Source: Armatimonadota bacterium (lineage in GTDB: Bacteria > Armatimonadota > UBA5829 > DSUL01). From it: 64,000 nucleotides of DNA. Location of the stretch: assembly GCA_039811685.1 (NCBI GenBank), contig JBDHZC010000005.1, forward strand, positions 96,001 to 160,000, in the 5' to 3' direction. Both the position numbers and the translations under genes were made by a program. Each line of letters opens with the position of its first letter. Position 1 is the first letter of the stretch. The notes beneath the pieces are model-generated. The model was not told where the DNA came from. It made no database searches and was given only the letters and a program-made list of their open reading frames with translations. Shown piece after piece: positions 1 through 64,000 of the stretch.

Positions 1-387
1 TTGAATGTACAGGATCGTTTTGTCCTTCTGGGGTTGCTCCCACGCGCTGAGCAGGTGCAACTTCAGCGCGCCGCGGATATTATTGTCCAACCGTCTCTGT
101 TCGAAGGGTGGAGCACGGTTGTTGAAGACGCAAAGACGCTTGGAAAGACTATGGTAGTGTCAGACATCGCCGTACATCGGGAGCAGCAACCGCCAGGCAG
201 TCTGTTCTTTGAGCCGGCAGACGCGGTGGACCTGGCGGACAAGATACAGCACGCGCTGGGCGGAGCCGGCCAGTGGGAGGACGAACAGAAGGCGAGACAA
301 GACGCTTTACAGCGCGCAAGAGTATTCTCTGATGCATTTCTCGAAGTGTGTCGCTGTGCCGCGGCGCGAAGCTCTCCCCCAAAGTAA
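1..387 (+). CDS. Glycosyltransferase family 4, C-terminal part (5' truncated by window edge)
   Basis: GT-B motif QPSLFEGWSTVVEDA...VVSDIAVHRE. Confidence 0.85.
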   Translation: MNVQDRFVLLGLLPRAEQVQLQRAADIIVQPSLFEGWSTVVEDAKTLGKTMVVSDIAVHREQQPPGSLFFEPADAVDLADKIQHALGGAGQWEDEQKARQDALQRARVFSDAFLEVCRCAAARSSPPK

Positions 388-390
388 GAT

Positions 391-1563
391 ATGAACCTTA
401 GACACTCCTCGCCATCACCTGAAGACGGAGACTATCTGCTGTGGCTTGGGCCAATTCTGGACGAATCCACTCTGCAGCGGTCTCCAGCCGCCAGCCCCGC
501 AGCGGCTCGATGGCAATTCGGCCTGGTTCAGGCCCTGCAGGATCTGGGGCAGAGCGTGTTCAACATCGGCCATGTCCCCGAAAGGCTCTGGCCTAAGGGA
601 CGCCTGTTTATGGGGCGAAGCGCCGGGCGGCTGCCTTCCGGAATAGCAGGGCGGATCGTCAGGTATGTTAACGCTCCTTTCATCCGGCGCGGGAGTCTGC
701 ACCGGCGCTACCTGCACTCCATGGCCCGCGCTGTCAGAAAACGCGGCCGCCCTTCAGCCGTTGTCACCTACAACGCCTACCCTCATAACGCTGTCTGCGG
801 CCTGCGCGCAGTGCGCGATCTCAACGTACCCTGGGTATGTATAGCCGCAGACGCTCCCGGTGAGACCGCAGAGCGCAAAGTGCACGACGCAATCCTGGCA
901 CAGGCTTCCGGACGGGTGCTCCTGTCCTGGGGTCTCTACCGTGACACGCCAGGCGAACCCAGGCTGCATCTTGACGGAGGGATAGAGGAGATTCGTTTTG
1001 CCCCTTCTTCAATGGAGCCTCAGCCAACCCCGGTGATTCTCTACACAGGGGCGCTCACCAAATGGGGCGGCGTGAGCCTGTTGATAGACGCTTTTGCACT
1101 CATTCGCTCACAAAGCGCGGAATTGTGGATATGCGGTCACGGAAACGACGCACAGGTGCGCGAAGCGGCGCAGGCTAATCCCCGCATCAAGTGGCTGGGA
1201 ATGGTCTCAGAAGAGAAGCTGCGCGAGGTCTCTGAAGCAGCCAGCGTTTTTGTCAATCCACGCCCGCCGGAGATCAAAGACAACGCGATGAACTTTCCGT
1301 CCAAGGTGCTTGAGTATCTGTCTTACGGCCGGCCGGTTGTGAGCACGTGGACGGACGGCCTCAGCCCTGATTACCGCGATGCGCTCATCGTACTCCAAAG
1401 CAGCGATCCGGAAGCTCTGGCTTCGGAAATCGACACAGTGCTGAGCTGGGATACGGAGCGCCTGCGGCTTCAGGCGCAAAAGGCGCACAGTTTCCTGCAA
1501 CAGAAGCTGTGGTCTCGTCAAGCGGAGCGGTTTCTGAAGTGGATGGAGACGGTGCGTGTCTGA
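391..1563 (+). CDS. Glycosyltransferase family 4
   Basis: ILYTGAL, FPSKVLEYLSYGRPVVST motifs; 3 nt after previous stop. Confidence 0.85.
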   Translation: MNLRHSSPSPEDGDYLLWLGPILDESTLQRSPAASPAAARWQFGLVQALQDLGQSVFNIGHVPERLWPKGRLFMGRSAGRLPSGIAGRIVRYVNAPFIRRGSLHRRYLHSMARAVRKRGRPSAVVTYNAYPHNAVCGLRAVRDLNVPWVCIAADAPGETAERKVHDAILAQASGRVLLSWGLYRDTPGEPRLHLDGGIEEIRFAPSSMEPQPTPVILYTGALTKWGGVSLLIDAFALIRSQSAELWICGHGNDAQVREAAQANPRIKWLGMVSEEKLREVSEAASVFVNPRPPEIKDNAMNFPSKVLEYLSYGRPVVSTWTDGLSPDYRDALIVLQSSDPEALASEIDTVLSWDTERLRLQAQKAHSFLQQKLWSRQAERFLKWMETVRV

Positions 1564-2665
1564 GGAGCAGCAGATTGTCTTCTGGCAGAACACCCTCAGC
1601 ATTCACCAGTCCGCGCTGATTTCGGCTTTGGCGGAGCGGGCGCAGGTGACTCTGGTGGCTGAGGAGGATGTTTATCCGGAGCGCTCGGACATGGGCTGGT
1701 TCCGGCCGGATTTTGGAAAGGCGAAGGTAGTTGTCGCACCCGGCGACGCGCAACTTCTCGAGTTCGCCCGCATGAGCCAGGCCGCCCATATCTTCACCGG
1801 TATTGGCGCCTACCCAATGGTGAGCCGGGCCATGGCGTCGTGCGCGGAGGCGGGTGGCTGGATGGCGATGCAAAGCGAGCCGGCGGACTGGCGAGGGCCA
1901 CTTGCACTTGCGCGCCTGGCGCGAGGACGCCACTACGCCCGTCGCTACGGGCAGACGCTTTCACTCGCTCTGGCGATCGGTCATCTGGCGCGGCAGTGGT
2001 TCCGCAGGATTGGCCTGCCAGAGTCCAGGACGCGCCCTTTCGCCTATTTCACCCAGGGCCCTGAGTCTGGGGTGGACGTGGAAGAGCGCGACGAGGTGCG
2101 TCTGATAGTTGTGGCAAGTCTTGTCACCCGCAAAGGAGTGGATATTCTGCTGCGAGCGTTGAGCGACGTGCCGGGGCCATGGTTTCTGACAATCGTGGGC
2201 GACGGCCCTGAGCGCAATACTCTGGAGAAGCTGGCGCTGTCTCGTGGATTGGATGAAAAAGTGCGCTTTGCAGGCTCACTCGCCAATGACGAAGCGATGC
2301 GCTTGCTCTCGCAGAGTGATCTCTTGATCCTTCCCAGCCGGTGGGATGGCTGGGGCGCAGTGGTGAACGAGGCTTTGATGCGGGGAGTTCCGGTTGTCTG
2401 TAGCAACCGCTGTGGAGCCTCTGATCTGATAGTCTCCGCAGAGCTTGGCGCAGTCTACGCGTGGCAGTCGCAGAGCGCTCTTTCTCAGGAGCTTGCGCGG
2501 CGTGTGGCGCACGGCCCGGCAATCAGCAGCCAGCGGCAGAGGATTCGTCAGTGGGCTGAATGTATCAGCGGAGAGCGAGCGGCGCAATACGTCCTGGATC
2601 TGATCAGAAGCGCGCGTGACAGCTCCGAAGCCCCGCGCCCTCCGTGGCGGCCATTTGTGGACTGA
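1556..2665 (+). CDS. Glycosyltransferase family 4
   Basis: RKGVDILL, LPSRWDGWGAVVNEALMRGVPVV; overlaps previous gene. Confidence 0.88.
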   Translation: MSEEQQIVFWQNTLSIHQSALISALAERAQVTLVAEEDVYPERSDMGWFRPDFGKAKVVVAPGDAQLLEFARMSQAAHIFTGIGAYPMVSRAMASCAEAGGWMAMQSEPADWRGPLALARLARGRHYARRYGQTLSLALAIGHLARQWFRRIGLPESRTRPFAYFTQGPESGVDVEERDEVRLIVVASLVTRKGVDILLRALSDVPGPWFLTIVGDGPERNTLEKLALSRGLDEKVRFAGSLANDEAMRLLSQSDLLILPSRWDGWGAVVNEALMRGVPVVCSNRCGASDLIVSAELGAVYAWQSQSALSQELARRVAHGPAISSQRQRIRQWAECISGERAAQYVLDLIRSARDSSEAPRPPWRPFVD

Positions 2666-2684
2666 GCAGGCGCGGTGATTGATT

Positions 2685-2858
2685 TTAGAACGGGCTACCG
2701 GCGTCAACATCGGTAGGATGATCTATCAGGCGCTGGACGGCGGCTGTTCGCGTGGACGGGCTGGAAGCGCCTATCCCGCACGCGCTGGCGCTGCGGATTA
2801 TACAGAACGCCGGGAAAGCAACCAGCGCGACAAGAAACAAAACGATTATCAGCTTCAT
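2685..2858 (-). CDS. Small 57-aa protein with hydrophobic N-terminus (not in ORF track)
   Basis: MKLIIVLFLVALVAFPAFCIIRSASACG...DAGSPF*; AGAGGAAG about 6 nt upstream of ATG. Confidence 0.6.
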   Translation of the reverse strand: MKLIIVLFLVALVAFPAFCIIRSASACGIGASSPSTRTAAVQRLIDHPTDVDAGSPF

Positions 2859-3003
2859 GGGAATCTTCCTCTTTCGTTTGCAGTAGCTTTGTCTATCTTA
2901 GGACCCGGCTACTGGAAAAAACAGAGCGCGCAGATTCCCCGCATTGGTACGGGTCTTTGCCTGTAGGGGGCAAAAAATCGGGCTTTTTGGGGCACTGGCA
3001 GGC

Positions 3004-3038
3004 AAAAAAATAGCCCGCGGAAGTAGCTTCAGCGGGCT
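3004..3038 (-). terminator. Intrinsic terminator
   Basis: AGCCCGC-T-GAAG-CTA-CTTC-C-GCGGGCT followed by ATTTTTTT on the minus strand. Confidence 0.8.
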
Positions 3039-3085
3039 CCAGAGAAAATATCTGACAGAAGGAGAAAAAGATATTTGGTTTCCAT
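3004..3085 (-). ncRNA. Candidate sigma-54-dependent small RNA (~82 nt)
   Basis: Bounded by a sigma-54 promoter and an intrinsic terminator; 8-bp stem with loop UUUUCUCCUUCUGUC. Confidence 0.65.
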
Positions 3086-3095
3086 CATTAATAAG

Positions 3096-3111
3096 TGCAA
3101 GAACCGTGCCA
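3096..3111 (-). promoter_or_regulatory. Sigma-54 (RpoN) -24/-12 promoter
   Basis: TGGCAC-GGTTC-TTGCA, exact match to TGGCAC-N5-TTGC(A/T). Confidence 0.8.
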
Positions 3112-3270
3112 AAAGCCAGATAGCGCTGAATTTTGTCCAGATTTTGCGTCAACAGGAGATGGGCAGTCTCTCCTGTGTCTCCTCTGCTGATGCCTGGAGC
3201 AGTGCTCCGGAGTGCGTCTGCGTCTGATATTCTGCTTGCGGATGACTGTCTCTGAAAGGATGCTGGGCCA

Positions 3271-4020
3271 TTGGGTCTTACAGCCGCTTTAGTCTGCAAA
3301 AATGAAGAGAAGAACATGGAGCGCGTCCTGCGCAGCGTGCAGTTTGCAGATCAAATCCTGGTTGTGGACTCCGGCTCGACGGACAAGACTCTGGAGATCG
3401 CGCGCAGGTTCACCGGGGACGTTATTGTGCGCGACTGGCCTGGCTTCTCGGCGCAGAAGAACTTCGCGTTGTCACAGGCCTCCGAGGAGTGGGTTTTATG
3501 CATGGACGCAGACGAGGAAGTCTCACCCGAGCTTGCCCTGGAGATTCAGGAGGTTGTAGCGGGCAGGCGTACCGGTTTTCGCTTCTACAACATGCCGCGC
3601 CTTACCCGTTTTGTGGACAGATGGATGCGCCACGGAGGATGGTATCCCGATCGGCAACTGCGCCTGCTTCAAAACGGAGCGGGGGAGTACAATGACCATC
3701 CGGTGCATGCGGCTATCACGCCAGACGAGCCCGTAGGCAAGCTGCAGGGAGACATCCTGCACTACAGCTTCGAATCCATTTCCGACTATGTGGACAGGAT
3801 GAATGGATACTCCTCCACTATGGCGCGAATGCTGCTGGAACGCACGCACCCTCCGCGCGTTGGACCGTTTGGTCTCGGACTGACGCTCGCGCGGAAATTT
3901 CTGGAAGTTTATCTCCTTAAGCGCGGCTTTTTGGACGGGGGCGACGGGTTTGTGGTGGCCTGCCTGGGAGCCTACAGCGTCTTTCTGCGGCAGGCGAAAG
4001 TCTGGCGGCCTGAAAAGTAA
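3271..4020 (+). CDS. Glycosyltransferase family 2 (WaaE/KdtX-like)
   Basis: KNEE, VVDSGSTDKT, GFSAQKNFA, MDADE, GGWYPD, GFLDG motifs. Confidence 0.88.
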   Translation: MGLTAALVCKNEEKNMERVLRSVQFADQILVVDSGSTDKTLEIARRFTGDVIVRDWPGFSAQKNFALSQASEEWVLCMDADEEVSPELALEIQEVVAGRRTGFRFYNMPRLTRFVDRWMRHGGWYPDRQLRLLQNGAGEYNDHPVHAAITPDEPVGKLQGDILHYSFESISDYVDRMNGYSSTMARMLLERTHPPRVGPFGLGLTLARKFLEVYLLKRGFLDGGDGFVVACLGAYSVFLRQAKVWRPEK

Positions 4021-4126
4021 ACGGGACGAACGGGGCCTCAGAAGCGTTCTAATGGGTGAGGCTGTCAAGGCAGCCAGTCTCAAATGGAGAGTCGGCGTCA
4101 GACAAAACACAAAGGAAGGTTTGCCA

Positions 4127-4870
4127 TTGCCATTTAGAAAGATAGCTGCCACGTTATTTGTGGCTTTTGTCGCCGTTCTGGCGGCTGAAGGAGTTTCCCG
4201 GGCGGAGTCACCCGCAGAGCTGCGAAAGCAGGTGCACGAAGCGACAAAAGGCTTCAGAGACATCCAGGCGGATGTGAACATAGCCTACTCCAACCAGACT
4301 GAGCTCGCAAAGATCGGAAAAGACTTCGGGCAGGCGTACAGATTCAAGAACTCCAGGATGATGTTCGAGACGCCGAACAAGTTCAAAATGACAGCTCGTG
4401 CCGGGCTGGTCAACGTCAGCTATATTGTCACCGGTAACACCAAGAAAATCCGGGCTGGCATAATCAACAAGACCGAAGATATCTCAAAAGAACCGCATAA
4501 GCGGCAGACGATTTTGGATGCGGGGCTTGCCAACGACAGTCTGTGGAGCTCGTACAACGTGGAGCAGGTGTCGAAAAGTGCGTGGGACAAGCAGCCTGCG
4601 CTGAAAGTGCAGTTGTCCCTGTCAAACTCGCCACAGAAGAAGCAGTACATCTATCTCAATCCGAAAGACTTCCGGCTGCTGGCGCGAGAGAAGCGGGAAG
4701 CGAACGGATCATTGATTGCCCGCTATGTTTACAGCAAGTTCAAAGAGTACGCGGGCGTGTGGATTCCCACAGAGATACGCGTGTATAACGGGGCGGGAAA
4801 ACTGGGTGGCACCAGCGTTTACAGCAACATCAAAGTCAACAAGGGGATTCCCGACAGCGAGTTCAAATGA
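4127..4870 (+). CDS. Secreted LolA-like (outer-membrane lipoprotein sorting fold) protein
   Basis: Signal peptide ending SRA; C-terminal GVWIP...YSNIKVNKGIPDSEF pattern; TTG start chosen 7 nt after AAGGAAGG. Confidence 0.6.
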   Translation: MPFRKIAATLFVAFVAVLAAEGVSRAESPAELRKQVHEATKGFRDIQADVNIAYSNQTELAKIGKDFGQAYRFKNSRMMFETPNKFKMTARAGLVNVSYIVTGNTKKIRAGIINKTEDISKEPHKRQTILDAGLANDSLWSSYNVEQVSKSAWDKQPALKVQLSLSNSPQKKQYIYLNPKDFRLLAREKREANGSLIARYVYSKFKEYAGVWIPTEIRVYNGAGKLGGTSVYSNIKVNKGIPDSEFK

Positions 4871-4936
4871 GCAGGTGGGACGGATACAGATAGAAAGATC
4901 CAAAAGTTTGCGCGCGGCCAGTGAGTCTGAAGACTG

Positions 4937-5947
4937 ATGCCGAGCCGCTACCGCACTATTGACCTCAGCCAGATCACACCGACGAGCATTCAGGGGCGTG
5001 AGAGCAAAGTTCACATTGCCGACTTCGCCTCTCCTCTGAAACCTGGGGCTACTGTCCGGGAGCTGATTGACAGTCTGCCGCACATTCTGGCCGGTGACGA
5101 TTTACGCACCGCTATCGACGCCGTAGCGCAGGCCGCCCTGAAACGCCGCGCTGTTGTGTTGTGCTTTGGAGCGCACGTCATCAAGACTGGTCAGGCGCCA
5201 GTGCTGATAGATCTGATGCGCCGCGGCGTAATCTCCACTCTCGCTACTAACGGCGCCAGCGTCATTCACGACTCGGAGATAGCGCTGTTCGGACACACAA
5301 GCGAGCACGTCGAGAAGGGAATCGGCCGCGGGCTTTTCGGGATGATGAGAGAGACTGCCGACTTCGTAAATACCGCCGCCGTCAGAGGAGCGGAGTCGCA
5401 GCTTGGTTTTGGTGAGGCCGTCGGCAAAGCCCTGCTGGACGCGGACGCGCCGAACAAAGCCGTCTCACTTTTCGCTGCAGCCTACGAGATGAAAATCCCA
5501 ATCACTGTGCATGTGGGAGTGGGGACAGATATCGTGCACATGCATCCGAGTGCGGACGGGGCGTCCATTGGTGATGTGTCGCACAGGGATTTCAAGATTC
5601 TGATCGAATACATGCGGGGTCTTGCGCACGGTGGGGCGTTGCTCAATTTCGGCTCGGCTGTAGTCATGCCGGAAGTCGTTCTGAAAGCTCTGACTGTGCT
5701 GCGCAATCTCAACGTGGATATGAGCGGATTTACGAGTGTCAACATGGACTTTCTGCAGCACTACAGGTCCAGCCAGCAGATTGTGGAGCGCGTCCGGGAG
5801 ATTGGTGGGCAGGGAGTGAGTCTGACGGGTCACCACGAGATAATGATCCCGCTATTTGCCGCTGGCGTTCTGGAAAGGCTCAGGGAGTCTCGCGAGGAGA
5901 CAGAGTCCCCTGCGCTTTCGGACGCAGAGGTGAACACGGTTGGCTGA
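4937..5947 (+). CDS. Deoxyhypusine-synthase-like protein of unknown function
   Basis: GAHVIKTG, ATNGASVIHD, GTDIVHMHP, GSAVVMPEV, GHHEIMIPL; no SWGK lysine motif of true DHS. Confidence 0.65.
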   Translation: MPSRYRTIDLSQITPTSIQGRESKVHIADFASPLKPGATVRELIDSLPHILAGDDLRTAIDAVAQAALKRRAVVLCFGAHVIKTGQAPVLIDLMRRGVISTLATNGASVIHDSEIALFGHTSEHVEKGIGRGLFGMMRETADFVNTAAVRGAESQLGFGEAVGKALLDADAPNKAVSLFAAAYEMKIPITVHVGVGTDIVHMHPSADGASIGDVSHRDFKILIEYMRGLAHGGALLNFGSAVVMPEVVLKALTVLRNLNVDMSGFTSVNMDFLQHYRSSQQIVERVREIGGQGVSLTGHHEIMIPLFAAGVLERLRESREETESPALSDAEVNTVG

Positions 5948-6947
5948 CGGACACGCAGCGCTGCTGGAACTCCTGGAGCGGCTCCCCGGGCGGCGTATCG
6001 CTGTCGTCGGCGATGTGATGCTGGATGAGTACCTGCACGGCGGCGTGAAGCGGGTCTCCCCGGAGGCCCCGGTCCTGGTGGTGGACGTTGACAGGATGAC
6101 CTGGGCGCCGGGAGGAGCGGCCAACGTCGCGGCCAATATCCGCGCGCTCGGCGCGGAGGTGTCGCTGATCGGGCTTGTTGGAAAAGACTACGCAGCAGAC
6201 AGGCTGCGAAGGCTGCTCGAGGATATGCAGGTTGGCACAGATGGCCTGCTGGAAGACCCGAACAGGGACACAAGTCTCAAGACGCGCATCATTGCGCACC
6301 ATCAGCAGGTCGTACGCGTGGATCGAGAGAGGCGAGAGAAGCCGTCCGAAGCCCTGGTGCGCAAGCTCCGGCTACAGATTGAGGAGAAGCTGGCTGAGTG
6401 CGACGCACTGGTTGTCTCGGACTACAACAAGGGCGTTGTCGGAGAGCTTACGCAGACGGCTGTAACAAAAGCCCGTGAAGCCGGGGTCCTGGTGACGTCA
6501 AACCCCAAGCCTGCAAATCTGCGCTTCTTTCAGGGCGCTGATGTGATTACCCTCAACAACCTTGAGGCGGAAGCGGCTTCCGGGGAAAGTATTGACGGAC
6601 TGAAGGCGCTGGTCAGGGCCGGAGCGAAAATAGTGCGCAAGACCCGCGCCGGATGTATTGTCATCACGCGGGGCGCGAACGGAATGAGCGTTTTCCGCCA
6701 GGCGGAGCAATCCGCAGAACCCGCGCATATCCCGGGAATGCCGGTTGAGGTTTACGACGTGGCTGGCGCAGGCGATACGGTCGTCAGCACACTCACGCTT
6801 GCAATGGCGGCTGGAGCGGACGAAGTGCAGGCCGCGACACTGGCTAACTACGCTGCTGCGACTGTCGTTAGAAAAGTGGGCGTGGCATGCGTGTCCACCG
6901 CAGAAGTTGCCAATCTGATCAGAGAATCCGAGAGCAGATCAATTTGA
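5940..6947 (+). CDS. rfaE1: D-glycero-beta-D-manno-heptose-7-phosphate kinase (HldE kinase domain)
   Basis: VGDVMLDEY, RVSPEAPV, GGAANVAAN, SDYNKG, DVAGAGDT. Confidence 0.93.
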   Translation: MADGHAALLELLERLPGRRIAVVGDVMLDEYLHGGVKRVSPEAPVLVVDVDRMTWAPGGAANVAANIRALGAEVSLIGLVGKDYAADRLRRLLEDMQVGTDGLLEDPNRDTSLKTRIIAHHQQVVRVDRERREKPSEALVRKLRLQIEEKLAECDALVVSDYNKGVVGELTQTAVTKAREAGVLVTSNPKPANLRFFQGADVITLNNLEAEAASGESIDGLKALVRAGAKIVRKTRAGCIVITRGANGMSVFRQAEQSAEPAHIPGMPVEVYDVAGAGDTVVSTLTLAMAAGADEVQAATLANYAAATVVRKVGVACVSTAEVANLIRESESRSI

Positions 6948-7465
6948 GCAATCTCCATGGCGCAAAGCCCGGCGACGAAGACTCCACCTGCCGGATACTG
7001 GACAGAAAACGGCTCAGCGAGTATTGCGCGCGCTGGCGCGAAGAAGGTCTGACCATCGTCTTCACAAACGGCTGCTTTGACATTTTGCACATTGGACATG
7101 CCCGCTACCTGGCGCAGGCGAAAGCTCTCGGAGACCGGTTGGTAGTGGGTGTAAACTCAGACGCATCCACCCGGCGTCTCAAGGGTCCCGAGCGCCCGAT
7201 AGTTCCGGAAAGCGAGCGCGCGGAAATGCTGGCGAGTCTGCGCGTTGTAGATGCCGTGTCAATTTTCGACGAACCTCGCCCGGACGACCTCATCCGCGCC
7301 GTACGCCCACATATCCACACTAAGGGTGGAGACTACCGGCCGGAGGAGCTGCCCGAAGCGGCGACGGTGGCAGAAGTGGGTGGCGTTGTGAAGATTTTGG
7401 GACTCGTGCAAGATCGCTCGACATCGCGCCTGCTGGAGCTTATTCGACGCACGGAGCAGGACTGA
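6944..7465 (+). CDS. rfaE2: D-glycero-beta-D-manno-heptose-1-phosphate adenylyltransferase
   Basis: FTNGCFDILHIGH, VGVNSDAS, KGGDY; TTG start overlaps the rfaE1 stop. Confidence 0.93.
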   Translation: MSNLHGAKPGDEDSTCRILDRKRLSEYCARWREEGLTIVFTNGCFDILHIGHARYLAQAKALGDRLVVGVNSDASTRRLKGPERPIVPESERAEMLASLRVVDAVSIFDEPRPDDLIRAVRPHIHTKGGDYRPEELPEAATVAEVGGVVKILGLVQDRSTSRLLELIRRTEQD

Positions 7466-7477
7466 GAGGCCCTCTGC

Positions 7478-8209
7478 ATGCGCGGTCAAAAGACTCTCGG
7501 AGTAATCCCGGCCAGGCTGGCGGCTACCCGGCTTCCCAACAAGCCACTGTTGGAGATTTGCGGCAGGCCAATGATTCAGTGGGTATGGGAGCGCTGCCGC
7601 CGGGCGAAGTTGCTGGATGATATCGTCGTAGCTACGCCGGACGAGGCAATTGCGGAAGCCTGTCGCAGCTTTGGCGCGAACGCTGTGTTGACAAAGCCAG
7701 AGCACCCGACCGGAACAGACCGTGTTGCGGAAGTAGCCGCAACCTGTGACGCGGATATCATCGTCAACATCCAGGGCGATGAGCCGCTGATTGCTCCGGA
7801 GGCGCTGGATGAGCTCATTCGGGCCTTTACGGAGTCCGACGCGCAAATGGGCAGCCTGATGTTCCAAATACCACCTGAAGAGGACGCCGCTGATCCGAAC
7901 CTGGTCAAGGTAGTCACGGCTTTGGACTCTACAGCGCTCTATTTCTCCCGCAGCCCTGTGCCCTTTGCTAGAGGTGCCCCGGATCCACTTCGCTACGGAC
8001 ATGTGGGAATCTACATCTACCGCCGGGCTGATCTGCTTGCGTTCACACGGCTTGCCCGCACGCCGCTGGAGATTGCGGAGTCACTGGAGCAGCTCCGGGC
8101 TCTTGAGTCTGGTTGGAAGATAAAGATGGCGCTGACGGACTACCGTCCGATTGGAGTGGACACACCGGCGGACCTGGAGCGTGTGCGCGAGGCTCTTTCG
8201 GCGGCCTGA
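7478..8209 (+). CDS. kdsB: 3-deoxy-manno-octulosonate cytidylyltransferase
   Basis: IPARLAATRLPNKPL, GTDR, NIQGDEP, YFSR, ESLEQLRALE. Confidence 0.95.
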   Translation: MRGQKTLGVIPARLAATRLPNKPLLEICGRPMIQWVWERCRRAKLLDDIVVATPDEAIAEACRSFGANAVLTKPEHPTGTDRVAEVAATCDADIIVNIQGDEPLIAPEALDELIRAFTESDAQMGSLMFQIPPEEDAADPNLVKVVTALDSTALYFSRSPVPFARGAPDPLRYGHVGIYIYRRADLLAFTRLARTPLEIAESLEQLRALESGWKIKMALTDYRPIGVDTPADLERVREALSAA

Positions 8210-8212
8210 CGC

Positions 8213-8653
8213 TCAGCCTTGCCGCGAGCGGTTCCTATTGTGGAAATACACCCGGACGAACTCTCGCTGTGCCTCTGTCTGAGGCAACCCGACCCACGTA
8301 AATGCCCGCTCAAGATCCTGCAGCCGCGCAGCCAAATGAGCGCAAGCCACAGTGCGGCAGCGTCCAACGCCCATGTAGCAGTGCACCAGAGCCGGCTTAC
8401 CTTCCGCGCGCCACCGCTCAAGCAGTCCATCCATCTCCTCCATCAGGCGCAATCCGGGAGAGGTCATATCCTCCAACCGGCGAAACCGGTGTTCAATTTC
8501 CGCCTGCCTGAAGAGAGCCTGAATATTCCCTGAAACAGGGTGGAGCGACAACACAGCCCGAATGCCCATGCGCTCAAGAAGACGAACGTCGCCCTCGGTT
8601 GACGGCAAGGAGCCGGTAGCCAGTTCATTTTCGACAGCCCAGTGAAAGTCCAT
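8213..8653 (-). CDS. Dual-specificity / protein-tyrosine phosphatase family protein
   Basis: VHCYMGVGR (CX5R) active-site loop; PQTEAQ. Confidence 0.85.
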   Translation of the reverse strand: MDFHWAVENELATGSLPSTEGDVRLLERMGIRAVLSLHPVSGNIQALFRQAEIEHRFRRLEDMTSPGLRLMEEMDGLLERWRAEGKPALVHCYMGVGRCRTVACAHLAARLQDLERAFTWVGLPQTEAQREFVRVYFHNRNRSRQG

Positions 8654-8879
8654 AATGTCGCATTATGCAACGTCAACGACGATAGTTCTGTCTTTTGGAT
8701 GACAAAAGTATCTGCGGTTGACGGCTGGACACGGGCTATGGAGTGTTTTGTCGGCAGGCCCCAACCGTGTCGCAGGTTAGAAGCGACTGATTTTCGGACA
8801 ATCGAAGTCCAAAGGACGCGCGCAAAAGTTGAGAATCGCATCCCTGCTGCGCCGAAGTGTCCGTCCGGCGTCTTCAGGT

Positions 8880-8908
8880 TTGCCGGGCGGCCGGTCGCGG
8901 TATATAAT
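8880..8908 (+). promoter_or_regulatory. Sigma-70-type promoter for phosphomannomutase
   Basis: TTGCCG-N17-TATAAT. Confidence 0.65.
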
Positions 8909-8952
8909 CCAGCAGCCCTGGCAGGCTGAACTTTGCAAGGAGAAGCACTATC

Positions 8953-10305
8953 TTGGCAGACCTGAACCCGACCATCTTCAAAGCGTACGACATCCGCGGA
9001 ACCTACCCGGACCAGTTGAACGAAGACGCCGTTTACCGGATTTGCCGCGCCTATGGCACGATGCTGAAGGGAAAGACGGCGATTGTCGGGCACGACATGC
9101 GCCTGTCGTGGGAAGCCCTGTTCCCTGAAGTTCTGCGAGGCCTGACAGACGCGGGGCTGGATGTATGGGACGTCGGGCTGGTCAGCACGCCGCTGTACTA
9201 CTACTGCGTAAATGCACTGAAAGGCGATGTCGGAATAATGCTCACGGCATCGCACAACCCCGGCGAGTACAACGGCATCAAACCCACGGGCCCGCAGGCC
9301 ATCCCCAGCATCTCTTTCGTGTCCAACACAGAGATTCAGAAGCTCGCCAACTCACAGGATTTTCCGCAACCTCCTCAAAAGGGGCGCATCCTGGGCAAGA
9401 AGGACGTGCTGAATGACTACATTGAAGCAGTCATAAAGACTTCCGGCCTGCACGACGCAGGCGGTATGAAGGTGGCCATTGATACCGCTAACGCTATGGG
9501 TGGCCTGACGGCTCCCAAGATCGCTGAGCGCATCAATCTGAAGGCCTTTCCGCTCTACTGGGACATTCACGGCGGCTTTCCCAATCACGAAGCCAACCCG
9601 CTGCACGAGGAGACTCTGATTGCGCTAAAAGCCAAAGTCCGCGATGAAGGCGCCGCGCTGGGAGTGGCCTATGACGGAGACGCGGACCGTGTGGGTTTCG
9701 TTGACGAAAAAGGCGACACCATTCCCGGAGATATGATCACCGCGCTTCTGGCGCGCCAGATTCTCAAGCAGCACCCCGGCGCCACAATCCTTTACGATCT
9801 ACGCTCAAGCTGGTCGGTGAAAGAAGAGATTGAGAAGGCAGGCGGCAAGGCTGTGATGTGCCAGGTTGGGCACGGACTCATCAAGCGGCAGATGCGCGAA
9901 GGCGACGCGATTTTCGCCGGCGAGCTCTCCAGCCACTACTACTTCCGCGACTTCTTCATCACTGACAATGGAGATCTGGCGATGCTGGGCATATTGTCTC
10001 TGCTGAAAGAAGCCAGCGAGACTGCAAGTGAGCTCTGGCGGCCCATCAAGCGCTACTTCCATTCAGGAGAAATCAACTCGCAGGTGAAAGATCAGCACGC
10101 TAAACTCCAGGAGCTGGAAGACAAGTATGGCCCCAGCGCGCAGACAGTGCTGCACCTTGACGGACTGACAGTGGAGTACGCGGACTGGTGGTTCAATGTG
10201 CGCCCATCCAACACGGAGCCTTATCTGCGCCTCAATCTGGAATCCAAAGACGAAAAGCAGATGGAGGCCAAACGCGACGAACTCCTTGCGTTGATCCGCA
10301 GTTAG
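8953..10305 (+). CDS. Phosphomannomutase/phosphoglucomutase
   Basis: FKAYDIRG, TASHNP, DGDADR, GELSSH, RPSNTEP; AAGGAG RBS. Confidence 0.95.
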   Translation: MADLNPTIFKAYDIRGTYPDQLNEDAVYRICRAYGTMLKGKTAIVGHDMRLSWEALFPEVLRGLTDAGLDVWDVGLVSTPLYYYCVNALKGDVGIMLTASHNPGEYNGIKPTGPQAIPSISFVSNTEIQKLANSQDFPQPPQKGRILGKKDVLNDYIEAVIKTSGLHDAGGMKVAIDTANAMGGLTAPKIAERINLKAFPLYWDIHGGFPNHEANPLHEETLIALKAKVRDEGAALGVAYDGDADRVGFVDEKGDTIPGDMITALLARQILKQHPGATILYDLRSSWSVKEEIEKAGGKAVMCQVGHGLIKRQMREGDAIFAGELSSHYYFRDFFITDNGDLAMLGILSLLKEASETASELWRPIKRYFHSGEINSQVKDQHAKLQELEDKYGPSAQTVLHLDGLTVEYADWWFNVRPSNTEPYLRLNLESKDEKQMEAKRDELLALIRS

Positions 10306-10428
10306 AGTGAGTGGCCTTCAGCGGCGCACAGGCCCGGCCGGGACTGCTGGCAGGAAGGAATAAGCCCGCTTTGCGTCATAGTCTGCAACTGACACATACG
10401 CATCAAACAGGCGGGCACACTCTCTACC

Positions 10429-11706
10429 ATGCTTGACATCAAACTTATCCGATCAGACCCTGACGCTGTACGCCGGCGGCTCAGCCGCCGCGGTTATGGC
10501 GAGGCCGTCGATCAGCTCTTGAGCCTGGATGAAGACCGCCGCCGTTTGATCCAACAGGTTGAAGACCTCAAAGCGCGACGCAACGCCGCTTCTGAAGAAA
10601 TTGCCCGGGTCAAAAAGGAAAAAGGCGACGCCTCCAGCATCATCAGCGAGATGAAGCAGGTCTCCGACGAGATTAAAGCGCTGGACGCAGAGCTGAAGTC
10701 TGTCGATGATGCGCTGGATGAGCGCCTGAGTGACCTGCCTAACCTTCCTGACGAGAGCGTGCCGGACGGCGCCGGGGAAGAGGACAATGTCGAGATTGAG
10801 CGCTCAGGTGATCCGCCATCGCTCAGCTTTGAGCCGAAACCCCACTGGGATATTGCGACTGCGCTGGACATCATAGACTTCGAGCGTGGGGCAAAGCTGG
10901 CTGGCTCCGGTTTCATTCTCTACAAGAGGCTGGGCGCGCGGCTTGAGCGGGCGCTGATCAACTTCATGCTGGACATGCATACCACCAGTCACGGCTATAC
11001 CGAGGTGTGGCCACCGTACCTGGCGCTGCCTTCCGTGATGTACGGGACGGGTAAGCTTCCGAAGTTCAAGGACGACATGTACTGGGTGACCGAGGACGAT
11101 CTGTATCTCAACCCAACTGCGGAGGTCCCGATTACCTGTATCCACATGGACGAGATTCTGTCGCCAGGAACACTGCCACTTCGCCACACCGGATATTGCG
11201 CCAGCTTTCGCCGCGAAGCCGGCGCCGCCGGCAAAGACACCCGGGGACTTATCCGCCTGCACCAGTTTGACAAAGTGGAGCTCGTACAACTCACGGAACC
11301 GGAAAAGAGCTACGACGCGCTGGAGGAGATGCTGAAGCAGGCAAAAAATGTTGTCGAAGCGCTTGGCTTTACTTACCGCGTCCTCAACTGCTGTGCGGGA
11401 GACATCGGTCAGGCCGCCTCCAAGATGTACGATGTGGAGATCTGGGCGCCCGGGCTGGGCAAGTGGCTGGAGGTCTCCAGCGTTTCAAACTGCACGGACT
11501 ACCAGGCGCGCCGCGCCAACATTCGCTTTCGCAGAGAGCCAACCGCAAAGCCGGAGTTTGTCCACACGCTGAACGGCAGCGGAATAGCGCTTCCGCGCAC
11601 GATGATCACGCTCATAGAAACTTATCAACAACCTGACGGCTCTGTCCTCATCCCCGAAGTCCTGCGCCCCTATATGGGCGGCATGGAAGTCATTTCCTCA
11701 TCCTAG
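10429..11706 (+). CDS. serS: Serine--tRNA ligase
   Basis: MLDIK, PTAEVP, FRREAG, RLHQFDKVE, HTLNGSG. Confidence 0.98.
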   Translation: MLDIKLIRSDPDAVRRRLSRRGYGEAVDQLLSLDEDRRRLIQQVEDLKARRNAASEEIARVKKEKGDASSIISEMKQVSDEIKALDAELKSVDDALDERLSDLPNLPDESVPDGAGEEDNVEIERSGDPPSLSFEPKPHWDIATALDIIDFERGAKLAGSGFILYKRLGARLERALINFMLDMHTTSHGYTEVWPPYLALPSVMYGTGKLPKFKDDMYWVTEDDLYLNPTAEVPITCIHMDEILSPGTLPLRHTGYCASFRREAGAAGKDTRGLIRLHQFDKVELVQLTEPEKSYDALEEMLKQAKNVVEALGFTYRVLNCCAGDIGQAASKMYDVEIWAPGLGKWLEVSSVSNCTDYQARRANIRFRREPTAKPEFVHTLNGSGIALPRTMITLIETYQQPDGSVLIPEVLRPYMGGMEVISSS

Positions 11707-11856
11707 ACGGCACGCACCTCTGTTTCTGAGCGAGTAGTCGCGGACGTTAGCACCTGGCAGGGCTTCATTTCCTGTACGGATGAGTCTGCCAAACACGCTG
11801 AGAAAAGGAAGCGGTTCTGCGTGGCTTTTCCGTATCGCGGTTATAATTTCACAGCC

Positions 11857-13347
11857 ATGAAAACACAAACTCAGATTTCCTCCGTCACAGAGCATGCTTG
11901 CGACGCTCTGATTGTCAATCTTTTTGAAGGCGTTACCACACCGGGCGGCGCGACAGGCGCGGTGGACAAGGCGCTCGGCGGCCTGATCAGCCAGCTTATC
12001 GCGCAGGAGAAGTTCGAGGGCAAGCTCGGAAAGACTCTGCTCATTCACTCGCAGGGGAAGATTCCCGCTGCTCGCGTTGTGCTGGTGGGACTGGGCAAAT
12101 CGCAGGACTTCACGCTGGAAGCTGTGCGCAGAGCGTCCGCTGCCGCTATTCGCAAAGCCAGAGAAGCCCGTGCGGCCAGCGTGTCGTCCATCTCGCACGG
12201 GGCGCGCATCGGCGGGCTGGAGCCAGCCTCCGCCGCTCAGGCGACAGTGGAAGGCGCCCTGATCGCCAGCTATGAGTTCACCAAGTACAAGAGCAAGCCA
12301 GACAACGCCGCAATCGAGAGCTTCACCCTCATAAGCAACGATCCGGCTGAGGTTGAAAAGCTGGAACGGGGGGCGCGGAAGGGTCAGATCGTAGCGGAGG
12401 CTGTCAACGAAGCGCGCGACCTCATCAACACACCGGCAAGCGATGTGTATCCGGAGATGCTTGCCGGGTATGCGGAGGCGCTGGCGCATGAGGCGGGCCT
12501 CGGCGCGCGGGTGCTGGACCGCGAGGAGTGCGAGCGCATGGGTATGGGCGCTTTTCTGGCGGTAGCCAAAGGCTCTGAGCGGCCCCCCAGATTCATCGTC
12601 CTGAAGCACACGGTCGAAGGTGCGAAAAAGACTGTCGCTATTGTCGGCAAGGGTGTTACATTCGACACCGGCGGCTACTGCATCAAGACGGCGGAATCCA
12701 TGTTTACGATGAAGGATGATATGTCCGGGGCGGCGGCGGTGCTTGCGGCGATGCGGGCCGTCGGCAGGCTGAAGCCCGGCGTAAACGTCATGGGCATCGT
12801 GGCGGCCACGGAGAACATGATCAGCGGGTCAGCGTACCGTCCGGGCGATGTGGTGCGCGCGATGAACGGCAAGACCATCGAGATTGAGAACACGGACGCC
12901 GAGGGGCGCGTCACCCTCTCCGATGCGCTGTCCTACGCCGCTTCTGAAGGCGCGGATGAGATTATTGATCTGGCTACGCTGACGGGCGCATGCGTGGTGG
13001 CTCTTGGAAGGCGCATCAGCGGGCTGTTCTGCAACAACGACGCTTTGAGAGCGCGGCTGATGGAGGCTTCCGATACCTCAGGGGATCTTCTCTGGGACAT
13101 GCCGCTGCTTGCCGACTACTTCGAGCAGATTGAAAGCAAGGTCGCGGATATGAAGAACACCGGCGGCCGGGAAGCCGGAGCGACGACCGCCGCGCTTCTG
13201 CTGCAGGAGTTTGTGGACGCTAAGCCCTGGGCGCACATTGACATCGCCGGTCCGGCATTTGTGAGTAAGGACAACGGGCTGGTCTCCTACGGCGGGACGG
13301 GAGCGGGCGTGCGGCTGCTGATTGAGTATCTGACGCGAGGGCAGTAG
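11857..13347 (+). CDS. pepA: Leucyl aminopeptidase (M17)
   Basis: VGKGVTFDTGG, MKDDMSG, NTDAEGR, WAHIDIAG; ATG chosen downstream of TATAAT at 11842-11847. Confidence 0.95.
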   Translation: MKTQTQISSVTEHACDALIVNLFEGVTTPGGATGAVDKALGGLISQLIAQEKFEGKLGKTLLIHSQGKIPAARVVLVGLGKSQDFTLEAVRRASAAAIRKAREARAASVSSISHGARIGGLEPASAAQATVEGALIASYEFTKYKSKPDNAAIESFTLISNDPAEVEKLERGARKGQIVAEAVNEARDLINTPASDVYPEMLAGYAEALAHEAGLGARVLDREECERMGMGAFLAVAKGSERPPRFIVLKHTVEGAKKTVAIVGKGVTFDTGGYCIKTAESMFTMKDDMSGAAAVLAAMRAVGRLKPGVNVMGIVAATENMISGSAYRPGDVVRAMNGKTIEIENTDAEGRVTLSDALSYAASEGADEIIDLATLTGACVVALGRRISGLFCNNDALRARLMEASDTSGDLLWDMPLLADYFEQIESKVADMKNTGGREAGATTAALLLQEFVDAKPWAHIDIAGPAFVSKDNGLVSYGGTGAGVRLLIEYLTRGQ

Positions 13348-13351
13348 GCGC

Positions 13352-14203
13352 TTGCTGTGGGTTCTGCTGGCTCTGGCGGGTCTGATCGCCTATGCGCTTC
13401 TGATAGAGCCTTTCGCCGTGCGTCTGCGGAGGGTGACGATGTGGTGCCCGCGTCTGCCGGAGAGCTTCGACGGCTTTACCGTTCTTCAGATCAGCGATGT
13501 GCACATGGAGAAGATGGGGCTGCGGGAGCGCCGGGTCGCGCGTCTGATTCGCGGGCTGACGCCGGATGTCGTCGCCATCACAGGGGACCTTGCCGGGGAC
13601 GGGCCTTCGGGGGAAGCCCTCGCTCAGATAGCGCTTGAGAGCCAGCCGCGCCTCGGCGTCTTTGCGATCTCCGGCAACTCCGATGTGCGCCATCCGGAGC
13701 AGTACCGCGAGGTGCAGGCGGCCATGCGCTCGCTTGGAGTGGTCTTTCTGGAGAACGAACACCGGGCGCTGGAGCGCGGCGGAGAGAAGTTTGTGCTGGC
13801 CGGTGTCGAAGACCCACACACGGGGCTGGACGATCTGAACAAAGCTCTCGAAGGCGCGCCGCCGGGAGCTTTCATCTTTCTTCTTGCCCATGCGCCCTCC
13901 ATCGCCATCCCCGCTATCGAAAAGGGCGTGGACTGCGTGATCAGCGGACACACGCACGGCGGGCAGCTTGCGCTCCCCTTTTTGGGACCTCTCTTTACCC
14001 GCTCCGGGCACGGCAAAGCGCTCGCGGCGGGTCACGTTTACGGGCAGAAGCTGAAGGACGCGGTCGAGGTGGACCCTGGCGTAACCCAGATCTACGTCAG
14101 CCGGGGCATTGGCGCGAGCTTCCTGCCCGTGCGCTTTCTCAGCCCTCCGGAGGTGGCCATCTTCACCCTCCGCCGCGCTTCCGGCCCTCACCTGAAGACC
14201 TGA
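13352..14203 (+). CDS. Membrane-anchored metallophosphoesterase (YkuE/YaeI-like)
   Basis: SDVH, TGD, GNSD, LAH, SGHTHGGQ, YVSRGIG; N-terminal TM segment. Confidence 0.85.
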   Translation: MLWVLLALAGLIAYALLIEPFAVRLRRVTMWCPRLPESFDGFTVLQISDVHMEKMGLRERRVARLIRGLTPDVVAITGDLAGDGPSGEALAQIALESQPRLGVFAISGNSDVRHPEQYREVQAAMRSLGVVFLENEHRALERGGEKFVLAGVEDPHTGLDDLNKALEGAPPGAFIFLLAHAPSIAIPAIEKGVDCVISGHTHGGQLALPFLGPLFTRSGHGKALAAGHVYGQKLKDAVEVDPGVTQIYVSRGIGASFLPVRFLSPPEVAIFTLRRASGPHLKT

Positions 14204-14271
14204 TGGAGCGCGCTCGCCGGAGCAAGGAGGCGCAGAACGGGTAACTTTTTCCGGAATATCACAAAGCCTTC

Positions 14272-14300
14272 TTGACTCCCGCCCACCCGGATGCTAGCGT
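14272..14300 (+). promoter_or_regulatory. Sigma-70-type promoter
   Basis: TTGACT-N17-TAGCGT with TG extension. Confidence 0.55.
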
Positions 14301-14344
14301 ATGTCTGCGGGCGCTACGCGCGTCCAGCCAGGGAGGACCGGCAG

Positions 14345-14719
14345 GTGTTCAGACGTCTGGCGTCAGTGGTCATTGCGCTGGCTGCCGCAGGAGTTCTTAT
14401 TCTGAGGTCGGGTCAGAAGACGGCGCAGCCTTCTGGCTACGAGCTCGCACGTGAAACGCCACCTGAGATTTCCATAGTCGCGGGCGAGCGAACCACTATT
14501 TTCGCGAATCTTTCGCTGGATGGCAGTCCTGTTGATGGGGCTACGTTCGACATCACCATTAGCGGCGGCCGACAGCTTCCCCGCAACCACGACCCATCCA
14601 CGATCGGCGCCGCCAAAGCCGCCACCCCGGGTGACGGGATCACGCTGCGCTCCGCCGGAAGCCCGGGGGTACCTGCCGGTGGCCACCGCGTCTTATCATC
14701 TAAAGTAGGACCTTCATGA
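14345..14719 (+). CDS. Hypothetical protein with N-terminal signal/TM segment
   Basis: GTG start after GGGAGG; MFRRLASVVIALAAAGVLIL. Confidence 0.55.
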   Translation: MFRRLASVVIALAAAGVLILRSGQKTAQPSGYELARETPPEISIVAGERTTIFANLSLDGSPVDGATFDITISGGRQLPRNHDPSTIGAAKAATPGDGITLRSAGSPGVPAGGHRVLSSKVGPS

Positions 14720-15243
14720 TGCAGCACGACACGCGCCCGCGACAGGAATACGCCGGCGGGTACCGCTTCTGGGGCGCAAGGACGTGGCTGCTGTACGCTG
14801 GCGGCTTGGCGGCTTACCTTATACTGTGGCTGCTCGGCCTTGCGCTCAAACCTGTGCCCCCTGTCTTTCCCGGGGCGCAGGTGACTGGCGGCCAGACCTC
14901 GGCCGCACCGCTGTTTTCGGCGCGGGTTACGCGGGATTTCGTGAGCCATGCGGATTTCGAGAAAGTTCTCGCGTGGTACCGGGTGGCGCTCCAAAGCACT
15001 TCCGCGTCACCCGTAAATGGGCTCTTCGTCGATACGGCAGGAAAAGCTGGCAGCCGTAGCGCTCGTCTCCTTCACCCTTCCTGGCGCGGAACCACCCAGG
15101 TGACGCTCCGCCAGGCGTCGCAGCAGACGCAGATACGCCTGGTCAGCTCGGGGCAGCCCCCGCCTTCGCCTATCGCCCTCATGGCTCTATTGTTTGGAGT
15201 GTGGGTGGCGCAGCGGCTGCGCCGGTTTCGGATAACGGAGTAG
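14716..15243 (+). CDS. Hypothetical membrane protein (N- and C-terminal TM segments)
   Basis: ATGA overlap with the previous ORF; two hydrophobic segments; basic tail. Confidence 0.6.
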   Translation: MMQHDTRPRQEYAGGYRFWGARTWLLYAGGLAAYLILWLLGLALKPVPPVFPGAQVTGGQTSAAPLFSARVTRDFVSHADFEKVLAWYRVALQSTSASPVNGLFVDTAGKAGSRSARLLHPSWRGTTQVTLRQASQQTQIRLVSSGQPPPSPIALMALLFGVWVAQRLRRFRITE

Positions 15244-15340
15244 CCCTCCGCGTCAGATAGCGCCCTACTTATTCCGCATGCTTCTTTCATCCAGCATCGA
15301 TTTCATCTCTGTGCGACTACCCATGATACAATTCGGCTGC

Positions 15341-15369
15341 TTGACGCGGTGCAGAGGCTGCACTAGAAT
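15341..15369 (+). promoter_or_regulatory. Sigma-70-type promoter with a palindromic operator in the spacer
   Basis: TTGACG-N17-TAGAAT; spacer contains GTGCAG-AGG-CTGCAC. Confidence 0.7.
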
Positions 15370-15476
15370 AAGCATCCCAATACGGGCGCGCTTCGTGCTG
15401 GAGCGCTAACAATGCTGTTTCCGGGAGCGGCGACCAGCGATGAAGCCGGTGAAAGACAAAGGAGGACCTGACGACT

Positions 15477-16859
15477 ATGAGGCTGTCTACAGTATTTCGG
15501 CTGTTGGCGAAAGTGAGCTCAGCTTTATCTGCTGTGCTCATAGTAGCCTTCGCTACCGGGCCGCTTGCGGCTGACTACGGCAATATTGTAGTCAACGGTG
15601 ACTTTGAGAACGGACTGACAGGCTGGAATCTGGCCACCCCCACAAAACCAGCCTACAACTACAACAATCCCCCGATCTCCCCACAGATATTCAGCGGTAA
15701 CGGTCCTGTAAAGACCCAAACCTATCAGGGGACGTTTGGAGACCCGGTCAATACCATTCCGGCAGCCTACAACAATCACTCCATCGGGTGGTTTCGCTCG
15801 GGACCGCCCGCTGACAACTACGGAACGCTACCGGGCGGCTTTCTCTACAACTTCGTTTATCAGAACATCTTCGTAACGCCCGGCGTCGAGTACACCATTG
15901 AAAGCGCCAACTGGCAAGCCTCGGCCTGGAACACCTACGACGACTCGAAAAACAGCATCAACGAGATCGCTGCGATGCTGCTGATCCGTATGGATTCGCA
16001 GCTCGATACTCCCTACGACCCGAACGATCCGTCCACCTACAGCTTCCGGAGCACCTGCTGGAATCTGGCGTCGCTCGGAAACTGGGTTCCAAAGCAGTTG
16101 ACGCCGGGGTCTAAGTTCACCAGTACAACTGGGCGCGTCCAGATTCAGGTTCACTTTCAGGACGGCTACTACGACCGGGACTACGGGGACGCCTACACCA
16201 ACGTGATGATGGACGACCTCTACATCGGGCTGGACAAGCCGCTTGTCGCTCCGCCGACAGTTGCGTCTATCGCTGAGGCTAAGTCCAATCCCGATAGCAG
16301 CACGTTCAACATCGCCAATGACGCTGTGGTTACCCTTGCGGGGCAGGGCTTCTTCTACGCCCAGGACCCGGACGGCACAGCGGGTATCCACGTGAACTCG
16401 AGCGCCACTGTCGCCGTTGGAGACACGGTCAAGCTGGATGGCGTGACGATCGTCACGAACCCGGACGGTGAACGTCAGCTTAACGTTCTGACAGCCACGG
16501 TCACGGGCACAGGGACCACCAAAGTCCGAAAGACCACTAACAGAACGATTGACGGCAATGGCTATCCGGACGGTGAGATCCCGCTCAACCAGGGGCTGCT
16601 CATGAAGACCTCGGGCCGCGTGATGGACTCGCAGGTGGACCAAGACGGTAACCCGGTCCTGTTCATTGACGATGGCTCAGGTGTGGACGGCGGCAATACG
16701 CTCGGGCTGAACGGACTGCGCGTGATTGGCGACGGTACGGTGGATCTGTTTACGAACTACATCTTCACGGGTGTCGTCTCATCGGTTCGCGTGGATGGCA
16801 GGATCATCCGGGTCCTGCGCCTGCGCGGACCCTCAGATATCGTGCGCGCCGACCTGTAG
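15477..16859 (+). CDS. Secreted protein: CBM-like beta-sandwich domain plus ~200-aa C-terminal domain (probable tandem OB-like repeats)
   Basis: AAGGAGG RBS; signal peptide; NGDFENGLTGW; SIAEAK...FFYAQD...GLLMKTSGRV...FIDDGSG...RLRGPSDI. Confidence 0.85.
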   Translation: MRLSTVFRLLAKVSSALSAVLIVAFATGPLAADYGNIVVNGDFENGLTGWNLATPTKPAYNYNNPPISPQIFSGNGPVKTQTYQGTFGDPVNTIPAAYNNHSIGWFRSGPPADNYGTLPGGFLYNFVYQNIFVTPGVEYTIESANWQASAWNTYDDSKNSINEIAAMLLIRMDSQLDTPYDPNDPSTYSFRSTCWNLASLGNWVPKQLTPGSKFTSTTGRVQIQVHFQDGYYDRDYGDAYTNVMMDDLYIGLDKPLVAPPTVASIAEAKSNPDSSTFNIANDAVVTLAGQGFFYAQDPDGTAGIHVNSSATVAVGDTVKLDGVTIVTNPDGERQLNVLTATVTGTGTTKVRKTTNRTIDGNGYPDGEIPLNQGLLMKTSGRVMDSQVDQDGNPVLFIDDGSGVDGGNTLGLNGLRVIGDGTVDLFTNYIFTGVVSSVRVDGRIIRVLRLRGPSDIVRADL

Positions 16860-17003
16860 AGAACTCTCTTCTACGGGTGGTAGTGGCCGGAGCGGGAAGC
16901 TCCGGCCCGCGCCGGAAACGGCAGGGAAGCTCTTACGAGCTGTGATACTGACATCATCTACAGCTCACGCGGGACACAGCGGTCCCTTAGAAAGGACATA
17001 GTC

Positions 17004-17831
17004 ATGCGAGGTTCAGTGCTTTTGCGCCTCATAGCGCCACTGCCGGTTGTCTTGGCAATGGCCGCGCCGGCGTTGGCGGATTTTGGCAACGTCATAACAA
17101 ACGGCGACTTTGAAAACGGTCTCACGGGCTGGTCTGTTGCCGGCCCCAGCAAGGCGGGGTATAACTACAACGATCCTGCACTGCCGCCACAGACCTATAG
17201 CGGAACGGGGCCGGTAGATCTGCGAACCTACCAGGGCACGTCCGGTGGTTCGGCCAGCGCGTTCACGTCTGCTTACAGCGGATCGTCTCTCGGCTGGTTC
17301 CGCACGGGTGACCCCAGCACCAACCACGGATCACTTCCCGGCGGATTCCTGTACAACTATGTGTATCAGGACATTTACGTGACTCCGAACGTCGAATACA
17401 CGATTGAATCAGCAACGTGGCAGGCGTCGGCGTGGAATGGCTACAACAACGCCAAGAACGATGCCAATGAGATCGCCGCGATGTTTCTCGTTCGCATCGA
17501 TGGGCAGATTGATTCGATATACGATCCGAACGACTCGGCAACATTTGCGTTCCGCTCAACGTGCTGGAATTTGGCGTCACAGGGAAACTGGATATCCAAG
17601 AGCCTGGCGGCGAACTCGAAGTTCACCAGCACCACAGGCCGCGTGCAGGTGCAGCTTCACTTCCAGGACGGGTTCTACGACAGGACTTATACGGGCGAAA
17701 ACACGGACGTAGGATTCGATAATCTCTATATCGGACTCAACAGACCCGTTGTGCCGGAGCCTTCAAGTGCATTAGCGCTGTTTGGTGGCCTTGTTGGCCT
17801 GGCGCCCTTGGTGAGGCGCAAACAGAGCTAG
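17004..17831 (+). CDS. PEP-CTERM sorting-domain protein, paralog of the upstream gene
   Basis: Signal peptide ending ALA; C-terminal VPEPSSALALFGGLVGLAPLVRRKQS. Confidence 0.92.
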   Translation: MRGSVLLRLIAPLPVVLAMAAPALADFGNVITNGDFENGLTGWSVAGPSKAGYNYNDPALPPQTYSGTGPVDLRTYQGTSGGSASAFTSAYSGSSLGWFRTGDPSTNHGSLPGGFLYNYVYQDIYVTPNVEYTIESATWQASAWNGYNNAKNDANEIAAMFLVRIDGQIDSIYDPNDSATFAFRSTCWNLASQGNWISKSLAANSKFTSTTGRVQVQLHFQDGFYDRTYTGENTDVGFDNLYIGLNRPVVPEPSSALALFGGLVGLAPLVRRKQS

Positions 17832-17859
17832 ATCCGGTGACTGGCCGGAGCGCAAGGCG

Positions 17860-17900
17860 GGCGCGGGGGCTTCTCTCTATTGAGCCTCCGCGCCTTTCTT
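17860..17900 (+). terminator. Intrinsic terminator after the paralog pair
   Basis: 12-bp stem GGCGCGGGGGCT/AGCCTCCGCGCC followed by TTTCTT. Confidence 0.7.
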
Positions 17901-18035
17901 GTACGCTCGTCGCTAAGTCCGGGCGCCGGGAAACGTTCAAAGGCAAAGGAGATGGGCTCTCTTTCGGCAAATACGAGTGCGGCCTCCTATAGATTTTGGG
18001 TGATGGAGGCCGTTGCAAAGACCAGGAGGTAACCA

Positions 18036-19988
18036 ATGCGAAGAGTCACCGCAGCTATAGTGGCGGGACTGACTATCTACGGGGCAACGACGGCCTGTAG
18101 CCAGGTGGTGATTAGCGGGCGCGTAAGGACAGCTTCCAGCCCGCAGTCCGCTGACCTGACACCGGTTGGCGGAATGTTTGTGTATGCCAGCCTGGACGGC
18201 TCCGGCAGCCAGTCCCTCGGGTCTCGCACCTGGGAAACAGAGCCGGGAGGATGGTACAGAGTGTCGGGTAGCGCCGGGCGCTACAGCATGGTTTTTTCCA
18301 ACCCCGGCGACGGGATTCGGCCTGCGATTCTCACGAACATCTTCACCAGAAAAGGAGACGATATTGACGTCAGCCCCCATCTCAATCTGGACTACGCTGT
18401 CCTGGAGTTCAAGGGCTGGGACACCAAAGCCGCCCACACCTACTACCAGCCGTTCACCGCGCGTGGACGCAGCATAACACAGGTATCCTTTCGCCTGGCC
18501 ACCGATGGCGTGGACGGGCAGGGTCCGGGCGGCCAGAACATGCTGCTGTCGATAGTGGAGGTCGGGCCTGGCAAACCGGATACATGGAAACAGACCGGCG
18601 CGACAATGCTCGTGCGCGACGTTGACACAGGCGGGGTAAAAAACTATGCCTACGGCGCCGGCTGGAACTCGGGCGAAGCTCCGACTGTTCCGGGGCGGCG
18701 GTACGCGGTGCGCCTGACAACAGAGAAATCTGATGGCAGCTTTCAGCCCTTCTGGAACAAGGCTGCCTCCGGTAACGGCTGCTACAGGGAGGGCGGTGCG
18801 CCGGGGAGCACAGACGGGTGGACCGGCAATGACATGTGCATGGTGATCGGCAGCGACTGTGACGGCCTTCTCATCCCCTACAACAAGCGCACCCTCAAGC
18901 CCTATCAGGACCTGGATGCGACACAGTCCGCGAGGAAATGGTCTCAGACCTATGTAGCGCAGGGTCGCAGCCTCGCCTCTGTTATCCTCTACTCCGCATG
19001 GAGCGGCGTTCAGCCGGGGCTATTCCGCCAGCGCGCGGCAGTGCGGGTTCGGGAAGGCGGACCAAACGGCCCTGTCGCCGGAGTGGAGAAAATCGCCACT
19101 GGCAATGGCATGCATACCGGAGACGCTTCCTGGGGAACATGCGGGGCCGTGTATTCACCCGGGGAAGTCCCGCTCAAGCCCGGAAAGACTTACGCAATAG
19201 AGTTTGAAAGCATTGAAAATATCGAGTCCCTGCACGACTATGTGGACATTAAAGATCATCCAACCGACGTGACACCCGCGTTCCACCCGTATGCCAAAGC
19301 CGCGCCCGACAGCTACCCGAAAGGGCGCGCCTACCAGGATGGCAAGCCAACTGACCTCGACCTGGATATGCAGATCATCGAATATGACAGAGATCTACCG
19401 CAGTGGAATCTGGCGGAGACGGGCCCGAATCTGATTGCGAATAGCTCTATGGACAGGGGAGCTCTCAGTGACGACGTTAAGGCTTTTGACGGATGGAGTC
19501 CTTTCCGCGTGAAGCCGGAGACGCAGCTTCAGGCTGTGGCGGACAAGTGGGACAATGGCAACCGCCTGTTGCGCGTACGCGGCGGCGGCACACAGCGAAG
19601 AGTCAACGGAGGCATAGAGGGCAAAGCAGCGGACGGCGGCTTTGTCACCGAAGTAGCGAAGGTAGCTGGCTCGCAGACCTACCGCCTGAAGGGGCGTGTC
19701 CGCTCTTCGTGGCCGGTGGATGACAAGCACTGGCTGGCTGTCGGCATTGACCGCACAGGGCAAACGGCAAATCCGGAGTCTTCGACAATTGAGTGGACCT
19801 ATCTGCCACCCACGCACAGCCTCTGGACACCGTACCTTTCCGAGCCGGTGCGCCCGGCTGAGGGCAGTCTGAGCGTCTGGCTTCGAGGTTACTGTTCAGA
19901 AAAGAGCGGCTTTCCGTTCACTGCGGACTTCGACGATTTTGAGTTGAGACAGGTGCAGACCAGTGTCTCCGAGGCAAACTCCAGATAA
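18036..19988 (+). CDS. Secreted multidomain beta-rich protein with C-terminal CBM-like domain
   Basis: AGGAGG RBS; signal peptide; two related internal units (QPFTARGRSI / QTYVAQGRSL); NLIANSSMD...VGIDRTG...FDDFELR. Confidence 0.75.
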   Translation: MRRVTAAIVAGLTIYGATTACSQVVISGRVRTASSPQSADLTPVGGMFVYASLDGSGSQSLGSRTWETEPGGWYRVSGSAGRYSMVFSNPGDGIRPAILTNIFTRKGDDIDVSPHLNLDYAVLEFKGWDTKAAHTYYQPFTARGRSITQVSFRLATDGVDGQGPGGQNMLLSIVEVGPGKPDTWKQTGATMLVRDVDTGGVKNYAYGAGWNSGEAPTVPGRRYAVRLTTEKSDGSFQPFWNKAASGNGCYREGGAPGSTDGWTGNDMCMVIGSDCDGLLIPYNKRTLKPYQDLDATQSARKWSQTYVAQGRSLASVILYSAWSGVQPGLFRQRAAVRVREGGPNGPVAGVEKIATGNGMHTGDASWGTCGAVYSPGEVPLKPGKTYAIEFESIENIESLHDYVDIKDHPTDVTPAFHPYAKAAPDSYPKGRAYQDGKPTDLDLDMQIIEYDRDLPQWNLAETGPNLIANSSMDRGALSDDVKAFDGWSPFRVKPETQLQAVADKWDNGNRLLRVRGGGTQRRVNGGIEGKAADGGFVTEVAKVAGSQTYRLKGRVRSSWPVDDKHWLAVGIDRTGQTANPESSTIEWTYLPPTHSLWTPYLSEPVRPAEGSLSVWLRGYCSEKSGFPFTADFDDFELRQVQTSVSEANSR

Positions 19989-20076
19989 CGGCTTGATCAC
20001 CGCGACTTCTGAGCGGCCGTGAGATGATGCGCGAGTGGAATATTCTCACGCGCTGGCATGGGCGCGACAGCCGGGA

Positions 20077-20871
20077 CTACGGACAGGGAAACTCATCTGA
20101 CGTGCCCGGCTGTCCGCGGAAGATGTAGCGGCCATCCGGGTACTTTCCATCGTTCCACGTCACTCCGCCGGGCACAGTGCCCGCGTGGCCGTCCAGAAAG
20201 CTGACACACGCCCTGCCGTTGTGCCGGGTTGTTGAGGCGTCCGTGCCCTGAAAGCGTTCGTTGTTGATTTGAGTGCACGCAGGGTCGCTGCCTTCCTCGA
20301 TCTTGCCAACCGCCTGATCTACCACGTGAACCACGGACGAAGGGTTGGCGAACATCGAGAGCTTCATGCCGGTAGTGCGCGCTTTCTCGTAGTCCGGCAC
20401 GCGGCATCCGGCCCAGGTCGTATAGCCGTTCACGGCATAGGTCCACTTCAGATCTGTGCCAAACTGGTTTTTGTACCAGTTCTGGTACTTCGGCGGGCAG
20501 GATGGACACATCACCATTACTTTGGTAGTGAGATAGCGCGTAATCACACCATCAAACTGACCGGTAGTGACATTTTCGTGGGTGACTGTGGTAAGGTGGA
20601 ACGCCTGGAGGCCCGGAAGAGTCTCTTTGTAGTCACCCGCGTACATAAGAAACGCCTGTGTTATCTGGCGCACTGTCTGCAGACACTTCGTCTGCCGCGC
20701 GGTCTCTCTGGCGCGGGCAAACACAGGGAAAAGGATCGCTGCGAGAATGGCGATGATGGCGATCACAACCAAAAGCTCGATTAGCGTGAATCCGCGCACT
20801 TCAGCAACAGGGCTGCGCCCGGTGAACAAGCGCCTGGCGTAGATCACGCGACCAGAATCTTCATTGACCAT
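20077..20871 (-). CDS. Prepilin-type N-terminal cleavage/methylation protein, DUF1559-like with H-X9-DG motif
   Basis: GFTLIELLVVIAIIAILAAILFPVFARARE; RHNGRACVSFLDGH; ATG chosen after GAGGGG. Confidence 0.92.
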   Translation of the reverse strand: MVNEDSGRVIYARRLFTGRSPVAEVRGFTLIELLVVIAIIAILAAILFPVFARARETARQTKCLQTVRQITQAFLMYAGDYKETLPGLQAFHLTTVTHENVTTGQFDGVITRYLTTKVMVMCPSCPPKYQNWYKNQFGTDLKWTYAVNGYTTWAGCRVPDYEKARTTGMKLSMFANPSSVVHVVDQAVGKIEEGSDPACTQINNERFQGTDASTTRHNGRACVSFLDGHAGTVPGGVTWNDGKYPDGRYIFRGQPGTSDEFPCP

Positions 20872-21015
20872 TATCCCCTCACTCTCCACTACATTGTTGA
20901 GTGATTATCAAAGTGGGAACTCCCGCTTGACCCATCAATGATACTCTGTTTATCTCCCAGACCTCAAGAACAACGCTGCCGCACGGTTTCCAGGACCCGT
21001 TGAAATCTTTGACAC

Positions 21016-21546
21016 TCAGATGATCTTGGCGATGTTGGAAAGCGAGCGCCCATCCAGCCGGGAGACATCGCGAATTTCGAAGCGGTTTCCGTGCATATCA
21101 ATGAGGATTATGCGGTTATTTGGAAGGCGCACCACGTTGTCGCGCAGGTTTCTCAGGAAGAACTCACGCGGCCCCTTATCGGTTTCCACCATCAGGCGAA
21201 ACAGGCCAAACTCCTCCTTCATAGAGCGCACGCGGCGAATACGCGCCGTAAAGTAGCGCTGCTCCAGTTCATCTTCCAGCAGTTTGCGCATCTCAATCGG
21301 AAGCTGGCGGATGTCTTTGAGCATTCCGATCTCCTGCTCCTGATGATCAAAGAAGGTGACGTAGAGGTACTTGTTGCTGAGTGGGAACGCCCGGCGCGCC
21401 TCAACCTGAAAATACGAGACATCCGGCAAACTCAAGGCCAGGTCATCCCCTACCTTGCGCAGGGTGACCTGTTGCGGGTCCAGGAAGTGAAGGTCCAGGT
21501 CAATAGGAGGCTGCGGGACCAGACTGTTCGTTACGCTCATACTCAT
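21016..21546 (-). CDS. DUF1854 family protein
   Basis: RRAFPLS, EIGML, ELEQRYF, VETDKG, DMHGNRF; directly follows the ABC gene. Confidence 0.8.
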   Translation of the reverse strand: MSMSVTNSLVPQPPIDLDLHFLDPQQVTLRKVGDDLALSLPDVSYFQVEARRAFPLSNKYLYVTFFDHQEQEIGMLKDIRQLPIEMRKLLEDELEQRYFTARIRRVRSMKEEFGLFRLMVETDKGPREFFLRNLRDNVVRLPNNRIILIDMHGNRFEIRDVSRLDGRSLSNIAKII

Positions 21547-21548
21547 CT

Positions 21549-23942
21549 CTAGGCGGTCATCCTGTCGCTTTCTTCCGCGGGCTCTCCCACCCGGCTGGCA
21601 GCCATCTCCGTCTGGATCTGCACCAGTTTCCAGTAAGACCCGCGTTTTTCCATCAATTCGTCGTGCGTTCCAAGCTCTGCGATGCCGCCATCTTCGATGA
21701 CCATAATGCGATCAGCATTGCGCAGCGTTGAGAGGCGGTGCGCAATGGCAAAGGTCGTGCGGTTTTCCACAAGGCGTTCAATCGCCTCCTGAATCTGGCG
21801 CTCGGTCTCGGTATCCACGGCGCTGGTGGCTTCGTCGAAAATCAGGATGCGCGGGTTGTGCAAAATAGCGCGCGCTATGGAGATGCGCTGACGCTCTCCT
21901 CCGGACAGCCGCCCGCCGCGCTCACCCACCTGCGCGTCGTATCCATCCGGAAAGCGCATGATGAAGTCGTGCGCGTTAGCAGCCTTTGCCGCCCGCATAA
22001 TCTCTTCTGCGTGAGCAGTTGGCTTCCCGTAAGCGATGTTTTCGGAAATAGTGCCGCTGAACAGAAACGCTTCCTGTAGCACTACGCCGATCTGACTGCG
22101 CAAATCTCTCAGACGCACCTGGCGCAAGGGTTGACCGTCAATTAGTATTTCGCCGGCCTGCGGGTCGTAGAAACGGCAGACAAGATTGATAAATGTGCTC
22201 TTGCCCGCGCCAGTCTTGCCCACAAGGCCAATCATTTCGCCGGGCTGCACTTCCAGGCTGACATTCTTGAGGATAGGCTTGTTCTTATCGTAGCCAAAGG
22301 TGATGTCTTTGATCTCAATGTGTCCCTTGAGATCAGGCAGCGGAATGGAGTTCTCGACATCCGCTACCTCAGGCTCTGTATCGAGCACTTCAAACACGCG
22401 CTCCGCAGCGGTGAGAGAGCGTGGCAGAGAATCGGCGAGGTTCGTCAACCACTGCAAAGGTCCGTAGAACATCGCCAGATAGCCAGTGAACATCAGCAGT
22501 GTTCCCATGGTCATCGAGTTGTTGATGACCATGATGCCGCCCACCAGCCACACCGGATACAGGCCGAACTCGATAAGAAGGGACAGAGTCGGCACAAGAA
22601 CATTCACAAGGCGCGTGGCGGAGTACTCGCTTTCAAACAGCCCGGTACTGGAGTCGGAGAAGCGCTTCATTTCGCGCCCCTCCTGCGCAAACGCGCGCAC
22701 CACCCGAATTCCGGCCAGCGAGTCGCTGAGCATGGCGGTCAGACGGCTCCAGGAAGACCAGTAGCGCGTATAGACAAAGCGCAGCCGCTTGGTAAACAGA
22801 AACGTAATCCCGGAGACAATTGGCGCTGGAGAAAGCGCGATAAGCGCCAGCTTCCAGTTCGTGACAAACAGCATGATGCAGATGCCGATAATCTGCAGAA
22901 TAAACACCAGAAAGTACTGCGCGCTGGAAACCAGAAACACCTGAAGCGCTCCGGTGTCCTGCGTCACGCGGCTCATCACCGCGCCCGTCTGGCGCTTGTC
23001 GAAGTACGCAAGCGACAAACGCTGAAGGGCGCTGTACACTTCACGACGCACATCCAGCGTTACGCGCCCGCCGAGCCACGCGGCCACCTGTTGTCTCCAG
23101 ACGCCTGTGCCATACGTCAGCAAGCGCACTCCCAGCATTCCCGCGACTATCAAAAGCAGCGAATGCACGCGCGAAGCCGCCGGAATGGGGACCTTTGCCT
23201 TGGGCATCAGGGAGATATCCCAGAGCGCCCGGCTGAGCATGGGAGGAACCAGAGACACCGCCGTGCTCGCCAGCAACAGCAGCGTGACAAGAGCGGACTT
23301 GCCCTTGTACGGCTTGAGATAGGCCAGCAGGCGCCGCATGACCTTGCCCTTGTCCAGACAGTGAGGACAGACTTTGGTGTACTTGGGAAGGCTTCGCCCG
23401 CAAGACGGACACAGAGCCTCCTGATCCTCGTCTTCTTCTTCAGGCGTCTCCTCGTTGTTGGCGATGGCCTGGAGGACACGGGCGGCGCGGTTGAACTTGC
23501 CAGACAACGTGTTGGAGTAGTGCAGCAGCGTGATGCGCTGTCCGTCGTGCAGAACTGTGAGTACGCCCCCACCCACCAGCGGCTCAGCGTTGACTTCGGT
23601 AATCTCCGAGTAGGGCACGTCCACGAGCACAGACGCCTGAGCCGGAGTGGGGTCCAGAACCAGAGCGCGGTCGTCTATAGCGACAAGCCAGCGCTCTCCG
23701 AAGTTGCCGTCCCGGGTGATGTCCGTAGAGGTTGCAAACTGGACGGTGTCCGTGGATTTGCCGAGAGATGCCAGAGCCTTCTCTACGGACGGAGGTAAGT
23801 TTTCGACGACAGACATAACGCGGGCACCCCCGGCCCCGATGGCTTGAGCGCAGCTCAGTGGAGAAGCGCGCGGGATCCACCGGCGGCCCGGCTCACGGAC
23901 GGCGTTAGCGCTTGCGCCGTACCATTGCCTGGGGCACACCAA
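21549..23942 (-). CDS. ABC exporter (fused TMD+NBD) with N-terminal extension and zinc ribbon
   Basis: GKTGAGKST, LSGGERQR, ILIFDEATS; CPSC...CPHC; start may be ATG at 23816. Confidence 0.92.
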   Translation of the reverse strand: MVCPRQWYGASANAVREPGRRWIPRASPLSCAQAIGAGGARVMSVVENLPPSVEKALASLGKSTDTVQFATSTDITRDGNFGERWLVAIDDRALVLDPTPAQASVLVDVPYSEITEVNAEPLVGGGVLTVLHDGQRITLLHYSNTLSGKFNRAARVLQAIANNEETPEEEDEDQEALCPSCGRSLPKYTKVCPHCLDKGKVMRRLLAYLKPYKGKSALVTLLLLASTAVSLVPPMLSRALWDISLMPKAKVPIPAASRVHSLLLIVAGMLGVRLLTYGTGVWRQQVAAWLGGRVTLDVRREVYSALQRLSLAYFDKRQTGAVMSRVTQDTGALQVFLVSSAQYFLVFILQIIGICIMLFVTNWKLALIALSPAPIVSGITFLFTKRLRFVYTRYWSSWSRLTAMLSDSLAGIRVVRAFAQEGREMKRFSDSSTGLFESEYSATRLVNVLVPTLSLLIEFGLYPVWLVGGIMVINNSMTMGTLLMFTGYLAMFYGPLQWLTNLADSLPRSLTAAERVFEVLDTEPEVADVENSIPLPDLKGHIEIKDITFGYDKNKPILKNVSLEVQPGEMIGLVGKTGAGKSTFINLVCRFYDPQAGEILIDGQPLRQVRLRDLRSQIGVVLQEAFLFSGTISENIAYGKPTAHAEEIMRAAKAANAHDFIMRFPDGYDAQVGERGGRLSGGERQRISIARAILHNPRILIFDEATSAVDTETERQIQEAIERLVENRTTFAIAHRLSTLRNADRIMVIEDGGIAELGTHDELMEKRGSYWKLVQIQTEMAASRVGEPAEESDRMTA

Positions 23943-24054
23943 CCCCTTTCTCTCCAGATTCTATCACTCGCCCGTTTGAGTGTAAACACGAAGAACTCTT
24001 TGAAGGAGACTGTTTTGAACTTCTCGCGATCCGGATTGACGGCGGCGTGAATTG

Positions 24055-24648
24055 TTACGCCTGATTCAACAGATTGAGAGCATCCTTGAGGATGACAGCG
24101 GGGTTGCGCTGGTCCGTGTGATTCTTGGCGGCGTCCTGAGCGGCTTTGCGAGCATCCGCCCGATTGTACCCCAGAGCGATCAAGCCTTCGATGACGTCTC
24201 CCATCACGTCAAAGCGCTGATGATCCGCGTCCACAGAGGCCGCCAGTGCAATTTCCTGCAACTTCTCGCCGATTTCAAGCGATATTCGCTGCGCGGTTTT
24301 CTTGCCGACGCCTGGAATAGTCTGCAGACGGACGCCGTTGTCCTGCGCGGCATGCGCCAGCTCTCGCACGTCCATTGAAGAGAGCATCCCCAGCGCAATC
24401 TTAGGACCCACACCTGACACTGAGATCAACACTTCGAAAGCCTGCTGATCCAGCTCGCTGACAAATCCATAGAGATCGATTGCGTCCTCTTTGACAATGG
24501 TGTGGACGTGGAACGCCGCAGGCTCATTCTCAATCAGCCTCGTCAGCGCAGATGCGGGGGTATTTACCCGGTAGCCTACTCCGGCGACATCAACCACTAC
24601 ATAGCCTGCGCCGATCTTCAGAACAGTTCCCCTGATGTGTGCGATCAT
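24055..24648 (-). CDS. ruvA: Holliday junction branch migration protein RuvA
   Basis: MIAHIRG, GVGYRV, LYGF, VSGVGPK, IPGVGKKTAQRI. Confidence 0.96.
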   Translation of the reverse strand: MIAHIRGTVLKIGAGYVVVDVAGVGYRVNTPASALTRLIENEPAAFHVHTIVKEDAIDLYGFVSELDQQAFEVLISVSGVGPKIALGMLSSMDVRELAHAAQDNGVRLQTIPGVGKKTAQRISLEIGEKLQEIALAASVDADHQRFDVMGDVIEGLIALGYNRADARKAAQDAAKNHTDQRNPAVILKDALNLLNQA

Positions 24649-24788
24649 AGGACGATTATGACCTTTCGTTTACCAGTTGGCAGTCATCTGACGTCCCAGG
24701 CTCACGGCAGGGCATGCGGCTGGTGACAACGAAGGACACATCAGCGCCAGTTTTGTTGACGCCCAACACCGAATCACAGGACAATACT

Positions 24789-25892
24789 ATGACATTTCGG
24801 GAACGGACCCTGCGCACATTCCAGCACAAACCCGTTGACTGTATTGTTTACCAGCCCCGTATTGAGCACTGGTACAACTACAACAAAGCGCGGAACACAT
24901 TGCCGGAGCGCTACCGCGACATGGACCTGCTCGAAGTTTACGACGACCTCAATTGCTCCATCCGCCCCTATCACTACTACAGCCAGTGCCGTGCCAGGGA
25001 AAATCCACCTGACCTCGACATCGAAGTCCAAAGGGACGCAGACATCGAAACCGTCCTGCAGCACACGCCTGTCGGAACTCTGAAGTCTGTTATCAAGCAC
25101 ACAGATCTCGCGCAGCATCAGATTGAGAACCCCATCAAAACTCATAAGGACGTGGACGTGATGGAGTACATCCTGCGCAACAGCAAAATCTGGTTTGATA
25201 TGGAGAAGTTCAAAGAAATCGACGAGATGGTCGGCGATCGGGCTGCACCGATGGTCTTTTATGAACGGGTGAACATGCAGCGGATTTTGCTGGATTACGT
25301 GGGATGGCAGGAAACGGTCTATCTACTGGCTGACGACAGAGAGCTGATCGAACGGCTGGTCAAAATCATCGACGAGACGGACGAAGGGACGATGGAGGCG
25401 CTCCTCAACTCGCCAATCCCCATCATCAACTTTGGAGACAACCTCGACGAGTACTTGCTCTCACCCAGACTCTTCGAGGAGTTCGTCCTGCCTGTCTATC
25501 AGGATCGCGGGGAGCGCTTCCGAAAAGCCGGCCAGTTCACACAGTCGCACTTTGACGGAAACGTGAAGCATCTGCTGAAGTACTGCCAGCGCTGCGGGAT
25601 AGACGGCTTTGAAGCGCTGACTCCAAAGCCGCAGGGCGATCTGACGATTGACGAGATGAAGGAAGCGCTGGGAGACAATCTGATTTTGCTGGATGGCATT
25701 CCGATGACCGCCTTTCTGCCTTCGACGCCGGAAGAGGAGTTTGAGCGCGTAACACGCGAGATCATAGAGACTTTCTCGCCGAACCTCGTCCTAGGCATCT
25801 CCGACGAGCCCTCGCCTGTCTGTGATATCGAGCGCGTGCGAAGGGTGGGAGAGATTCTGCGGGAGTACGAGACGTCGGTGACGGCGCAGTGA
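24789..25892 (+). CDS. Uroporphyrinogen decarboxylase (URO-D)/MtaA-like family protein
   Basis: MTFRER start, NFGDN, SPRLFEEFVLP, SHFDG, LTPKPQGD, LGISD. Confidence 0.7.
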   Translation: MTFRERTLRTFQHKPVDCIVYQPRIEHWYNYNKARNTLPERYRDMDLLEVYDDLNCSIRPYHYYSQCRARENPPDLDIEVQRDADIETVLQHTPVGTLKSVIKHTDLAQHQIENPIKTHKDVDVMEYILRNSKIWFDMEKFKEIDEMVGDRAAPMVFYERVNMQRILLDYVGWQETVYLLADDRELIERLVKIIDETDEGTMEALLNSPIPIINFGDNLDEYLLSPRLFEEFVLPVYQDRGERFRKAGQFTQSHFDGNVKHLLKYCQRCGIDGFEALTPKPQGDLTIDEMKEALGDNLILLDGIPMTAFLPSTPEEEFERVTREIIETFSPNLVLGISDEPSPVCDIERVRRVGEILREYETSVTAQ

Positions 25893-25932
25893 AACTAAGT
25901 ATTGCCGCTCGTCTGTAAGGGTAACACACTTC

Positions 25933-25973
25933 AAAAACAGCGGCCTGCCCTGAACAAGGACAGGCCGCTGTTT
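25933..25973. terminator. Bidirectional intrinsic terminator between convergent genes
   Basis: AAAAACAGCGGCCTG...CAGGCCGCTGTTT. Confidence 0.8.
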
Positions 25974-26001
25974 GCATCTCTACGATTGTCCGTGCGTCAG
26001 T

Positions 26002-27282
26002 TCAACTTGTGACCTTGAGCGTCTCAGGATTGAAGTTCATGGTCTTATTCTGCTTCCAGCTCGCTTCCGCCAGCGTCACAATCGTCTGAACGCGCGCGGC
26101 CAGCTCGATGTCACAGTTGGGAGTGTCGCCAGTGCGAATGCAGTGGAACCAGTTGCGCTCATGCTCCGCTATATCTTCGCCGGGGCCAATCACCGGAACG
26201 TCTTCCTGCTCGACCTCATCGGAAGCCCAGCGCTCCGGACGAATCTCGACTTTGTCACCACCGAAGTAAATGGTGGCCTTGTGCCCTCGAATCATGTCCT
26301 GAAGTCCCTGCTCGTTAGCGGTCGATCCGGCGATGACCATCTGGGAGCCGTTGGGGAACTTCACCATCATCTGCGTCGTGTCAGCTACGTCGCGGTCTGG
26401 GTGCGCGATAATGGAGCCAATGCAACTGACCTGAACCGGATAAGCCAGTCCCGTAGCTATCATCAGCGGGTGCAGGCGGTGCGGGAAAAGGTCGGAGAGA
26501 ATTCCAGCTGAGAAGAGCTGATACTTGCGCCAGCGGAAGTAGTACTCCGGGTTCCAATCCACCTTGCCCACAGGCTTGGTCCACGTAATCCAGTCCAGTG
26601 TCTTACCCGGAACCGCGTCCGGATCGATGCCGTACTCCCATTCGCCTTCTTTGGAGTTGCGGCAATAGCTGCCCTGGCTCCAGACAATCTTACCGATTTT
26701 TCCAGCCTTGACCTGTTCTCCAGCCGTGCGCCACTTGGCGTCACTGCAACCCTGCGATCCAACCTGAAACGCAACTTTATTGCGCTTGACAGCCGCTTGA
26801 AGCTGATGAATCTCATCCAGATGGCGGCACATTGGTTTTTCGCAGTAGACGTGCTTGCCCGCATCCATAGCGTCTATCGCGATCTTTGCGTGCCAGTGCT
26901 CCGGCGTGGCAATGACAACAGCATCTACATCCTTGTCTTCAAGCAGCTTGCGGTAGTCGGCGTATGCCTTGTCTGAACCAACGCCTATGGCGCTGGCGGA
27001 GCTGTTCCGCCGTTTGTCCCACACATCGCACACAGCAACCGATTTCACATTCTGATCTGCCGGCTGCCCCTTGACAAAGTTGATGTGCGCGCCGCCCTGG
27101 CCGCCCACACCGATGTGACCGATGTTGATCCGGTCGTTGGCGCCGATTACTCTGGCTGAGCTGGCCGCAAACGCGCGGTTGGACGTCAGCCCGCCTACCA
27201 TCACCCCGGCCGCTCCAATGCCCGCAACTTTGAGAAAGTCCCGGCGCGACAGATTGTTCAGGTCTTTTGCTTTCTTTTCCAA
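26002..27282 (-). CDS. Tat-exported Gfo/Idh/MocA oxidoreductase
   Basis: SRRDFLK; IGVGGQG; ATPEHWH; YCEKP. Confidence 0.9.
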   Translation of the reverse strand: MEKKAKDLNNLSRRDFLKVAGIGAAGVMVGGLTSNRAFAASSARVIGANDRINIGHIGVGGQGGAHINFVKGQPADQNVKSVAVCDVWDKRRNSSASAIGVGSDKAYADYRKLLEDKDVDAVVIATPEHWHAKIAIDAMDAGKHVYCEKPMCRHLDEIHQLQAAVKRNKVAFQVGSQGCSDAKWRTAGEQVKAGKIGKIVWSQGSYCRNSKEGEWEYGIDPDAVPGKTLDWITWTKPVGKVDWNPEYYFRWRKYQLFSAGILSDLFPHRLHPLMIATGLAYPVQVSCIGSIIAHPDRDVADTTQMMVKFPNGSQMVIAGSTANEQGLQDMIRGHKATIYFGGDKVEIRPERWASDEVEQEDVPVIGPGEDIAEHERNWFHCIRTGDTPNCDIELAARVQTIVTLAEASWKQNKTMNFNPETLKVTS

Positions 27283-27410
27283 TAGAGTTCCCTTCGCGAA
27301 TTGTGAGACAGACCGCCCTGCAAATGGCGAAGCTGTCCTGCTTCTTTTAACATTGATTACGGCGAGGCTTCAGCAGTCTCCAGCTTCACCGGTAACACCG
27401 TCTGGCGCCC

Positions 27411-28673
27411 TCAGGCCAGATCAAACCATTCCTTCTGGTAGGATATCTCGCTGCCGTTTACCAGAGCCTCATTAGCTTTAACAGCCGTCACCGTAGCAAT
27501 GTATCCCGCTATTGCGTCCGCAAGCGGCTTCGACCCATCCCGCACACTGTTGCAGAACGCTTCCATGGCGAAATAGAGCGGGTCTTTGCCGGGTTCAACA
27601 CCACCCTGCGTTGCCGGATCTCCACCAGCCGCCAGAATTTTGGTGGCATCGGCTACCAGCGCAATGCCCGTCTCGTCCATGATCTTGTCCTTACGCGCAT
27701 AGACTTCCCAGCCCAGCATCGCAGAGTCCGCTTCCTTGAACATCCAGGCGCGCTGCCCGTGAATCGCCACCGCAGACTCCGAACCGCAAACCTCCTCATA
27801 CGCCGCGTCGAACGAGTTGACGAGCGTCACGTCGTACAGATAGTTGAAGCCCGCAGGATACTCAAAGACCGCCTGCGCCGTGTCAGCGACATCCCGGCCG
27901 TCATTCCACTTTCGGATCCCTCCAAAGGCGCGAATGGTTTTTGGAGGTGTATCGAAGTACCAGTTCATAACATCGGCCTGGTGGATGCCGATTTCCCCGA
28001 GAAGTCCGCTGCTGGTCGCCTTCTGCAGACGCCAGTTCAGTTGCGCTTCACGCTCGTTCGTCGGCGCCATCCGGCGCCAGCTCTGCTTCTTGTGCCACTG
28101 CGCCCGCGACAGAGCTATCGTTCCAGGCACGCCAGTGCGCATAAACTGAAGCACGTGTTTGTGAATAGGGTTGGATCGCAGAGTGAGTCCGGTCTGGAAT
28201 ATCTTGCTCGAACCCTTACCGGCCTGGGCAATAGCCTTTGCTTCGGCCAGGTCACTGGAGAGTGGCGCTTCGCAGTAAACGTGCTTCCCAGCCGCAACAG
28301 CAGCCAGAGTAATCTCTTTGTGCTGAAGCGTAGGAGTTGCGACGAGCACTGCTTCGAGTCCCGGTTGCTCGAGCAGCTTTCGGTAGTCTGTAAACGCACT
28401 CGCTTTCGGTGCTATTTCAAGCGCTTTCTTGTGAGCGGGCTCGTAGGTGTCGCAGACGGCGACAACAGACGCGTTTGGAACCTTGGAAAGCGCCGTTAGC
28501 AGATTGCGCCCCTGCTCTCCGAGGCCGATGACCCCCAACGCAACTGCGGGGCCTGTGGCAGGTGTGCCCTCTGCCTCCGCCGCGAACAGCTCCTGACCCA
28601 TCAGCCACAATCCGGCGGTAGCCGCACCGGCGCCGATCAGAAAATCGCGGCGAGAAATTGAATCTTTACTCAA
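27411..28673 (-). CDS. Tat-exported Gfo/Idh/MocA oxidoreductase with EAP in place of EKP
   Basis: TTG after AGGAGG; SRRDFL; IGLGEQG; YCEAP. Confidence 0.88.
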   Translation of the reverse strand: MSKDSISRRDFLIGAGAATAGLWLMGQELFAAEAEGTPATGPAVALGVIGLGEQGRNLLTALSKVPNASVVAVCDTYEPAHKKALEIAPKASAFTDYRKLLEQPGLEAVLVATPTLQHKEITLAAVAAGKHVYCEAPLSSDLAEAKAIAQAGKGSSKIFQTGLTLRSNPIHKHVLQFMRTGVPGTIALSRAQWHKKQSWRRMAPTNEREAQLNWRLQKATSSGLLGEIGIHQADVMNWYFDTPPKTIRAFGGIRKWNDGRDVADTAQAVFEYPAGFNYLYDVTLVNSFDAAYEEVCGSESAVAIHGQRAWMFKEADSAMLGWEVYARKDKIMDETGIALVADATKILAAGGDPATQGGVEPGKDPLYFAMEAFCNSVRDGSKPLADAIAGYIATVTAVKANEALVNGSEISYQKEWFDLA

Positions 28674-29143
28674 ATGATGACCTCCTGTGGCCCGCTCTGT
28701 TCCCAAGTATAGGCGTGGGGAAATCCGCGTTTCCCACTGCAAGGCCCGCGAGTTGTTCTGTCAGACGAGTGTTGTCCCCAGACGCCCCATGCCTATTCGC
28801 CAGCCAACATCGGGAATCCCTGCCGCAGAGTATCAGTGTTGCCACAGATGCGACAGAAAGAGTCCGAGACACTCTTCGAGTCAACAAACGCGACCTGGAA
28901 TCTCAGACCACTACTGCGCAGACCAGACGCAATTCCATTACAGTATACTTCAAGACTATCACTTTTTGATCCCTGCTTGTTCGCGAGAAAATTCACTTTT
29001 GGGAAGAACGGACGTGTTTGAAGTCGCATCTCAAAGTGAGTCTGTTTTGGTTGGTATGTGGAAATGCGGCGCAATATGGAAAGATTACTCGTACAATTGC
29101 GGATTTTTAGCAACGGCGCCTGACGCCAGTCAGTTGACACCCG

Positions 29144-30892
29144 ATGTCACACAACCTGCGACCAAACAGCAGCAACGACCAGACAGCCGCCGGACGACCG
29201 CCGTCCGCAGCGCCTCTTCGGTTCATAGAGAGCTACTATCCAGCCGTTAGACTCGCCGTCAGAGTCTCGGACGCGGCCGTCTTTGCCGCCGAGCCCATTG
29301 CGCGGGCTATCTTTCAGACTGCGGCCGCTCACGCTGAGTTGCGCAATGTGTGCGCTCAAATGCACGCGGCGATTTTGGAAGCCACCGGCGCCCAGTTTCC
29401 AGGCATAGAACCAGACCAGCCTGTTGCCCCAGACGCTATCTCTTCCAACGTGCGCGCCATGGTGCAAAACGGCATCACGCGCATAGCCTCAGACCTGTTG
29501 GCGCACCGAAGCTGCCTGAGACTCGCAAACCACAGCGCGCCTTCGGACACACCCGCAGAGGCGCTGGCACTGCGCCAGATGGCGGATCATTCTCTCCTGC
29601 GGGGGATGCGCGCAGAAGCGCAGCAGCGCAGCGAGTTTTTCCTGGAAGGGATTGACACTCTGAGGCGTTATCTGGACTACTCCTGCGCTCAAGTGGACGC
29701 CTCAGCGTGGTTTGACATGGGTTGGATGCTGTGGCGCACCGGAGGAGGTCCGGCGGAAGCTGAGAGCGCAATTCGTTTGGCCGCAGAGTTGACAACAGAC
29801 GATCCGGCCGGACTGTATCTGCTTTGTCTCAAACATCTGATACATTTCTACTGCGAACGCGGATCCATGGATGATGCGCAGGCCGCGGCAAACATCGCCG
29901 TTCAGATATCTCCGACCTACGACGTGCTCTATGAGGCTTCGAGGTGCGCGGCTCTGGCGGGCGATGAGCACAAAGCCATCGATCTGCTGGAGCGCTGCAT
30001 CGAGCTGGTCCCGCTTACCTACGTTTGCGTGCTTTCTGACAAGGATTTCTCAGAGGTCGGCGCAGCGATACGCGCACTCACACAACAGCTTTCGCAGACG
30101 GCCCAGGAGACAGCTCGCGAGAAGCTGGCCGGTTGGAAGGATGCCCTCGAGCGATGCGCCGCAGTCGAAGCGAACTGTCAGTTTGATATCAAGCTGCCTG
30201 CGCAGCTTAAGCAGAACCCGGACATTCTCTTGACGGACATTGAAGATACGGACTTCTTCAGTTGTCTGGAGATTGCCAGACACGCCGCAACCAGCCGATC
30301 CAAAGTTTTTGTTTTCGCCTGTCAGGCGCTCGAAGAGGAGACGACAGCGCGCTCAGAGGCCCTGCGCACGGTCGTTCAGCGCATTACAGAGACGCGCAAG
30401 CGAGCCGAGGAAGCCAAGGCGGCCGCACGCGCGCAGATGAATGCTGCCATTCAGGAAGCTGCCAAAGAGCGCGATTCGCGCCCCCGCCTGACTGTCTCGT
30501 GGAGCTTCGGTCTCGCGCTGGCGGCTACATTTATCGGCGGCGCGGTGACAGGCAGTGTGGAAAGTGGGCTGGCGCTGTTTCTACCGGCGCTGGTGGCCTC
30601 AGTCTCGTTCACCTACCTGCTCAACTCCAGCTCCGCCAGCCTCGCCTACACAAGCCGGGCAAACGCCTGCCGGCGTGAAAACTCGATAGCTATCGGGCAG
30701 ATTGAAAACGAGCTTCAGAAGTCTTTGCGATCGCTGGAGCAAAGCGCAGCTCACCTGCGCGATCTGAAAGTGCAGGCGGCTCAGGAGATTGCCGCCCTAA
30801 GATCGGCTGAAGCTGCGGCTCAAGAAACTCAGGAGCAGGCGCCCATGACAGCGACAACCCCTGAGTCTCAGAACGAACGAAAAGCGGCCTGA
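29144..30892 (+). CDS. Hypothetical protein: TPR-like repeats, coiled coil, two TM helices, coiled coil
   Basis: AWFDMGWMLW, YDVLYEASRCAALAG helical repeats; hydrophobic hairpin near C-terminus. Confidence 0.65.
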   Translation: MSHNLRPNSSNDQTAAGRPPSAAPLRFIESYYPAVRLAVRVSDAAVFAAEPIARAIFQTAAAHAELRNVCAQMHAAILEATGAQFPGIEPDQPVAPDAISSNVRAMVQNGITRIASDLLAHRSCLRLANHSAPSDTPAEALALRQMADHSLLRGMRAEAQQRSEFFLEGIDTLRRYLDYSCAQVDASAWFDMGWMLWRTGGGPAEAESAIRLAAELTTDDPAGLYLLCLKHLIHFYCERGSMDDAQAAANIAVQISPTYDVLYEASRCAALAGDEHKAIDLLERCIELVPLTYVCVLSDKDFSEVGAAIRALTQQLSQTAQETAREKLAGWKDALERCAAVEANCQFDIKLPAQLKQNPDILLTDIEDTDFFSCLEIARHAATSRSKVFVFACQALEEETTARSEALRTVVQRITETRKRAEEAKAAARAQMNAAIQEAAKERDSRPRLTVSWSFGLALAATFIGGAVTGSVESGLALFLPALVASVSFTYLLNSSSASLAYTSRANACRRENSIAIGQIENELQKSLRSLEQSAAHLRDLKVQAAQEIAALRSAEAAAQETQEQAPMTATTPESQNERKAA

Positions 30893-30910
30893 TCCGGCAG
30901 GCCGGGCTCT

Positions 30911-32071
30911 TTAGTAGTCAACCTCCACCCATTGTCCGGATTTCGACGAGCGCAGCACCGCCTCGACGATCGCGATCTCATTGTGTCCGTCCACAAAAGT
31001 CGGAAACGGTGGCTGTGCGCTCTGCGGGTTCTGATTCTCCGCAACAAAGGTGTAGAACGCGCGCATAAAGTTCTTCAGCCCGTCTGGATACCCTTCAGGG
31101 TGTCCGCCCGGATAGCTGACGTTTGCGCGCGCCTGCGGGCTCAAGAGAGACGGGTCGCGCATCAACACGCGGTTGGGCTCGGCGCGGCTTCCAATCCACA
31201 GGCGCTCTGGATCCTCCTGGTCGAAGGCGATCGCCTGGTTTTCACAGTCAATCTCGTAGTAGAGCCGGTTCTTTCGTCCCGCAGCCACCTGACACACCGT
31301 GAACGTTCCCCGCGTTCCCTGATCCATCTCAAAAAGCACAGTCCCATAGTCCTCGGTGGTCACAGGCACAGGCTCGTAGTCCTCAGGCGTCATCTCCTTG
31401 CCGGAGTAGGTCTCAATCGCCTTTTTCGGCTTCATGCGGGTTTTGTGAATAACGGCCAGATCCGCATACACGCGCGTGATTTTCTGGCCGGTGATGAACA
31501 TGATCAAATCGCACCAGTGGCTGCCCACGTCGGCAACGGCGCGCGACTCTCCGCCAGCCTCCGGTTCAATGCGCCAGTTGTAGTCCGTTTTCAACAGCAG
31601 CCAGTCCTGCAGATAGGAACCGGTTATGACCAGAGGCTTGCCAGCTTCTCCGGACTGCACCCGCTGCCTCGCTTCCTGATTGAGCGGGTAGAACCTGTAG
31701 TTGAAGTCCACTGCGTTGATTTTTCCGGTGTCCCGCGCAAGCTGAACCAGCTCCTTGGACTCCCGGCTGTTCATGGCCAGGGGTTTTTCGCTGAAGACAT
31801 GTTTGCCTGCCTTCAAAGCCTCTACCGCCAGCGGGTAGTGCAGTGTGTTGGGCGTGCAGAGATGGACAACTTCGATGGAAGGATCTGCCAGTATATCCCG
31901 GTAGTCGCCGTACGCCTTGTCAATAAAAAGTTGTCTGGATTTTGCTTCTGCCGTCGCCTGGTCAGCCTCGGCCAGAGCCGCTACGTCAACGAATCCCAGC
32001 CGCCGTGCAGCCTCTACGTGGGCGGGCCCGATGAAGCCCGTACCGATGATTCCCGCTTTTACCTTGCGCAT
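30911..32071 (-). CDS. Cytoplasmic Gfo/Idh/MocA oxidoreductase
   Basis: IGTGFIG, TPNTLH, SEKPL, DVGSHWCD, PGGHPEGY. Confidence 0.92.
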   Translation of the reverse strand: MRKVKAGIIGTGFIGPAHVEAARRLGFVDVAALAEADQATAEAKSRQLFIDKAYGDYRDILADPSIEVVHLCTPNTLHYPLAVEALKAGKHVFSEKPLAMNSRESKELVQLARDTGKINAVDFNYRFYPLNQEARQRVQSGEAGKPLVITGSYLQDWLLLKTDYNWRIEPEAGGESRAVADVGSHWCDLIMFITGQKITRVYADLAVIHKTRMKPKKAIETYSGKEMTPEDYEPVPVTTEDYGTVLFEMDQGTRGTFTVCQVAAGRKNRLYYEIDCENQAIAFDQEDPERLWIGSRAEPNRVLMRDPSLLSPQARANVSYPGGHPEGYPDGLKNFMRAFYTFVAENQNPQSAQPPFPTFVDGHNEIAIVEAVLRSSKSGQWVEVDY

Positions 32072-32151
32072 TGTTCTACTCCCGAACAGATGATGTGGTC
32101 GGGAAGAGCTTCTCTACCGGACCTCTGTTGCCCTGCCGAAGCTGACGGCAT

Positions 32152-32167
32152 TGGCACGATAATTGCA
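32152..32167 (+). promoter_or_regulatory. Sigma-54 (RpoN) -24/-12 promoter
   Basis: TGGCAC-GATAA-TTGCA, 27 nt before the ATG at 32195. Confidence 0.85.
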
Positions 32168-32194
32168 CACGTGGCATGCAACAGGAGTGTGCAG

Positions 32195-32803
32195 ATGAGG
32201 TTTTTTTGGGCGTTGGCGCTGTGTGCTGCGGCGATGTGTTCGCAGAGCGCCCGAATAGATGCGGCTGCGATCATTCTGAATTTCGACGACCTGAGCGTTG
32301 GAGAGCCCGTGCCTGACGGCTACATGGGAATCACGTTCGATCTCGGGCAGATGGGCTTTGAGGGTCGCACAGGCCGAGCGATAGTGGCGGATGAGTCCAC
32401 TGGCGCCAGGCCCGGCACACCGCCAAACTGCATAATCAACGAGTGGGGAGTCAGACAGCTCGACTTCACCGCCTCATCCGGACGGTTCAACTTCTATGGA
32501 GCAGTTGTGGCGAGCTATGGCAAAGTAGCCAGCCTGCAGGCGCCAATGATAGGCTTTGTCGGGTTCAGAGACGGCAAAACTGAGTACCTGAGTCCCGGCT
32601 TCATCATCACGGACAAGCCCGGAATCGCCAGCGTCAGCTTTTTGGATGTGGATATGGTGGAGATTGTCGCCGCCAATGGAGCCACCGGCGACTGCGGGTG
32701 GTACAGTCTGGACCACCTGATGTACGAACCCGTTCCGGAACCCTCGTCTCTGATGGTTCTGGGTGCGCCGCTGATGATCTTGCTTGTGCGCAAGCGAACC
32801 TGA
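32195..32803 (+). CDS. PEP-CTERM sorting-domain protein (202 aa)
   Basis: AGGAG RBS; signal peptide; LNFDDL; ends VPEPSSLMVLGAPLMILLVRKRT. Confidence 0.88.
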   Translation: MRFFWALALCAAAMCSQSARIDAAAIILNFDDLSVGEPVPDGYMGITFDLGQMGFEGRTGRAIVADESTGARPGTPPNCIINEWGVRQLDFTASSGRFNFYGAVVASYGKVASLQAPMIGFVGFRDGKTEYLSPGFIITDKPGIASVSFLDVDMVEIVAANGATGDCGWYSLDHLMYEPVPEPSSLMVLGAPLMILLVRKRT

Positions 32804-32835
32804 GCCAGGACAGCTCCCAGAGTGACTCCGGAGCG

Positions 32836-34020
32836 CTAGTGCCGCCGCGTGCGCTGCGACGCCCCTCGATCCTGCGGATAATCTTCGTGGTGTGATGCTT
32901 CGCCCTTCAGGTTTGCGAAGATCATCTTGCCTGCCACTGTCTGCCACACACTTGCCACCTGCACATCCACGCGCTCTCCAATGTGGCGGCGCGCGTTCTC
33001 GATGACAACCATTGTGCCGTCATCCAGATACGCCACGCCCTGGTGCGGCTCTTTCCCCTCCCGGATCACCGTGACGCTCATCTCCTCACCGGGCAGTACA
33101 ACAGGCTTCAGAGAGTTGGCCAGCTCGTTTACATTCAGCACTGTCACCCCCTGTAACTCCGCCACCTTGTTCAGGTTGAAGTCATTAGTGATGATAGCCG
33201 CGTCAAGCTGCTGCGCGACAGCCACGAGCTTGGCGTCCACCTGATCGGGCAACGGACTTCCATCGTGGTCGTACGTGCTGACTTTCATCCCCAGCTCCTT
33301 GCGCATCTGGTTGAGGATGTCCAGACCACGCCGCCCACGGGCGCGCTTCAGCGCGTCGCTGGAGTCAGCTATGTGCTGAAGCTCATCCAGCACGAAGCGA
33401 GGAATGAACACGGGGCCTTCGACAAAACCTGTGCGACAGATATCCAGAATTCGCCCGTCAATGATTACATTCGTGTCAACGAGTTTCGGTTGCTGGCGTG
33501 GGATCTCCGGCTCGGGAGCCGCGCTGCCGGGTCCGGCGAAAAAGAACCCGAGCTGCTCTTTGATGCTGGTAGTGGCGGTGATGCTCAGATAACACAGAAT
33601 CAACGCGATGATGATGGCCAGCCATGTAGGAATCCGAAAGCTCACTGTCAGCAACAGTGTGAGCAGAAGCCCGAACACCAGCCCCAGAAACAGCGCCATG
33701 ACCTCGCGCGCGGACATGTGCTGCAAAGCCCGCCGCATCTGCATAATCCAGCGGTACACGGCAGAGCTGACCAGAAACGCTGTGAGCGCGCCAGCCACCA
33801 TAAATCCAATATAGGCAAGGAACTTCGCGGTCTCGGACGGCGCGGAACCGGCCTGAAACGCCTTCAACCAGTCAGGTGGATCGACGAGGATAGAGATGTA
33901 AACCTGCGCGGCAATTGCGCCTGTCACCACTCCGGCGACAAGAAATATAAGCGTCAGGATAGCCCTGAGCGAGCGATTTTCTTCAAACTGCGGCTGTTGA
34001 TGCTTGACCGGAAGCTTCAT
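32836..34020 (-). CDS. Membrane PIN/TRAM domain protein (YacL-like)
   Basis: TM segments; DTNVIIDGRI, RGRRGLDIL, TNDFNLNKVA, YLDDGTMVV. Confidence 0.92.
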   Translation of the reverse strand: MKLPVKHQQPQFEENRSLRAILTLIFLVAGVVTGAIAAQVYISILVDPPDWLKAFQAGSAPSETAKFLAYIGFMVAGALTAFLVSSAVYRWIMQMRRALQHMSAREVMALFLGLVFGLLLTLLLTVSFRIPTWLAIIIALILCYLSITATTSIKEQLGFFFAGPGSAAPEPEIPRQQPKLVDTNVIIDGRILDICRTGFVEGPVFIPRFVLDELQHIADSSDALKRARGRRGLDILNQMRKELGMKVSTYDHDGSPLPDQVDAKLVAVAQQLDAAIITNDFNLNKVAELQGVTVLNVNELANSLKPVVLPGEEMSVTVIREGKEPHQGVAYLDDGTMVVIENARRHIGERVDVQVASVWQTVAGKMIFANLKGEASHHEDYPQDRGASQRTRRH

Positions 34021-34392
34021 GTTGCTTGCCTGACTGCCCCTACGACGTATGCCTGGCACGGGAGCGTTGCCTGCTGCGCAGTGCAATCAGGTCTTGCCAA
34101 GACGCGCGAGCAGCCATAGAAATTGTCGGTATTTCCCGACACGATTCACCCCCAAGAAAGCAAAGCCGACCCGTCCGATGTCTCCCGAAGCAACTTACGC
34201 CGCCCACCGTTTCGAAAAAGCGACGCGTCAGCAACGGTAAGAGCCAGTATCACTGTAAAGCCTGCCGCACGCTTTGTCAAACATTCAATGCCGGGCGAGA
34301 CGGCACACCAGCCCACACGCGCTCACGCCCTGCACGCACCACTCACAAAACAGGACGCGTCACTCCTGCTCTGTTCGATTCGCCCCGTTCCG

Positions 34393-34860
34393 CTACAAAC
34401 GCCCTTCCTCAGCATCCAGCAACTGGAACCATGTGCGGACATTGTAGCGCTTGGGCGCTATCTCACGGCGCGACTGCTCGAAATAGGCTTTGGCTTCTGC
34501 GCCTTCGGGCTCACGGCCGCGCTGATCGTAGCTCCAGGCCAGGACATCTTCTTCTGAGTTGCGCTTGTCGTGCTCCTTCACCCACTGTCCGATCTCCTCG
34601 TCCGTTGCGCCCGAAGCGATGAACGCCTTTATCTCTTCTGCGTCAATTCCCGTAAACTCAAAGAAACGCTGATCGAGCGGGCAGTTGAACAGGTACTCGC
34701 CGTTTCTACCCGCCAGCGTTGCGCGGCATTTGTCTATCAGTCGCGCCAGCAGCACATACCCAGCAATCTCTTTGTTAGGCGATCGTGGAAACTCTCTGGT
34801 CAGGTCGCGGACTTTCGGAAGATGCGAAACTCCCGGCGCGGGTGTGCTTGTCGTACTCAA
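34393..34860 (-). CDS. DUF5069 family protein
   Basis: PRSP, LARLIDKCRA, GEYLFNCPLD, TWFQLLDAEEGR; GGAGG RBS. Confidence 0.8.
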   Translation of the reverse strand: MSTTSTPAPGVSHLPKVRDLTREFPRSPNKEIAGYVLLARLIDKCRATLAGRNGEYLFNCPLDQRFFEFTGIDAEEIKAFIASGATDEEIGQWVKEHDKRNSEEDVLAWSYDQRGREPEGAEAKAYFEQSRREIAPKRYNVRTWFQLLDAEEGRL

Positions 34861-34939
34861 TTATCAGACCTCCGTTTGTGCGAAAAGAGCCGCAGCTCCG
34901 TAATAAAGAATACCCGACTCCAGCGGATTCGTCGGCGCT

Positions 34940-36070
34940 TCAGGAAGACGCATGCCCCTGTGGAAGCAGAGCCTGCACCTGAGCGATCTTTTCTACAAGG
35001 CTGGCGTGGTCAGGGGCAAGAACGGTAATGTGACCGATCTTGCGGCCGGGTCTGGGAGCTTTGCCATAGAGATGCACATGAGCGCCCGGGAGCCTCAGCA
35101 ATGCCTCCACATCCGGCAGGTGCCCCACGATGTTTACCATCGCCGAGGACATGTGTGCGTGCGTTGAACCGAGCGCCAGCCCGCATATAGCCCGCACATG
35201 GTTTTCAAACTGACTGCACACCGCGCCTTCAATAGTCCAGTGTCCGGAATTGTGAACGCGCGGCGCCATTTCATTGACCAGAAGCCGGTTGCCCTGCTGA
35301 AACAGCTCGATAGCCAGCACTCCAACATAATCTAGCGCTTCCAGTGTCATCAACGCCAGCTTCTCAGCCTGTCGCTGAAGCGCCTGAGAGATATCCGGAG
35401 CAGGCGCAATGGAAAGCCGCAGAATCCCGGCTCTGTGGTGATTTTCAATCAGTGGATACACAGCAGTCTCGCCAGACCGGCTGCGTACAGCCACCACGGA
35501 GAGCTCACGGTCGAACCTAACGTGCGCCTCAGCGATCATGGGACCTTCCAGCGGACGGGAACAGGCACGCTTTACGTCTTCGCTGGATCGCAGAACGCTC
35601 TGACCTTTGCCGTCGTATCCGAAGCGCCGGGTCTTTAGAACAAAGGGCAGGCCCAGGTCTTTCTCCGCCTCCACCAGTTCCTCAGCAGACGTCACTCCAG
35701 CGAACAGTGGAACATCTGCGCCCAGGCTGCGGAAGAAGGTTTTCTCGCGCAGGCGGTCCTGAGATACACGCAGCGCCTCCGGCGACGGAAAGACAGGCAG
35801 ACGCTCCTGCAGAAACGCCGCCGAGGAATCCGGCACATTCTCGAACTCAAAAGTGGCGACATCCAGTCCCTCAGCAAAGCGCTCCAGGGCGCCTGTGCCG
35901 TCGTAGGCGCCGACAACCAGATTCCCCGTCTGCCCTGCGCCCGCTCCGGCATTTGGGTCCAGGAAGCGGAACTCCATCCCCAGCGGAATGCCACCAAGCG
36001 CCAGCATACGCCCAAGCTGCCCTCCGCCAAGCACACCTACTTTCATCTGTGAGAATTCAGGACCAGACAC
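34940..36070 (-). CDS. purK: N5-carboxyaminoimidazole ribonucleotide synthase
   Basis: GGGQLGRM, TFEFENVP, GYDGKGQ, NEMAPRVHNSGHWT. Confidence 0.96.
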   Translation of the reverse strand: MSGPEFSQMKVGVLGGGQLGRMLALGGIPLGMEFRFLDPNAGAGAGQTGNLVVGAYDGTGALERFAEGLDVATFEFENVPDSSAAFLQERLPVFPSPEALRVSQDRLREKTFFRSLGADVPLFAGVTSAEELVEAEKDLGLPFVLKTRRFGYDGKGQSVLRSSEDVKRACSRPLEGPMIAEAHVRFDRELSVVAVRSRSGETAVYPLIENHHRAGILRLSIAPAPDISQALQRQAEKLALMTLEALDYVGVLAIELFQQGNRLLVNEMAPRVHNSGHWTIEGAVCSQFENHVRAICGLALGSTHAHMSSAMVNIVGHLPDVEALLRLPGAHVHLYGKAPRPGRKIGHITVLAPDHASLVEKIAQVQALLPQGHASS

Positions 36071-36106
36071 AGAAGTTCTCCTACAGTTGAAGTTCGCTGC
36101 CGGAAA

Positions 36107-36616
36107 TCACTGCTTTCGGGGATCGGGGGCGTCCAGCACAGACTGAGTTTGACGAGTTCGAAAGGCTTCGACGGCAGAGCGGATTTCCGGGCGGTCTAAC
36201 CCGACAATAGAGGCGGCCAGAAGCGCCGCGTTGATAGCTCCCGATCGTCCAATCGCCAGTGTGCCCACAGGTACTCCAGCCGGCATCTGCACGATGGAGA
36301 GAAGCGAATCCATGCCGTTCAGCGCTTTGCTCTGTACTGGAACCCCCAGCACTGGCAACACAGTTTTGGAAGCTGTCATACCGGGAAGGTGAGCCGCCCC
36401 TCCCGCGCCGGCGATAATGACGCGAAGCCCGCGTCCCTGTGCGGAGCTGGCGTACTCAAACAGAAGGTCGGGTGTGCGGTGAGCAGAGACCACGCGCACT
36501 TCGTGCGGCACCCCAAGCTCTTCCAAAGTGCGCGCGGCGTGCTCCATCGTCTCCCAGTCAGACTTCGATCCCATAATGATTCCGACAAGCGGCTGATTTT
36601 TGTCCATGGCACTCAC
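36107..36616 (-). CDS. purE: N5-CAIR mutase
   Basis: [35 protein letters not shown]; start uncertain (36607-36628). Confidence 0.96.
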
Positions 36617-36683
36617 CAGAGTCAGCATAACTCAAACGCCAGCCGCCACGCCACAGCCGCCTGCCGGAACCCGGATTCAGAGA

Positions 36684-38654
36684 TCAACCCTCTTCTTCGT
36701 AGCGCTCCCGCAGGCTCTGAACCACGCCTGGATCGGCCAGAGTCGTAGTATCTCCGAGAGCCCGGCCTTCGGCGATGTCTCGCAGCAGGCGGCGCATAAT
36801 CTTGCCGGAGCGTGTCTTTGGAAGCTCCGCCGTAAAGATGATGTCGTCCGGGCGGCAGATTGCGCCGATCTTCTTGACCACGTGCTCCTTCAGGTCGTCA
36901 GCCATCTCCGAGTTGCCTGCTCGAGAACCCTTGAGCGTCACAAACGCAGAAATCGCCTGCCCTTTCAAGTCGTGATGCTTGCCGATAACCGCCGCTTCTG
37001 CGACAGCCGGATGATCCACCAGCGCGCTTTCCACTTCCATCGTGCTGATGCGATGTCCAGCCACATTCATGACGTCGTCCACGCGTCCCAGCAGCCAGAA
37101 GTAGCCATCTTCATCACGCTTTGCGCCGTCTCCAGTGAAGTAGATACCGGGGTACTTCGACCAGTAAACGTCTTTGAAGCGCTGCGGGTCGCCGTAGAGC
37201 CCCCGCGTCATACCCGGCCACGGATGAGTCATCACCAGATAGCCTCCACCGCCCAGCGGTACGGAGTTGCCTTTCTCATCCAGTACGTCTACCAGAATTC
37301 CCGGAAGCGGCCGCGTCGCGGACCCGGGCTTAGTGGGAGTGATGCCAGGCAGTGGGCTGATCATAATGTGACCGGTCTCCGTCTGCCACCATGTGTCCAC
37401 CACCGGACATCTGCCCTCGCCGATATACTGCTGGTACCACATCCAGGCTTCAGGGTTAATAGGCTCTCCCACCGAACCCAGCAGGCGCAAAGAGCTGAGA
37501 TCGTGCTTCTGAGCGTACTCCGGCCCCCACTTCATAAACGCGCGGATGGCGGTGGGCGCCGTGTAGAAGATCGTTACACCGTACTTCTCGCAGATACTCC
37601 AGAAGCGGTCTTTGTCTGGAAAGTCAGGCGCGCCCTCGTACATGACGATAGTCGCCCCGTTAGCCAGAGGGCCGTACACGGTGTAGCTGTGTCCGGTCAC
37701 CCATCCGCAGTCCGCAGTGCACCAGTAGACATCGTCGTCCTTGAGGTCAAAGACCCATTTCGTAGTGGCATAGCAGCCTGCCAGATAGCCGCCTGTGGTG
37801 TGCACAATCCCTTTGGGCTTGCCCGTGCTGCCTGAGGTGTAGAGGACATAAAGCATATCCTCAGAGTCCATCTCCTCACACTCGGACTTGCCGGAGACAT
37901 CCTCCGCCACGCGGTGCCACCAGTGGTCGCGCATTTCGTGCATGCGGGTGAAAGTCTCGTCCGTCAGCCCATGCCCCAGACGCCGCACCACGACGACACC
38001 CTCAACGGACGGGCAGTTCACGAGAGCTTCGTCCACATTGCGTTTCAGAGGGATGACCGTTCCGCGGCGGTAGCCGCCGTCAGCCGTAATCACCAGGCGG
38101 CACTCAGAGTCATTGATTCTGTCCTGAAGAGACTCTGCGGAAAAGCCGCCAAACACCACAGAGTGGATGGCGCCAATGCGCGCGCAGGCCAGCATGGCAA
38201 TTGCCAGCTCAGGCACCATGGGCATGTAAATGCAGACGCGATCGCCCTTTTTGATCCCGAAGTGCTCTGTTAGCACGCTGGCGAAACGGCGGACTTCGCG
38301 GTAAAGGTCCCAGTAGGTCAGAGTCCGCGTCTCGCCGTTTTCACCCTCCCAGATGATAGCGGCCTTGTTACGGCGCGGGGTTGAAATATGGCGATCCACG
38401 CAGTTGTAGCAAGCGTTGATCTTGCCACCAGCGAACCATTGGGCGTCCGGCGCCTTCCACTCAAGCGCCTTGTCCCACGGCTTGAACCAGTGCAGCTCGC
38501 GGGCGGCCTCCGCCCAGAAGGCGACAGGATCCTTGGCCGCCACATCGTAGATGGCGGGGTCGTTTAGAATCGCGGTGGAGGCAAACTCCGCCGAGGGTGA
38601 AAAGCTGCGGTTCTCCTGCAGCAGGGCTTCTATTGCCCGGATTTCTACTGCCAC
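36684..38654 (-). CDS. acs: Acetate--CoA ligase (AMP-forming)
   Basis: [32 protein letters not shown]. Confidence 0.97.
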
Positions 38655-38789
38655 GTTATCCTCCTCTTCGCTGAGAGAACACTCGGTTATCTGTTGTCTG
38701 AAAAGTCTCTCGCGTGCGCTTCTGTATGTTAAAACGAGCCGTCAAGCGCTCACTGCGGCAAAAAGCCCCTCAGCGTCGGTCTCCGGGGC

Positions 38790-39353
38790 TTATTTGATCC
38801 ATTTCGCCACTTCTTTGAACTCTGGAGTTCCGGCCTTACGCAACCACTCGAAGACAATGCTCTCGACCGTAGAAACGGTTGCGCCGACGTTTCTCAAGCG
38901 CTCCAGCCCATACCGATAGTTGAATTCTGAGCGTGAGCTGATAGCATCCGAAGCGAGATGTACAACGTACCCATCATCCAGCAGATCGTGCGCGGTCTGG
39001 TTGATGCAAACATGTGTCTCAAGGCCGGCCAGGATGACCTGGCTGCGACCTCGGAGTCCTTCGAGCGCGGCGCGGAAGTGCGAGTTCCCCATACAGCTAA
39101 AGCACATTTTATCGACAGACGCGATATCTGGCAAAAGCTCGGTGAAGCGCTCATCCAGCGCGCCCAGCTTTTCTGCGTACTGCGTGGTCGCAATGACAGG
39201 GACTCTCAAAATAGCGGCGCAGGCCAGCAGCCTGCGGGCATTGTCAATGATCCGCTCCTTCTCAAACATGACGTTGAGCAGGGCAGGCTGGAGATCAACA
39301 GCGACAACGACGCTGCGTCCCGCCTCCACCAGATGCGCATCCGCTAGTCCCAT
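38790..39353 (-). CDS. Isochorismatase family hydrolase
   Basis: VDLQ, DKMCFSC, GLETHVCINQT. Confidence 0.9.
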   Translation of the reverse strand: MGLADAHLVEAGRSVVVAVDLQPALLNVMFEKERIIDNARRLLACAAILRVPVIATTQYAEKLGALDERFTELLPDIASVDKMCFSCMGNSHFRAALEGLRGRSQVILAGLETHVCINQTAHDLLDDGYVVHLASDAISSRSEFNYRYGLERLRNVGATVSTVESIVFEWLRKAGTPEFKEVAKWIK

Positions 39354-39423
39354 CCGCTACTGTCCTCCGACTTTCCGTGCTCCCGCTTGCGCAGCACCCG
39401 GCATCTGCAGGTGACGCCGGGCA

Positions 39424-39900
39424 TTAGTCGCCCGGATCGTAGTATCCAGTCTCCTCAATCGCATAGGTCTTGAAGCCCGGCTTGAGAAACAGTTTATTCT
39501 TCCCGGGATACGACACAACGTCCGCTGGCTGATTGTCCGCAATAATATAATACAGCAGATCTTCGTCGCCGGTGTTGGTCATGTTGTGCGCGACGCCAGG
39601 CGGAATGATGAAGCAGTCTCCCGCAGACACTTCGCTGGTCTCCTCACCTTCGCGCACCATCCCACGCCCGGCCAGAATAATGTAAAACTCGTACTGCGCG
39701 GCGTGAGAATGCAGTGGCCAGTTAGTCTTTCCGGGCGCGAGCCGCGAAAGCTCAACGTCAAAGGGGTGGCCACCGCCCCAAGGGCCCACATGGCGCGGAC
39801 AGCCGAGCTCAACAGAGAGCTCTCTGCGTCCCAGTTCGTACGTCCCGTTTGGTGATCTGCGCTGAGTCCACTCTATGTCGTTGTAGTTGACCTTCTTCAT
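39424..39900 (-). CDS. Cupin domain protein
   Basis: PLHSHAAQYEFYIILAG, PPGVAH. Confidence 0.85.
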   Translation of the reverse strand: MKKVNYNDIEWTQRRSPNGTYELGRRELSVELGCPRHVGPWGGGHPFDVELSRLAPGKTNWPLHSHAAQYEFYIILAGRGMVREGEETSEVSAGDCFIIPPGVAHNMTNTGDEDLLYYIIADNQPADVVSYPGKNKLFLKPGFKTYAIEETGYYDPGD

Positions 39901-39949
39901 AGCGCCCTCAGACAGCACGTCTGCCCCTCAGTCCGCTGACGAAGGGAGA

Positions 39950-41017
39950 TTACAGTCTGGCGATGATGGCGTCTGCCATCTCGGAGGTTCCCACAGCAGA
40001 CGGATCGTCCCGGTTTGGCTTCATGTCGTAAGTGACGCTCTTGCCTTCCGCGATAACGGCAGCCACGGCTTTTTCCAGCTTGTCCGCCGCTGCGCCCTCA
40101 CCGATATGGCGCAGCATAAGCACGCCGGAGAGAATCAGGGCAGTGGGATTGACTTTGTTCTGTCCCTTGTATTTGGGTGCGCTGCCGTGCGTCGGCTCAA
40201 ACACCGCTCCGCCGTCTCCGATGTTTGCGCCCGGAGCCACTCCCAGACCACCTACCAGTCCCGCAGCCAGATCCGAGATGATGTCTCCGTACAGATTCTC
40301 TGTTACAAGGACGTCGTAAAGCTCGGGCTTCTGGACAAGCTGCATACACATATTGTCAATCAGCCGCTCCTCGTACTCAATCTGCCCTTCGTACTCCTTC
40401 GCCGCGTCTCTCGCCGCAGCATAGAACAGACCGTCCGTAAACTTCATGATGTTGGCTTTTGCGACGGCGGTGACTTTCTTGCGCCCGTTGGCCTTCGCAT
40501 ACTCAAAGGCGTGTTTGGCAATCCTGTAAGAACCCTCGTAGCTGATGGGCTTTACGGAAATGGCGGAGTTCGCCCGCACCTTCCCCCGCGCCATGTCGAT
40601 AATGTGGTTGGCCTCATGAGCGCCCCTGTCCCACTCGACCCCCGCGTACAGGTCTTCTGTATTCTCCCGCACAATCACAACGTCAACGTCGTCGTAATGA
40701 GAGCGGATGCCCGGGTAGTACTTGCACGGCCTCACGCACGCATACAGCCCCAACTCGTGGCGCAGCGCAACATTCACGCTGCGGAATCCCGTACCAATCG
40801 GTGTCGTAATGGGGCCTTTCAGCGCAACCTTATTCTTTCGAATGGAGTCCAGGACTTCCTGAGGAAGCGGCGTGCCCTTCTCCTCCATCACGTCCACCCC
40901 GGCGTCCATCACTTCCCACTGAATGGGAACGCCGGTCGCTTCGATAACGCGACGAGCCGCCTCTACAAGCTCTGGACCTGTTCCGTCGCCGCGAATGAGG
41001 GTTACTGTGTGAGCCAA
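39950..41017 (-). CDS. Isocitrate/isopropylmalate dehydrogenase family protein, probably isocitrate dehydrogenase
   Basis: TTG after [41 protein letters not shown]; divergent from sucCD. Confidence 0.9.
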
Positions 41018-41263
41018 ACTGCAAAACCTCCGGGGTGTCAATCGGGTGTCGGCAGAGGAAAAACTCCCCCGCCAGCGCCACATCACAGCGCGCTGCAAAT
41101 GGTAGGGAATATATACCACGCCACCGGCGCGTGCCGCCAGTCTCAGCTCCTCTGGCCTGTGTGCACACAAGGGTCTGGATTGTGTATCATATACGCGGCC
41201 CGGCCATCTCCGGGCCACATTTTTGTCCGGCGGCTGCTTGCTTAGCCCCGGCGCGAGTGAACT

Positions 41264-42394
41264 ATGAAGATACACGAGTACCAGGCGAAGGAAGTTTTCG
41301 GGCGCTTCGGCGTTCCCGTTCCCAAAGGCATGGTGTGCCAGACGCCCGAGAAAGCGCAGAGCTACGCGCGCGATCTGGGCAGAGCTGTGGTTGTGAAAGC
41401 GCAAGTGCACGTTGGCGGACGCGGCAAAGCGGGCGGTGTCAAGGTGGCGCGCACTCCAGAAGAAGCAAACGAGATCGCAAGTGCGATTCTCGGCATGGAC
41501 ATCAAGGGACTGAGTGTGCGCAAGGTCCTGTGCGAACCAGCCATAGACATCCGCGAGGAGTACTATCTGGGGGTGGCACTGGACAGAGACTCTCAGCGAA
41601 ACACAGTCATTGTGAGCGCGGCTGGCGGCGTGGATATAGAGCAGGTAGCGGAAGAGACCCCGGAGAAAATCGCGCGGCTTCCCATTGATCCGCTTCTTGG
41701 ATTTCAGAGCTGGCATGCGCTGGACGTGGCCAAACGCGGCGGACTGCGGTCCGACATCCTGCCCCAGGCGGCGAAAACCCTGCGCGGGCTGGTGGCGGCT
41801 TATCTGGCAAGCGATGCGAATATGGCGGAGATCAATCCGCTGGCGGTCACATCAGACGGCCAGGTCGTGGCGGCGGACGGCAAGATGGTGATTGACGACA
41901 ACGCCCTCTACCGCCAGGAAGCGCTTCAACAGTACTACGAAGAGTCTGAAGAGGACGAGATTGAGGCGGAGGCGCATAGACGCGGGATTCAATATGTGCG
42001 GCTGGACGGGACGGTCGGAGTCATTGGGAATGGCGCGGGCCTGGTAATGACGACGCTGGATGAGGTCAGCCGTGCCGGAGGAAAAGCCGCAAACTTTCTG
42101 GATATTGGCGGAGGCGCAAAGGCGGAGCTTGTCAGAAACTCCCTGGAGATTGTTCTGATGAATCCGCAAGTGAAAAGCGTCTTCTTCAACATTTTTGGCG
42201 GAATCACGCGCGGGGACGAAGTGGCCAGGGGCATTCTGCAGGCTTACGATGAGCTTCAGCTTTCCGTGCCCATTGTCATCCGGCTCTCCGGAACGATGGC
42301 AGAAGAGGGCAGGCGTCTGCTGGAAGGCAGTCCGCTGATTCCGGCCGCGACTATGCAGGAAGCGGCGCAAAAGGCCGTTCGGCTGGCGGCCTGA
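41264..42394 (+). CDS. sucC: Succinyl-CoA ligase beta subunit
   Basis: [30 protein letters not shown]. Confidence 0.97.
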
Positions 42395-42415
42395 GAAGGG
42401 ACGCGGCAGGGAATT

Positions 42416-43303
42416 ATGAGCATTCTTGTTGACAAAAACACCCGGCTTCTCGTGCAGGGGATGACGGGACGCGAAGGAGAGTTTCACACACGCCAGATGG
42501 TCGCCTACGGCACAAACGTCGTCGGTGGCGTAACGCCGGGCAAGGGCGGCGGAGAGTTGAACGGAATTCCCATTTTTGATACGGTGGCGGAGGCCCGTCG
42601 CGCGACAGACGCCAACGCAACCTGCATTTTTGTGCCGGCGAAGTTCGCGAAGGACGCCGTCGTGGAAGCGGTAGATGCACAGATTCCTCTCATTGTCACC
42701 ATCACCGAGGGGATTCCGGCGCTCGACATGGTGTACGCCGTGAACCTTGTGCGCAGCCGCGGATTGCGGATGATTGGCGCCAACTGTCCCGGAATCATCA
42801 CGCCTGGTGAATGCAAGATAGGTATTCTGCCGGGTGAGATCTTTACGTCTGGAAGTGTTGGTCTTATCTCGCGCAGCGGAACGCTGACTTACGAGATCGT
42901 CGATGAGCTCACGCGGGCGGGACTCGGACAGTCCACCTGCATCGGCATTGGCGGTGACCCGACTCCCGGGACTACCTTTATCGACGCGCTGCCACTGTTC
43001 GAGGCTGATCCTCAGACCAGGGTTGTCGTAATGGTGGGCGAGATTGGCGGAGCGGATGAGGAGATCGCCTCAGAGTACATCGCAAAAGAGATGAGCAAGC
43101 CCGTCATCGGTTTTGTCTCTGGCCGAACGGCGCCACCCGGCAAGCGCATGGGGCACGCTGGCGCCATAGTCAGCGGACGCTCCGGTACAGCGCAGGCCAA
43201 GGTAGAGGCTTTACTGAGGGCTGGAGTGAAGGTCGCTGATACAACGCACGACATTCCCGCCCTTGTAAGCGCAGCGCTGAAGCAGGAGCCGTCCGTCCAC
43301 TGA
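42416..43303 (+). CDS. sucD: Succinyl-CoA ligase alpha subunit
   Basis: [26 protein letters not shown]. Confidence 0.97.
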
Positions 43304-44199
43304 TGACAGATGCAGGTGGGACGCTGCCAGCTATCGCTTTTGTGGGCCTGGGGGCTATGGGCGCGCCGATGGCCCAAAATCTGCTGAGGGCCGGCTTTGC
43401 CGTGACGGTTCACAACCGCACTCGCCACCGCGAAGAGCCGCTGGTTGAAGCGGGGGCGTCGCGAGCCTCCTCACCCGCCGAAGCTGCCCGCGACGCCGAA
43501 ATCTGCATCACAATCGTGAGCGATGTCCCCGATGTCGAAGAAGTCATCTGCGGCCCTGAAGGCGTTCTGAACGGTCTGCGCGCCGGCAGGCTGGTTGTGG
43601 ATATGAGCACTATAGGCCCGAAGGCCGCCCGCGCCGTCCAACACTCCTGCGCCCAGTCCAATGTACGCTTCATTGATGCGCCTGTCTCCGGCGGACCGTC
43701 CGGCGCCCAGGATGCCTCGTTGGCGATCATGGCCGGAGGAGCCGAAGCGGACTTTCAGGAGGCGCTGTCGGCGCTCCGGGCGATGGGGAAGACTGTTGCG
43801 CTGATGGGCCCGGTTGGAGCCGGGCAGGCGGCGAAGCTGGTAAATCAGGTGATTGGCGCCGGAACGTTCTGTGCGGTTGCCGAAGGGCTGATGTTGGCCC
43901 GCAAGCTCGGTTTGGATGAGACCCAGACGATGGATGTCATCGCAGGTGGAGCAGCCGGGAGCTGGATGGTAGAGCGCCTGGCGCCGAAAATGATCGGCCA
44001 CGATTTTGAAGGCGGCTTCAAGATTGAGCTTCAAGCCAAGGATCTGCGCCTGGTGATTGAAAACGCCGATGAGCTGGGACTGCCAATGCCGCTGACGCGA
44101 ATGATCCGGCAATTCCTCGCGGCGGCTGCGGCTGAGGGGCACGCGCAGCACGGGACGCAATCTGTCATCAGCGTCTGGGAGCGCCTGAGCGCCAGCTAG
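43303..44199 (+). CDS. NAD(P)-dependent 3-hydroxyisobutyrate/tartronate semialdehyde dehydrogenase family
   Basis: GLGAMGAPMA, DAPVSGG, GQAAKLVNQ. Confidence 0.9.
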   Translation: MTDAGGTLPAIAFVGLGAMGAPMAQNLLRAGFAVTVHNRTRHREEPLVEAGASRASSPAEAARDAEICITIVSDVPDVEEVICGPEGVLNGLRAGRLVVDMSTIGPKAARAVQHSCAQSNVRFIDAPVSGGPSGAQDASLAIMAGGAEADFQEALSALRAMGKTVALMGPVGAGQAAKLVNQVIGAGTFCAVAEGLMLARKLGLDETQTMDVIAGGAAGSWMVERLAPKMIGHDFEGGFKIELQAKDLRLVIENADELGLPMPLTRMIRQFLAAAAAEGHAQHGTQSVISVWERLSAS

Positions 44200-44260
44200 A
44201 AACCGAGTCCCTCAAGCCCTCGCGACTGCAGCGCAGAAGCGGCGGGGCAATCTGCTTCCG

Positions 44261-45052
44261 TCAGGCAGAGCGGCGGATCATCTCGCGAGCCTGCTGACAT
44301 ACCTCACAGTCCGAAATGTCACACAGCAGCGCTGCGGAGTCCTTTGCCAGCATCTCCAGCGCAACGGCTACCAGGTCTCTGGACTTCATCAGGCGCACCT
44401 CCGCATTTCCAATCTGGCTGTAGCGGACAGATCCGCGCGCATCGAGCGCATCGTCCAGCTTGCCGAAGCCCCGGCTGCAACCCGGGCGGCGCACCTGGAG
44501 GCGCTCCATCTGATTTCCCCGGCACACGACGGCCTCCCGGACCCGGTCCAGATACGGGACAGCAGCCACCTCTTCCGCTACATGAATGGTAGAGTTGCTG
44601 AGGTTGCCACACCCGATCAGCAACACCCACCCGTCCTCTTCCCAGAGCCTCCACAGCGGACTGCCCCGTCCGAAGGCGTGAGAGTTTTCGTGGCCTTCCA
44701 GCAACCCAGCCGCACCCTCACCCACAGCGGCTACCGGATGCGTCGGGTGCAGACTCCGAACGGCGCCCGGCAGCTTTCGGAAAGCCTCAGTAATTGCGCC
44801 TGTCAAAGACGGCGTGGTCAACGGGTCATAGGGATGCTGCCCGTAGTTGAATGTGGGCACGACGCACAGCCCGCCGGGTTGGACCGCCTCAGCCAGCGCC
44901 TGCGCCACTGCCTCCGCGCCCCCCTCGACGCGTCCAAAGCTGGACAGGGACGAGTGAGCAACCAGCCTGTCTCCAGGCGTGACACCTGCTGAGCGCAACT
45001 TTTCAACAATCAGCGCCCTGGTGACGAGAGGTGAGCCGGGATTCGAAGTCAT
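44261..45052 (-). CDS. AAC(3)/YokD family N-acetyltransferase
   Basis: HSSLSSFG, GAITEAFR, RSLHPTH, STIHVAE. Confidence 0.88.
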   Translation of the reverse strand: MTSNPGSPLVTRALIVEKLRSAGVTPGDRLVAHSSLSSFGRVEGGAEAVAQALAEAVQPGGLCVVPTFNYGQHPYDPLTTPSLTGAITEAFRKLPGAVRSLHPTHPVAAVGEGAAGLLEGHENSHAFGRGSPLWRLWEEDGWVLLIGCGNLSNSTIHVAEEVAAVPYLDRVREAVVCRGNQMERLQVRRPGCSRGFGKLDDALDARGSVRYSQIGNAEVRLMKSRDLVAVALEMLAKDSAALLCDISDCEVCQQAREMIRRSA

Positions 45053-47310
45053 CGCCCTTTGCCACTCACCTGCGCGATAATCTGCGCCCTGCCAGCGAGC
45101 CCTGTCAGATCGAGTACATCCGGCGACGGCAGGCGCGCCGGCCTACCGTTGACTGTCGCAGACAGGACACGCCGTCCACCGGGCAACCGCAGTTTTAGAA
45201 GCGTCCGGCGCGCCGCTCTTGAAGGCAGCACAACATCCACCTTCACCCGCGCCCGCGCAATCTGCGAGCGCGCCGTCAGCGTCACCGGCCCAAGTGCTGT
45301 GGGCGCTTCGCGCACGCTGATCTGCTGCCCATCTTCGAGCCACTGGCGCGGCGTCGCGAAGAGCAGCCTCAGCGTATCAGGCTGTCCGTCATCGTCCATA
45401 TCCCAGTCCTGAACTACAAGGTTGCGCAGCAAGAGCAGGAAGTGCCCGTTCCCAGCGGAGTTCGGCGGGAGATAAAAGAGACGCCCGCGCTCATCAAGAG
45501 GTGCGATATCTGCACCCTCTCCACTGATAAAAGTGTCCCGCGTCATCCCCTGCGCCAACTTTCCGTAAAAAGCCGCCAGCACGCGGTCGGCTTCATCACG
45601 TTGCAGCAGAGTCAGGTTGTGGCGCAGGGTATAGAGATCGTTGATCTTGCTGTCTCCAACCCAGAACGTGCGCGTGTTGCCGCGAGTGCGCAGCAGATTC
45701 ATGCACAGCCCGCCGTTCTCGCGGTCGTACGCTATGATGTCGTCAGCGTACTTGCTGTCGTACGCAAAAACACCGGAGCCCAGCACAAACTGGATCATCA
45801 GATTCCAGTAGCCGCCCATATAGCTGCCGGTGATAGGCCGGTAAGGCTTCTCCTCACCGAAGAGAGCCACAGGAATGAAGGGCGGTGAGACACTGCGATC
45901 AATGCTTCTGTCCACAGCGTCCAGAATAATCCTGCGATAGACGTCAGCTTCAGCGCGCATCTTCTGTGCCAGTTCTGCGTCGCCGATGTCATTTACAACC
46001 ACCGAGAAATCCCGCAGCGCCCGCCAGCAGTTGGCGTTGGAGTTAAGTGAGTAAACCATAGTGTCAATGTCACCACAGTACTTCTCGCGCGGAAGCATTC
46101 CGTTCTCCGTACGGCCATCGAGAATGCGATTCACCTCTTTCTCCCACCGAGGGCGCATCTGGCGGACAAAGTCTGCATCCCGGCTCAGCCAGTAGAAGCG
46201 CGCAAGCAGATTCAGCTTCAACGCCGCCTGGTAGTACTCCATGTTCTTGCGCGTGAAATCCAGAAGCGGCGGGATCATCCTGCGCGTGTCCTCCTCGCGT
46301 CCCCACTCCATGAGTGACCTGGCCGCATCGCCTCCTTCTGATTCGTACAGCTTCGCGTACTGATTTCCCGCGCTGTAGCGGATTTCATCTCCGTTCAAAC
46401 AGACATAAGAACCGACAATCAGCGAACGCCAGGCGTTGTTAACCAGTGGCTCAGGAACAGAGACAGTCATCTTAGAGGCGACAAGGGAGCTCCAGAGCGC
46501 GGCGGCTTTTTGTCTGAGATCCTCATAGACTGCAACGTCCACAGCGGGCAGTGCGGAGGGCTCTGTCGGTTCTGTGGCAAGTGCAAAGGTGCAGCGCTGT
46601 CCCGGTTTTACCCACGCCGACAGAGCGTTGCGGTACTTGTTGAACTCCCAGGAGCTGTCGAACCAGGCCACTGCCCGCCCGTCAGGCAACGTCAAGGAGC
46701 GACCGTGTTCGATCAGAGACTCCGGATGCTCAAGCTGCACCTCGATCTTCTGTCCAGCGCTTCCCTGATAGCTGATCTGCGCCAGCACAACGCCGCTTCC
46801 GGCAAGACCCGGCGCGGTTGCGGCAAAAACTTCCTGCGCGAAGCGCCCTTCCGGCGTTTTGTAGGAAAAGCGCACAATCGGCAGATATCCCTCTGCGTAG
46901 TGTGGACCCTGGAGGCTGCGGGGGTCCTGACCGTAAATCTCTCTGTGATAACCGACTCTCAGAGTAGCGGGAATGCCTTTTTCACCTGCCCAGTTTGGCT
47001 GACGCACCAGCGCGTTGATGGCGCTGCCGTTAGAGACGACCCGCGCTTTGACCGGGGCGGCCGGGGCGCTGAGCGCAATGGGGTAATAGTGAAACGAGGT
47101 GTCCACATAGCGCAGGGGCGCCGTCAGATCGCGAAAAAAGCTGAACGTCGGTCCGTCCTTTTGCGCCAGCGCCTTTTCTGCCCAGACGTCTCTGAGGGCG
47201 CTGGCAGCCTGGCTGTACGCCGGAGGCCGTCTCGCGGGAGAGGCTGAAGCGGCACAGGCGGAACAGACGCCCGCCAGACAAACCAGAATACGAAACGCTC
47301 GTTTTGACAT
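45049..47310 (-). CDS. Secreted protein, probable (alpha/alpha)6-barrel glycoside hydrolase-like
   Basis: Signal peptide; helical core; C-terminal LLFATPRQWL...APTALG pattern seen in six-hairpin glycosidases. Confidence 0.55.
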   Translation of the reverse strand: MSKRAFRILVCLAGVCSACAASASPARRPPAYSQAASALRDVWAEKALAQKDGPTFSFFRDLTAPLRYVDTSFHYYPIALSAPAAPVKARVVSNGSAINALVRQPNWAGEKGIPATLRVGYHREIYGQDPRSLQGPHYAEGYLPIVRFSYKTPEGRFAQEVFAATAPGLAGSGVVLAQISYQGSAGQKIEVQLEHPESLIEHGRSLTLPDGRAVAWFDSSWEFNKYRNALSAWVKPGQRCTFALATEPTEPSALPAVDVAVYEDLRQKAAALWSSLVASKMTVSVPEPLVNNAWRSLIVGSYVCLNGDEIRYSAGNQYAKLYESEGGDAARSLMEWGREEDTRRMIPPLLDFTRKNMEYYQAALKLNLLARFYWLSRDADFVRQMRPRWEKEVNRILDGRTENGMLPREKYCGDIDTMVYSLNSNANCWRALRDFSVVVNDIGDAELAQKMRAEADVYRRIILDAVDRSIDRSVSPPFIPVALFGEEKPYRPITGSYMGGYWNLMIQFVLGSGVFAYDSKYADDIIAYDRENGGLCMNLLRTRGNTRTFWVGDSKINDLYTLRHNLTLLQRDEADRVLAAFYGKLAQGMTRDTFISGEGADIAPLDERGRLFYLPPNSAGNGHFLLLLRNLVVQDWDMDDDGQPDTLRLLFATPRQWLEDGQQISVREAPTALGPVTLTARSQIARARVKVDVVLPSRAARRTLLKLRLPGGRRVLSATVNGRPARLPSPDVLDLTGLAGRAQIIAQVSGKGR

Positions 47311-47517
47311 ATAACACTTCCCATGGCAGGGTGGTAGCGGTTATTCGAGAATCAAAATCTGTGCGACCACCGCCGGTGCGCCCAAAGACCGCACGCCTGA
47401 CCCTGTGCGCATAGAATAGCAGGAGTTGACCTGTTCTGTTAAGAATGTGCGACGTCGGGCGTCCATATCACTCCCAAAAAGCGTGTAACTGTTTCGCCCG
47501 CTCAGGAGAGAGAATCA

Positions 47518-49065
47518 ATGCCGAGTCAAGCCACAAGCGCAACTGCTTGCGCGGCCACACCACACCCACTCGCAGGAGAGACAGCTCACCAGATACTGGC
47601 GTCCGGTGGCAACGCCGTTGACGCTGCTGTAGCCGCGATGCTTACTCTGTCCGTTGTGATTCAGGGCTCCGTCGGGCTTGGAGGCTACGGTGGGAGTCTG
47701 GTGGTGTGTTTGAAGGACGGCAGCGTCGCGGCGCTCAACTTTGATTCCCACGCGCCAAAGGCCTACCGGAGGGAGCTCTTCGCCGGAAAAGCAGACGCTG
47801 AAGTATTTGGCTATCTCGCGATAAGTGTGCCGGCTGTTGTAGCGGGTCTGGCGGAGGCGTTGAGGCTGTGGGGCACGCTTTCGTGGGCGCAGGCGAGCGA
47901 GCACGCAATCAGAATTGCCTCCGAGGGCTTTCCAGTGGATGCAATTCTCAAGGCTCAGATGGAGACGATGGCCGCGGGTACGGACGCTGACTCTCGGCAG
48001 GCGATGTTTCCACAGGGGCGCACGCCAGAGGTGGGAGAAATCTTTGTTCAGCGGGACCTGGCTAATCTTCTGCAAAGTCTGGCGGACGAAGGACCGGAGA
48101 GCTTTTACAGGGGCGATCTGCCGAGCAGGCTGTGCACACATATTCAACAACACGGTGGGATATTGAGCGCTGAGGATTTCGATTACCAGCCAGAGCTCGT
48201 CCAACCGCTTCACGCCCACTACCGGGGACTGGATCTGTTCACACCGCCGCTGCCTTCCGGCGGCCTGACGACGCTGCAGATTCTGAAAGCGCTGAATCAC
48301 TTTGACATCCAGGGCTTGCGCGGGCGTGAGGCAGACTACTTTCATCTCTTCGCTGAAGTTGCAAAACTCTGCTGGCAGGATCGCGAAGCCCACTCCGCAG
48401 ACCCCAACTTCAGAGAGGTTCCGGTAGCGCAGATACTCTCAGACGAGCGCGCCGCAGACATTGCAGAGCAGATTTCATCTTGCGCCAACGCCGCGGAAAA
48501 GCCGAAAGAGGCGCCGGGGTCTTCACACACGGGCAACGTAGTCGTGAAGGATGCTGCGGGGAATATGGTCTCCCTCACGGCGACACAGGGCGGAATGTTT
48601 GGATCGCGCGTGGTCATTCCAGGGCTCGGCCTGGTGATGGGGCATGGCATGTCGCGCTTTGACAGCAACCCGGCAAGCCCGAATGCCGCGCAGCCGGGCA
48701 AGCGAATGTGCCACAACATGTCCCCTCTCCTGGCGCTTCAGAATGGAGGCGCGCATATCGGGCTGGGAATGCCGGGCGGGGAGACCATCGTTACAGTCAC
48801 AGCTCAGATGCTCATGAGTCTGGTAGATTTCCAGATGCAGCCACTGGACGCAGTCTGCCGCGCGCGTGTCCACGTTCAGTCTGCCGAGCCGCTGCAGGTC
48901 TGGAATGTAGAAGGCGATATTCGCTCCGAGCTTCGTCGCAAGGGACACAGCCTGCTAATCAAAGAAAGCATTGGCGGGCCCTGCAACGCACTTGCGGTTC
49001 ATCCTGAGACTGGGCAGATCACCGCCGCGTCCCAGGGCGAAGAAGGCTCAGCTATCGGCCTTTGA
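47518..49065 (+). CDS. ggt: Gamma-glutamyltransferase family protein
   Basis: GGNAVDAAVA, GLGGYG, HTGNVVV nucleophile Thr, PGKR, GMPGG. Confidence 0.9.
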   Translation: MPSQATSATACAATPHPLAGETAHQILASGGNAVDAAVAAMLTLSVVIQGSVGLGGYGGSLVVCLKDGSVAALNFDSHAPKAYRRELFAGKADAEVFGYLAISVPAVVAGLAEALRLWGTLSWAQASEHAIRIASEGFPVDAILKAQMETMAAGTDADSRQAMFPQGRTPEVGEIFVQRDLANLLQSLADEGPESFYRGDLPSRLCTHIQQHGGILSAEDFDYQPELVQPLHAHYRGLDLFTPPLPSGGLTTLQILKALNHFDIQGLRGREADYFHLFAEVAKLCWQDREAHSADPNFREVPVAQILSDERAADIAEQISSCANAAEKPKEAPGSSHTGNVVVKDAAGNMVSLTATQGGMFGSRVVIPGLGLVMGHGMSRFDSNPASPNAAQPGKRMCHNMSPLLALQNGGAHIGLGMPGGETIVTVTAQMLMSLVDFQMQPLDAVCRARVHVQSAEPLQVWNVEGDIRSELRRKGHSLLIKESIGGPCNALAVHPETGQITAASQGEEGSAIGL

Positions 49066-49114
49066 CACCAGCGCCGGTTAGACCGGTGGGCGGGCGCCAC
49101 GTCCGTACGAACGG

Positions 49115-50877
<1,763 letters not shown>

Positions 50878-50945
50878 TTTTTCAATTTCTCTGTACGCTT
50901 CGCCAGGTACACAGGCTCCGACATCGTCCAGAAAGAGGGAGAACC

Positions 50946-52229
50946 TCAGCTTCTCACGGGGCGAAGCGCGCTGCCGTTGAGCTCCCAGTCCCCGTGGCAG
51001 AACGCAAGACCGCTGCGCGGGTCCGGCACGCGTCCCGTGCCGTAAACGTCCATGGGCGACACAGTCAGCTGTGCGGCATTCTCAACATAGTCCGCAACTT
51101 CGCCGACCCGTCCAATCCAGATATGCACCCAGTATGTCCCATGCATCATCGGAAATCGGCGGAACGTGCAGCGGATTTTGCTGGGCCCGTCCAGGCTCAG
51201 CGGCGCGTTCACCTGCTCCCAGGAAAAACAGCGAATCGCCTGTGTGCTGAGTGAGTTTCCAACAAAGATGCCTACAATCGCATCCGGATAGCTTCCCTCC
51301 GTGTCCACTTCCACGCAGAAATCTCCACCCATCGGGACGCTGTCTGTGAGCTGATCCGCATCGTCCACAATACGCACCGCCACCGCACGCGCCGCGCCAT
51401 GACCCTGTCTGTCCTTGCGTTCGCGCAGGTCCTGAGACTGTGTGGCTCTTGAGGCTGAATACAGCCGGATCGCCTCAGCCGTGCTGCCGTCAAACTCCGA
51501 GCGTCCCTGTTTCAGCAGAATGGCGCGAGAGCACAAGGAGTCCACCGCCACCAGGTTGTGGCTGACGAAAAATACCGTGCGCCCCTCTCGTGAAGCCACA
51601 TCCTCCATCTTGCCCAGACACTTTTGCTGAAACTGCGCGTCTCCCACTGCGAGCACTTCGTCCACCACCAGAATCTCCGGCTCCAGGTGCGCCGCTACCG
51701 CAAAGGCCAGCCGGACATACATGCCCGATGAATAGCGCTTGACCGGCGTGTCCAGAAACTTCTCAATCTCCGCAAACTCCACAATCTCATCGAACTTGCG
51801 CCTGATCTCCGCTCTGGACATTCCGAGAACCGCGCCGTTGAGGAAGATGTTCTCGCGTCCAGTCAGTTCCGGATGAAACCCCGTGCCCACCTCCAGCAGG
51901 CTGGCCACGCGACCCCGCACGCGAAAGCGCCCCTCGGAGGGCTCGGTGATGCGGCTGAGCAGCTTCAGAAGTGTAGATTTGCCCGCCCCGTTGCGCCCGA
52001 TTATGCCCACAGCCTCCCCGTGACGCACTTCGAAGGAGATATCTCTGAGTGCCCAGAACTCCTCCCGCGTCATCTTCGCAGAACCGCGCCGCAGCGTGAA
52101 CAGAGATTTCGCGCCCTGCGCTAACACATCGCGCAGAGCCGTATAGCGCGCCTGCCCCTGACTCTGGTGGCCAATGATGTACTTCTTGCCCAGCCCTTCC
52201 GCCCGGATTGCCAGCTCTTCAGATGACAT
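50946..52229 (-). CDS. wzt: Polysaccharide ABC exporter ATP-binding subunit with C-terminal carbohydrate-binding domain
   Basis: GRNGAGKST, YSSGMYVRL, VDEVLAVGD; C-terminal extension. Confidence 0.92.
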   Translation of the reverse strand: MSSEELAIRAEGLGKKYIIGHQSQGQARYTALRDVLAQGAKSLFTLRRGSAKMTREEFWALRDISFEVRHGEAVGIIGRNGAGKSTLLKLLSRITEPSEGRFRVRGRVASLLEVGTGFHPELTGRENIFLNGAVLGMSRAEIRRKFDEIVEFAEIEKFLDTPVKRYSSGMYVRLAFAVAAHLEPEILVVDEVLAVGDAQFQQKCLGKMEDVASREGRTVFFVSHNLVAVDSLCSRAILLKQGRSEFDGSTAEAIRLYSASRATQSQDLRERKDRQGHGAARAVAVRIVDDADQLTDSVPMGGDFCVEVDTEGSYPDAIVGIFVGNSLSTQAIRCFSWEQVNAPLSLDGPSKIRCTFRRFPMMHGTYWVHIWIGRVGEVADYVENAAQLTVSPMDVYGTGRVPDPRSGLAFCHGDWELNGSALRPVRS

Positions 52230-53043
52230 CGGCAAAAGTCTTCTCCGTGCGGCGAAAATACCAGATCGCCCCCACCAGCAAGCACACTGTGGCGACAACC
52301 GACATCACAAGGCCGGGCAGGTACAGCTCAAAGTTGCGTCCCAGAATAGCCCATCGAAAGCCATCAATGACACCTACCATCGGATTGATCGAGTAGATCA
52401 GCCGCCACCTGGCGGGGACAATGTCGCTTGTAAAGCCCACCGGCGATATGTAGGTCCCGAACTGCACAATAAAGGGGACGATGTAGCGAAAGTCGCGATA
52501 CTTGACATTCAAAGCCGCCAGCCACAGCCCGGCGCCCGCCGCCGCGCCTCCCGCCAGCAGGACGAAGGCGGGAATGAAGAGGATGCGCCCGGACGGCGCA
52601 AACCGGTAGAGCGCCATCAAGACTCCCAGGAGAGCCGCTGAGATCAGCAGATCCACAAAGCTGACGATGACCGAGCTGGCAGGCACGATGATGCGCGGGA
52701 AGTACACCTTGCTGATCAGTTTTTCGTTGTTGAGCAGGCTGTTGGAAGACTCACTCAGCGCATTGGAGAAAAACTGCCACGGAAGCATCGCCGCAAAAAC
52801 CAGCAGCGGATACGGAACGCCCTGCGAAGGCAGTCTGGCGAAGCGCCCGAAAACAACGGTGAGGATGAGCATGGTCAGCAGTGGCCGCAGCACGCTCCAG
52901 GCGACGCCGATCACCGTCTGTTTGTAGCGCACCAGAACGTCGCGCCACGCCAGGAAGTAAAACAGCTCCCTGTAGCGCCACAAGTCCCGCCAGTACAGCC
53001 TCTCGCCCCGGCCGGCCTCAACCAGTAACTCTTGTGTGCTCAT
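52219..53043 (-). CDS. wzm: Polysaccharide ABC exporter permease
   Basis: RDVLVRYKQT, KVYFPR, YRDFRY, INPM. Confidence 0.92.
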   Translation of the reverse strand: MSTQELLVEAGRGERLYWRDLWRYRELFYFLAWRDVLVRYKQTVIGVAWSVLRPLLTMLILTVVFGRFARLPSQGVPYPLLVFAAMLPWQFFSNALSESSNSLLNNEKLISKVYFPRIIVPASSVIVSFVDLLISAALLGVLMALYRFAPSGRILFIPAFVLLAGGAAAGAGLWLAALNVKYRDFRYIVPFIVQFGTYISPVGFTSDIVPARWRLIYSINPMVGVIDGFRWAILGRNFELYLPGLVMSVVATVCLLVGAIWYFRRTEKTFADVI

Positions 53044-53314
53044 AGATAGAAGGACGAACAACCCCGCTTCCGCAGCGCACAGCTCCGCCGAAGGTGGGCA
53101 CGGAGCGCAGAAACGCCGGGAGCAGGCAACACTGCCCGGGCACGAGGAGTTTAGCCGGAACCAGCCCGCGCGCGCAACGCAGGAGGCCAGCCCTTGTCCT
53201 TCCAGCCACAAGTGTGCTCTAACTGCACACGGCAAATCTCTCCGGGTACAGAGAGCAACTGGAACTAACCAGGAGACAATTCGCTGTTATGTGTTCAGAA
53301 CGGCCTTGCGAACG

Positions 53315-54847
53315 CTAGGCCCAGTACTTGCGGTCCAGGCTGCGGTACTGGATCGCTTCGGCGACGTGAGCCGCGGTGATTTCGTCGGAGTCCGCGAGAT
53401 CGGCGATCGTGCGGCCGACCTTCAGAATGCGGTCATAGGCTCTTGCCGAGAGATTCAACTGACTGATAGCGTTCCTCAAAATGTCTCTAACGGGCTGCCC
53501 GACCTGACAGTACTGTTTGATCTGCCGAGTCTGCATCTGGGCGTTGGTGAAGAAGCCCGTTCCGCGATAGCGCTCATTCTGACGCTGACGCGCGCGTCTG
53601 ACACGGTCGCGAATCGAGGATGAAGGCTCCCCGCTCTCCTGTTGCATCAGTTCATCCTGCTTCAGGCGCGGCACCTCCACGTGAATGTCCAGCCTGTCCA
53701 GCAACGGACCGGATATCCTCTGCAGGTACTGCCGGATTTGGCGCGGCGTGCAGGTGCAGGAAACAGCCAGATCGTTGAAATACCCGCACGGGCACGGATT
53801 CATACTGGCGACCAGCATGAACCTGGCGGGGTAGGTTAGCGACCCGGACGCGCGGCTGATGGTGACAACGCCATCTTCCAGCGGCTGGCGCAACACTTCC
53901 AGCACGTCCCGCCGGAACTCCGGCAGCTCATCCAGAAAGAGCACTCCGTGATGCGCAAGACTCACCTCTCCGGGCCTCGGATGCGCTCCTCCTCCGGAGA
54001 GGCCGGCATTGGAGATGGTGTGGTGCGGGCTGCGAAAGGCGCGCCTGGTAACCAGGGCCTCATCCTGTTGCATAAGTCCCGCCACCGAGTACAGCTTTGT
54101 CGTCTCCAGCGCCTCCTCCAGAGTCAGGCTGGGGAGGATGGTCGGCAGACGGCGCGCGAGCATGGTTTTCCCAGAGCCAGGTGGCCCGATCATCAGCACG
54201 TTGTGACCACCGGCAGCCGAGACCTCCAGCGCCCGCTTCACCTGCTGCTGACTTTTGACGTCTGAGAAGCAGACCGGGTAAGGAGGCTCCTGGAGTTCGA
54301 CGTCGGCGATCGAAGCCTGGATGGGCTCTGCGGCGAATCCACTTTGAATGAGTTCGTACACTTCAGCCAGATTGCTGACACCATAGACGGGCGGCCCCTG
54401 GACAATAGCGCCTTCGCCTGCGTTGCTCACCGGCACAATGAGGCGCTTCACTCCGTCACACTTGGCTTTGATTGCAATGGGCAGAACACCCTGCGTGCTG
54501 CGCACAGATCCGTCCAGAGACAGCTCTCCAAGAAAGAGACACCCTTCCAGCTTGTCTATCTCTATCTGTCCGGTAGCCGCCAGCAGGCCCATAGCAATGG
54601 GCAGATCAAAGGATGGCCCTTCTTTGCGGACATCTGCCGGCGCAAGGTTGATGGTGATGCGCCGCTGGGGAAAATCGAAACCGGAGTTTTTAACGGCGCT
54701 GCGGACGCGCTCACGGGATTCCTGCACGGCCGTATCTGGCAGGCCAACGATGGTAAATGCGGGGAGTCCTCCCAGCAGATCCACTTCGACGTCAACTAAG
54801 TAGGCGTCCACGCCCAGGACTGCGCTGGATGTTATACGTGCAAGCAT
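53315..54847 (-). CDS. comM: YifB/ComM Mg-chelatase-like AAA ATPase
   Basis: VGLPD, NLAPAD, GPPGSGKT, FRSPHH, LDELPEF, SARAYDRIL. Confidence 0.95.
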   Translation of the reverse strand: MLARITSSAVLGVDAYLVDVEVDLLGGLPAFTIVGLPDTAVQESRERVRSAVKNSGFDFPQRRITINLAPADVRKEGPSFDLPIAMGLLAATGQIEIDKLEGCLFLGELSLDGSVRSTQGVLPIAIKAKCDGVKRLIVPVSNAGEGAIVQGPPVYGVSNLAEVYELIQSGFAAEPIQASIADVELQEPPYPVCFSDVKSQQQVKRALEVSAAGGHNVLMIGPPGSGKTMLARRLPTILPSLTLEEALETTKLYSVAGLMQQDEALVTRRAFRSPHHTISNAGLSGGGAHPRPGEVSLAHHGVLFLDELPEFRRDVLEVLRQPLEDGVVTISRASGSLTYPARFMLVASMNPCPCGYFNDLAVSCTCTPRQIRQYLQRISGPLLDRLDIHVEVPRLKQDELMQQESGEPSSSIRDRVRRARQRQNERYRGTGFFTNAQMQTRQIKQYCQVGQPVRDILRNAISQLNLSARAYDRILKVGRTIADLADSDEITAAHVAEAIQYRSLDRKYWA

Positions 54848-54875
54848 AGATGGAGCCCCGAGCCGGGGACGCTCC

Positions 54876-54905
54876 ATTATAAGTCGCGGCCTGACCCGCC
54901 GTCAA
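54876..54905 (-). promoter_or_regulatory. Sigma-70-type promoter for comM
   Basis: TTGACG-N18-TATAAT; the -10 box overlaps the ORF-track ATG, so the true start is 54847. Confidence 0.65.
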
Positions 54906-55210
54906 TTCATACGCCTTGCCCCATCCAAGATCAAACCAGAAAAATCGGAGAGGCCACACGGAATGAAAACAGCCTGGGGAGCAATTCGTGGAAGCCAACG
55001 TGGGTCCGTACCGTGGCGTTTTTTTAGTGTGATGCCGGCTTTTTCCAGCGCAGCGTCACTCGATTAGCCGTATGTTCAACTGTCCGAAACCGTAGCTCTG
55101 GCTTCGGAATTACGAGGTCTCTGGTCTGCTCCTGGTCGGCGCTGTGCGCACATGAGTCAGTCTCTGTGATATGCTGTCAAGTCTTGCGAAACTGTGGACG
55201 ACACTAATGG

Positions 55211-55948
55211 TTGCCGGTATTGCCTGAGATTTCCTACGATACATCCATCTTCCTGGCCTTCATTCTTGGAGCCTTTCACGTGCTGGAACCGGCGCACGGC
55301 CGCAGCATTATCCATGCGCTGCTCGTGGGGTCGCGTGGCAGCAAGCTGGACGTGGTGAAGTTTGGCTCTGCCGTCATGGTCTCCCATCTGGGCCTGGCTA
55401 CGGTGCTGGCCGTAATCGTGTGGTTTGCGGGGGAGCGCGTGGGCTCGCAGGTTGTCGCCCCGGCGTTCAAGATCATCGGTTCACTGGCGACGGTGGGAAT
55501 CGGTGTTTTCATGCTCACGTGTGGCGTCGGGCGCCACACCACTTGCGTTCACAAACATCACGGTATCGAGTTCGAGCATGACCCGGCGCACGAAGAAATC
55601 CACGCGCGACACATGCTGCAGGCGCATGTTGTCAACCCAACAATTCTGGGTGTAACGGGCGGCCTCATTCCCTGTCAGGGAACTATCGCGCTCATCACTC
55701 TTGCTGTAGGCGCCGGGCGGCTTCAGTCCGCAATCTGGCTTCTTCTGTCGTTTGCTCTCGGACTTGGGCTGTGTCTGATGGTTGTGGGGCTGATTACGGC
55801 TATGGGTCGCGCTCGGGCCGAGTCTCTGTCGCAGAAGCTCGGAGGTTCAACAGCGCTGGCGCTTGCGCCAGGTGTGGTCGTTGCGCTGATGGGCTTGATT
55901 TCGCTGGGCTTTTCGGTAGCCGAAATTACAAGCGGGCACGTTCACTGA
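55211..55948 (+). CDS. RcnA/NicO-like nickel/cobalt transporter
   Basis: GAFHVLEPAHG, His-rich loop, GGLIPC, about six TM segments. Confidence 0.8.
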   Translation: MPVLPEISYDTSIFLAFILGAFHVLEPAHGRSIIHALLVGSRGSKLDVVKFGSAVMVSHLGLATVLAVIVWFAGERVGSQVVAPAFKIIGSLATVGIGVFMLTCGVGRHTTCVHKHHGIEFEHDPAHEEIHARHMLQAHVVNPTILGVTGGLIPCQGTIALITLAVGAGRLQSAIWLLLSFALGLGLCLMVVGLITAMGRARAESLSQKLGGSTALALAPGVVVALMGLISLGFSVAEITSGHVH

Positions 55949-55981
55949 GACTTTCAGCAAAGCCCTCTCTTCCCGGAAAAA

Positions 55982-58813
55982 CTACAGCTCCACCAGAGCG
56001 AAGTGCTCGTGGAACCATTCGGGGTCTTCCCGCTCCATCAGACGGTGGCGGTCTTCGTGGCAGGTCACCAGAATCACCTGGTTGTCCTGATTGACCCGCT
56101 CCGCCAACAGACGCATTCCCTTGCGGAAGCGCGGATCGTCCCAGGTCAGAAACGGGTCGTCGAGGAGGATTGGCACAGCTTCATCGCGTGACAGAGCGCG
56201 GCAGATACCGGTCCTGGCGGCAAACCACACCTGATCTCTGGCGCCCGAAGACAGGTGCGCGCTTGCTTCCAGCATATCCAGCCAGCGCCCGGACGAAGCG
56301 TCACGCACTTTGAAAGAGAGGTCTTCGGAGAAGACCACGTCCGACCAGTTTACGTCAAGCTCCTTGAGCATGCCATTCGCCGCAGAGTTGAGCCACAGCG
56401 CCCACTGTCTGCGAGCGTTCTCTCCCACATCCGAGAGTACGCCAATAGCAATTTCAGCGGCTTTTTGAAATCTCTGAGCGCGGTCGAGATAGGCCTGCAA
56501 CCGGGCAGCGTCGTCTTCCACCTGCGGGAGGTCCTGCCGGATACGGTTCAGCGTCTCCCACAGCCCGGCGGATAACTCCGTGTGGCGGGCGGTAGTGAAC
56601 TGAAGCTGAGACCGAATCTCGTCAAGACGCGCGCGCGCCTGTCCGGCGGCCTGAGAGGTCTGAGGCCCCGTCCGCAAGCCAACCAGACGTGTCTCAAGCT
56701 CGGCCTTTTCACTCAGCAACGCGCTGAGTTCCTCGCCGGGGATCAGTCCCACCTGTCTGGCCGGAAGAAGCTCACTTGTCAGATAGTGATAGCGCCGTGT
56801 TTTTTCCGCCTGCTCGACGAACTGTGCCGTCGCCTCATCCAGCCCGCCCTGTGGTGGGATGCCGGCTTTCTGGAGGATTTCCAGAATCTCCTGTTTTTGT
56901 CTGCTGAGCTGCTCGCGCAGCGCTTCTACTTCACTTGAGAGCGTGTCATATCGCGCTTTGATCTGAGCGCGCTCGCGTGAAAGCTCCATCATCTGCGATG
57001 CTGCCAGAGCCAGGCGCTGAATCTCTGTGGAGTTTGTTTCCGCCGTCGAGAGCTGCTGCCCACATTCTGCGGCCACGGATATCGCTTTGAACTGCGCCGC
57101 TTCGAGCCTCTCGGACATCTCACGCATGCTGGTGTGCACGCGCGCCCATTCCCGGATCAAATGCCGATTGCCGACGTACTGCAGCCAGTCCTCGGCTGCC
57201 GCGCGTCCGGACTCGAGTCCCAGATTCTGAGCTGCCTTGTCCGCCTTTTTGTGCAGCTCTTCCAACTCCGCAGAGCGTTTGGCGTACTCCAGGGCAATTT
57301 CTCCCAGACTCTTATCCAGAGACGCAATTTCTGTTTTTCGCGAGAGAGCCTGGTTGGCCTGCACAGCGCAAAGCAGCAGAAACAGCGCAGACAGCCCCGT
57401 GCACACATAGAAAACCGGCCCCACGCCCGCAAACAGCGACACCCCGCCAAAGGCCGCGGCGCACACCATCAGAAAGGCAGACACGACAGCAAACCGTTTG
57501 TGCAGCGCCTTTCGCTTGAGCAGGCCGTCTTTCGCGCCGTTCTTCTCCTCTTCACTGCGGCGGTAGCCTTCGCGATCCTGATCGTACACGCGTGTGCGCT
57601 CGATCCACGTCGTAATCGCCAACTGATCGTCATACAAAGCGGAGTCAAAGCAGTTGTACAGCCGCTCCGCGCTCTTTTCCGTCAAAGAGTTCTGATCCAG
57701 CAGACGCCCTAAGGACTCCAGCTGCCCCTTCACCGCCTTTTGATCGCGCTCCAGCTCTCTGAGAACCGTCGCCGAGTCGCGCAGCAGATCGGCCTGCGTC
57801 TGTCCCGCCTCTGCCAGCAGCCCAGCCTGTCCAAGTTCTCCCTCCAGCTCATCGAGCTTGCCTTTGATCTCCTCGAGCTGCGTGTCCTTTTCCAGAAGTA
57901 CGGGAGCATTCGTCTGAACGGAGATGGCCAGGCGAGTCAGAGTGTCCTGGCTGGCCTGCGGAAAGTCTTTGAGGTATTCCAGAGCTTCCGCCTCCTGCTG
58001 AAGGCCGAGGGATTCCATTTCTGAGTGCTGATGCCGGGCGAGACGCTCATTGATCTCGGCAAGCCGCAGGCGGGCCTCTTCAGCGCCAGCTTCTTCTTCC
58101 TCTGCCTTAAGCGCCTCGATACGGCGCTCAAGGTCTTCCATTTCCGCGATTTCCGCCGAACGCTGCGCCCGCTGCGCTTCCATTTCCGTTTTGCGCGTCT
58201 CAGCCTCGCTCAGTTGAGCCTGCGCTCGGGCAATGGCCGTCGAGAGCAAAACCAGATTGCCGTTCGGATCGCGGTAGCGCTGCGTAGAGTGTTCAATGAG
58301 CTTGGCCGCCGCTTCTGCTGTCAGCTCTGATCCGGACAGCAACTCTTCCAGCCGCTCGCGCACACCGCCGGAATCACTGAGCTGCAGCGTCTCCTTGCCT
58401 GAAATGCACGACAGCCGCCTGAAGTCCTCCGCGCTTATGCCCAGCCAGGCGCGCGCGCCTTCCCCGTTTGTTGAAGGAGTGAGGTCTTCTCCGCTGGTAA
58501 GGTTCATGGCTTGATAGCGCTTGCCGCCAAAATCCCGAATGAGCCGGACATGCGAACTCTGCACCTCCACATCCAGCTCTAGCCCGAACTCTTCAGACTC
58601 CCAGGGCTCATACACTGTTTTGAGCGGCACTTTGGTTCTGGAGGCGCGCTCCTTCTCCGGCAGGCCGTAAAGCCCTGCAATAATCGCTTCGAGCAGAGCA
58701 GTCTTCCCACTCTCGTTAGGGCGGGCAATCAATGCGACCTTATTCTCAGGCAAATGGATTTCGCGGTTGATCAACTTTCCAAAACCGCGAACCAGCAGCT
58801 TCTTAATGCGCAT
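55982..58813 (-). CDS. Rad50/SbcC-like (YhaN-type) coiled-coil ABC ATPase
   Basis: GFGK, PNESGKT, LSSGARDQ, ILLDDPF, VTCH; long coiled coil with central hydrophobic hairpin. Confidence 0.9.
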   Translation of the reverse strand: MRIKKLLVRGFGKLINREIHLPENKVALIARPNESGKTALLEAIIAGLYGLPEKERASRTKVPLKTVYEPWESEEFGLELDVEVQSSHVRLIRDFGGKRYQAMNLTSGEDLTPSTNGEGARAWLGISAEDFRRLSCISGKETLQLSDSGGVRERLEELLSGSELTAEAAAKLIEHSTQRYRDPNGNLVLLSTAIARAQAQLSEAETRKTEMEAQRAQRSAEIAEMEDLERRIEALKAEEEEAGAEEARLRLAEINERLARHQHSEMESLGLQQEAEALEYLKDFPQASQDTLTRLAISVQTNAPVLLEKDTQLEEIKGKLDELEGELGQAGLLAEAGQTQADLLRDSATVLRELERDQKAVKGQLESLGRLLDQNSLTEKSAERLYNCFDSALYDDQLAITTWIERTRVYDQDREGYRRSEEEKNGAKDGLLKRKALHKRFAVVSAFLMVCAAAFGGVSLFAGVGPVFYVCTGLSALFLLLCAVQANQALSRKTEIASLDKSLGEIALEYAKRSAELEELHKKADKAAQNLGLESGRAAAEDWLQYVGNRHLIREWARVHTSMREMSERLEAAQFKAISVAAECGQQLSTAETNSTEIQRLALAASQMMELSRERAQIKARYDTLSSEVEALREQLSRQKQEILEILQKAGIPPQGGLDEATAQFVEQAEKTRRYHYLTSELLPARQVGLIPGEELSALLSEKAELETRLVGLRTGPQTSQAAGQARARLDEIRSQLQFTTARHTELSAGLWETLNRIRQDLPQVEDDAARLQAYLDRAQRFQKAAEIAIGVLSDVGENARRQWALWLNSAANGMLKELDVNWSDVVFSEDLSFKVRDASSGRWLDMLEASAHLSSGARDQVWFAARTGICRALSRDEAVPILLDDPFLTWDDPRFRKGMRLLAERVNQDNQVILVTCHEDRHRLMEREDPEWFHEHFALVEL

Positions 58814-59963
58814 TGGGAGCCTTTCCGTAGATGGCGTCCAGTCCAAGGTAAAGCGCTTCGTCCAGCACACTCTGATCTTCGGCTCCGGACTGTTTCATCT
58901 CCTGAATCCGGCGCACAAAGCGCCCTGGCAGGCCTTCAGATGCCGCGGGATCCATCAGCGCGTCAATGTCGTAGTCGGGAACCACCTGGGATGTGTCGCA
59001 GGTGAAGGCATAGAAGCGATCAGTCATGAAGCCCGGTTGCATCTCCAGCGATATCTCCCGAGCTATCCGGCCTGTGAACTGCACATAGAGCAGGTCCCCA
59101 CCGGGGTGTTCCACTGCCGCGTTCTCCACCGCTCCCATGATCTCCGGCAGCCCTTTGCCCGTAACATCCACTGAAAGCTTCCAGAGGCTGCGAGAAGATA
59201 TTGCGCAGAACTCGGCGGTGACGCCAGAAGAGGTTGTTTCGATCAACAGGGCGCCTTTCGGGCCGCATTCATCCAACCCGCGTCCCTGAGGACACCCGCT
59301 ATAGGCGCCCAGAGCCTTCCCGTTCTCATCAGCAAATATCCGGGCGCTGTGATAGTGCCCGGCGGCTATCCAGCTTACCTGCTGGCGCTCCAGGTCTTCG
59401 GTTGTAAACGGGAGAGTGTTGTCTTTCTCAGGCAGGTCCACAGCTTTGTACGAACCGTGCACCATCAGAATGCGCGTGGGAGTTGCCCCGCAGTCCACTT
59501 TCTCAGAAAGCAGGCGCTCTTGAATCTGGGAGGACTGCGTATGGGCAAGCGACGTGACGGAGAATCTCCCGTCCGCGCTGGTGAGCGTCTGAAAGGTGGG
59601 TGAGGTGAAAACGTGGGCGTTTTCCGGCCAGGCTGACTGCGGATAGCGCTGTGCCCACATGGAGTGGTAGGGGCTTCCGGGCCAGAGTGGATCGTGGTTG
59701 CCAGGCGCGATGAAAACCGGAATTGGCGCTATCTCGCGGATGCAGGAAACCGCCCATGACACGTGCTCGGGATGCACGCTTTCGTCGTCAAAGAGATCTC
59801 CTGGAATGAGAACAGCGTCCACAGAGCGCTCTTTGGCCAGCAGCATAGCGCGGCGGAATGTGTCCCGCACGCAGCGAGTCAGCTCTTCGCACTGGGCCGG
59901 GCTCAGCCAGTTCAGGCCGACCCGCGATCCGAGATGAACGTCTGAAACTTGCAGAAACCTCAC
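58803..59963 (-). CDS. Mre11/SbcD-like (YhaO-type) nuclease
   Basis: SDVHLG, PGDLFD, PGNHD, HGS, GHYH, YSGCPQGRG; overlaps the ATPase start. Confidence 0.92.
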   Translation of the reverse strand: MRFLQVSDVHLGSRVGLNWLSPAQCEELTRCVRDTFRRAMLLAKERSVDAVLIPGDLFDDESVHPEHVSWAVSCIREIAPIPVFIAPGNHDPLWPGSPYHSMWAQRYPQSAWPENAHVFTSPTFQTLTSADGRFSVTSLAHTQSSQIQERLLSEKVDCGATPTRILMVHGSYKAVDLPEKDNTLPFTTEDLERQQVSWIAAGHYHSARIFADENGKALGAYSGCPQGRGLDECGPKGALLIETTSSGVTAEFCAISSRSLWKLSVDVTGKGLPEIMGAVENAAVEHPGGDLLYVQFTGRIAREISLEMQPGFMTDRFYAFTCDTSQVVPDYDIDALMDPAASEGLPGRFVRRIQEMKQSGAEDQSVLDEALYLGLDAIYGKAPNAH

Positions 59964-60135
59964 GTGTTCCTCACCCATGGCGCTCACCGGCTGAATACAG
60001 TGCCACGTGCGCAACGCTCACAGAAGCCAGGCAGGAACGCCGCAGCCGGACGCCGACGCTCTATTTTCGGCACTTTGACGCTTATCTTCCAGATGCGAAT
60101 TCCTCACCAGAAACGCACCCGAGACACCTGCCGCG

Positions 60136-61359
60136 CTAGGCTTTCTCCAGTTCAAAAGCCTGGTGCAGCACACGCACCGCCTGCTGAATATCGTCAGAGT
60201 TGATCAATACAGTGATGCGAATCTCGCTTGTTGTGATGGAAAGGATGTTGATTCCAGCCTCAGCAAGCGCGGAGAACATTTTGTCCGCATAGCCCGGGTG
60301 CGAGCGAATGCCCGTGCCGACAATGGAGACCTTGGCCACATCTTCATCCACCGTCACCTCACCGGCGTTCAAGTCCTTGGCGACGGCGGTAGTGACCGCC
60401 AACGCCGTGCCAAAGTCCTCGTCGTTCACGGTGAAGGAGAGATCCGTCACGCCTTTTGAAGAGACGTTTTGCACGATAATGTCAACGCTCACATTCTTCT
60501 CGGCAAGGGCGTGGAAAATGCGGGAGGCTGCGCCGGGAATGTCCGGCACGCTTGCTACAGTAATGCGGTTGGTTTTCGCATCATGCGCAATTCCTCGTAC
60601 CGGATTGCGAATTTCCATCTGCTCGTCTTCATGTCTGATCACTGTACCGGGTGCCTCCGTCTGGCTGTGCGCCACCAAAATCTCAATATCGTATAGCTCA
60701 CCGAGCTCTACCGCGCGCGAGTGCATCACCTTCGCGCCCTGTCCCGCAAGCTCCAACATCTCTTCGTAAGAAACGCTGTCCAGCTTGCGCGCTTCCGGGA
60801 CAATGCGCGGGTCTGTGGTGTAAACGCCCTCGACATCCGTGTATATCTCGCAGCGGTCCGCGTCCAGAGCGCGCGCCACAGCCACAGCGGTAGTGTCCGA
60901 TCCGCCGCGCCCCAGCGTCGTAATGTCAGCCCAACTGGCGTGCTCCGTAATGCCCTGAAATCCCGCGATGACCAGTACGTTGCCCTTGTCCAGCTCGCGG
61001 CGCATGCGTGTTGGGTCAATTTTCGAGATACGCGCTTTGCGATGAACCACTTCCGTGATAATGCCAGCCTGTCCGCCTGTCAGGGACACGGCCTTGCAGC
61101 CAAGTGACTGAAGCGCCATTGTCATCAGAGCGCTTGAGGCTTGCTCGCCTGTTGCCAGCAGCTTGTCCATCTCGCGGGGGTCAGGAGCTGTGCTGAGCTG
61201 TTGCGCGAGAGCGATGAGGTTGTCCGTGGTTTTTCCCATAGCGCTGACCACGATCGCTACATCCGCTTTTTCGCGTGTCCGGGCTACGCGCGTCGCCACC
61301 GCCATTATCCGGTCGGCATCCGCAACCGAGCTGCCCCCGTACTTCTGCACCACAAGCAT
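60136..61359 (-). CDS. lysC: Aspartate kinase
   Basis: QKYGGSSV, LGRGGSDTTA, YTDVEG, two ACT domains. Confidence 0.97.
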   Translation of the reverse strand: MLVVQKYGGSSVADADRIMAVATRVARTREKADVAIVVSAMGKTTDNLIALAQQLSTAPDPREMDKLLATGEQASSALMTMALQSLGCKAVSLTGGQAGIITEVVHRKARISKIDPTRMRRELDKGNVLVIAGFQGITEHASWADITTLGRGGSDTTAVAVARALDADRCEIYTDVEGVYTTDPRIVPEARKLDSVSYEEMLELAGQGAKVMHSRAVELGELYDIEILVAHSQTEAPGTVIRHEDEQMEIRNPVRGIAHDAKTNRITVASVPDIPGAASRIFHALAEKNVSVDIIVQNVSSKGVTDLSFTVNDEDFGTALAVTTAVAKDLNAGEVTVDEDVAKVSIVGTGIRSHPGYADKMFSALAEAGINILSITTSEIRITVLINSDDIQQAVRVLHQAFELEKA

Positions 61360-61437
61360 ACTGAATCTGTCCCTCTAGCGCGTGCTTTTTGCGCCGCCGG
61401 CAATCTTGGAAAACCGTTGGCATTTTAGCACGGACGG

Positions 61438-61833
61438 TCAAGGCCGTCTGAGGGCGCCCGGTAACTGGATGCGGGTCAGTTGTTTGCGTGAAGGATTTAG
61501 CAGGTCCTCCGGCTCTTTCGGCTCATACGCGGCGATGTACCAGGCTACGCCGATGTCCAGGAGAGGAACGATCATCAGCGCGCCAAGCCAGTCCGGCTTG
61601 TCCATGGATCGCGCAATCTCCATCCAGAGAAGCGCCCACACCAGGATGTTTATAACGGGAAGAAGAAGCCCAACAAGCCACAGAAGGTTTTTGTCCGCTA
61701 TCTCGCACACCAGATAGAGCTGGAGAAGGGGAATGAACGCCATCCATTCGTTGTCAGTTGAGGTCTTTGTGGCGACGACGTATATGGGTATGGCAATCGC
61801 CACATAGCTAATGACCAGCCAAATGTACTCCAC
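61438..61833 (-). CDS. Small membrane protein (DUF5684-like)
   Basis: WMAFIP motif, four hydrophobic segments; GGGAGG RBS. Confidence 0.7.
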   Translation of the reverse strand: MEYIWLVISYVAIAIPIYVVATKTSTDNEWMAFIPLLQLYLVCEIADKNLLWLVGLLLPVINILVWALLWMEIARSMDKPDWLGALMIVPLLDIGVAWYIAAYEPKEPEDLLNPSRKQLTRIQLPGALRRP

Positions 61834-61924
61834 AGTAAATACCTCCCTGCAGTCCGCGACAGCGGGCGGCTTGTTCCACTGTAAGCCTTCCAGATATGCC
61901 TGTCAAGCATAGAGGCGCAGGATG

Positions 61925-63022
61925 CTAGTCGAGGTCGAAGAAGCGCTGTAGAATTGCGCTCGCCGTCTCCACCTGTGCCAGTGGAACGCTCTCTCGGTCA
62001 GTGTGCGCCAGAGCTATGTCCCCCGGACCGAAGACAACCGAGGGCAGCCCAGCCGCCGAATAGACGGCGGCGTCAGTCGCGTAGTTTGCGGAGATGCTGG
62101 GGAGCGTGGAGGCGTCTATGAGACGGCGCACAAGAGGCAGGTCTTCGGGAGTCTCCAGCGCAGGGCCCGCCAGATATGGCGCGTGAATTTCCACATCTGA
62201 CGGGAGGTGCGACCGCAACTCATCCAGCAGCGCCTCCTGCGTGTCTCCCGGGAGGCTTCTCACGTCCACATGCGCTGACGCCGAAGCCGGAATCACATTG
62301 GCGGCCTGTCCGCCCTCAATCATATTCACCGAAAGCGTCCGCGTTCCAAGCCCCGCTCTCTCCTCACTCGACCAGCGTTCGGCCTGCTCTTGCAGCGCTG
62401 TGATCGCTGTAGCCAGAGGATAGATAGCGTTGACGCCCAGCTCGGGTGTGGCGGAGTGGCAGCTTTTCCCTTTCGCGCCAAGCACAAAGCGCATAACGCC
62501 CTTGTGCCGGGTGAGGATATGCAAGTGTGTCGGTTCCCCGGCGATCACCAGATCGGCTTTCAGGTGAGTCGCGGCTGCCTGTGAGCCTGCAAAGCCCGCT
62601 TCCTCATCGCAGACGGCGGCAAAGGTCAGGTTGAAGGCGCAGTCACCGCGCCGCGCCGCTTCAAGAAAACTGTGCGCAAAGACCGCCAGACTCGCTTTCG
62701 TGTCGCAGCTTCCACGTCCGAAGATTGTCCCGTCCCGCTCGATCGGGTCAAAAGGATCGCCTTCCCAGTCCTCTGCGGGTACAGTGTCAGTATGCGCGGA
62801 CAGAACCACCGTCTGAGGCTTGCCGAAGTCCAGGTGCGCAAACAGATTTGGCCGTCCCGGAAGGACTTCGCGCAGTTCGCAGTCCAGGCCCGGCTGCTTG
62901 AACAAAGCGCTGAGATACGCGCAGACGTCGGCTTCTCCGTCCGGGCTGAACTCCGGCCTGATACTCGGGCTCACGCTGCGGATAGCGACAAGGTCTTTGA
63001 GGACTGATCTGATATCCTTCAC
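61925..63022 (-). CDS. M20 family metallopeptidase (ArgE/DapE-like)
   Basis: AHTDTV, GRGSCDTK, DEEAG, GEPT, AH. Confidence 0.9.
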   Translation of the reverse strand: MKDIRSVLKDLVAIRSVSPSIRPEFSPDGEADVCAYLSALFKQPGLDCELREVLPGRPNLFAHLDFGKPQTVVLSAHTDTVPAEDWEGDPFDPIERDGTIFGRGSCDTKASLAVFAHSFLEAARRGDCAFNLTFAAVCDEEAGFAGSQAAATHLKADLVIAGEPTHLHILTRHKGVMRFVLGAKGKSCHSATPELGVNAIYPLATAITALQEQAERWSSEERAGLGTRTLSVNMIEGGQAANVIPASASAHVDVRSLPGDTQEALLDELRSHLPSDVEIHAPYLAGPALETPEDLPLVRRLIDASTLPSISANYATDAAVYSAAGLPSVVFGPGDIALAHTDRESVPLAQVETASAILQRFFDLD

Positions 63023-63064
63023 AAGCGCATGTTGCGCCAGCGCGCGCCGGAGCGCAAGGCGTCT

Positions 63065-64000
63065 TTAGGAAGCGGCGCCAACGGCCTGCCGGACACCGGA
63101 GATACCGCGTGTGTTTTTCAGGTGGAGCAGACCCGCGACTAATCCGTCCGAAGGGTCCAGAAGCAGCTTGTAGAGGACCTGCTCAAATTTGTTGAAGCTG
63201 CGCTTTGGCGGCTCGCTCACGCGCCCCGCCACCAGGCTGTATATCTGGACGGTGGACGCGCCGCTCAAAATATAATCCAGCGCGTGCAGCCCGGTGTACA
63301 CGCCTCCGGAGGCGCTGAGTTGCATTTCCGGCAGCGCCTTGCGGAGCAGCCCGATGTCTGATACTACTGTCGCGCGCGACTGCTTGCGAAGGGTATCGAC
63401 GCGCATGGCTGATCGGTGGGCTACGGTCAGGCCGGCCGGTACTCGGGAGGCGCTTTTGATTGCTGAAGCGCAGGCCATGAGTACCATTGAAGAGGTCTGC
63501 AGCTTAGGCCACAACGCCGCTTTGCTCTCGTCAATCAGACTTCCAATAGCGCTCAAAAAAGCCGAAGCCCGCGCAGCCGCTTCTTCCGCGGAAGTCGTGT
63601 CAAAATCTGCCGGCAGCGGTATCTCCAGAACGTCAGACCCCGCCTCGTGAAGCTGTGTAGCTGTGTGTGTCCACTCCTCGCGCAGTGTCTCTCCCTCTCG
63701 CGGAATCTGCCCGAGAAAGGAGCCGATTACCTGCGTTTGACTGGCTCTGACGGCCTCTGCGCAACTGCGTACGAACGCAATGTACTCATCCAGTCTCCGC
63801 GCGTCCAGTCGCCCGTGCCACCGCACAACAGGACGGTTGCGCCGTTTGTCAGAAGGCTCGTACGTGCTCGGTGTTCCGGAGGTCTCCAGCTTTGCCCGCT
63901 GGTCCTCCAGAGAGCTCATGCCCGAGCTGTCCTCAGCAGCCACCGTACGCAGGATTACCGCACCCCATCCAGCCTGCGCCGCCTTTTCAATCTGTGAAAT
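63065..64000 (-). CDS. Dihydroorotate/dihydropyrimidine dehydrogenase-like FMN protein (5' truncated by window edge)
   Basis: Frame is open to the edge: AGWGAVILRTV, WPKL, SASGGV, GASTVQ. Confidence 0.7.
   Translation of the reverse strand: MSQIEKAAQAGWGAVILRTVAAEDSSGMSSLEDQRAKLETSGTPSTYEPSDKRRNRPVVRWHGRLDARRLDEYIAFVRSCAEAVRASQTQVIGSFLGQIPREGETLREEWTHTATQLHEAGSDVLEIPLPADFDTTSAEEAAARASAFLSAIGSLIDESKAALWPKLQTSSMVLMACASAIKSASRVPAGLTVAHRSAMRVDTLRKQSRATVVSDIGLLRKALPEMQLSASGGVYTGLHALDYILSGASTVQIYSLVAGRVSEPPKRSFNKFEQVLYKLLLDPSDGLVAGLLHLKNTRGISGVRQAVGAAS

Follow-up and report, generated by a model that had tools for sequence, protein, structure and literature searches.

A putative sigma-54-dependent small RNA family in Armatimonadota and its predicted link to PEP-CTERM surface proteins

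A predicted small transcription unit on the minus strand

Here we describe a locus lying at positions 3111 to 3004, on the minus strand, of a 64,000-nucleotide stretch of an Armatimonadota genome (hereafter, the window is the whole of that stretch). It opens with a sigma-54 promoter, TGGCAC-N5-TTGCA, carrying the -24 GG and the -12 GC (3111-3096, minus strand; TGGCACGGTTCTTGCA, read directly), which exactly matches the consensus TGGCAC-N5-TTGCW. Such sites are commoner than chance would have it: two copies of TGGCACNNNNNTTGCW were counted in the window, where 100 shuffles give an expectation of 0.18, and the genome count of TGGCACGNNNNTTGCW is 10, while its reversed control was found once. Following the sigma-54 start rule, by which transcription begins about 12 nt past the C of the -12 GC, the +1 would fall at 3085, and this geometry together with the position of the terminator gives a predicted transcript of about 82 nt (3085-3004, minus strand).

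The conserved 5′ module of this transcript, composed of GGAAACC, an AU-rich spacer and CTTTTTCTCCTTCTGTCA, occupies 3083-3053 of the minus strand (alignment A2, exact 18-mer). Its seed core (3070-3053) is antisense to a Shine-Dalgarno sequence and the A-rich spacer behind it, and also to the start codon through UAU/CAU. On the 3′ side of the seed, the minimum-energy fold of an 87-nt stretch shows a small hairpin, UCAGA/UCUGG (3055-3039, minus strand). The unit is closed by an intrinsic terminator (3038-3004, minus strand), identified from sequence and folds as an 11-bp interrupted GC-rich hairpin, AGCCCGC-T-GAAG-CTA-CTTC-C-GCGGGCT (3038-3012), with A and seven U behind it (A plus seven T in the DNA, 3011-3004). 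The window copy combines several attributes of an Hfq-type trans-acting base-pairing sRNA, namely a promoter of its own, a predicted size within 50-300 nt, a U-tailed intrinsic terminator and a conserved unpaired seed. Both the promoter and the terminator that the original prediction had pointed out at these positions are indeed there.

Contigs from the RNA libraries of four metatranscriptome runs cover the flanks of the locus (2426-2864 and 3177-3418) without 2884-3147, at low depth and in a type of library from which small RNAs are lost. The search for runs with RNA data had found only small-share holders.

Folding of the predicted transcript

The 87-nt stretch folds with a z-score of -2.81 relative to 200 shuffles, and the terminator hairpin appears in every RNAfold prediction; it went unlisted by a simple terminator scan because of its internal mismatch. 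The seed had originally been placed in a loop presented by an 8-bp stem between AAATATCT (3076-3069) and AGATATTT (3053-3046), which bound a 15-nt CU-rich stretch (3068-3054). This stem exists in the sequence, and it belongs to the minimum-energy structure when folding starts from the +1 (-21.6 kcal/mol). However, in the 87-nt fold the UCAGA/UCUGG hairpin is preferred over it, and no counterpart was found in any of the three paralogs, nor in L036, the syntenic ortholog of another genus, so that it is better seen as an alternative fold (3076-3046, minus strand) of this copy only.

A small hairpin comparable to UCAGA/UCUGG is predicted in the other copies of the f1 type, and GUCA-N7-UGAC stands at the same position in most sister copies. 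The mean unpaired probability of the seed reaches 0.83 in the window copy and ranges from 0.40 to 0.83 across 17 copies. All 17 folded members of the family are closed by a GC-rich hairpin with a U tract, their stem sequences being unrelated. Furthermore, an automated terminator call accepted 26 of 33 candidates carrying promoter and core, with a median length of 79 nt; by eye, six of the seven misses are hairpins followed by an interrupted U run and the seventh is a chance match outside the phylum. MAFFT and RNAalifold, applied to 14 full-length copies, yielded just three consensus pairs because the terminators vary in length and sequence, and the structural conclusions rest on per-sequence folds rather than on a consensus alignment. 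Conservation thus concerns a 5′ module that is mostly unpaired (3083-3053) and does not extend to a stem presenting the seed as a loop.

A multicopy family across the class

The genome of the window (G000) holds four paralogous copies, all with the exact 18-nt core, each preceded by a sigma-54 promoter at a fixed distance and each ended by a different terminator. Two to three copies, with at most two mismatches in the 18-mer, were found in every one of the five other genomes searched in its family (G001-G005). The window copy is syntenic with L036, where the adjoining GT2 gene is 55% identical. At a broader scale, a sequence-only model of the core (R1), from which the promoter sequence was excluded, matched in 32 of the 53 genomes of the class, and TGGCAC-N5-TTGCA stands at the fixed distance in 21 of 24 fetched R1 loci, often in tandem arrays of two to three copies. 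In other families there are longer copies, in which a further module, UAAAGUGUUGUGGC, is conserved as well.

The same genomes relate this distribution to sigma-54. None of the six genomes of the class without rpoN has an R1 match, and the five without PEP-CTERM matches are also devoid of rpoN, of the enhancer-binding protein and of the sRNA; one genome (G039) has 13 PEP-CTERM matches yet no rpoN. Outside the class, R1 gave two weak matches among 137 genomes of other classes (E = 0.0015 and 0.0092), and since the strict core is absent from both loci they are treated as unverified. A pattern scan of the genome collection returned 13 stretches, nine of them Armatimonadota copies; the other four, which come from other phyla and have neither the GGAAACC module nor a terminator, were discarded as chance matches.

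The locus is very probably one member of a multicopy sRNA family found across the class. The conservation of promoter, seed and terminator in the four copies of the genome, in all five family genomes and in the class speaks for the sigma-54-driven base-pairing sRNA with an anti-Shine-Dalgarno seed that had been proposed here, and we regard the locus with good confidence as a real sigma-54-dependent sRNA.

The sigma-54 machinery and its regulon

The rpoN gene on which the original prediction depended is present in G000 (126.7 bits, in an open frame of 521 aa), as is hfq (96.8 bits). A single true enhancer-binding protein was found (235 bits; none of the five AAA+ matches that come after it exceeds 33 bits). 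It is composed of REC, Sigma54_activat and AAA_lid domains; HTH_8 was not found in it with Pfam, and it aligns only to positions 1 to about 386 of the NtrC-type profiles, which are 445 to 469 residues long. An identity with PrsR (TIGR02915) was discarded, with 386.9 bits against a cut-off of 502.6, an alignment that stops at profile position 374 of 445 and no Fis-type HTH. Directly upstream lies a histidine kinase gene, whose product is AtoS/ZraS-like rather than PrsK-like.

A second sigma-54 promoter of the window (32152..32167, plus strand) belongs to the same regulon and stands in front of a PEP-CTERM gene of 202 aa (32195..32803, plus strand; C-terminus VPEPSS...RKRT). In total, G000 has sigma-54 promoters in front of seven PEP-CTERM genes. 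In G001, eight strict promoter sites (control 0) include those of two sRNAs, three PEP-CTERM genes, a REC protein and one other gene, while 15 strict sites in G004 (control 2) correspond to three sRNAs, six PEP-CTERM genes, the same REC protein and four others. Taking three genera into account, the sigma-54 regulon of the class appears to consist almost wholly of PEP-CTERM genes and the multicopy sRNA.

Predicted targets: the ribosome-binding sites of PEP-CTERM genes

G000 encodes three exosortase matches (190-196 bits) and numerous proteins whose C-terminus is made up of a PEP motif, a hydrophobic helix and a basic tail, which are the marks of a PEP-CTERM/exosortase system. Its PEP-CTERM genes amount to 53 regex matches plus one found later, and 39 match TIGR02595. 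Targets of the seed were ranked over 3056 crude gene calls, of which the 53 PEP-CTERM genes make up 1.7%; the starts are crude as well, at least two PEP-CTERM starts being miscalled and one PEP-CTERM gene missed.

The mean predicted duplex energy is -16.2 kcal/mol for PEP-CTERM genes and -11.0 kcal/mol for the others (Mann-Whitney p = 3e-12), and PEP-CTERM genes account for five of the 10, 10 of the 30 and 20 of the 100 best predicted duplexes. They share the consensus GAAGGAGAAA around GGAG, in which A occupies -2 in a fraction of 0.84 of the genes and -1 in 0.90, and upstream of this motif the sequences of the top targets are mutually unrelated. Among 70 sites exactly complementary to the seed, 17 with a close start codon and a long ORF were picked by eye and 12 of these are PEP-CTERM genes, a figure that is biased by this choice, the unbiased one being the 3056-gene duplex ranking. 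As for the phosphomannomutase gene, formerly suggested as a target, the complementary AAGGAGAA does exist at its start; it was rejected as a target, being placed at rank 524 of 3056 with -14.6 kcal/mol.

Part of the enrichment must be generic, since PEP-CTERM genes also bind more strongly to the 16S tail (-9.8 vs -7.7 kcal/mol) and to control seeds (-12.2 vs -10.1). This leaves room for a sigma-54-dependent sRNA of a more general kind, which would damp the translation of numerous mRNAs, mostly those of secreted or envelope proteins, whose ribosome-binding site is strong and A-rich; among these, the PEP-CTERM genes would simply own the strongest sites. The 80 non-PEP-CTERM genes among the 100 best duplexes of G000 would agree with such a generalist role, and so would the relatives, where genes bearing the motif often encode other proteins that begin like signal peptides, prepilin-like proteins or a conserved 439-aa protein. 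Indeed, 28 distinct GAAGGAGAAA-N0-10-ATG sites in G001-G005 comprise five PEP-CTERM genes, six antisense readings of the sRNA genes themselves, two sites that extend beyond the locus and 15 others; genus g2 has just one such site that is a PEP-CTERM gene. Over the class, six of the 16 GGAGAAAAAGATGV sites that could be linked to an ORF are PEP-CTERM, the rest being mostly other proteins with signal-peptide-like starts, and a good seed match was seen in just two or three of the six PEP-CTERM genes of G013. The extended motif is less specific to PEP-CTERM genes in the relatives than in G000, and seed complementarity, above chance in G000, is only partly reproduced in them.

On the other hand, the enrichment persists after subtraction of 30 flank-shuffled control seeds (p = 2.4e-10) and also when the comparison is confined to strong Shine-Dalgarno sequences, of which there are 1363 genes (p = 1.3e-9). 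In addition, GAAGGAGAAA is common to the PEP-CTERM genes whereas the flanks of GGAG are near random in 1017 other GGAG genes, and the sigma-54 regulon is otherwise almost all PEP-CTERM in three genera. A generalist sRNA has perhaps one chance in a few of being the right description, and PEP-CTERM mRNAs may, on balance, be the main targets.

The mechanism that we favor, PEP-CTERM silencing, would operate as follows. RNA polymerase with sigma-54 would transcribe the sRNA from the promoter at 3111-3096, depending on the only enhancer-binding protein of the genome (REC and AAA+, without a DNA-binding domain), whose kinase gene adjoins, and the terminator at 3038-3004 would end the RNA. The CU-rich core, largely unpaired and antisense to the extended ribosome-binding site GAAGGAGAAAAAG and the start codon, would then pair with some of the PEP-CTERM mRNAs from the Shine-Dalgarno sequence to the AUG, Hfq probably assisting, and block the initiation of translation. 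A trans-acting sRNA of about 80 nt that blocks the translation of a subset of PEP-CTERM mRNAs is, to our judgment, somewhat more probable than all other accounts of the locus.

Other accounts of the locus

The RNA could be real and act without pairing to mRNAs, either as a decoy for an RNA-binding protein or as a sponge for another RNA. Nothing direct favors this; there is only the second module, UAAAGUGUUGUGGC, in the longer copies of other families. Its best-conserved part is instead an unpaired tract of about 17 nt, the exact antisense of Shine-Dalgarno, spacer and AUG, whose complementarity is enriched at one gene family; moreover, set beside the known features of CsrA sponges, the RNA differs in having one GGA motif only. 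We consider this account improbable.

Still less credit can be given to the absence of any function on the minus strand, whether through a chance juxtaposition of signals or because the conserved core would in truth serve the plus strand, where a small ORF would have it as ribosome-binding site and start. Read on the plus strand, the class-wide core does form a perfect ribosome-binding site followed by ATG. Nevertheless, both the window copy and the C1 copy have ATA in place of this ATG, and the plus-strand mini-ORF was dropped as a candidate, its frames in relatives being mutually unrelated and 7 to 49 codons long. Against chance stand the recurrence of minus-strand promoter, spacing and terminator in dozens of copies, with terminators of unrelated sequence, and a presence that tracks rpoN.

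The weakest account, and a very improbable one, is the leaderless mRNA put forward with the original prediction, in which the ATG at the predicted +1 (3085) would open an 18-codon frame for the peptide METKYLFLLLSDIFSGAR, stopping inside the terminator stem and attenuating a 57-aa ORF (2858-2685) that lies within the 2649-2864 span of contigs from three RNA-library runs. Neither start codon nor frame is conserved: other copies have GTG, GCG or GAC at the start position, and indels of 1-3 nt in the AU-rich spacer put the frame out of register with the core, which does not vary. Frames read by hand count 11 codons in the C1 copy, have no start in the C3 copy and exceed 40 codons in the C2 copy. 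What lies downstream also varies from copy to copy, and tandem arrays occur. As for the 57-aa ORF, neither Pfam nor NCBIfam gave a match to it, and tblastn returned no homologue, be it in the syntenic L036 or in other sequence (best E = 0.73).

A possible exchange of surface proteins

The sigma-54-driven PEP-CTERM genes may form a set apart from the one targeted by the sRNA. Six of the seven in G000 were ranked for pairing, at positions 234 to 1279, and no sigma-54 promoter precedes any of the 21 PEP-CTERM genes with a rank of 134 or better; the chance of no overlap between the two sets is about 0.04 (hypergeometric, six ranked promoter-bearing genes among 53), which is weak evidence. In the relatives, all nine motif-bearing PEP-CTERM genes are without a sigma-54 promoter inside 600 nt, and nine sigma-54-driven PEP-CTERM genes have duplex energies from -8.2 to -21.3 kcal/mol, the good pairing at the lower end (-21.3 kcal/mol) belonging to one gene of G004.

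That the sigma-54-driven PEP-CTERM genes pair poorly with the seed points to a possible switch, with one set of surface proteins replacing another. As sigma-54 would drive both the sRNAs and PEP-CTERM genes, one signal would turn on the set that this system transcribes directly and, through the sRNAs, turn off the other set, the two not overlapping. We tentatively put forward such a surface-coat switch, which we hold to be possible rather than probable: one kinase and one activator would fire all the sigma-54 promoters, the sRNA would mirror the signature GAAGGAGAAAAAG plus AUG kept by the larger PEP-CTERM set, and the exosortase-sorted surface proteins would be exchanged in a single step.

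PEP-CTERM proteins and exosortases are little understood, though common in bacteria of sediment, soil, biofilm and activated sludge, and Haft et al. (2006; PMC1569441) left the control of PEP-CTERM genes outside Proteobacteria open. For the PEP-CTERM genes that remain outside the sigma-54 set, the sRNA offers a concrete and testable mechanism of silencing. If the mechanism is true, no regulatory RNA would have been described earlier, either for the PEP-CTERM/exosortase system or for Armatimonadota, a phylum for which a search of open-access papers and bioRxiv returned no report of an sRNA, and the ribosome-binding site of a gene family would have co-evolved with a dedicated sRNA. Heterologous tests should be straightforward because the seed is short and invariant and the circuit depends on one activator.

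Comparison with known systems

In the search of Rfam 15 that was advised when the locus was first noticed, no family came up to its threshold, be it in the window region, at E up to 10, or in the six related loci that were also submitted. The candidate sRNA family of Armatimonadota is one to which Rfam 15 gives no match. The best weak alignments were rejected: ar14 (RF02344) with 17.5 bits against a gathering threshold of 58.8, suhB/mmgR (RF00519) with 14.6-26.9 against 41 (14.6 in the window region) and His_leader (RF00514) with 18.3 against 49. These weak alignments, like the one to Thr_leader, are carried by terminators and by runs of pyrimidines. With the alpha-proteobacterial ar14 and suhB/mmgR, which have CU-rich anti-Shine-Dalgarno loops, the likeness is one of CU-rich motif and terminator layout.

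The Qrr1-5 sRNAs of Vibrio, dependent on LuxO and sigma-54, offer a closer functional parallel. There, sibling copies each have a sigma-54 promoter and need one NtrC-type response regulator; their RNAs, of about 80-110 nt, combine a conserved unpaired seed with variable hairpins and an intrinsic terminator, and act at ribosome-binding sites, Hfq being present. The resemblance is functional only; the phylum is another and Qrr (RF00378) gave no match in the window region (E up to 10) or in the six related loci (E up to 0.1). Furthermore, LuxO has a DNA-binding domain whereas the activator here is without one, Qrr acts on few master regulators whereas dozens of paralogous surface-protein genes are predicted here, and the present seed mimics a whole ribosome-binding site. 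An activator that works without DNA binding exists in Campylobacter jejuni, namely FlgR.

Another parallel is found in MicA and RybB, the sigma-E-dependent sRNAs of envelope stress that repress many outer-membrane protein mRNAs. These are also short sRNAs under an alternative sigma factor whose 5′ seed silences one class of exported-protein mRNAs, although the sigma factor and the targets are other ones and there is no homology. C. jejuni is reported to have an RpoN-dependent sRNA in its flagellar cascade (PMC11187230), inside the regulon of a surface structure as proposed here, with an unrelated sequence, a single copy and another target logic.

On the side of the regulated genes, RpoN-dependent PEP-CTERM genes are described as needed for floc formation in a few Proteobacteria (PMC9850573). 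A sigma-54 motif lies upstream of 99 of 167 proteobacterial PEP-CTERM genes, according to Haft et al. (2006; PMC1569441), in whose account the motif is restricted to Proteobacteria and no RNA regulator is described. The proteobacterial PrsK/PrsR/PrsT system, as presented there, shares with the one outlined here the sigma-54 promoters before single-gene PEP-CTERM operons and a two-component system with an NtrC-type activator (PMC1569441), the proposed arm of the sRNA being new.

Anatomy of the locus

On the minus strand of the window, a perfect match to the sigma-54 promoter consensus, TGGCACGGTTCTTGCA, can be read directly at 3111-3096, and 10 nt past it an ATG coincides with the predicted +1 (3085). 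Sigma-54 transcription usually starts about 12 nt past the C of the -12 GC. Between 3085 and the core lie GGAAACC and a short AU-rich spacer, followed by the core itself, the pyrimidine run CTTTTTCTCCTTCTGTCA (3070-3053), a short hairpin, and a GC-rich interrupted hairpin (3038-3012) that is closed by an A and seven T (3011-3004). Re-reading of this strand confirmed all the coordinates of the original prediction. Two instances of the promoter pattern are present in the window, where 0.18 would be expected, and the genome has 10 of a slightly stricter form against one for the reversed control; furthermore, the fold of the 87-nt stretch beats that of its shuffles (z = -2.81). The locus sits in a 600-bp gap flanked by plus-strand glycosyltransferase genes of the GT4 (1556-2665) and GT2 (3271-4020) types.

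Contigs from three RNA libraries (X1, X5 and X7), of low depth and unknown strand, span 2649-2864 of the window and end near 2859-2864. This region takes in the last part of the GT4 gene together with an unconserved 57-aa ORF (2685-2858, minus strand). A search of RNA-library contigs turned up no transcript of the predicted sRNA.

A conserved family of predicted small RNAs

Comparative sequence analysis indicates that the locus is very probably a member of a conserved, previously undescribed family of predicted sRNAs. In the genome of the window (G000), the 18-nt core is found exactly in four places, on contigs C1, C2, C3 and C5, the last being the window copy. The distance from promoter to core is the same in all four, one of which carries the variant GTGCA at -12; each has G(G/A)(A/G)AACC and an AU-rich spacer ahead of the core, and a small hairpin and a terminator past it, the terminator stem sequences being unrelated among copies. 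All five other genomes of the family, from two further genera, contain 2-3 copies each of the same build. Moreover, the window copy has a positional orthologue in another genus, where the adjacent GT2 protein shares 55% identity and is followed by a LolA-like gene. Promoter and 5′ module (3083-3053) are kept between the two, and the sequence after the core differs, yet folds into a hairpin and terminator.

A sequence-only model (R1, from alignment A2), built from the 35-nt 5′ module with promoter and terminator left out, matches 32 of the 53 class genomes. At 21 of 24 loci from other families, among which tandem arrangements of 2-3 copies are frequent, TGGCAC-N5-TTGCA stands at a fixed distance upstream of the match, and hairpins with a U tract lie downstream; of the remaining three, one keeps the core but no consensus promoter, and the other two seem to be chance matches. 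An automated check for a hairpin and T run is passed by 26 of 33 candidates with promoter and core, and the seven failures comprise six that show by eye a GC hairpin with an interrupted U run, and one chance match in another phylum. Since copies, spacing and terminators recur in this way across family and class, we regard the locus as belonging to a gene family and not as a chance pattern. The recurrence of promoter, core and terminator also upholds the original claim of an unannotated sigma-54-driven sRNA with an anti-Shine-Dalgarno seed. No Rfam family matches the window region or the related loci searched.

The R1 search gave no match in the six class genomes devoid of rpoN, and just two weak, unverified ones in 137 genomes of the phylum outside the class. 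Scanning 185,579 species genomes for the pattern yielded nine true copies, every one from an Armatimonadota metagenome bin, plus four chance matches.

Variant forms were observed among the loci of other families (L101-L120; e.g., L102:1470-1960, L112, L108, L118). A long form of about 110 nt carries a second conserved module, TAAAGTGTTGTGGC, and an extra hairpin, and in a very short form of about 60 nt the terminator follows the core immediately. One long-form copy (L110, genome G050, about 1512, plus strand) keeps the core and has no recognisable sigma-54 promoter upstream.

The invariant part of the 5′ module is (A)ACATCTTTTTCTCCTTCC class-wide and A(T/C)ATCTTTTTCTCCTTCTGTCA in the family of the window. 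In the folds of 17 copies most of the core stays single-stranded; its mean unpaired probability ranges over 0.40-0.83, the window copy standing at 0.83. The 8-bp stem proposed to present it (3076-3069/3053-3046) does appear in the minimum-energy fold from +1, and is missing from the other copies and the orthologue; it is a plausible fold of the window copy alone, and for this reason the seed is regarded here as a single-stranded 5′ region instead of a conserved loop.

Predicted targets

The complement of the core, GGAAGGAGAAAAAGATG, reads as a Shine-Dalgarno sequence and a start codon with an A-rich spacer between them, and the UAU of the window copy is still able to pair with AUG via a G-U pair. 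Outside the sRNA genes, the longest exact complements in G000 (12-15 nt) coincide with the ribosome-binding sites of genes that encode secreted proteins 200-300 aa long, whose C-termini combine VPEP... with a hydrophobic helix and a basic tail, and which are therefore classed as PEP-CTERM proteins. A C-terminal regex gave 55 raw matches, two of them discarded, leaving 53 PEP-CTERM genes, and one more surfaced later; the genome has three exosortase genes.

Duplex energies were computed for the seed against positions -30 to +12 of 3056 crude gene calls, whose starts are also crude. The mean is -16.2 kcal/mol for PEP-CTERM genes versus -11.0 for the rest (p = 3e-12). Ribosome-binding sites are generally stronger in PEP-CTERM genes; the excess is still there once 30 control seeds, shuffled in their flanks around a fixed CUCCUU core, have been subtracted (p = 2.4e-10), and among the 1363 strong-SD genes alone (p = 1.3e-9). 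Making up 1.7% of genes, they supply 5 of the best 10, 10 of the best 30 and 20 of the best 100 predicted duplexes, the strongest of which (-31.4 kcal/mol) runs from the Shine-Dalgarno sequence through the AUG. The enrichment arises because PEP-CTERM genes share the sequence GAAGGAGAAA around GGAG, the flanks being near random in 1017 other GGAG-bearing genes; further upstream the targets are unrelated, which argues against recent duplication. Phosphomannomutase, formerly put forward as a target, drops out, ranking 524th of 3056.

A broader target set of secreted proteins, not PEP-CTERM alone, is a serious rival. Against the enrichment in G000 must be set that in relatives the extended motif often precedes other genes, including those of other secreted proteins: PEP-CTERM genes account for 5 of 28 sites in the five other family genomes and 6 of 16 ORF-linked sites class-wide, and in the related genome G013 just 2-3 of six PEP-CTERM genes have a good seed match.

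Contig C7 of G000 (minus strand, about 78.8-84 kb) carries a tandem cluster of six to seven PEP-CTERM paralogues that have a tail of their own, IPEPAFFQMGALIGMSGLGLL(R/K)LRKRS; seed pairing is poor for every one of them.

The sigma-54 regulon

Twelve strict TGGCAC-N5-TTGCA sites exist in G000. Seven lie ahead of six PEP-CTERM genes, one gene having two tandem promoters, three ahead of sRNA copies and one ahead of a receiver-domain protein, and one is seemingly intragenic. The fourth sRNA and a seventh PEP-CTERM gene stand behind variant promoters, two in all. One of the six genes, for a PEP-CTERM protein of 202 aa (32195-32803, plus strand), was overlooked by the regex; it starts 28 nt after the second consensus promoter in the window (32152-32167, plus strand). 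The pattern recurs in two further genera, with eight sites in G001 (two sRNAs, three PEP-CTERM genes, the same receiver protein, one other) and 15 in G004 (three sRNAs, six PEP-CTERM genes, the receiver protein, four others).

The promoter-bearing and seed-matching PEP-CTERM sets appear not to overlap, on evidence that is suggestive, not strong. Seed pairing is poor for the six ranked promoter-bearing genes (ranks 234-1279), and the 21 PEP-CTERM genes of G000 that rank no lower than 134 all lack a sigma-54 promoter. In relatives, all nine motif-bearing PEP-CTERM genes have no such promoter within 600 nt, and the duplex energies of nine promoter-driven ones lie between -8.2 and -21.3 kcal/mol, with a median of -13.5. 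At the class level, the five genomes without PEP-CTERM matches belong to those without rpoN, activator and sRNA; G039 (97% complete), with 13 PEP-CTERM matches yet no match to any of the three, is the single clear exception to co-occurrence.

The sRNAs aside, the receiver-domain gene (about 330-370 aa; C1:547704, plus strand; orthologues in L177 of G001 and L188 of G004) is the only gene outside the PEP-CTERM group whose sigma-54 promoter is conserved. Tandem promoters 133-164 nt apart ahead of one PEP-CTERM gene (C9:4674 and C9:4838, plus strand) are kept in three genera (G000, L179 of G001, L190 of G004). Less than about 90 nt past the sigma-54 promoter at C3:83135 (plus strand; L004) come a GC-rich inverted repeat and a T run, ahead of a PEP-CTERM gene starting at 83271; this could be a 5′UTR terminator or attenuator, or a further small RNA.

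Sigma-54 machinery and proposed mechanism

The G000 genome (3.42 Mb, 15 contigs, 97% complete) encodes rpoN and Hfq; the 16S 3′ tail is canonical (...CACCTCCTTTCT). A profile search gave one true enhancer-binding protein (235 bits), five other AAA+ matches reaching at most 33 bits. Its 399-aa gene (C1:498022-499221, L057:1057-2256, plus strand) lies directly downstream of an AtoS/ZraS-like histidine kinase gene (L057:2-889, plus strand). The protein comprises a receiver, the sigma-54 AAA+ domain and its lid, the Fis-type helix-turn-helix being absent and no DNA-binding domain present. It aligns to the first ~375-386 positions only of the 445-469-residue NtrC, AtoC and PrsR profiles, below all cut-offs. 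Across the class, frames of about 400-420 aa with this activator domain are met repeatedly, so an assembly artefact does not account for the short form. A second, longer activator and a second rpoN are usual in other families of the class.

FlgR- and CtcC-type activators provide a precedent for sigma-54 activation from solution. By analogy, the kinase would phosphorylate the activator devoid of a DNA-binding domain, which could then open every sigma-54 promoter from solution, leading to expression of one PEP-CTERM set and of the sibling sRNAs. In turn the sRNAs, probably with Hfq, would occlude the ribosome-binding sites of other PEP-CTERM mRNAs. Anatomy, conservation, co-occurrence and enrichment are the observed basis of this model, from which we infer everything dynamic.

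Comparison with known systems

In full-text searches of open-access papers and bioRxiv, we found no paper on sRNAs in Armatimonadetes/Armatimonadota, nor one tying exosortase systems to sRNAs. The family falls within a known kind, that of sigma-54-dependent sibling base-pairing sRNAs. It resembles the Qrr sRNAs in its sibling copies, sigma-54, a single NtrC-type regulator and the presence of Hfq; the locus is not a Qrr family member, since no Rfam model matches. A link between sigma-54 and PEP-CTERM genes was described for Proteobacteria (Haft et al., 2006; PMC1569441), and that paper reports the motif in Proteobacteria only and does not mention RNA. The activator was considered as PrsR and rejected, given its score below the PrsR cut-off, the partial alignment and the missing Fis-type helix-turn-helix. 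The family gives a specific, testable link to the PEP-CTERM/exosortase system and extends the sigma-54/PEP-CTERM connection beyond Proteobacteria.

Follow-up and report, generated by a model that had tools for sequence, protein, structure and literature searches.

Two open reading frames, A and B, lie on the plus strand of the window (the whole stretch of 64,000 nucleotides of Armatimonadota DNA that was analysed), and both exist as the original prediction described. The features of the pair are listed below in the numbering of the window.

15341–15369, plus strand: sigma-70-like promoter match 5' of ORF A (TTGACG, 17 nt, TAGAAT; 10/12 of the consensus)
15460–15466, plus strand: ribosome-binding site of ORF A, AAGGAGG, 10 nt 5' of the ATG at 15477
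15477–16859, plus strand: ORF A, 460 aa; signal peptide, CBM4/16-like jelly roll, tandem OB-fold tail
15477–15572, plus strand: putative Sec signal peptide of A (aa 1–32; basic start, hydrophobic core, PLAA then DYG; from the translation)
15573–16247, plus strand: passenger domain of A (aa 33–257), a beta-sandwich resembling carbohydrate-binding modules
16248–16523, plus strand: first OB barrel of the tail of A (aa 258–349), starting directly after KPLVAPP
16524–16856, plus strand: second OB barrel of the tail of A (aa 350–460), with DDGSG loop and terminal R..SDI strand
16885–16907, plus strand: G+C hairpin of 9 bp in the A–B spacer, without U tract (folding z −3.0)
17004–17831, plus strand: ORF B, 275 aa; signal peptide, same jelly roll as A, PEP-CTERM
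17751–17828, plus strand: PEP-CTERM signal of B (VPEPSS, hydrophobic helix, RRK)
17859–17902, plus strand: intrinsic-terminator-like hairpin and U-rich run 3' of B (from folding)

The promoter predicted at 15341 is present as a site, but a scan of the region found 2 such sites where shuffled sequence would give 1.6, and by itself the match is weak evidence. The terminator predicted near 17860 is supported by folding of positions 17845–17910: the hairpin at 17859–17895 (−41.7 kcal/mol, z −5.3, with 0/200 shuffles equally stable) is followed by a U-rich run. It was seen by folding only and was not listed by a pattern scan. No Rfam families were found in 14000–21000.

A passenger domain with two different C-termini

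When residues 33–257 of A and 26–250 of B were aligned without gaps, 142 of the 225 positions (63.1%) were identical, which is exactly the earlier hand count. The BLASTP alignment of the two proteins (156/263 identical, E 1e-116) ended at A263/B256. The similarity stops at the PEP-CTERM signal of B, as had been claimed. For ORF A neither Pfam nor NCBIfam gave a match with E≤1. The model of full-length A (pLDDT 80.2, pTM 0.69) was helical at residues 3–26, the region of the signal peptide, and poor in its N-terminal third (pLDDT 46–66). The passenger was matched by Foldseek to CBM16 (2zex_A, target TM 0.60), CBM4-2 (2y64_A, 0.56) and Cry1 C-terminal domains, the CBM matches being at target TM 0.5–0.6 on a model with this poor third. 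The CBM_4_9 profile (PF02018) gave 19.2 bits on B versus a cut-off of 25.9, over profile positions 1–27 only, and did not match A. The modelled passenger is a beta-sandwich resembling CBM4/16 and a candidate carbohydrate-binding module.

A jackhmmer search of the same genome found the passenger domain in A and B only, and among 31 relatives searched a single orthologue was found (in G005), in the PEP-CTERM form. The passenger family has nine known members, seven with PEP-CTERM and two with the OB tail; the two OB-tail forms are one clade (support 100/100) nested among the PEP-CTERM forms.

The C-terminus of B is tripartite, with VPEPSS, then ALALFGGLVGLAPLV, and RRKQS at the end. The PEP_CTERM model TIGR02595 scored 19.9 bits on B (cut-off 16), or 23.1 bits when the whole genome was scanned; Pfam PF07589 scored 18.3, below its cut-off of 20.7. 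PEP-CTERM/exosortase protein sorting (TIGR02595, PF07589; EpsH/Xrt, TIGR02602, PF09721) is a known system (PMC1569441; bioRxiv 10.1101/2023.06.07.544157), of which B is a standard member. The genome has three EpsH-type exosortase genes (189–196 bits with PF09721), which pass TIGR02602 and TIGR04178, and none of the three reaches a subtype cut-off. The nearest tail gene lies 18–50 kb from each of them, so there is no direct linkage.

The tandem OB-fold tail and its family

The tail of A (203 residues) was modelled by AlphaFold2 as two beta-barrels with pLDDT 94.2 and pTM 0.90. The two similar units noticed in the original prediction are real, since hhalign detects homology between the halves of the tail (probability 95.7%, E 8.5e-9, 67 columns), and the tandem OB fold that it had foreseen was confirmed by the model, by profiles and by fold matches. 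The first barrel (model residues 3–86) matched YgiW (1nnx_A) with Z 9.7 and an rmsd of 2.3 over 78 residues (profile E 2.7e-3), and its profile matched the N-terminus of an EEP protein (9sf8_A, E 1e-4). The second barrel matched the MCM N-domain (4me3_A), the AspRS N-domain (5gro_B) and RPA14 (8aaj_C) by fold, with Z 10.7–10.8, and RPA14 (8c5y_C) by profile, with E 6.6e-5. Further fold matches of the tail were Teb1, POT1, HIN-200 and SSB. Conserved positions, in tail numbering, are Lys12, Tyr37, Arg76, Arg158 and the D-G-S loop.

The tail family has no name in Pfam or NCBIfam. The tail of A had no Pfam match at E≤1, tRNA_anti-codon (PF01336) and BOF (PF04076) included. When 82 tails were isolated and searched at the same threshold, 20 touched PF01336, 8 touched PF04076 and 4 touched NF033681 (ExeM/NucH); one full-length tail paralogue passes the PF01336 cut-off (32.2 versus 27). 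A description of the tail was not found in literature on Armatimonadota or Armatimonadetes with PEP-CTERM, OB-fold or exosortase. BOF proteins, periplasmic OB-fold proteins of bacteria such as YgiW, are likewise exported OB barrels, but they are small, stand-alone and single-barrelled, whereas the tail is a fixed two-barrel tandem on large passengers. The nuclease OB domains (9sf8/9sf9; ExeM/NucH) are similar in being fused to exported enzymes; they differ in that they are N-terminal, confined to one enzyme class and presumably DNA-binding, whereas the tail is acidic, mostly C-terminal and found on dozens of enzyme classes.

These matches raise the question of nucleic-acid binding, by which the tail would tether exoenzymes to DNA outside the cells in sludge flocs or biofilms. 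The best sequence matches (RPA14 and the EEP nuclease-type N-terminus), the tRNA_anti-codon and ExeM/NucH hits among the isolated tails, and the likeness to Teb1, POT1, HIN-200 and SSB speak for such a role. However, the tails are acidic, with a median pI of 5.2 and a median net charge of −4; the pI is below 6 in 60 of the 82 and above 8 in only 6, and it is below 5 for both barrels of A. Likeness to the OB fold, moreover, says little about the ligand. Overall, we consider nucleic-acid binding very unlikely.

The tail was found in 84 of 16917 six-frame ORFs of the 3.4-Mb genome, one copy in each. A hydrophobic 12-mer is present at the N-terminus of 80 of these 84 proteins, versus 462 of the 937 remaining long ORFs. 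Among the partners of the tail are S8 proteases, glycosidases (GH5, GH10, GH39, amylase and arabinofuranosidase types), peptidoglycan amidases, beta-helix proteins, an EEP nuclease, phosphoesterases and non-enzymatic proteins. In 70 ORFs the tail ends within 17 residues of the C-terminus; in the other 14 it is internal or N-terminal, with 34–475 residues behind it. For example, in C1_170001 it occupies residues 22–218, directly after the signal peptide, and is followed by an FGE-sulfatase domain; one protein of 257 residues is little more than the tail. In a public library the tail occurs in 9845 protein clusters, and metagenomic relatives carry 2–6 copies. The enlargement of the family to 20–100 copies per genome is found in one class. 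The statement in the original prediction that the domain ends many secreted Armatimonadota proteins was therefore correct. Its expectation of unrelated N-termini behind signal peptides, often with a PEP-CTERM paralogue nearby, was largely borne out: PEP-CTERM genes, some of them paralogues, adjoin tail genes, and 14 copies are not C-terminal. Internal copies, which it had counted as evidence against an anchoring module, do exist, but only in exported-looking proteins.

In principle, the tail could be an export or sorting tag, comparable to the C-terminal domain of cargo of the type 9 secretion system (T9SS), and be recognised and possibly removed by a dedicated outer-membrane machine. One copy per protein, mostly at the extreme C-terminus of very diverse cargo, and tens of copies per genome in one class are what is seen for sorting signals, and in paralogues the tail holds the position of a true sorting signal (see below). 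The 14 internal or N-terminal copies weaken this idea, which was part of the original prediction, as do the protein that is hardly more than a tail, the multiple copies in metagenomic relatives and the nature of the tail itself, a ligand-binding fold of some 200 residues. Moreover, no candidate machine was found, and no T9SS tail (TIGR04183) scored above the cut-off in the genome. We regard an export tag as unlikely. The T9SS C-terminal domain of Bacteroidota resembles the tail as a single folded C-terminal domain that was expanded in one lineage on many unrelated exported proteins; it differs in being an Ig-like sandwich of 70–100 residues, strictly terminal and removed after transport. The tail of A was rejected as a T9SS domain on the basis of its tandem OB fold, the non-terminal copies and the TIGR04183 result. 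It was also rejected as a PEP-CTERM signal, because KPLVAPP is followed by a folded domain and not by a hydrophobic helix and a basic end.

Exchange with PEP-CTERM and co-occurrence with exosortase

Where other members of the passenger family read KP[IV]VPEP, A reads KPLVAPP, a degenerate relic of the PEP motif. The exchange is not confined to A and B: the genome has six pairs of PEP-CTERM and OB-tail paralogues (31–68% identity), and in 4 of the 6 the tail starts at the position of the PEP motif or at most 10 residues from it. In one OB protein FVPEA still precedes the tail. One more paralogue pair, with the tail in place of PEP-CTERM at the PEP motif, was found in the relative G001. Swapped anchors in paralogues are a principle by which sorting and anchoring modules are recognised. 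The recurrent interchange at a common junction thus supports the view of the tail as an alternative C-terminal module, which the original prediction had put forward; the principle itself was not found stated in the passages on paralogues of bioRxiv 10.1101/2023.06.07.544157. Like the PEP-CTERM signal, whose exact position it takes, the OB tail is present on a wide range of exported proteins and occurs in the class only alongside exosortase. It differs in that it lacks the PEP motif, membrane helix and basic cluster and is a folded domain of 200 residues, which rules it out as a substrate of exosortase in the established sense.

PEP-CTERM and tail genes also tend to be neighbours. For 13 of the 43 PEP-CTERM ORFs in the same genome a tail gene is at most 300 bp away, and each of the 13 is co-oriented with it; in 2000 random placements the number averaged 4.0 and never exceeded 12. 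The 13 include C5_167003 (104 aa), which has no clear PEP motif, and the adjacent tail ORFs include a fragment, C12_1700. In G001 the number was 9 of 40 within 500 bp (3.1 expected; 9 was reached in 6/2000 trials). In the more distant G018 it was 2 of 12 (0.6 expected; 2 was reached in 222/2000 trials), and the adjacency was not significant.

Such neighbours could be partners. The tail might dock on PEP-CTERM proteins, or A might pair with B via the shared domain, so that small exosortase-anchored proteins form a scaffold similar to that of cohesin and dockerin. The adjoining genes in this genome and G001 are indeed small (∼170–300 aa) and co-oriented, the same arrangement was seen in 12 of 12 loci from five relatives, and docking would fit the strict co-occurrence of tail and exosortase system in the class (see below). 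However, a PEP-CTERM gene adjoins only 13 of the 84 tail genes, and at 11 of the 12 loci of the relatives and most loci here the neighbours have no detectable domain in common, be it among themselves or with the protein that bears the tail. One conserved tail would have to recognise many unrelated partners, and we hold docking to be very unlikely. Prediction of a complex of A (33–460) and B (26–250) gave 0.00 in two runs, relative to a mark of 0.32 and without controls; this speaks neither for nor against pairing of A with B or docking of the tail on B.

The search for the tail and exosortase covered all 53 genomes of the class. Both were present in 48 and neither in 5, with no discordant genome; the 5 negative genomes belong to three genera in two families, so that they represent two or three events, and related genomes are not independent. 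Matches to PEP-CTERM in the first 31 class genomes gave the same division (27/4). The negative genomes retain DUF1559 pilin-like genes (5/5) and secretins (4/5), indicating that the loss is not a general loss of envelope systems. In the phylum (151 genomes) exosortase was found in 109 and the tail in 37, of which only 12 have many copies, and three genomes of the class have kept exosortase with only 1–4 tails. Any dependence is therefore one-way at most. The co-occurrence could also stem from a shared ecology.

Another reading is that there is no functional link: A and B would be the result of ordinary duplication and domain shuffling, the tail would be a generic carbohydrate- or substrate-binding module, and the co-occurrence with exosortase would reflect lifestyle only. 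Many partners of the tail are polysaccharide-degrading enzymes, which commonly have substrate-binding modules; the co-occurrence is based on three negative genera, and the number of S8 proteases is 0–1 per negative genome, whereas a positive genome of comparable size has 3. On the other hand, the proteins with this tail, from proteases and peptidoglycan amidases to a nuclease, phosphoesterases and proteins that are not enzymes, have no common substrate, and the swap is repeated and occurs precisely at the PEP motif. We regard the absence of a functional link as unlikely.

Proposed retention by the tail and occurrence of the pair in RNA libraries

The best explanation, to which we attach middling confidence, is that the tail is a module for non-covalent retention at the surface or in the matrix, parallel to the exosortase system and perhaps dependent on exosortase. 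We prefer this reading to an export tag or to binding of DNA. A and B are tail-swapped paralogues, both exported by a predicted Sec signal peptide. B would have kept the ancestral PEP-CTERM; its C-terminal helix would hold it in the inner membrane until one of the three exosortases cleaved and sorted it. In A a cassette of ∼200 residues, the tandem OB fold, would have taken the place of membrane helix and basic tail, precisely where the PEP motif lies. This cassette is a module specific to the class, and some 80 exported proteins of each genome carry it. The two barrels may bind a polymer of the envelope or extracellular matrix, and the passenger would then stay at the cell after export. Binding would here achieve what processing achieves for PEP-CTERM proteins. 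The shared domain might then be displayed at two envelope locations, as the original prediction proposed.

The OB fold is a binding fold and for this reason counts in favour of retention; against it, the nearest relatives of the barrels in sequence and fold bind nucleic acids and not envelope polymers. In the class the tail was gained and lost together with exosortase and PEP-CTERM, so that system is probably needed for whatever the tail binds or docks on; an exosortase-associated exopolysaccharide layer would be an example. SLH, LysM and dockerin are non-covalent surface-retention modules on many exoproteins. The principle proposed for the tail is the same, that is, a folded end module on many exoproteins that binds an envelope polymer or scaffold; the folds of the three are unrelated to that of the OB tail, for which binding is a proposal.

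A more specific form of retention is possible but doubtful: the tail would direct proteins to a second display route that depends on exosortase, and would bind an exopolysaccharide or surface layer built by the exosortase/PEP-CTERM system. If so, ∼2–3% of the genes in the class would encode proteins hung non-covalently on this scaffold, and pairs such as A and B would place one binding domain in two ways, covalently sorted and reversibly docked. Exosortase systems are widespread and the destination of their substrates is poorly understood, and the envelopes of Armatimonadota are almost unstudied. Identification of the ligand of the tail would probably reveal the structure that receives exosortase substrates. 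The tail would also be a practical marker for predicting the surface or matrix proteome of these sludge bacteria, and possibly a display tag.

Both A and B are present in RNA libraries of activated sludge. Positions 15297–15393 and 17819–18012 had no cover by contigs from these libraries, gaps that say nothing about the ends of transcripts. Contigs bridged the A–B spacer in 3 of 4 runs, from 2 studies, and also crossed the hairpin at 16885–16907; such contigs may include DNA and do not prove a single A–B transcript. The two genes are probably transcribed together.

The A/B gene pair

Two neighbouring ORFs, A and B, start with a common secreted passenger domain; A ends in a module of ~200 residues (residues 258–460, the tail) and B in a PEP-CTERM signal. 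The features of the locus are:

14291–15243, + strand, two small ORFs that overlap each other (142 and 175 aa), immediately 5' of the promoter of A
15341–15369, promoter-like match TTGACG-17-TAGAAT, upstream of A
15477–16859, + strand, ORF A, 460 aa
16885–16907, + strand, 9-bp G+C hairpin without U tract in the A–B spacer, weaker than the hairpin after B
17004–17831, + strand, ORF B, 275 aa
17859–17895, strong hairpin followed by a U-rich run, 3' of B (−41.7 kcal/mol, z −5.3)
18036–19988, + strand, ORF C, 650 aa, signal-peptide-like start
20077–20889, − strand, DUF1559 protein with prepilin-type N-methylation motif

Translation of A and B shows a typical Sec signal peptide at the start of each, and a ribosome-binding site (AAGGAGG) lies upstream of A. 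The hairpin after B was seen on folding and was not picked up by a pattern scan. Both genes are covered by contigs from activated-sludge RNA libraries, and the 144-bp spacer was bridged in 3 of 4 runs from 2 studies (X1, 16416–17758; X2, 16699–17183; X4, 16862–17105), which fits co-transcription of A and B but falls short of proof. The contigs read through the spacer hairpin, which might determine how much A transcript is made relative to B.

The surrounding genes are unrelated to the pair (an M17 aminopeptidase, a metallophosphoesterase, the two small ORFs, the secreted protein of ORF C and the DUF1559 pilin-like gene). The small ORFs carry hydrophobic segments and have no family match. For ORF C, Pfam and NCBIfam gave no match at E≤1; its position 3' of the terminator of B makes a separate unit probable, and its C-terminal third opens with a CBM4_9-like pattern (N..S..D.G...D....F.GW).

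In BLASTP, A and B were identical at 156 of 263 residues (E 1e-116), the alignment ending at A263/B256; the ungapped count of the original prediction (142 of 225) was reproduced exactly, and its observation on the pair is correct. The C-terminus of B consists of VPEPSS, a hydrophobic helix and RRK, and scored above the TIGR02595 cut-off (19.9 versus 16 bits) and below that of Pfam PEP-CTERM (18.3 versus 20.7). A extends 203 residues past this point and matched no Pfam or NCBIfam family at E≤1. The passenger is rare, with 8 matches in a search of 5.8 billion proteins and, among 31 relatives, an orthologue in G005 alone. The full-length model of A (pLDDT 80.2; good at residues 120–255, poor at 30–120) resembles carbohydrate-binding modules (CBMs) from families 16 and 4 (TM 0.5–0.6 on target) and also the C-terminal domains of Cry1 protoxins. 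The former resemblance agrees with CBM_4_9, which matches B weakly at its GDFENGLTGW start. We describe the passenger as CBM-like in fold, a putative CBM.

Fold and distribution of the tail

The tail was modelled by AlphaFold2 from an alignment of 82 paralogous tails, yielding two beta-barrels (pLDDT 94.2, pTM 0.90). In profile searches of PDB sequences the second half matched the archaeal RPA14 OB fold (E 6.6e-5), and the first half the N-terminus of an EEP-domain protein (9sf8_A, E 1e-4) and YgiW (E 2.7e-3). All VIA-align matches were OB folds (Z 10.7–10.8 for the second barrel, 9.7 for the first), and the barrels are mutually homologous (hhalign 95.7%, E 8.5e-9). Foldseek ranked tandem-OB DNA binders at the top, with low TM because the barrel orientations differ. 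Since these results agree, the tandem OB folds guessed in the original prediction were right. DNA binding by the tail is unlikely because the tails are acidic (median pI 5.2; below 6 in 60 of 82).

An iterated HMM search of the whole source genome (16917 six-frame ORFs of ≥60 aa) found the tail in 84 ORFs, as a single copy in each. An N-terminal hydrophobic stretch is present in 80 of the 84, versus 462 of 937 other long ORFs. Seventy copies stop ≤17 residues from the C-terminus; the remaining 14 have 34–475 residues downstream, some lying directly behind the signal peptide. Some metagenomic relatives in a public representative library carry 2–6 copies per protein (e.g. P0024 and P0026); the one-copy rule holds in the source genome. 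The non-terminal copies and multi-copy relatives make a strict C-terminal export tag unlikely.

Pfam was run on the remaining 83 tail proteins at full length, with a threshold of E≤1e-3 for 53 of them and E≤1e-5 for 30. The passengers are very diverse, including S8 subtilases, several glycoside-hydrolase families, two kinds of peptidoglycan amidase, beta-helix proteins, an EEP nuclease, phosphoesterases and an FGE-type domain, with many Ig/fn3/CarboxypepD_reg spacers. The best Pfam stretch lay inside a tail for one family only (tRNA_anti-codon, one protein). Tails alone matched, at E≤1, tRNA_anti-codon (20/82), RMI2 (12/82) and BOF (8/82) in Pfam, and a YgiW-type model (7/82) and ExeM/NucH (4/82) in NCBIfam.

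At E≤1e-3 the tail profile retrieved 9845 library clusters, of which 2685 remained at E≤1e-30. A 42%-identical protein from an Armatimonadota MAG has no NCBI name beyond "hypothetical protein", and the Atlas neighbours are Armatimonadota as well. The tail is uncatalogued; Armatimonadota-focused literature searches found no published description. High copy number per genome is confined to the class of the source genome (2–104 in the first 31 class genomes searched). In the phylum, 37 of 151 genomes matched, all 25 of those outside the class with just 1–3 weaker matches.

Exchange and gene linkage with PEP-CTERM

The contribution of the analysis lies in the PEP-CTERM swap, the gene linkage and the exosortase co-occurrence of the tail. 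Seven of the nine members of the A/B passenger family end in PEP-CTERM; the two members with an OB tail (A and P0156, a relative 83% identical to it) are a single clade (100/100) nested among them in a tree rooted on the most distant group. This nesting makes PEP-CTERM the older state; the grouping of A with B is weak (53/59). At the position of KP[IV]VPEP in other members, A has KPLVAPP. BLASTP of 43 PEP-CTERM bodies against the 84 tail proteins gave six paralogue pairs (31–68% identity, three adjacent), in four of which the tail starts at, or ≤10 residues from, the PEP motif position. In C3_258839 of the source genome FVPEA is still readable ahead of the tail, and a fifth such junction was found in the relative G001 (locus L070).

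Of the 43 PEP-CTERM matches in the source genome, 13 lie ≤300 bp from a tail gene, in every case with the same orientation. When positions were randomised, 4.0 fell that close on average (sd 1.9), and none of 2000 trials yielded as many as 13. The set of 13 includes a doubtful ORF of 104 aa, and one adjoining tail ORF is fragmentary. For G001, the count is 9 of 40 PEP-CTERM ORFs ≤500 bp from a tail gene versus 3.1 expected; in G018, counted on the best 92 of 111 tail matches (E≤1.5e-19), 2 of 12 lie near one, which is not significant. At 12 of 12 loci from five relatives, a tail gene stands beside one or two PEP-CTERM genes. Neighbours have a common passenger at only one of these loci, so recent duplication does not account for most of the adjacency. 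The source genome has a tandem array of three PEP-CTERM paralogues (C1:775676–778798, + strand; 233–235 aa, 65–78% pairwise identity) a short way upstream of a tail gene in divergent orientation, C1_773026.

Co-occurrence with exosortase and proposed role of the tail

The source genome has three exosortase genes. Of the 53 class genomes, 48 carry the tail, and the same 48, and no others, encode exosortase; PEP-CTERM matches split likewise in the first 31. The five with neither (G011, G021 and G014/G020/G186) belong to two families and three genera, are 84–99% complete, and retain DUF1559 pilin-like genes (5/5) and secretins (4/5). Beyond the class, genomes that encode exosortase commonly lack the tail (109 of 151 phylum genomes have exosortase). 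Co-loss and gene linkage suggest that the putative binding partner of the tail would depend on the exosortase system, as inferred from two or three evolutionary events.

We argue for the tail as a general address or retention module in preference to a substrate-binding one, because it has the fold of a binding domain, occurs once per exported protein, is attached to passengers without common substrate and takes the place of a former surface-sorting signal. The original proposal, in which the C-terminal module serves as an alternative means of surface placement, is right in kind; its mechanism is unproven.

The S8 proteases left in negative genomes end in a different, non-OB domain. Those of G011 and G021 (L065, 436–2973, and L066, 460–2922; both − strand), each the sole one of its genome, have a common C-terminal region of ~250 residues with recurring GWN..GNPF and W..QWI.V motifs, which may be a different tail replacing the OB module. 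DUF1559 matches number 7–82 even in class genomes without the tail. Many class genomes have, besides an exosortase of ~300 aa, a longer open frame (520–650 aa) that also matches exosortase and would represent a fusion of exosortase with an additional domain.
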